A DNA stretch of 12,758 nucleotides, from assembly GCA_046483985.1 (NCBI GenBank), contig JAWOCD010000125.1, forward strand, positions 1-12,758, in the 5' to 3' direction. Source of the stretch: Promethearchaeia archaeon (GTDB lineage: Archaea > Asgardarchaeota > Lokiarchaeia > Sigyniarchaeales > SOKP01). Under the pieces are notes generated by a model. It searched no databases, was not told where the DNA came from, and was given only the letters and a program-made list of their open reading frames with translations. The position numbers were made by a program, and so were the translations under genes. Positions 1 to 12,758 of the stretch are shown one piece after another; position 1 is the stretch's first letter; every line of letters starts with the position of its first letter.

Positions 1-60
1 ATATAAAGTTGCTTAAAATTTCTCTATTTTGCTAAGCAAAAATCGTTTTAACGCAGAAGT

Positions 61-228
61 TTACTGATCTTTTTTTTGTTTTTTCAAAAATTGAGCCGCA
101 CGGTATAAATGCAACTCAAAAAGCATCTCATCTTGGGGAAATTCCTCCCGCAATTCTTTTACCAAATCCTCTTTTTCTTGATCCGGCAAATGCAATTCTT
201 TTAAGATAGTGTCAACATCATATAGCAT
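61..228 (-). CDS. Small 55-aa protein (MLYDVDTILKELHLPDQEKEDLVKELREEFPQDEMLFELHLYRAAQFLKKQKKDQ), probable partner/antitoxin of the upstream PIN gene
   Basis: Translated by hand and absent from the ORF track. ATG at 228 is preceded by a strong GAGGTGA RBS that overlaps the stop of the PIN pseudogene (TAGAGGTGATAATATG); TAA at 63-61. The antitoxin role is inferred from position and size. Confidence 0.8.
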   Translation of the reverse strand: MLYDVDTILKELHLPDQEKEDLVKELREEFPQDEMLFELHLYRAAQFLKKQKKDQ

Positions 229-238
229 ATTATCACCT

Positions 239-507
239 CTATAATTGAGGAGGGGCTAGAATTTCTATTGATTTATATCCTTCTTTTAAGTTAATCAAGT
301 TTACACCTAAACGAGTTTTTCTTTTAACTAAATGTTTAAAATTCCAACTTATTAAGATATCCAATGTATGAACTGTCGTTAAAGCAATTAGTAGAGCATC
401 ATTTTCATGCTTTTTAGGAATTAAACCTTCTTTAATGATTTATTCGTTAAACTCTTATCTTCTTGGTTTATTTCAACCTTTCTTCCCTTTTTCAAGAGTT
501 TTTGCAT
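239..507 (-). pseudogene. PIN-domain (VapC-like) ribonuclease toxin, 5'-truncated and frameshifted
   Basis: 436->239 reads IKEGLIPKKHENDALLIALTTVHTLDILISWNFKHLVKRKTRLGVNLINLKEGYKSIEILAPPQL*, carrying the DALxIA and SWNFKHxV motifs of this PIN subfamily. 507->439 reads MQKLLKKGRKVEINQEDKSLTNK in another frame. The two join through AAT AAA TC ATT, where a 1-nt loss is likely (NKY/IKEG). The N-terminal 'YLDTS' segment is absent. Confidence 0.85.
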
Positions 508-579
508 TTTTCTTTTTAACGTTGTTAAGATGCTCTGCTGATATCAGAGCAAACAAAGAGAATTAGAGTATTCAGATTA

Positions 580-610
580 GTTGAACTACTCACGCCTAAA
601 GGCGTGGGAG
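580..610. mobile_element. Probable IS200/IS605-family end remnant (subterminal hairpin)
   Basis: GTTGAACTACTCACGCCTAAAGGCGTGGGAG is a GC-rich stem (CACGCC/GGCGTG, TAAA loop, extendable by T-G and C-G) in an AT-rich background. It resembles the AACTACCC..CCTAAAGG..GGG end motif I recall for IS605/TnpB/IscB-type elements. No transposase is present in the window. Confidence 0.55.
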
Positions 611-619
611 ATAATTAAT

Positions 620-958
620 CTAAGATGTTATGATATTAATTAACTTATTAATTACTTCATCCATTTTCGTCTTTTTTATTCTCCCTATTGAACGAATAAT
701 GATCCGAACGTCGGCGGTAAAAATACGATTAGGACGAATATAACTTTTTGACTTATTTAGGGTGCCCTTCTTAAAATCTTTTTGAAAAAGAGGTATTGAA
801 TAATTATCCGATCTGCTTTTGCTTGTTATTTGACATAGAATGAGATCAAAACCTTTCAAGTCCTTTATTACTAAAGCAGGTCTTTTTTTATTAGTGCGGG
901 ATAGATCAGAAAAAGGAAAAGGAACTACGACGACATCGCCTTTTATAAGTCTTGCCAT
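620..958 (-). CDS. mazF: Type II toxin, PemK/MazF family endoribonuclease
   Basis: N-terminal KGDVVVVPFPFSD...KKRPALVI motif, then ILCQITS and SYIRPNRIFT; 112 aa. Confidence 0.92.
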   Translation of the reverse strand: MARLIKGDVVVVPFPFSDLSRTNKKRPALVIKDLKGFDLILCQITSKSRSDNYSIPLFQKDFKKGTLNKSKSYIRPNRIFTADVRIIIRSIGRIKKTKMDEVINKLINIITS

Positions 959-1113
959 GCCTTATCTTCCTCTGGACTTAGCCAATCCTTCTTAAGACTG
1001 GATTCACTCATCATTGAGTTTTCCATATTTTCTAAAAAAGTTTTGGCTTTAGCATATGAAGAAGCTTTTTTTTCTTTGTTTTCCCTATCTTCTTTGGAGA
1101 ACAATCTTTTCAT
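943..1113 (-). CDS. Cognate antitoxin of the MazF/PemK toxin (56 aa, start revised from 1251 to 1113)
   Basis: C-terminal SESSLKKDWLSPEEDKAWQDL motif typical of small antitoxins upstream of PemK toxins. A GGAGGT RBS precedes ATG 1113, and the gene overlaps the toxin start by 16 nt. Confidence 0.8.
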   Translation of the reverse strand: MKRLFSKEDRENKEKKASSYAKAKTFLENMENSMMSESSLKKDWLSPEEDKAWQDL

Positions 1114-1524
1114 TTTTTTAAGACCTCCGATAGTTAGACAATAGTTTTTAATTACACTATAAATATCTTCTTTCTTTTTAATAAATTTATCGATTTTTAT
1201 CAATAATTTCCATTTGAAGCTTAGTGAAAATCGAATGAGTTTTTGGATCATAAGGTAAAATCAGCAGCGAAAAAAGATGAGATTTCCACTAAAAAAGATG
1301 CTCACAAAAATCGCATAAGTGTAGAAGACTCCAGAACAGGAAAGATATTTTTCTTAGAGATTAAAGATTCCTACACGGTTAGAGAAATATAGCCTAACTT
1401 CTCCAAGTTTAAATCCAAGAAATAATTGGATTCCATAATATCCGAAAGGGTCAGAAAGGATAAAAACTGCTTATATTCTTGATTGTGGATTAGGATCAAA
1501 AAATTTGGGATTTGGGTTTGATAT

Positions 1525-2061
1525 TTAGGAAAGTGTGGGTTCTGATGTCTTTTCTATGTTTCTTTTAATCTTATTTTTTAAGGATCTGTACAAAAAAATC
1601 GGGATCGTAAAAAGAATAAAAATCATCACTAATCCTAGTATTAATGAAAAGAAAGCATATATAGAAGATCCTGACCAGAGAATAGTTATATATCCAAAAT
1701 AAAAAAAACCAAAATATCTCAAGACATTAGAAATGATCAGCAACAATAATACGATATTAATCCATTTTTTGATATTTGTAAGATTGTTATCTATTCCTTT
1801 TGTAATTTCCGAATGGATTTTAAAATTAATACCCAGGGGAACAGAAAGAAATATAAGACTTTCAATAAGAACCCCAGCAATGAGATTTCCGATAAGATAT
1901 CCTAAAAAAAAAGAGCAATAAAAGATACCCATAAATATAGCAGATAATATGCTAGGTAGCCGAACAGGTAAGAAGAAGAGCAGAGAAAATACATTACCCA
2001 ATGCCAGATAGGGAAAAGCTTTCAGATTTTGATTTTTTATTTCTTCAATATTTCCCATCAT
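1525..2061 (-). CDS. Hypothetical integral membrane protein (about 4-5 hydrophobic segments)
   Basis: 178-aa ORF with long hydrophobic stretches and a basic C-terminal tail; TATA-like TTTATATA upstream at 2133-2126. No family recognised. Confidence 0.65.
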   Translation of the reverse strand: MMGNIEEIKNQNLKAFPYLALGNVFSLLFFLPVRLPSILSAIFMGIFYCSFFLGYLIGNLIAGVLIESLIFLSVPLGINFKIHSEITKGIDNNLTNIKKWINIVLLLLIISNVLRYFGFFYFGYITILWSGSSIYAFFSLILGLVMIFILFTIPIFLYRSLKNKIKRNIEKTSEPTLS

Positions 2062-2125
2062 AATTATTCTTTCGGTAAATAATAAATATATTTCTAGATC
2101 TTTATCTAAATTTTCTCATTCATAA

Positions 2126-2133
2126 TATATAAA
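2126..2133 (-). promoter_or_regulatory. Putative archaeal TATA box for the membrane-protein gene
   Basis: The minus strand reads TTTATATA about 65 nt upstream of ATG 2061. Confidence 0.4.
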
Positions 2134-2212
2134 TACTTCTCTCACCATTTATTAAAATTCATTAAAGTTGATTAGATTTGTATAATCCATACTGAGTAAA
2201 ATTACTGGATAG

Positions 2213-2779
2213 TGCTGGAACAAAAATATTAAAAATATCGAAAATAAACATATTAATCCGAGAGAAATTCCTATTTTTGTAAGCATTTCATCGCCTCCGT
2301 ACTTAGAAGATATTAATGAGACCGTGAGCAAAATTTACGATTTAATAGATTCCCTAAATATAAGAACTATACTTTTAAAAGAAAAACATTTGGCATCACC
2401 GCGCTTTCACATTTAAAAGGATATATCCATATAAGTAAAGCCATCCAAACATCATACGGCGGCATAGTGGTTGGATTTCCAAGAGATTATTATAAGGATG
2501 ATAAACGGGAATTTTACGAGCCCACTTTATGGAATCATATAGAAGGTGCCATGATGTATCTCTCAGAAAAAACCATGCTGGTGATTCGGGATGTCAATAT
2601 TAAGAACGATAATGGTATATCGAGTATTGGGGATAAGATTATTTTACGGAAATCCATCAATAGAAGATTTCATCAACAAATCCGAAGAATTTAGTCAAAA
2701 ATTGAAAGAAACCTGTAAAGAACCAATGGAAGTTAAAGAATCATTTATGAAATTATTTTGTTACAGTTCCTTTTATTAG
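2213..2779 (+). pseudogene. Frameshifted TIR-like / nucleoside-2-deoxyribosyltransferase-like domain protein
   Basis: Three frames join into one protein. 2213-~2390 gives ...REIPIFVSISSPPYLEDINETVSKIYDLIDSLNIRTILLKEKH. ~2389-~2645 gives FGITALSHLKGYIHISKAIQTSYGGIVVGFPRD...YEPTLWNHIEGAMMYLSEKTMLVIRDVNIKNDNGI. ~2645-2779 gives YGNPSIEDFINKSEEFSQKLKE... The IFVS / GGIVVGF / WNHIEGAM / MLVIRD pattern fits the TIR/NDT beta-alpha layout. This explains track ORFs 2467..2694 and 2591..2779. Confidence 0.65.
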
Positions 2780-3355
2780 AAAGTTCAAGACATTATCTAT
2801 CAATTCCTCTTCAGAAATTTTTTTATCTGAATTGATCCACCACACAAAACTCTCAAGAATAACTGTTTGCCAAATATGAGAAGTTAAATCCGTATTTTGA
2901 TCCCGTATAAATCCAATTTCTAAAAGCCTAGAAATCATCTCATAAATTTCCTTTTTAAAAGAAGTTAATAATTCTCTTTTTTTTCTCAGATATTTGGGAC
3001 TAATACCACCCATTTGTTCGGCAAATAAGAGAGCTGCTTTGGTTTTTTCTTTATCACTGAAAATATTTAAATATTCTCTAATAAGATTTCTTAGGTTTGA
3101 TGTTCTAGGAATTTTATTCAATTTTGAAACTTCTCGCAGTCTTACAAGTAAAATTTCATATAAACTCTCGATAATTTCATCAAATAGTTGTTCCTTATTT
3201 TTAAAATAATGATAAAAATTACCGACAGATGTATTTGCATTATCGGTGATATCCTTGATCCTAGTATCAGGGAATCCTTTTTCATAAAAGACAGAAATGG
3301 CACTTGAGATTAGATTTTTTCTCATTTCCTTCCTTTGTTTTTCAAACCTATTCAT
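2753..3355 (-). CDS. TetR/AcrR family transcriptional regulator
   Basis: N-terminal HTH signature LISSAISVFYEKGFPDTRIKDITDNANTSVGNFYHYFKNKEQLF; 200 aa; divergent from the catabolic cluster. Confidence 0.95.
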   Translation of the reverse strand: MNRFEKQRKEMRKNLISSAISVFYEKGFPDTRIKDITDNANTSVGNFYHYFKNKEQLFDEIIESLYEILLVRLREVSKLNKIPRTSNLRNLIREYLNIFSDKEKTKAALLFAEQMGGISPKYLRKKRELLTSFKKEIYEMISRLLEIGFIRDQNTDLTSHIWQTVILESFVWWINSDKKISEEELIDNVLNFLIKGTVTK

Positions 3356-3425
3356 TTAATCATCAAATTTTGTATATGTTAGTTTAAAATACAATTTTTA
3401 AAATTCCTACCAATTTGTGATAACA

Positions 3426-3433
3426 TTTATATA
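3426..3433 (+). promoter_or_regulatory. Putative archaeal TATA box of the SCP2-ADC-oxidoreductase operon
   Basis: TTTATATA lies immediately upstream of the operator array; the expected start site about 25 nt downstream would fall within the operators. Confidence 0.55.
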
Positions 3434-3438
3434 CTAGT

Positions 3439-3496
3439 TTATTGAATGATCATTTAATGAATGAATGTTCAATCAATGAATGAATGTTCAATCAAT
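3439..3496. promoter_or_regulatory. Tandem TetR operator array, 19-bp period (two exact copies plus one degenerate)
   Basis: AATGAATGAATGTTCAATC is repeated exactly at 3456-3474 and 3475-3493. The core TGAATGAATGTTCAATCA (3458, 3477) matches its reverse complement at 14/18 positions. A degenerate copy, TTATTGAATGATCATTTA, sits at 3439, exactly one period upstream. Confidence 0.75.
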
Positions 3497-3593
3497 AATA
3501 TATGTCAATAATTGGATATCCATATTAAATATATGGGTTTTCAAGGGAACAAACAAAAAAAACAAAATAAATAACTAAAAAATGTGATTTAAT

Positions 3594-4049
3594 ATGGTAA
3601 AATTTGAAGAATTAAAAGAAGATGGGAAAAAATTCGCCTCAAGTTTTTGTCAAGCTTTAAATGAAAATGAGGATTATGAAGAAGCCGGAAAAGGTTGGAA
3701 AGGAGCATTACTCATGGAAATGAAAGCATGTGGTGAAGTTGAAGATGACGTTCGAGCATTTATGGATCTTGAAGACGGAAAGTGCAGAGAAATAAAGTTA
3801 TTGGGACCAGAGGAAGATCTTCCAGAAGAACCCGTAATGAAAATAACGGGCAAAATGGATTTATGGAGAGAATTGGCATTTCAGAGAAAAGATCCAATTC
3901 AATGTTTAATGACTGGATTATTAGAACTTGACGGAGACATGGCGCTAGCAATGAAATATTCACGAGCGGCATTAGAATTAGCTAATACGGCTGAAAATAC
4001 GGATAGGACATTATTAACTAAATTTGATTTAGGAGATGGAGAGGAATGA
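3594..4049 (+). CDS. SCP2 sterol/lipid-binding domain protein (acidic)
   Basis: FCQALNENEDYEEAGKGWKG, FMDLEDGKCRE and DPIQCLMTGLLELDGDMALAMKY match the archaeal-type SCP2 pattern. Confidence 0.85.
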   Translation: MVKFEELKEDGKKFASSFCQALNENEDYEEAGKGWKGALLMEMKACGEVEDDVRAFMDLEDGKCREIKLLGPEEDLPEEPVMKITGKMDLWRELAFQRKDPIQCLMTGLLELDGDMALAMKYSRAALELANTAENTDRTLLTKFDLGDGEE

Positions 4050-4064
4050 TGGTGAGAGTTAAAA

Positions 4065-4802
4065 ATGAGTGATTATGAACAACAGATAGATTATTCCATG
4101 CCACGTCAGTGTGGACTTTATCCTCCTCCACCCTATATTTACCCTAACATGCGTGCAATCTTGGTTATAGTTCAATGTAAGCCGGAAATTAAAAGGAAAT
4201 ACTTACCTCCTGAATTTGAACCAATAGAATATGGTCTCGATCTCGTGTTTATCACAGAATATCCTGAGTCTAATCTTGGACCCTATAATGAAAGCTTGAT
4301 CATGTTAAACTGTAATTATAAGGGAAATCCAGGTGCTTTTGTGTTCAACATCTATGTAGATTCAGAAGAGGCACTCACGGCTGGAAGGGAAGTATATGGC
4401 TATCCCAAGAAGATGTGTGACATCAGACTATCTGAAATTCAAGACAATAAGGTAAACGGATCATTGACGAGAAAGGGAAAAACATTCTTAAAGGTAGAGG
4501 TAGAACTGACGAAGAGAGCTCCGGGCATGGATCCCAGCGATATGATCGCAAACATGCCTTTATATAACTTAAAACTGATTCCAGATGTTGCTGATAATTC
4601 GAAACCTATGGTCCGCCAACTGACATCAACTACTTTATCATGGGATGTAAAGAAGCAAATAGGTGCTGATACAAGTTACCTTAAAACGGAATATTCTAAA
4701 TACGATATTTGCCACAAAGTCTTAAAAGATGCCCGCATAAATATGGGCGCGCTTTATGTAGAATGTGATCAGACGCTTCCGAATGGAAAGGTCTTGAAAT
4801 AA
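4065..4802 (+). CDS. Acetoacetate decarboxylase (ADC)-family protein
   Basis: PPPPYIY, LGPYNES and YVDSEEALTAGREVYGYPKKM with the Schiff-base Lys-Lys motif (4407-4412), plus NLKLIPDV...VRQLT; GGTGA RBS upstream. Confidence 0.92.
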   Translation: MSDYEQQIDYSMPRQCGLYPPPPYIYPNMRAILVIVQCKPEIKRKYLPPEFEPIEYGLDLVFITEYPESNLGPYNESLIMLNCNYKGNPGAFVFNIYVDSEEALTAGREVYGYPKKMCDIRLSEIQDNKVNGSLTRKGKTFLKVEVELTKRAPGMDPSDMIANMPLYNLKLIPDVADNSKPMVRQLTSTTLSWDVKKQIGADTSYLKTEYSKYDICHKVLKDARINMGALYVECDQTLPNGKVLK

Positions 4803-4840
4803 GTTAAGATCATTATTATAAAATAAAAATAAAAACAGAT

Positions 4841-6361
4841 TTGAAAAAAATGAACGCTATTCAAAATGCTTTTGGTAAAATAGAAGATATTGTTGGAACA
4901 AAATATGTATCCACCGCAGAACCCATCCTTTATTCCTATTCAATGAATTGCGATTCAGTAATGCAAGGCTTTCCAGATATTGTCGTTCGACCAAGTTCTG
5001 TCGAATCTATCTCTCAAATCATGAAAATTGCGAATGATTTAAACATCAAAGTAATCCCCCGGGGAGGGGGGGCAGATTTAACAGGCGGAGCAAAACCAAT
5101 TGGAGATGGAGGAATTGTAATTGATTTAACCAGAATGGATAAAATATTGGATATTGATGAAAGAAATCGCATTGTAACAGTAGAAACGGGAATTTCGTGG
5201 AGTCAATTATGTAATGCACTGAAAGATGTGGGTAGAGGTTTTTATACCGGTTCAACGGGGCCAGCTTCTGGATTTTCCGCAACTGTTGGGGGAGGGCTTT
5301 CTAACAACTCTCTTGGAGGTGGTGGGGCGGCAATGTACGGTAATGTTACAGAACAATGTGTCGGGCTTGAAGTTGTACTTCCTACGGGTGAGATAATATA
5401 TACCGGAGCTAAAGCAAATTCATTTTGTGACAAGCCATTTACCAGATATGGGTTAGGTCCCGATTATTCAGGATTATTTCTTGGTGATGTAGGAATTCAT
5501 GGTATAAAAACTAAAGCTTCATTAAAACTATATCCAATTCCGGAATATGCTGCTTATAGTACTTATGAGATTAATGGTTCTGAAAAAGAATCAGAAGCTG
5601 AAATAGCCACAAGTGTAATGACAAAATGGCAGCACAATGAGTTACCCCTTCATGATTTTTTCTATTACACTAAAGGGTATACAAAAATGTTAACAATGTT
5701 TGGAGTTAAAAAAGGTTTAGTTAATGCGGGAGTTGAGGGCAGTGTGTTATTCTATACAACCGTCGCAGATAGCCAAAAAGAATTGGATTATAATGTAGAA
5801 CGAATCGAAAAAATCGCTAAAGATGCTGAAATAAGGAAATTAGGTCCGACAATAGAAGAGGGTAATTTGGGAAAGTGGTTTTATGAAGAAGATGGTCGAT
5901 GGCAATGGGCAAATATTTATTGGGGATTATTGGGTCCGCAAGGCACCTCATTAGGAACTTGTTTAAAATGTCCGACTTATCACTTGCCAGATTATGTAAA
6001 ACTCTATGAAGATTTTGCCAACTCCCATACTAAAAAGATGCTTAAAGTGGGTGGTGGAGGCACTAATTTCATTGTACTTGGTATCCACCCGTGTTATATT
6101 GACGTAACGGGAGGAATCATGCTTCATACCAGTAAAAAGGACAGGGAAATGCAATATGAATTGTGGAAAGAACTGCTTATTGCTCAAATAAAGGAATTAG
6201 GAGGTATCCATTATTGGATGGGAGAAATAATTGGAAGATCTTTGGTTGATTCTGGTGCTTTAACACCTGAATATTATGATTTTATGATTTCAGTAAAAAA
6301 AGCCCTCGATCCCAAGAAAATCCTTAGTCCCGGTAAATTCTATTTAGGAGAAAGATATTAG
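4841..6361 (+). CDS. FAD-binding oxidoreductase (VAO/PCMH fold; GlcD/D-lactate dehydrogenase/ADHAP-synthase superfamily)
   Basis: PDIVVRP, PRGGGADLTGG, ATVGGGLSNN, GLEVVLPTGEI, LFLGDVGIHGIKT and C-terminal KKALDPKKILSPGK. The start is TTG 4841 or ATG 4850. Confidence 0.93.
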   Translation: MKKMNAIQNAFGKIEDIVGTKYVSTAEPILYSYSMNCDSVMQGFPDIVVRPSSVESISQIMKIANDLNIKVIPRGGGADLTGGAKPIGDGGIVIDLTRMDKILDIDERNRIVTVETGISWSQLCNALKDVGRGFYTGSTGPASGFSATVGGGLSNNSLGGGGAAMYGNVTEQCVGLEVVLPTGEIIYTGAKANSFCDKPFTRYGLGPDYSGLFLGDVGIHGIKTKASLKLYPIPEYAAYSTYEINGSEKESEAEIATSVMTKWQHNELPLHDFFYYTKGYTKMLTMFGVKKGLVNAGVEGSVLFYTTVADSQKELDYNVERIEKIAKDAEIRKLGPTIEEGNLGKWFYEEDGRWQWANIYWGLLGPQGTSLGTCLKCPTYHLPDYVKLYEDFANSHTKKMLKVGGGGTNFIVLGIHPCYIDVTGGIMLHTSKKDREMQYELWKELLIAQIKELGGIHYWMGEIIGRSLVDSGALTPEYYDFMISVKKALDPKKILSPGKFYLGERY

Positions 6362-6370
6362 GTGAAAAAA

Positions 6371-7624
6371 ATGAGTGGAGAAAAAGAAAAAAAATTAAAA
6401 TACTTAACAGAACTTAAAGATGCGGCTTTATCTTGTGTCCATTGCGGACAATGTAGAGTTCCCCAATGGCCAGTAAAGGGAATATACGATGTGTGCCCCG
6501 TGTATAAAACGGAGATTACGCCAAAATTTGAACCGTTTTTTTCTCGGGGAAAAAATGTAATCTTAAAAGGCTTGTTTTGGGGCGATCTTGGTTTAAGTAA
6601 AGAACTTAGCGAGATAATTTATCAATGCAGTCTATGTGGGGCATGTGAAGAATTCTGCTTCAATTCGCATAATGAAAATATTGCCTTTTCTCAAGAAGAA
6701 TGGATGAAGCAAGTTGATGTATATGAAGCGTTAAGAGCGGATTTGGTTGAGGCTGGTTATGCTCTTGATTCACATACCGAAATGAATCAAGCAATGGTCG
6801 ATTTGTTAAATCCTTATCAAAGGGATAATCGAAAAAAAGAAGAATGGACTAAAGAATTAGATTTCAAGATAAAGAATGCAAGTCAAGAAAAAAGCGATTT
6901 ATTATATTTTGTCGGATGTACGGCCGCTTTAACACCACAGATCCGTGAAGTTGCTATCGCAACTGCGAAAATCTTACATAAACTGAATATAGATTTTTCG
7001 ATTTTCGGTGAGAGCGAAGTGTGCTGTGGAAGTGTTGCAATGCGTACAGGCGATAGAAAACGGTTTGAGGAGGTCGCCTCCAAAAATATAGAATTGTTTA
7101 AGGAAAGCGGAGTGAAAACCATCATTACCAGTTGTGCTGGTTGTTATCGAACGCTTAAACTAGATTATGCTGACTTTCTTGAGGATTTAGAGATTGAGGT
7201 GCTGCATACCATTGAATTTCTTATTAGAATTTTGGATGAAAAGGACATTCAGCTCAAAAACTTAGGATATTCAGTGACTTATCATGATCCATGTCATACT
7301 GGAAGACATATGGGAGATGATGCTTTATATGATGAGCCTAGAAATATCTTAAATAGAATATGTAATCTCAGTGAGATGAAAACAATTCGAGAAGGGGCAA
7401 TGTGTTGCGGTGCGGGAGGCGGTATAAAAAAGGCATTTCCAGAGCTTTCCCTAGAAATGGCAAAAAATAGACTTGAAGAAGCAGAGGCCACAGGCGCCAA
7501 ATTCTTGGTTAGTACTTGCCCATTTTGTTTTAGAAACTTATCTGATGCCATAAATGCGTCAAACTCTGAAATTAAAATGGTGGATTTAGTCAATTTAATC
7601 TTGGAGGGTTTAGATGAAGAATGA
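6371..7624 (+). CDS. (Fe-S)-binding protein with two [4Fe-4S] motifs and two CCG domains (GlpC/GlcF/HdrD-like)
   Basis: CVHCGQC..CP and CSLCGACEEFC; YFVGC..EVCCGS..TSCAGC; TYHDPCH..MCCGAGGG..STCPFC. Start moved from GTG 6362 to ATG 6371 because AGGTGA (6360-6365) is a well-spaced RBS overlapping the upstream stop. Confidence 0.93.
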   Translation: MSGEKEKKLKYLTELKDAALSCVHCGQCRVPQWPVKGIYDVCPVYKTEITPKFEPFFSRGKNVILKGLFWGDLGLSKELSEIIYQCSLCGACEEFCFNSHNENIAFSQEEWMKQVDVYEALRADLVEAGYALDSHTEMNQAMVDLLNPYQRDNRKKEEWTKELDFKIKNASQEKSDLLYFVGCTAALTPQIREVAIATAKILHKLNIDFSIFGESEVCCGSVAMRTGDRKRFEEVASKNIELFKESGVKTIITSCAGCYRTLKLDYADFLEDLEIEVLHTIEFLIRILDEKDIQLKNLGYSVTYHDPCHTGRHMGDDALYDEPRNILNRICNLSEMKTIREGAMCCGAGGGIKKAFPELSLEMAKNRLEEAEATGAKFLVSTCPFCFRNLSDAINASNSEIKMVDLVNLILEGLDEE

Positions 7625-7646
7625 TTGATAAGAAGGGAGGGGAACT

Positions 7647-8066
7647 ATGAAAGAAGGTCAAAAAGATACGGTGCTTTCTCTTTTTATTCGTTCCCTTAAA
7701 GCTATAATCGAAAAAAAGCGAAAGAATCCTAAATATGAGAAAAAACTAAATAAGTTTAACGGAAAGGTAAATTTTGGCTTAGAAATTGAAAAGGAAAGAT
7801 ACATCTGGTTTCATTTGATTTCTAACAATAAGGTAGTAGAAATTAATAAGGGAAGATTAGAGGAAGATTATGATTTGGAAATATTGTCCGTACCTGAGGA
7901 CTTAATGTTCTTTACTAATGGTGAAAACTCATTAATTCACATGCTTTTTAAAAAAAATAAATTTGGGAAGAGAAAATTGCGCATTAATAAAGGTACTACC
8001 GGCAGAAACTTAAAGAAATTGATAAAACTCCCAAGTATTTTAAGAGTGGATAATGGAAAAATATAA
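7647..8066 (+). CDS. Basic small protein, probable divergent SCP2-like fold
   Basis: GGAGG RBS. The pattern VNFGLEI..YIWFHLISNNKVVEINKGRLEEDYDLEILSVPEDLMFFTNGENSLIHML..KLRI...NLKKLIKLPSIL follows SCP2 strand/helix order. The fold call is an inference. Confidence 0.6.
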   Translation: MKEGQKDTVLSLFIRSLKAIIEKKRKNPKYEKKLNKFNGKVNFGLEIEKERYIWFHLISNNKVVEINKGRLEEDYDLEILSVPEDLMFFTNGENSLIHMLFKKNKFGKRKLRINKGTTGRNLKKLIKLPSILRVDNGKI

Positions 8067-8094
8067 AATAAAAATAAAAAAGAGGTGAAAAGAT

Positions 8095-8817
8095 ATGATA
8101 AATCAGATTGATCTGAGTCTTATTGGATGGATAAATGGAATTTCAGCCACTTTAGTCGTTTCTTGTGCTGCGATATTCGGATTATTGATGGCAGCCCAAT
8201 CTAAAGATAAAAACTCAAATTTGCTTATGTTTGGAGGCCTTATGGGATTTTTCGCAGGAATGATGTGGTTAGGACCTACTGCAGACTTTTTTTCAGTAAT
8301 AATAACAGGAAAAAATTTACCTAATGAATATGTCTATGGAATTCTTACTTTTATGTGGGTTCTTCCGCTTCTTGTAGTTACCATGTTTCTTGGCGGAGAA
8401 TTGATGCTTACAAAGAAAAATAAATATATTTTAGTGATTATTTCTGCTATTCTTGGGATTATTTTCGAATTATTATTGTTTTTTGATGTGGAGGCTGCAA
8501 TAAAAGATTCTTCTGATCCAGGAGGGAGTGAGTTGTTTGATGCTTCAATTGAAATAGGACATCCAACTTTTTTTCTCATATTAGTAGGATTAGCACTACT
8601 TTTTGGATTTGTTGTAATAGGTGGATTCCGTCAAGCACTTAATACCACAGGAGCACTAAGAAAACGATTTATATATATGGCTTTTGCAATATTTTTATTC
8701 ATTCCCATTGCTATTATCGATGCTTTTTTTGAGCCCGTAATAATAGTTCTTCTTATGCGGTTTCTAATGATTTTAGTGGCTTGGTTACTATACCTTAGTT
8801 TGAAAATTAAAATTTAG
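8095..8817 (+). CDS. Stand-alone seven-transmembrane protein of unknown function
   Basis: GAGGTGA RBS; seven hydrophobic segments countable in 240 aa, with a polar loop (KDSSDPGGSELFDAS) between TM4 and TM5; no cytoplasmic output domain. Confidence 0.8.
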   Translation: MINQIDLSLIGWINGISATLVVSCAAIFGLLMAAQSKDKNSNLLMFGGLMGFFAGMMWLGPTADFFSVIITGKNLPNEYVYGILTFMWVLPLLVVTMFLGGELMLTKKNKYILVIISAILGIIFELLLFFDVEAAIKDSSDPGGSELFDASIEIGHPTFFLILVGLALLFGFVVIGGFRQALNTTGALRKRFIYMAFAIFLFIPIAIIDAFFEPVIIVLLMRFLMILVAWLLYLSLKIKI

Positions 8818-8842
8818 TATTTTTTCTTTCTTTATCTTTCTT
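8818..8842 (+). terminator. Putative archaeal oligo-T terminator
   Basis: TATTTTTTCTTTCTTTATCTTTCTT directly follows the TAG of the last operon gene. Confidence 0.5.
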
Positions 8843-8848
8843 CATATA

Positions 8849-8874
8849 ATCACTATATTAGAGAATATAGTGAT
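8849..8874. repeat. Perfect 11-bp inverted repeat
   Basis: ATCACTATATT-AGAG-AATATAGTGAT lies between the convergent transcription units. Confidence 0.8.
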
Positions 8875-8973
8875 AATCTTTAAAAAAACATCAAAAACCT
8901 TTTTTGTGTTTGAAAAAAAAGGGATACTTATGATGATCCATCCATAAGACCGGTTTATAGTCATAAACGAAGT

Positions 8974-9021
8974 GAAGAAAAAATGGAAGAAAAAAGGGAA
9001 GAGAAAACAGAAAACTTCCAT
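8974..9021 (-). terminator. Putative pyrimidine/oligo-T terminator of the ABC operon
   Basis: After the permease stop, the minus strand reads ATGGAAGTTTTCTGTTTTCTCTTCCCTTTTTTCTTCCATTTTTTCTTC: T-runs plus an ATGGAAG/CTTCCAT inverted repeat. Confidence 0.45.
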
Positions 9022-9030
9022 AGATTGCCT

Positions 9031-11478
9031 TTATCCTATGTATTCCGTCTGGACTTGCTTATAGAGGTTTCTACTGTAGACATATTTCATACCGGATCGA
9101 CCAGCCCATAAAATAACCAAAATCGGTACTATCATAGTTGCGATATATACCCATAAAGGTATAAAAAGAGACACCGCAAAATAATCTTCATACAACGATA
9201 ATAACCATGTTCCTACGAATGGAGTCAACACCAATGAGATACCTATCGATAATAGAAGAGGTAAAAGATTTTCTGATATAATGGTCTTATAGATGTTTCG
9301 CTTTTTGTAACCTAAAGACCGTAATATGCCATATTCGGACTCATGATCTCCAATTGACATGAGAGTTGCATTATATAAAATAAAGAATGCAACGATTGAA
9401 GCAAACGCAATAAGAATTCCCATGAAAGGGATTAACATGTCAGCATAATAACTGATATCATCCACCATATCTTCAATATCTTGTACAAGTATTACATTAT
9501 TATCTACATCATAAATATCGCTTATTATCTCCTTTCGGTCTTCTCTTGATAATCCGGATTCAAACTCAACATAGAGATTATTGGCCTTCCCCTCCTTATT
9601 CATAAATTCCCCAAAAGCATCTAAATTTATGTAAGAAACTGCCATAATCTCGTCTGAAACGCCTACAATCTTGAATTCTTCTTCTTGTCCCATCGGGCTC
9701 GTAAAATTTACCATTTGCCCGATTTCAAGTTCCATTCGATTCATAATAGTAAGACAGACCACTACCTCCTCATCATTTTTGAACAATCTGCTCTCTTCTC
9801 CTTTAAACTCAACTAGTTTATAGTCATGCATGGAAAAGTTACGGTATAATCCCAAAACATGGGTATTTAATTCATCAATATCTTCCTTCTTGGGATTTTC
9901 CATGATGACAGGCGATTTAAGTGCGTAATCGAGGTTTGCGAGATCATCAATATCTTCAATTTTAGTAGTTATTTCATCGTCAAACTCAACAGCTGATGAT
10001 AACTCTATAGATGCATCCCATGTTTCTGTTTCATATATCTTTTCATTTACCGTATAGTCAATTGAGGTAGCCATCACTAAAGATGATGCAACGATTAAAA
10101 GCGAAAAACCAATCCCGATCAAATTAAGAAAAGATTTTTTGGGATGTCTGAATAAATTTCGGAGTACGATCTTTGTGGATGCCTTTCTCTTAGATGTTTG
10201 CTTCTTATGGGACATTCGTGAATAGAGCTTTTCTTTTTTATATAATAGATCGGACATATCTCTTTTCAATAATTTTCGAATTGCCGGGAAGATTGAAATT
10301 AACGCTAATCCCATACATAAGACAAAAGAACCCCAGAGAAATTTAAATTCAAATGGATAAAAGAACACAACACCTAAGATTTCGGACGAAAATTCTATAA
10401 ACATCCCGACCATCATCAAATAACCGAATAAAGCACCGATTATGGACGCAATCACACTAATTAGAAGAACCAAGACGAAAAAAGATTTATAAATATCTTT
10501 TTTTCTATAGCCCAGAGAGGAAAGCGTTCCCATTTGTTGTTTTTGATTTATTGCAAACCGCATAAAGATAGACAGGCAGGAAGTAAAAGCCATGATTAAT
10601 GCGAGTACCATAAATACGGTCATAAATTCCGCAGATCCCTCTAAATCTGCCTCCACCATTCTCCAAGCATAACTTTCTTCGAATGGAGTGCTTGATTTTC
10701 GGATGATCCCCTCTTCCTCGAATACATCTTCAATCTCCTCATTTACGCTTTTAGCATCAAAACCTTCTTGAATAGTCACAGACAGCTCATTGTAATTAAA
10801 ATTAGTATACGGTTCAAACTGATCAGGTGAATATGTATCTATGAGATCTCGGAGCACAGTTCGATTTAAAAGTGCAACCCCCATAGTACCATGAACCGGA
10901 AATAACACTTCGGGTAAGGTATTAACCATCACGAATTCCATAGAAAAGAAGGAACCTTTAATATTAAATTCTGTTCCTCCTAACGCTCCTACAGTTAAAT
11001 CCTCTCCTACATCGATTTCGTCATTGTTTTCGACAAATCGTTTGGATAAGATAATCGAAAAGTTATCATCCGGTTCCAAATTCTTGCCATCTTCTATTTC
11101 ATAGGAATAAATATCCATATTGTGAGTATCATTAAAATCTTCAGTCACATCAACACCCACTAAACGAATCTGTAGGGTTTCCTCTCGACCTTCAATTTCT
11201 AGAGGAAACTGGACAACCAGCCTTCCTTGAATGTCATCTACACCATCGACATCCGCAATCTCATCGATAAAACTTGAATTAAATCCGGATGTCTCATAGG
11301 TGTAATCGGCGGCATTTGCATCTTCATAAAAACCTCGAAACACGGGTAAGATATCCGTGGACATAAAAAACATTGAAAGCACAAATCCAATACATAAACC
11401 TAAGATAAGGATAACTACAATCCCTCGTTTTCCCATTTGTTTTAGATCCCGTATCGGTTTTAAATAAAGTTTTTTCAT
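9031..11478 (-). CDS. ABC transporter permease, MacB/FtsX family (two fused repeats)
   Basis: 815 aa with two repeats of TM + large extracytoplasmic domain + 3 TM. FtsX motifs QQMGTLSSLGYRKKDI and SEYGILRSLGYKKRNI; GGAGGT RBS. Confidence 0.92.
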   Translation of the reverse strand: MKKLYLKPIRDLKQMGKRGIVVILILGLCIGFVLSMFFMSTDILPVFRGFYEDANAADYTYETSGFNSSFIDEIADVDGVDDIQGRLVVQFPLEIEGREETLQIRLVGVDVTEDFNDTHNMDIYSYEIEDGKNLEPDDNFSIILSKRFVENNDEIDVGEDLTVGALGGTEFNIKGSFFSMEFVMVNTLPEVLFPVHGTMGVALLNRTVLRDLIDTYSPDQFEPYTNFNYNELSVTIQEGFDAKSVNEEIEDVFEEEGIIRKSSTPFEESYAWRMVEADLEGSAEFMTVFMVLALIMAFTSCLSIFMRFAINQKQQMGTLSSLGYRKKDIYKSFFVLVLLISVIASIIGALFGYLMMVGMFIEFSSEILGVVFFYPFEFKFLWGSFVLCMGLALISIFPAIRKLLKRDMSDLLYKKEKLYSRMSHKKQTSKRKASTKIVLRNLFRHPKKSFLNLIGIGFSLLIVASSLVMATSIDYTVNEKIYETETWDASIELSSAVEFDDEITTKIEDIDDLANLDYALKSPVIMENPKKEDIDELNTHVLGLYRNFSMHDYKLVEFKGEESRLFKNDEEVVVCLTIMNRMELEIGQMVNFTSPMGQEEEFKIVGVSDEIMAVSYINLDAFGEFMNKEGKANNLYVEFESGLSREDRKEIISDIYDVDNNVILVQDIEDMVDDISYYADMLIPFMGILIAFASIVAFFILYNATLMSIGDHESEYGILRSLGYKKRNIYKTIISENLLPLLLSIGISLVLTPFVGTWLLSLYEDYFAVSLFIPLWVYIATMIVPILVILWAGRSGMKYVYSRNLYKQVQTEYIG

Positions 11479-11494
11479 TTCTTTATTACCTCCG

Positions 11495-12193
11495 TTAATT
11501 ATGTTCGGTTATTCTCCCATCATGGATGTGGATTTCTTTAGCGGCTAATTTTTCTACGATGAGTTTGTTATGAGTGACAATTATAAAGGTGGCGTTATGT
11601 TCTTCGCTTAGATTTTTAATTAATTTAAGGACCTTGTCGCCTGTTTTTTCGTCCAAATTTCCCGTGGGTTCATCACACAATACCATGAAATTACCATCAG
11701 TGAATGGTTGTTTAGCAAGTGCTCGAGCAACTCCCACTCTTTGTTGCTCTCCCCCGCTTAGTTGGGACGGAAAATGATTAACTCGATCTGCTAATCCAAC
11801 ATCTTCAAGATAGCGTTTTGCGATTTTTTTTACTTCTTTTTTAGAGCCTAACATTTCAATGGCAACTTCTACATTTTCCATAGCATTTAGAGTGGGTAAG
11901 AGGTTAAAAAATTGGAATATAAAACTTACATTCTTCCTTCGGTATCCTGCCAATTCTGCCGTAGAAAAATCTTGTATTTCTTTCCCGAATATATTAACAG
12001 TTCCGTTGGTAGGGGTGGTGATCCCTCCTAATACATTAAGCAAGGTTGTCTTTCCCGCTCCAGAAGGACCTAGGATTGCAATCAATTCACCAGCAGCCAT
12101 TTTTAAATCAATATCATCTAAAGCTTTTACCGTGGTTTCTCCCATTTGATAATGTTTTGAAACTCTATCTAATGATATAATATCCTTTTTCAT
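11495..12193 (-). CDS. ABC transporter ATP-binding protein, LolD/MacB type
   Basis: Walker [11 protein letters not shown]-loop FIFQFFNL, signature LSGGEQQRV, Walker [13 protein letters not shown]-loop VTHN. Confidence 0.96.
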
Positions 12194-12236
12194 AACGAAT
12201 TAACAATTTGTATTAATTAGTATTAGATAAAACTCT

Positions 12237-12244
12237 TATATAAA
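12237..12244 (-). promoter_or_regulatory. Putative archaeal TATA box of the ABC operon
   Basis: The minus strand reads TTTATATA after a purine-rich BRE-like stretch (GAATAAAGA), about 44 nt upstream of ATG 12193. Confidence 0.55.
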
Positions 12245-12397
12245 TCTTTATTCTCTGTCAATATAAGAGATACACAGTCCAAAATAATTGGGAAATCTGA
12301 TTGAAATACAAATTACGGCAATTTGATAAGATATAAAAAATATGTAAATTACAAAAAAGCCGTAAATTATTTGTTCATTAAAAAAATATCTATCACC

Positions 12398-12758
12398 ATG
12401 GATAATCGTTTCAATGAAGATTTTGAAAGATTGATGAATTCGCTTTCGAGTCATATTTCCCATAAAATACTGTTATTATATTCTCACCAAGAAGGTTTTA
12501 ATCTCACCAGCACTTCACAGGAGATTAAAGAAAAAATATCCACCACGCAAGATCATTTAAATAAGTTATTAAGTCAGAGATTGGTCTATCGGATAGATAA
12601 AGATTATTTTTTATCTAGTTTTGGAGAATACCATCTCAGACAGCTTCAAAATCTAGCCCTTTTTGAAAAATCTAAATCTTTATTTGGCAAAATACCTAAA
12701 GGACTCATCCCTCCAGAAATCGTTGATAAACTCTGTCCAGCATTAGGGAATTGCACTA
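12398..12758 (+). CDS. Winged helix-turn-helix (ArsR-like, archaeal) transcriptional regulator, 3'-partial
   Basis: Missed by the ORF track because it runs off the window. It reads MDNRFNEDFERLMNSLSSHISHKILLLYSHQEGFNLTSTSQEIKEKISTTQDHLNKLLSQRLVYRIDKDYFLSSFGEYHLRQLQNL...IPPEIVDKL. HTH plus wing ending in YFLSSFG, with no stop to the window end. Confidence 0.82.
   Translation, partial: MDNRFNEDFERLMNSLSSHISHKILLLYSHQEGFNLTSTSQEIKEKISTTQDHLNKLLSQRLVYRIDKDYFLSSFGEYHLRQLQNLALFEKSKSLFGKIPKGLIPPEIVDKLCPALGNCT

Follow-up and report, generated by a model that had tools for sequence, protein, structure and literature searches.

We tentatively propose, with somewhat less than even confidence, that a gene cluster in the window (the whole 12,758-nt stretch of DNA analyzed) represents a conserved Asgard cassette for catabolism of a hydrophobic carboxylic acid through SCP2 delivery, oxidation and decarboxylation. 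The core comprises an acidic SCP2 carrier, a probable ADC-family decarboxylase, a diverged D-lactate dehydrogenase (D-LDH)-fold flavoprotein and a soluble iron-sulfur (FeS) subunit. Three genes are added to it in the window genome and in Helarchaeota Hel_GB_A, encoding a second SCP2-fold protein (basic), a 7TM protein and a FadR-type TetR on the opposite strand. Our best guess for the substrate is a hydrophobic hydroxy acid, whose oxidation would give a keto acid for subsequent decarboxylation.

Organization and distribution of the cluster

Six plus-strand genes (3594-8817) follow one another with intergenic gaps of 15, 38, 0, 22 and 28 nt, and a divergent TetR gene faces them across a repeated operator. 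The sequences GGTGA, GGAG, GGGAGGGG and GAGGTGA lie 5´ of four of the six starts, and a T-rich tract lies 3´ of the 7TM gene, the last in the run; the cluster looks like an operon. The ORF coordinates and gaps agree with a preliminary description of six co-oriented genes divergent from a TetR gene with an operator in between. Its domain calls likewise were reproduced by Pfam, which returned TetR_N, SCP2, ADC, FAD_binding_4, and two CCG domains plus Fer4. The "dual SCP2" of that description holds at the level of fold, though the second SCP2 falls under the Pfam threshold (13.8 bits).

Of 400 Asgard genomes sampled, 12 carry the four-gene core, SCP2-ADC-FAD-FeS, and these span five GTDB families and two classes. 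Complete core loci were seen in G009 (two loci), G002, G052, G063, G058, G241 (Hel_GB_A), G245, G233 and G234, and the order ADC-FAD-FeS in G005 and G060; the seven-gene form, including the TetR gene and operator, recurs in Hel_GB_A. The conserved gene order on which the preliminary description depended is therefore present, and this synteny in other genomes shows that the arrangement is not due to chance. So far the cassette has been seen only in Asgard archaea, and our literature search found no paper describing an SCP2-ADC-FAD-FeS cassette.

In the same genome as the window, a second, paralogous FAD-FeS pair adjoins an ADC-like gene (L021), and in G024 a FAD paralogue and an ADC-like gene lie ~7 kb apart (L024); the flavoprotein-ADC link therefore recurs. 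Counting against the proposed function, G004 carries the orthologous flavoprotein-FeS pair without SCP2 and ADC. There are also ADC orthologues located apart from the flavoprotein pair: 13 of 26 genomes have them, and 12 of these 13 belong to genus g11, in which the ADC gene comes after a small Lrp/AsnC RAM-domain gene and has an aminotransferase and an MFS transporter nearby. This context hints at amino-acid-derived keto acids. Elsewhere, a gene for an acyl-CoA ligase that NCBIfam matches best to long-chain models lies directly upstream of the cassette (G009:C127). Another adjoins the ADC orthologue of G016, accompanied by three enoyl-CoA hydratases and an SCP2-like gene. The lipid theme suggested earlier thus receives circumstantial support from these long-chain-type ligase neighbors, the two SCP2 folds and the FadR-type box described below.

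The encoded proteins

The ADC-family Schiff-base enzyme (4065-4802, 245 aa) scored 139 bits against Pfam ADC and matched the acetoacetate decarboxylase (ADC) structures 3c8w, 3bgt and 3bh2 at E 4e-20 to 3e-10. R30, E76, K115 and K116 are conserved in 100% of 74 orthologues. Counting against the proposed function, the position of ADC Glu61 is occupied by a hydrophobic residue, and the protein fails the NCBI acetoacetate-decarboxylase model (70 bits, cut-off 150). It is probably a beta-keto-acid decarboxylase.

The VAO/PCMH-superfamily flavoprotein (4841-6361, 506 aa; FAD_binding_4, 119 bits) may actually start at an alternative ATG at 4850. Its AlphaFold (AF2) model (pLDDT 81) has a predicted D-LDH fold with a diverged cap domain, and VIA-align gave Z scores of 35 to mLDHD, 30 to VAO/EUGO and 28 to AGPS. 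The nearest folds are D-2-hydroxyacid dehydrogenases, some of them solved with C8 hydroxy acids. Searched alone, the cap domain matched no solved chain among PDB sequences and had 18 matches among 1.84 billion (1.84e9) representative proteins. Aromatics (WQW, HYW) are prominent among its conserved residues, including a conserved HYW motif at 457-459. With the glcD model, whose cut-off is 568 bits, the flavoprotein scored 129, and FAD-oxidase_C covers only the last 25 residues. Orthologues form one clade (support 97/99) apart from paralogues. The possibility raised at the outset, that the flavoprotein/FeS pair would prove to be an ordinary lactate or glycolate dehydrogenase, did not materialize: judged by the glcD score and the cap domain, it is not.

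The FeS start codon abuts the flavoprotein stop, with no gap, and the two are probably translationally coupled; the FeS gene lies 3´ of the flavoprotein gene in orthologues and in most paralogues. The FeS protein (6362-7624, 420 aa; two CCG domains and Fer4_8, with the Pfam match to two CCG plus Fer4 at 125 bits) is a soluble, HdrD/TfrB-like subunit. Its best NCBIfam match is TfrB (1e-60, under the cut-off), its nearest PDB chains are 9ojn and HdrB, and its cysteine motifs comprise C25/28/31/45, C89/92/95/99, CCG at 221 and 348, and CxxC at 258 and 386. The last gene of the run (8095-8817) encodes an accessory 7TM protein (GRAVY 1.17) of an Asgard-dominated family, found in Promethearchaeota clusters in Atlas and without a match in Pfam or NCBIfam searches. 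Its structure resembles HisKA_7TM (TM 0.72) and TIR-fused Asgard proteins, its alignment contains no invariant His, and its gene stands alongside the core in only three genomes; the protein is sensor-like and outside the core. With a soluble FeS subunit and such a 7TM protein, transfer of electrons to a membrane carrier, as previously suggested, is not borne out.

The first gene of the run encodes the acidic SCP2-domain protein SCP2a (3594-4049, 151 aa, pI 4.4), which is above the Pfam SCP2 gathering score (37.7 bits, E 2.7e-9) and whose gene opens the core in 10 genomes. Its closest relatives (at least 49% identity) are mostly at the cassette; in genus g2, its homologues have a thiolase/DUF35 pair and a DAG-kinase-like gene in their neighborhood. 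The basic accessory protein p139 (7647-8066, 139 aa, pI 10.0) is assigned to SCP2 by predicted fold only: its AF2 model (pLDDT 87) gave 25 Foldseek matches at E <= 1e-3 (best 5e-5), almost exclusively to SCP2 structures. No similarity between SCP2a and p139 was detectable by hhalign (probability 0.1%). The p139 gene adjoins the core in the window, in G009:C51 and in Hel_GB_A, and in G053 is divergent from an SCP2a orthologue. Because 77 of the 101 genomes of the family have exactly one copy of this gene, and it is usually located away from the core, the six genes are not one evolutionary unit.

Repressor, operator and candidate promoter

The divergent gene (2753-3355, minus strand) encodes a 200-aa FadR-type TetR-family repressor (TetR_N, 51 bits). 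It aligned over its full length (residues 12-197) with the Bacillus FadR model NF053878 and matched B. subtilis FadR 3whb at E 1.8e-7. The model score was 47.6 bits against a cut-off of 200, a weak resemblance that counts against the proposed function.

The candidate operator array (3439-3498, no strand assigned) consists of three FadR-type boxes that overlap and repeat with a period of 19 bp. Two exact copies, at 3458-3475 and 3477-3494, each have one mismatch to TGAATGAN4TCATTCA, and a degenerate third lies at 3439-3456; the unit containing TGAATGAATGTTCAATCA occurs exactly twice at this period (3458 and 3477). Allowing up to three mismatches, the pattern has 8 matches in the whole window versus 2.24 expected, a count reached by 0 of 200 shuffles. 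The core of the B. halodurans FadR operator comprises TGAATGA/TCATTCA half-sites with a 4-bp spacer, and the full operator, GATGAATGAATACTCATTCAT, is identical to the unit at 16 of 21 positions (PMC5397183). Directly 5´ of the array, inspection of the sequence revealed a TATA-box-like TTTATATA (3427-3434, plus strand) that may serve as promoter.

The TetR orthologue of Hel_GB_A (70% identity) occupies the same divergent position, with a perfect box at the same distance as in the window and TTTTTATAT immediately 5´ of that box. A TetR paralogue in the window genome (43% identity) adjoins an AMP-ligase and also has a perfect box. Since box and TetR are jointly present in 2 genomes, and the box is found in 0 of 11 TetR-less orthologous loci, the proposed TetR control is supported. 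The operator box is of the Bacillus FadR type (TGAATGA-N4-TCATTCA) and points to a fatty-acyl signal.

Proposed pathway, alternatives and closest known systems

In the pathway we envisage, TetR bound to the boxes just 3´ of the TATA box would block transcription until a ligand, presumably fatty-acyl, frees the repressor. SCP2 would bring a hydroxy acid of low solubility (for example, a 3-hydroxy fatty acid), and the flavoprotein would oxidize its hydroxyl to a ketone. Electrons would exit through the FeS subunit, with its two [4Fe-4S] and two CCG sites, to a soluble acceptor (a disulfide or ferredoxin-like carrier) without a dedicated membrane anchor. Through a Schiff base on Lys115, the ADC enzyme would convert the beta-keto acid to a methyl ketone and CO2. 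The substrate class, reaction order, electron acceptor and repressor ligand given here are those we infer, whereas the anatomy of the genes, the assignment of domains and folds, the conserved core and ADC catalytic residues, the non-canonical cap and the joint occurrence of TetR and box were observed. Two considerations weigh against this scheme: to our knowledge, D-LDH-fold enzymes are known for 2-hydroxy and not 3-hydroxy acids, and we know of no ADC-type decarboxylation of a 2-oxo acid. A further point against it is that SCP2 domains also have non-catabolic roles.

We consider it unlikely that the flavoprotein instead converts a hydrophobic D-2-hydroxy acid to a 2-oxo acid, with the ADC protein an MppR/Sbi00515-like Schiff-base aldolase, hydratase or dehydratase. 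The nearest folds, mLDHD, LctD and D2HGDH (Z 32-35), would suit such a route, the ADC superfamily includes 2-oxo-acid aldolase-dehydratases, the protein weakly matches 4zbo and MppR, and the aminotransferase and RAM-domain protein near the g11 ADC genes suggest 2-oxo acids derived from amino acids. However, true ADCs are far closer than Sbi00515 and MppR (1e-4 and 2e-3), the Arg30, Glu76 and Lys-Lys pair of decarboxylases are kept, and no resemblance to D-2-hydroxyacid dehydrogenases could be detected in the sequence of the cap domain. Profile searches also aligned the family full length with p-cresol methylhydroxylase (PCMH), placing its invariant Tyr458 on the Tyr of the PCMH "YR" pair, as might be expected for aromatic or phenolic catabolism in which a VAO/PCMH-like dehydrogenase acts on alkylphenol-type or other hydrophobic aromatics and SCP2 is a solubilizer. 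Yet the Arg of that pair is Trp here, the equivalent of VAO Tyr108 is missing, and D-LDH ranks nearer in fold than VAO and EUGO. The neighbors of paralogues do include a glycyl-radical enzyme, OYE-type reductases and aromatic-acid-type MFS transporters, but the first of these belongs to the dehydratase/lyase type and is not an aryl-acid decarboxylase or X-succinate synthase. With FadR-type regulation and acyl-CoA-ligase neighbors suggesting aliphatic acyl compounds, we regard aromatic substrates as rather improbable despite the aromatic-rich cap.

A role in biosynthesis or homeostasis, with the SCP2s presenting a membrane lipid or isoprenoid cofactor precursor (UbiJ/UbiT-like) or with an AGPS-like ether-lipid reaction, has scant probability. 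The patchy cassette would be unusual for core lipid biosynthesis, FadR-type repression is typical of catabolic genes, and the same genome encodes a separate, much better AGPS homologue with an HHH motif (E 5.6e-57). This role would fit UbiJ-SCP2 among the p139 fold matches, the AGPS Z score, the near-universal basic SCP2 gene in the family and the genus g2 neighborhood of SCP2a homologues. It would be surprising if the pair were a GlcD/GlcF-like D-lactate or glycolate dehydrogenase placed by chance next to unrelated SCP2 and ADC genes, even though glcD is the top NCBIfam model, some sources label relatives "glycolate oxidase" and FAD-plus-CCG pairs are common. Against it stand the glcD score, the short FAD-oxidase_C match, the rarity of the cap, synteny with ADC and SCP2 in five GTDB families, and the recurrence of the link in a paralogous system.

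Among known systems, GlcDEF, archaeal Dld-HdrD-type D-lactate dehydrogenases and E. coli YdiJ (D-2-hydroxyglutarate dehydrogenase) are two-subunit or fused FAD/CCG dehydrogenases. They share with the cassette a D-LDH-fold flavoprotein whose partner, either a separate subunit encoded next or a fused one, has two [4Fe-4S] and two CCG sites, and the tightly coupled FAD-then-FeS order. The cassette differs in that its cap is unrecognizable by sequence, HYWMGE occupies the GlcD/D-LDH active-site loop position, and every curated cut-off is missed widely; SCP2 and ADC proteins are dedicated partners of the pair, which has neither a membrane subunit nor a quinone-linked one. Acetoacetate decarboxylases of Clostridium acetobutylicum and Chromobacterium violaceum (3bh2, 3bgt) align with the cassette ADC over ~180 residues and share the Schiff-base Lys115, Lys116, Glu76 and an invariant Arg beside the Arg29 position. 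Unlike them, the cassette ADC is hydrophobic at the Glu61 position and its gene context is SCP2/flavoprotein, not solventogenic; its substrate is probably larger than acetoacetate.

Like acyl-CoA-responsive FadR of the Bacillus/Thermus type (YsiA), the cassette TetR has a TetR fold, aligns full length with Bacillus FadR, and is associated with tandem boxes compatible with dimer-of-dimers binding. Archaea already have a TetR-family fatty-acid regulator, Sulfolobus acidocaldarius FadR (PMC6449355). The cassette TetR is not a FadR equivalog by model score, an archaeal TATA box precedes its boxes, and the genes under its control do not belong to beta-oxidation. The predicted p139 fold has TM 0.5-0.6 to SCP2, UbiJ and alkylsulfatase C-terminal domains. 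In contrast to known SCP2 domains, those of the cassette are two stand-alone proteins of opposite charge, with no fusion to a thiolase, dehydrogenase or sulfatase but co-encoded with a dehydrogenase and a decarboxylase.

Gene order and conservation of the cassette

ORF positions place the seven genes as the preliminary description had them, with the TetR gene at 2753-3355 on the minus strand, divergent from six co-oriented genes on the plus strand (3594-8817) that are separated by gaps of 15, 38, 0, 22 and 28 nt. Four of the starts have a purine-rich Shine-Dalgarno-like motif upstream, and there is a T-rich tract past the end of the last gene. Pfam and NCBIfam matches to TetR_N, SCP2, ADC, FAD_binding_4 and two CCG domains, together with ferredoxin-type clusters, likewise agree with the TetR, ADC, flavoprotein and CCG assignments; the 139-aa and 240-aa proteins, hereafter p139 (7647-8066) and TM240 (8095-8817), gave no family match in either database. 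Convergent to the cassette, on the minus strand at 9031-12193, is a two-gene ABC system composed of an 815-aa duplicated FtsX-type permease (MacB/LolCE-like, by weak matches) and an ATPase, a pair that is not conserved beside the cassette in the other genomes examined. Ras-family GTPase genes also are found among the neighbours.

Comparison of gene neighbourhoods, proposed in the same description, was carried out across 400 sampled Asgard genomes. An orthologue of the ADC gene is present in 26 of these, and the order (SCP2)-ADC-FAD-FeS recurs in 12 of the 26: G000 (the window's own genome), G009 (twice), G002, G052, G063, G058, G005 and G060, representing four genera of the window's family; G241 (Hel_GB_A) and G245, from two other families of the same class; and G233 and G234 (Freyarchaeum), from one family of another class. 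The source names of the homologues (Helarchaeota, Promethearchaeota, Sigynarchaeota and Freyarchaeum) and the Ras-family GTPase neighbours assign the window to an Asgard archaeon from the Lokiarchaeia/Helarchaeales group. The full seven-gene form is found in Hel_GB_A, with TetR divergent and 70% identical, and a six-gene form without TetR is found on G009:C51. The flavoprotein orthologues form one clade (support 97/99), separate from the paralogues. The Hel_GB_A locus (L052 = L049, SUPS01000090.1) belongs to another GTDB family and its seven proteins are 62-81% identical to those of the window. In the tree, its flavoprotein branches inside the window's family. This pattern suggests that the cassette was transferred horizontally or that taxonomy or binning is inconsistent.

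A paralogous cassette is present on another contig of the window's genome (G000:C87, L021:4030-11441). In it, a TrmB-like regulator and a glycyl-radical enzyme are encoded together with paralogues of the flavoprotein and of the FeS subunit, the latter 60% identical to that of the window, and with an ADC-like protein (29% identical). The glycyl-radical enzyme is an 854-aa protein of the PFL2/dehydratase/lyase type, with HypD, sulfopropanediol dehydratase and CutC as the nearest models. In genome G024, a flavoprotein paralogue and an ADC-like gene lie about 7 kb apart. Given that distinct paralogous sets join ADC-family and FAD genes, we read the flavoprotein-ADC link as functional, not accidental.

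SCP2-fold, decarboxylase-family and redox proteins

The preliminary description had assigned SCP2 domains to two proteins. The acidic protein SCP2a (3594-4049) is a clear member by Pfam, scoring 37.7 bits on PF02036 against a gathering score of 21.3, whereas p139 reaches 13.8 bits, below the gathering score, with weak matches in 8 of 20 orthologues, and its assignment is carried instead by its predicted fold. An AlphaFold (AF2) model built from the 20 orthologues (pLDDT 87) gave 25 Foldseek matches in the PDB at E <= 1e-3, at probability 1.00 and TM 0.5-0.6, and these are almost exclusively of SCP2 type (SCP2, SCP2-like, UbiJ-SCP2 and the SCP2-like C-terminal domains of alkylsulfatases). On the strength of this model, p139 is an SCP2-fold protein. 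The possibility that p139 is a diverged copy of SCP2a was rejected, since a profile-profile comparison of the two showed no similarity, leaving only the common fold. The two proteins are opposite in charge, p139 being basic (pI 10.0) and SCP2a acidic (pI 4.4), and as two stand-alone SCP2-fold proteins they are, by these predictions, candidate archaeal lipid-transfer proteins. Of 101 genomes in the window's GTDB family, 77 have exactly one copy of the p139 gene, which in most of them lies far from any flavoprotein gene; in G053 it is divergent from the SCP2a orthologue. We also noted that, in 18 genomes (L031-L048), the p139 gene usually stands alone between genes for ~400-aa and ~209-aa proteins.

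The ADC protein (4065-4802, plus strand) matches Pfam ADC (PF06314) at 139.3 bits against a cut-off of 29.8, but is no equivalog of acetoacetate decarboxylase, scoring 70 bits on NF002614 where 150 are needed. Its alignments to true acetoacetate decarboxylases (E 4e-20 to 3e-10) are far better than those to Sbi00515 or MppR. Among 74 Asgard ADC orthologues, Arg30, Glu76, Lys115 and Lys116 are 100% conserved. Upon alignment to 3bgt and 3c8w, Lys115 and Glu76 fall on the corresponding ADC residues and Arg30 falls one position past ADC Arg29/30; the position of clostridial Glu61 is occupied by Val, Ile or Leu, and the nearby Asp59 is 99% conserved. Judged by its sequence, the protein probably is an active Schiff-base beta-keto-acid decarboxylase. 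A search for ADC fusions among longer proteins found none, which is weak evidence. The ADC orthologue also occurs away from the flavoprotein pair, in 13 complete loci of which all but one belong to genus g11. In G016, its neighbours are three enoyl-CoA hydratases, an SCP2-like gene, a homocitrate/isopropylmalate-synthase-like gene and an acyl-CoA ligase with long-chain models as its best match. In genus g11 (L061, L063-L071), a gene for a 77-aa stand-alone Lrp/AsnC ligand-binding (RAM) domain always precedes the ADC orthologue, and genes for an MFS transporter, a class I/II aminotransferase and a nitroreductase are nearby.

The flavoprotein (4841-6361, plus strand) carries FAD_binding_4 (PF01565, 119 bits). 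In a VIA-align comparison, its AlphaFold model (pLDDT 81) is closest to mLDHD (Z 35, rmsd 2.9 A over 444 residues), followed by LctD (Z 33), D-2-hydroxyglutarate dehydrogenase (32), vanillyl-alcohol/eugenol oxidases (30) and alkyl-DHAP synthase (28). The sequence departs from the canonical pattern: the glcD model TIGR00387 scores 129 bits, far under its cut-off of 568, and FAD-oxidase_C (PF02913) reaches 19.3 bits against 21.2, over the last 25 residues only (475-499). The active-site loop of GlcD and D-LDH enzymes reads GEHG. The HMMER alignments that would place the His/His/Glu metal site of D-LDH enzymes and the catalytic His of this loop end before the cap, and no invariant His is present across orthologues and paralogues in a 21-member alignment of the family. 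The orthologues keep H271, D421, H457 and Y458, and their conserved positions are rich in aromatic residues, WQW354-356 and H457-Y458-W459 among them; a profile alignment matches Tyr458 to the Tyr of the "YR" pair of p-cresol methylhydroxylase, the Arg of which is replaced by Trp in the flavoprotein. The cap alone (residues 240-506) has no sequence match to a solved PDB chain at E < 0.1, and residues 240-470 have 18 matches at E <= 1e-3 among 1.84 billion representative proteins, leaving the substrate domain of this flavoprotein subfamily nearly without detectable relatives.

The family is strongly expanded in the lineage, where one genome can have up to 15 matches (E <= 1e-20), and most of the paralogues that are 35-43% identical have an FeS paralogue directly downstream. 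Two other VAO-type proteins from the window's genome are not canonical GlcD either. An assignment of the flavoprotein as alkyl-DHAP synthase, an ether-lipid enzyme, was rejected; in the fold comparison AGPS comes after D-LDH and VAO, and the genome encodes a much stronger AGPS homologue at another locus. That homologue, a 493-aa VAO-type protein (G000:C32 about 64715-66196; L076:916-2397), matches PDB 2uuu at E 5.6e-57, has a GHHHGVG motif and, as far as its sequence goes, is a candidate AGPS-like ether-lipid enzyme in an Asgard archaeon. Arrays of the flavoprotein paralogues also were observed. In G024 (C6:784000-823000; L024, L025), four copies lie within about 37 kb, interspersed with genes for four AMP-dependent ligases and an OYE/2,4-dienoyl-CoA-reductase-like gene; G004 (C3; L026) has three copies in tandem. 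An FeS partner accompanies some copies only.

The FeS subunit (6362-7624, plus strand) contains PF02754 twice (125.6 bits), with CCG motifs at C186/C221-C222/C258-C261 and C311/C348-C349/C386-C389 and ferredoxin-type motifs (CxxCxxC...C) at C25/28/31/45 and C89/92/95/99; no membrane segment is predicted for it (GRAVY -0.26). Its closest relatives are TfrB and proteins of the HdrB type, but all curated cut-offs are missed and no named member (TfrB, GlcF, GlpC or DsrK) is matched at equivalog level, with TfrB best (205.6 bits versus 385), GlpC at 75 versus 278 and GlcF at 66.5 versus 333. The McrA domain PF02249 was absent from the window's genome (97% complete) and from 40 relatives, whereas control methanogens scored, making a CoM/CoB heterodisulfide role for the subunit unlikely. 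Alkyl-coenzyme M oxidation, considered in view of relatives that carry the label Helarchaeota, was rejected on the same absence; to our knowledge, the conversion of alkyl-CoM to acyl-CoA is an unsolved step. The pairing of an HdrD-like subunit with a flavoprotein in organisms without methyl-coenzyme M reductase raises the question of the natural electron acceptor.

The transfer of electrons to a membrane carrier, put forward in the preliminary description, was not borne out by the 7TM protein TM240, which was rejected as a cytochrome-b-type anchor of the HdrDE/GlpABC type. Its relatives share no invariant His in a seven-sequence alignment, its ESM Atlas model is similar to the 7TM input modules found in histidine kinases (HisKA_7TM-type sensors) and to TIR-fused Asgard proteins, and it lies outside the core, being found with it in 3 genomes only. 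The family is dominated by Promethearchaeota in the ESM Atlas. The family includes an Asgard cluster of 78 members that combine this 7TM module with a TIR_2 domain in one protein, which suggests a role for the module in signalling.

Putative TetR repressor and operator

An operator array between TetR and the six genes had been noted, and the 238-nt divergent intergenic region indeed contains an array at 3439-3498, starting 5 nt past TTTATATA, in which a unit occurs in two exact copies at a 19-bp period and in a third, degenerate one. The unit is identical at 16 of 21 positions to the Bacillus halodurans FadR operator, GATGAATGAATACTCATTCAT (PMC5397183). The window has two boxes with one mismatch each to the FadR-type box TGAATGA-N4-TCATTCA; for the box pattern overall, we counted 8 matches versus 2.24 expected, a number reached in 0 of 200 shuffles. 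At the equivalent site in Hel_GB_A, a perfect TGAATGA-GCAT-TCATTCA box immediately follows TTTTTATAT, with the remaining spacer diverged. The box is found 117-147 nt upstream of the first gene in the two TetR-bearing loci only and is absent from 11 TetR-less orthologous loci.

The TetR protein scores 51 bits on TetR_N and gives a full-length alignment with Bacillus FadR, covering residues 6-197 for PDB 3whb (E 1.8e-7), and its match to the FadR model NF053878 (residues 12-197) is weak, at 47.6 bits versus 200. The same genome encodes a second FadR-type TetR, 43% identical to that of the window (G000:C119, L072). This gene lies in an apparent operon with genes for a 670-aa AMP-dependent ligase and a 236-aa protein (L072:7670-11196). 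Beside it is a perfect 22-bp palindrome of the same type, TGAATGAATGATCATTCATTCA (L072:7426-7447; G000:C119:14425-14446), and a further box with two mismatches is present in the divergent promoter region facing an SDR gene. Collectively, the sharing of the box, its co-occurrence with TetR, the FadR alignment and the paralogous TetR/ligase pair support repression of the cassette by a FadR-like TetR, which, going by these sequence features, probably responds to an acyl ligand. Through the FadR-type box behind an archaeal TATA box, a TetR from an archaeon is connected with a type of operator known from bacteria.

Possible functions and relation to known systems

The best-supported reading takes the cassette as a module for the catabolism of a hydrophobic carboxylic acid, a view that we adopt tentatively since we infer both the substrate class and the order of the reactions. 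In such a module, SCP2 would bring the substrate, the flavoprotein/FeS pair would oxidise it and the ADC enzyme would decarboxylate a beta-keto acid, with the whole under a fatty-acyl-responsive repressor. The main rival is 2-hydroxy- or 2-oxo-acid chemistry, with the ADC-family protein serving as an aldolase or dehydratase; the mLDHD and D-2-hydroxyglutarate dehydrogenase folds lie on its side, the closeness of the ADC protein to true decarboxylases lies on the other, and we consider it unlikely. Aromatic substrates, a reading with which the fold of the vanillyl-alcohol/eugenol oxidases and the position of Tyr458 are consistent, the loss of the partner Arg less so, appear improbable, and a biosynthetic role for the cassette still more so. 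That the pair is an ordinary lactate/glycolate dehydrogenase we regard as very improbable; the glcD score falls far short of its cut-off, and FAD-oxidase_C covers the terminal residues only.

The catabolic reading also can be given a more specific, and distinctly speculative, form: a carrier-assisted anaerobic pathway for hydrophobic hydroxy acids that Asgard archaea would have as their own, acting for example on bacterial 3-hydroxy fatty acids from necromass. Here a HYWMGE-type flavoprotein, of a subfamily not recognised before, would oxidise the substrate and pass electrons to a disulfide-type HdrD-like subunit without a known cofactor in organisms that lack MCR, a true ADC-type enzyme would yield a methyl ketone, and the acidic/basic SCP2 pair would shuttle lipid between the membrane, with its 7TM partner, and the enzymes. 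If true, the archaeal lineage nearest to eukaryotes would provide an example of proteins dedicated to lipid transfer. Should the chemistry prove ordinary, such as that of a hydroxy-acid dehydrogenase of new specificity, the value would lie mainly in better annotation of hundreds of Asgard "FAD-binding oxidoreductase" genes.

No closer relatives of eukaryotes are known than the Asgard archaea, whose lipid handling and electron-transfer chemistry are little understood; the cassette offers a concrete gene set for testing both. The literature on Asgard archaea yielded nothing specific on the SCP2/ADC/FAD/FeS gene combination and, as far as literature searches reach, there is no earlier description of the flavoprotein subfamily, of the SCP2 and ADC partners dedicated to it or of FadR-type control in an archaeon. 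All parts of the cassette come from known superfamilies, and FAD-plus-CCG dehydrogenases are already known.
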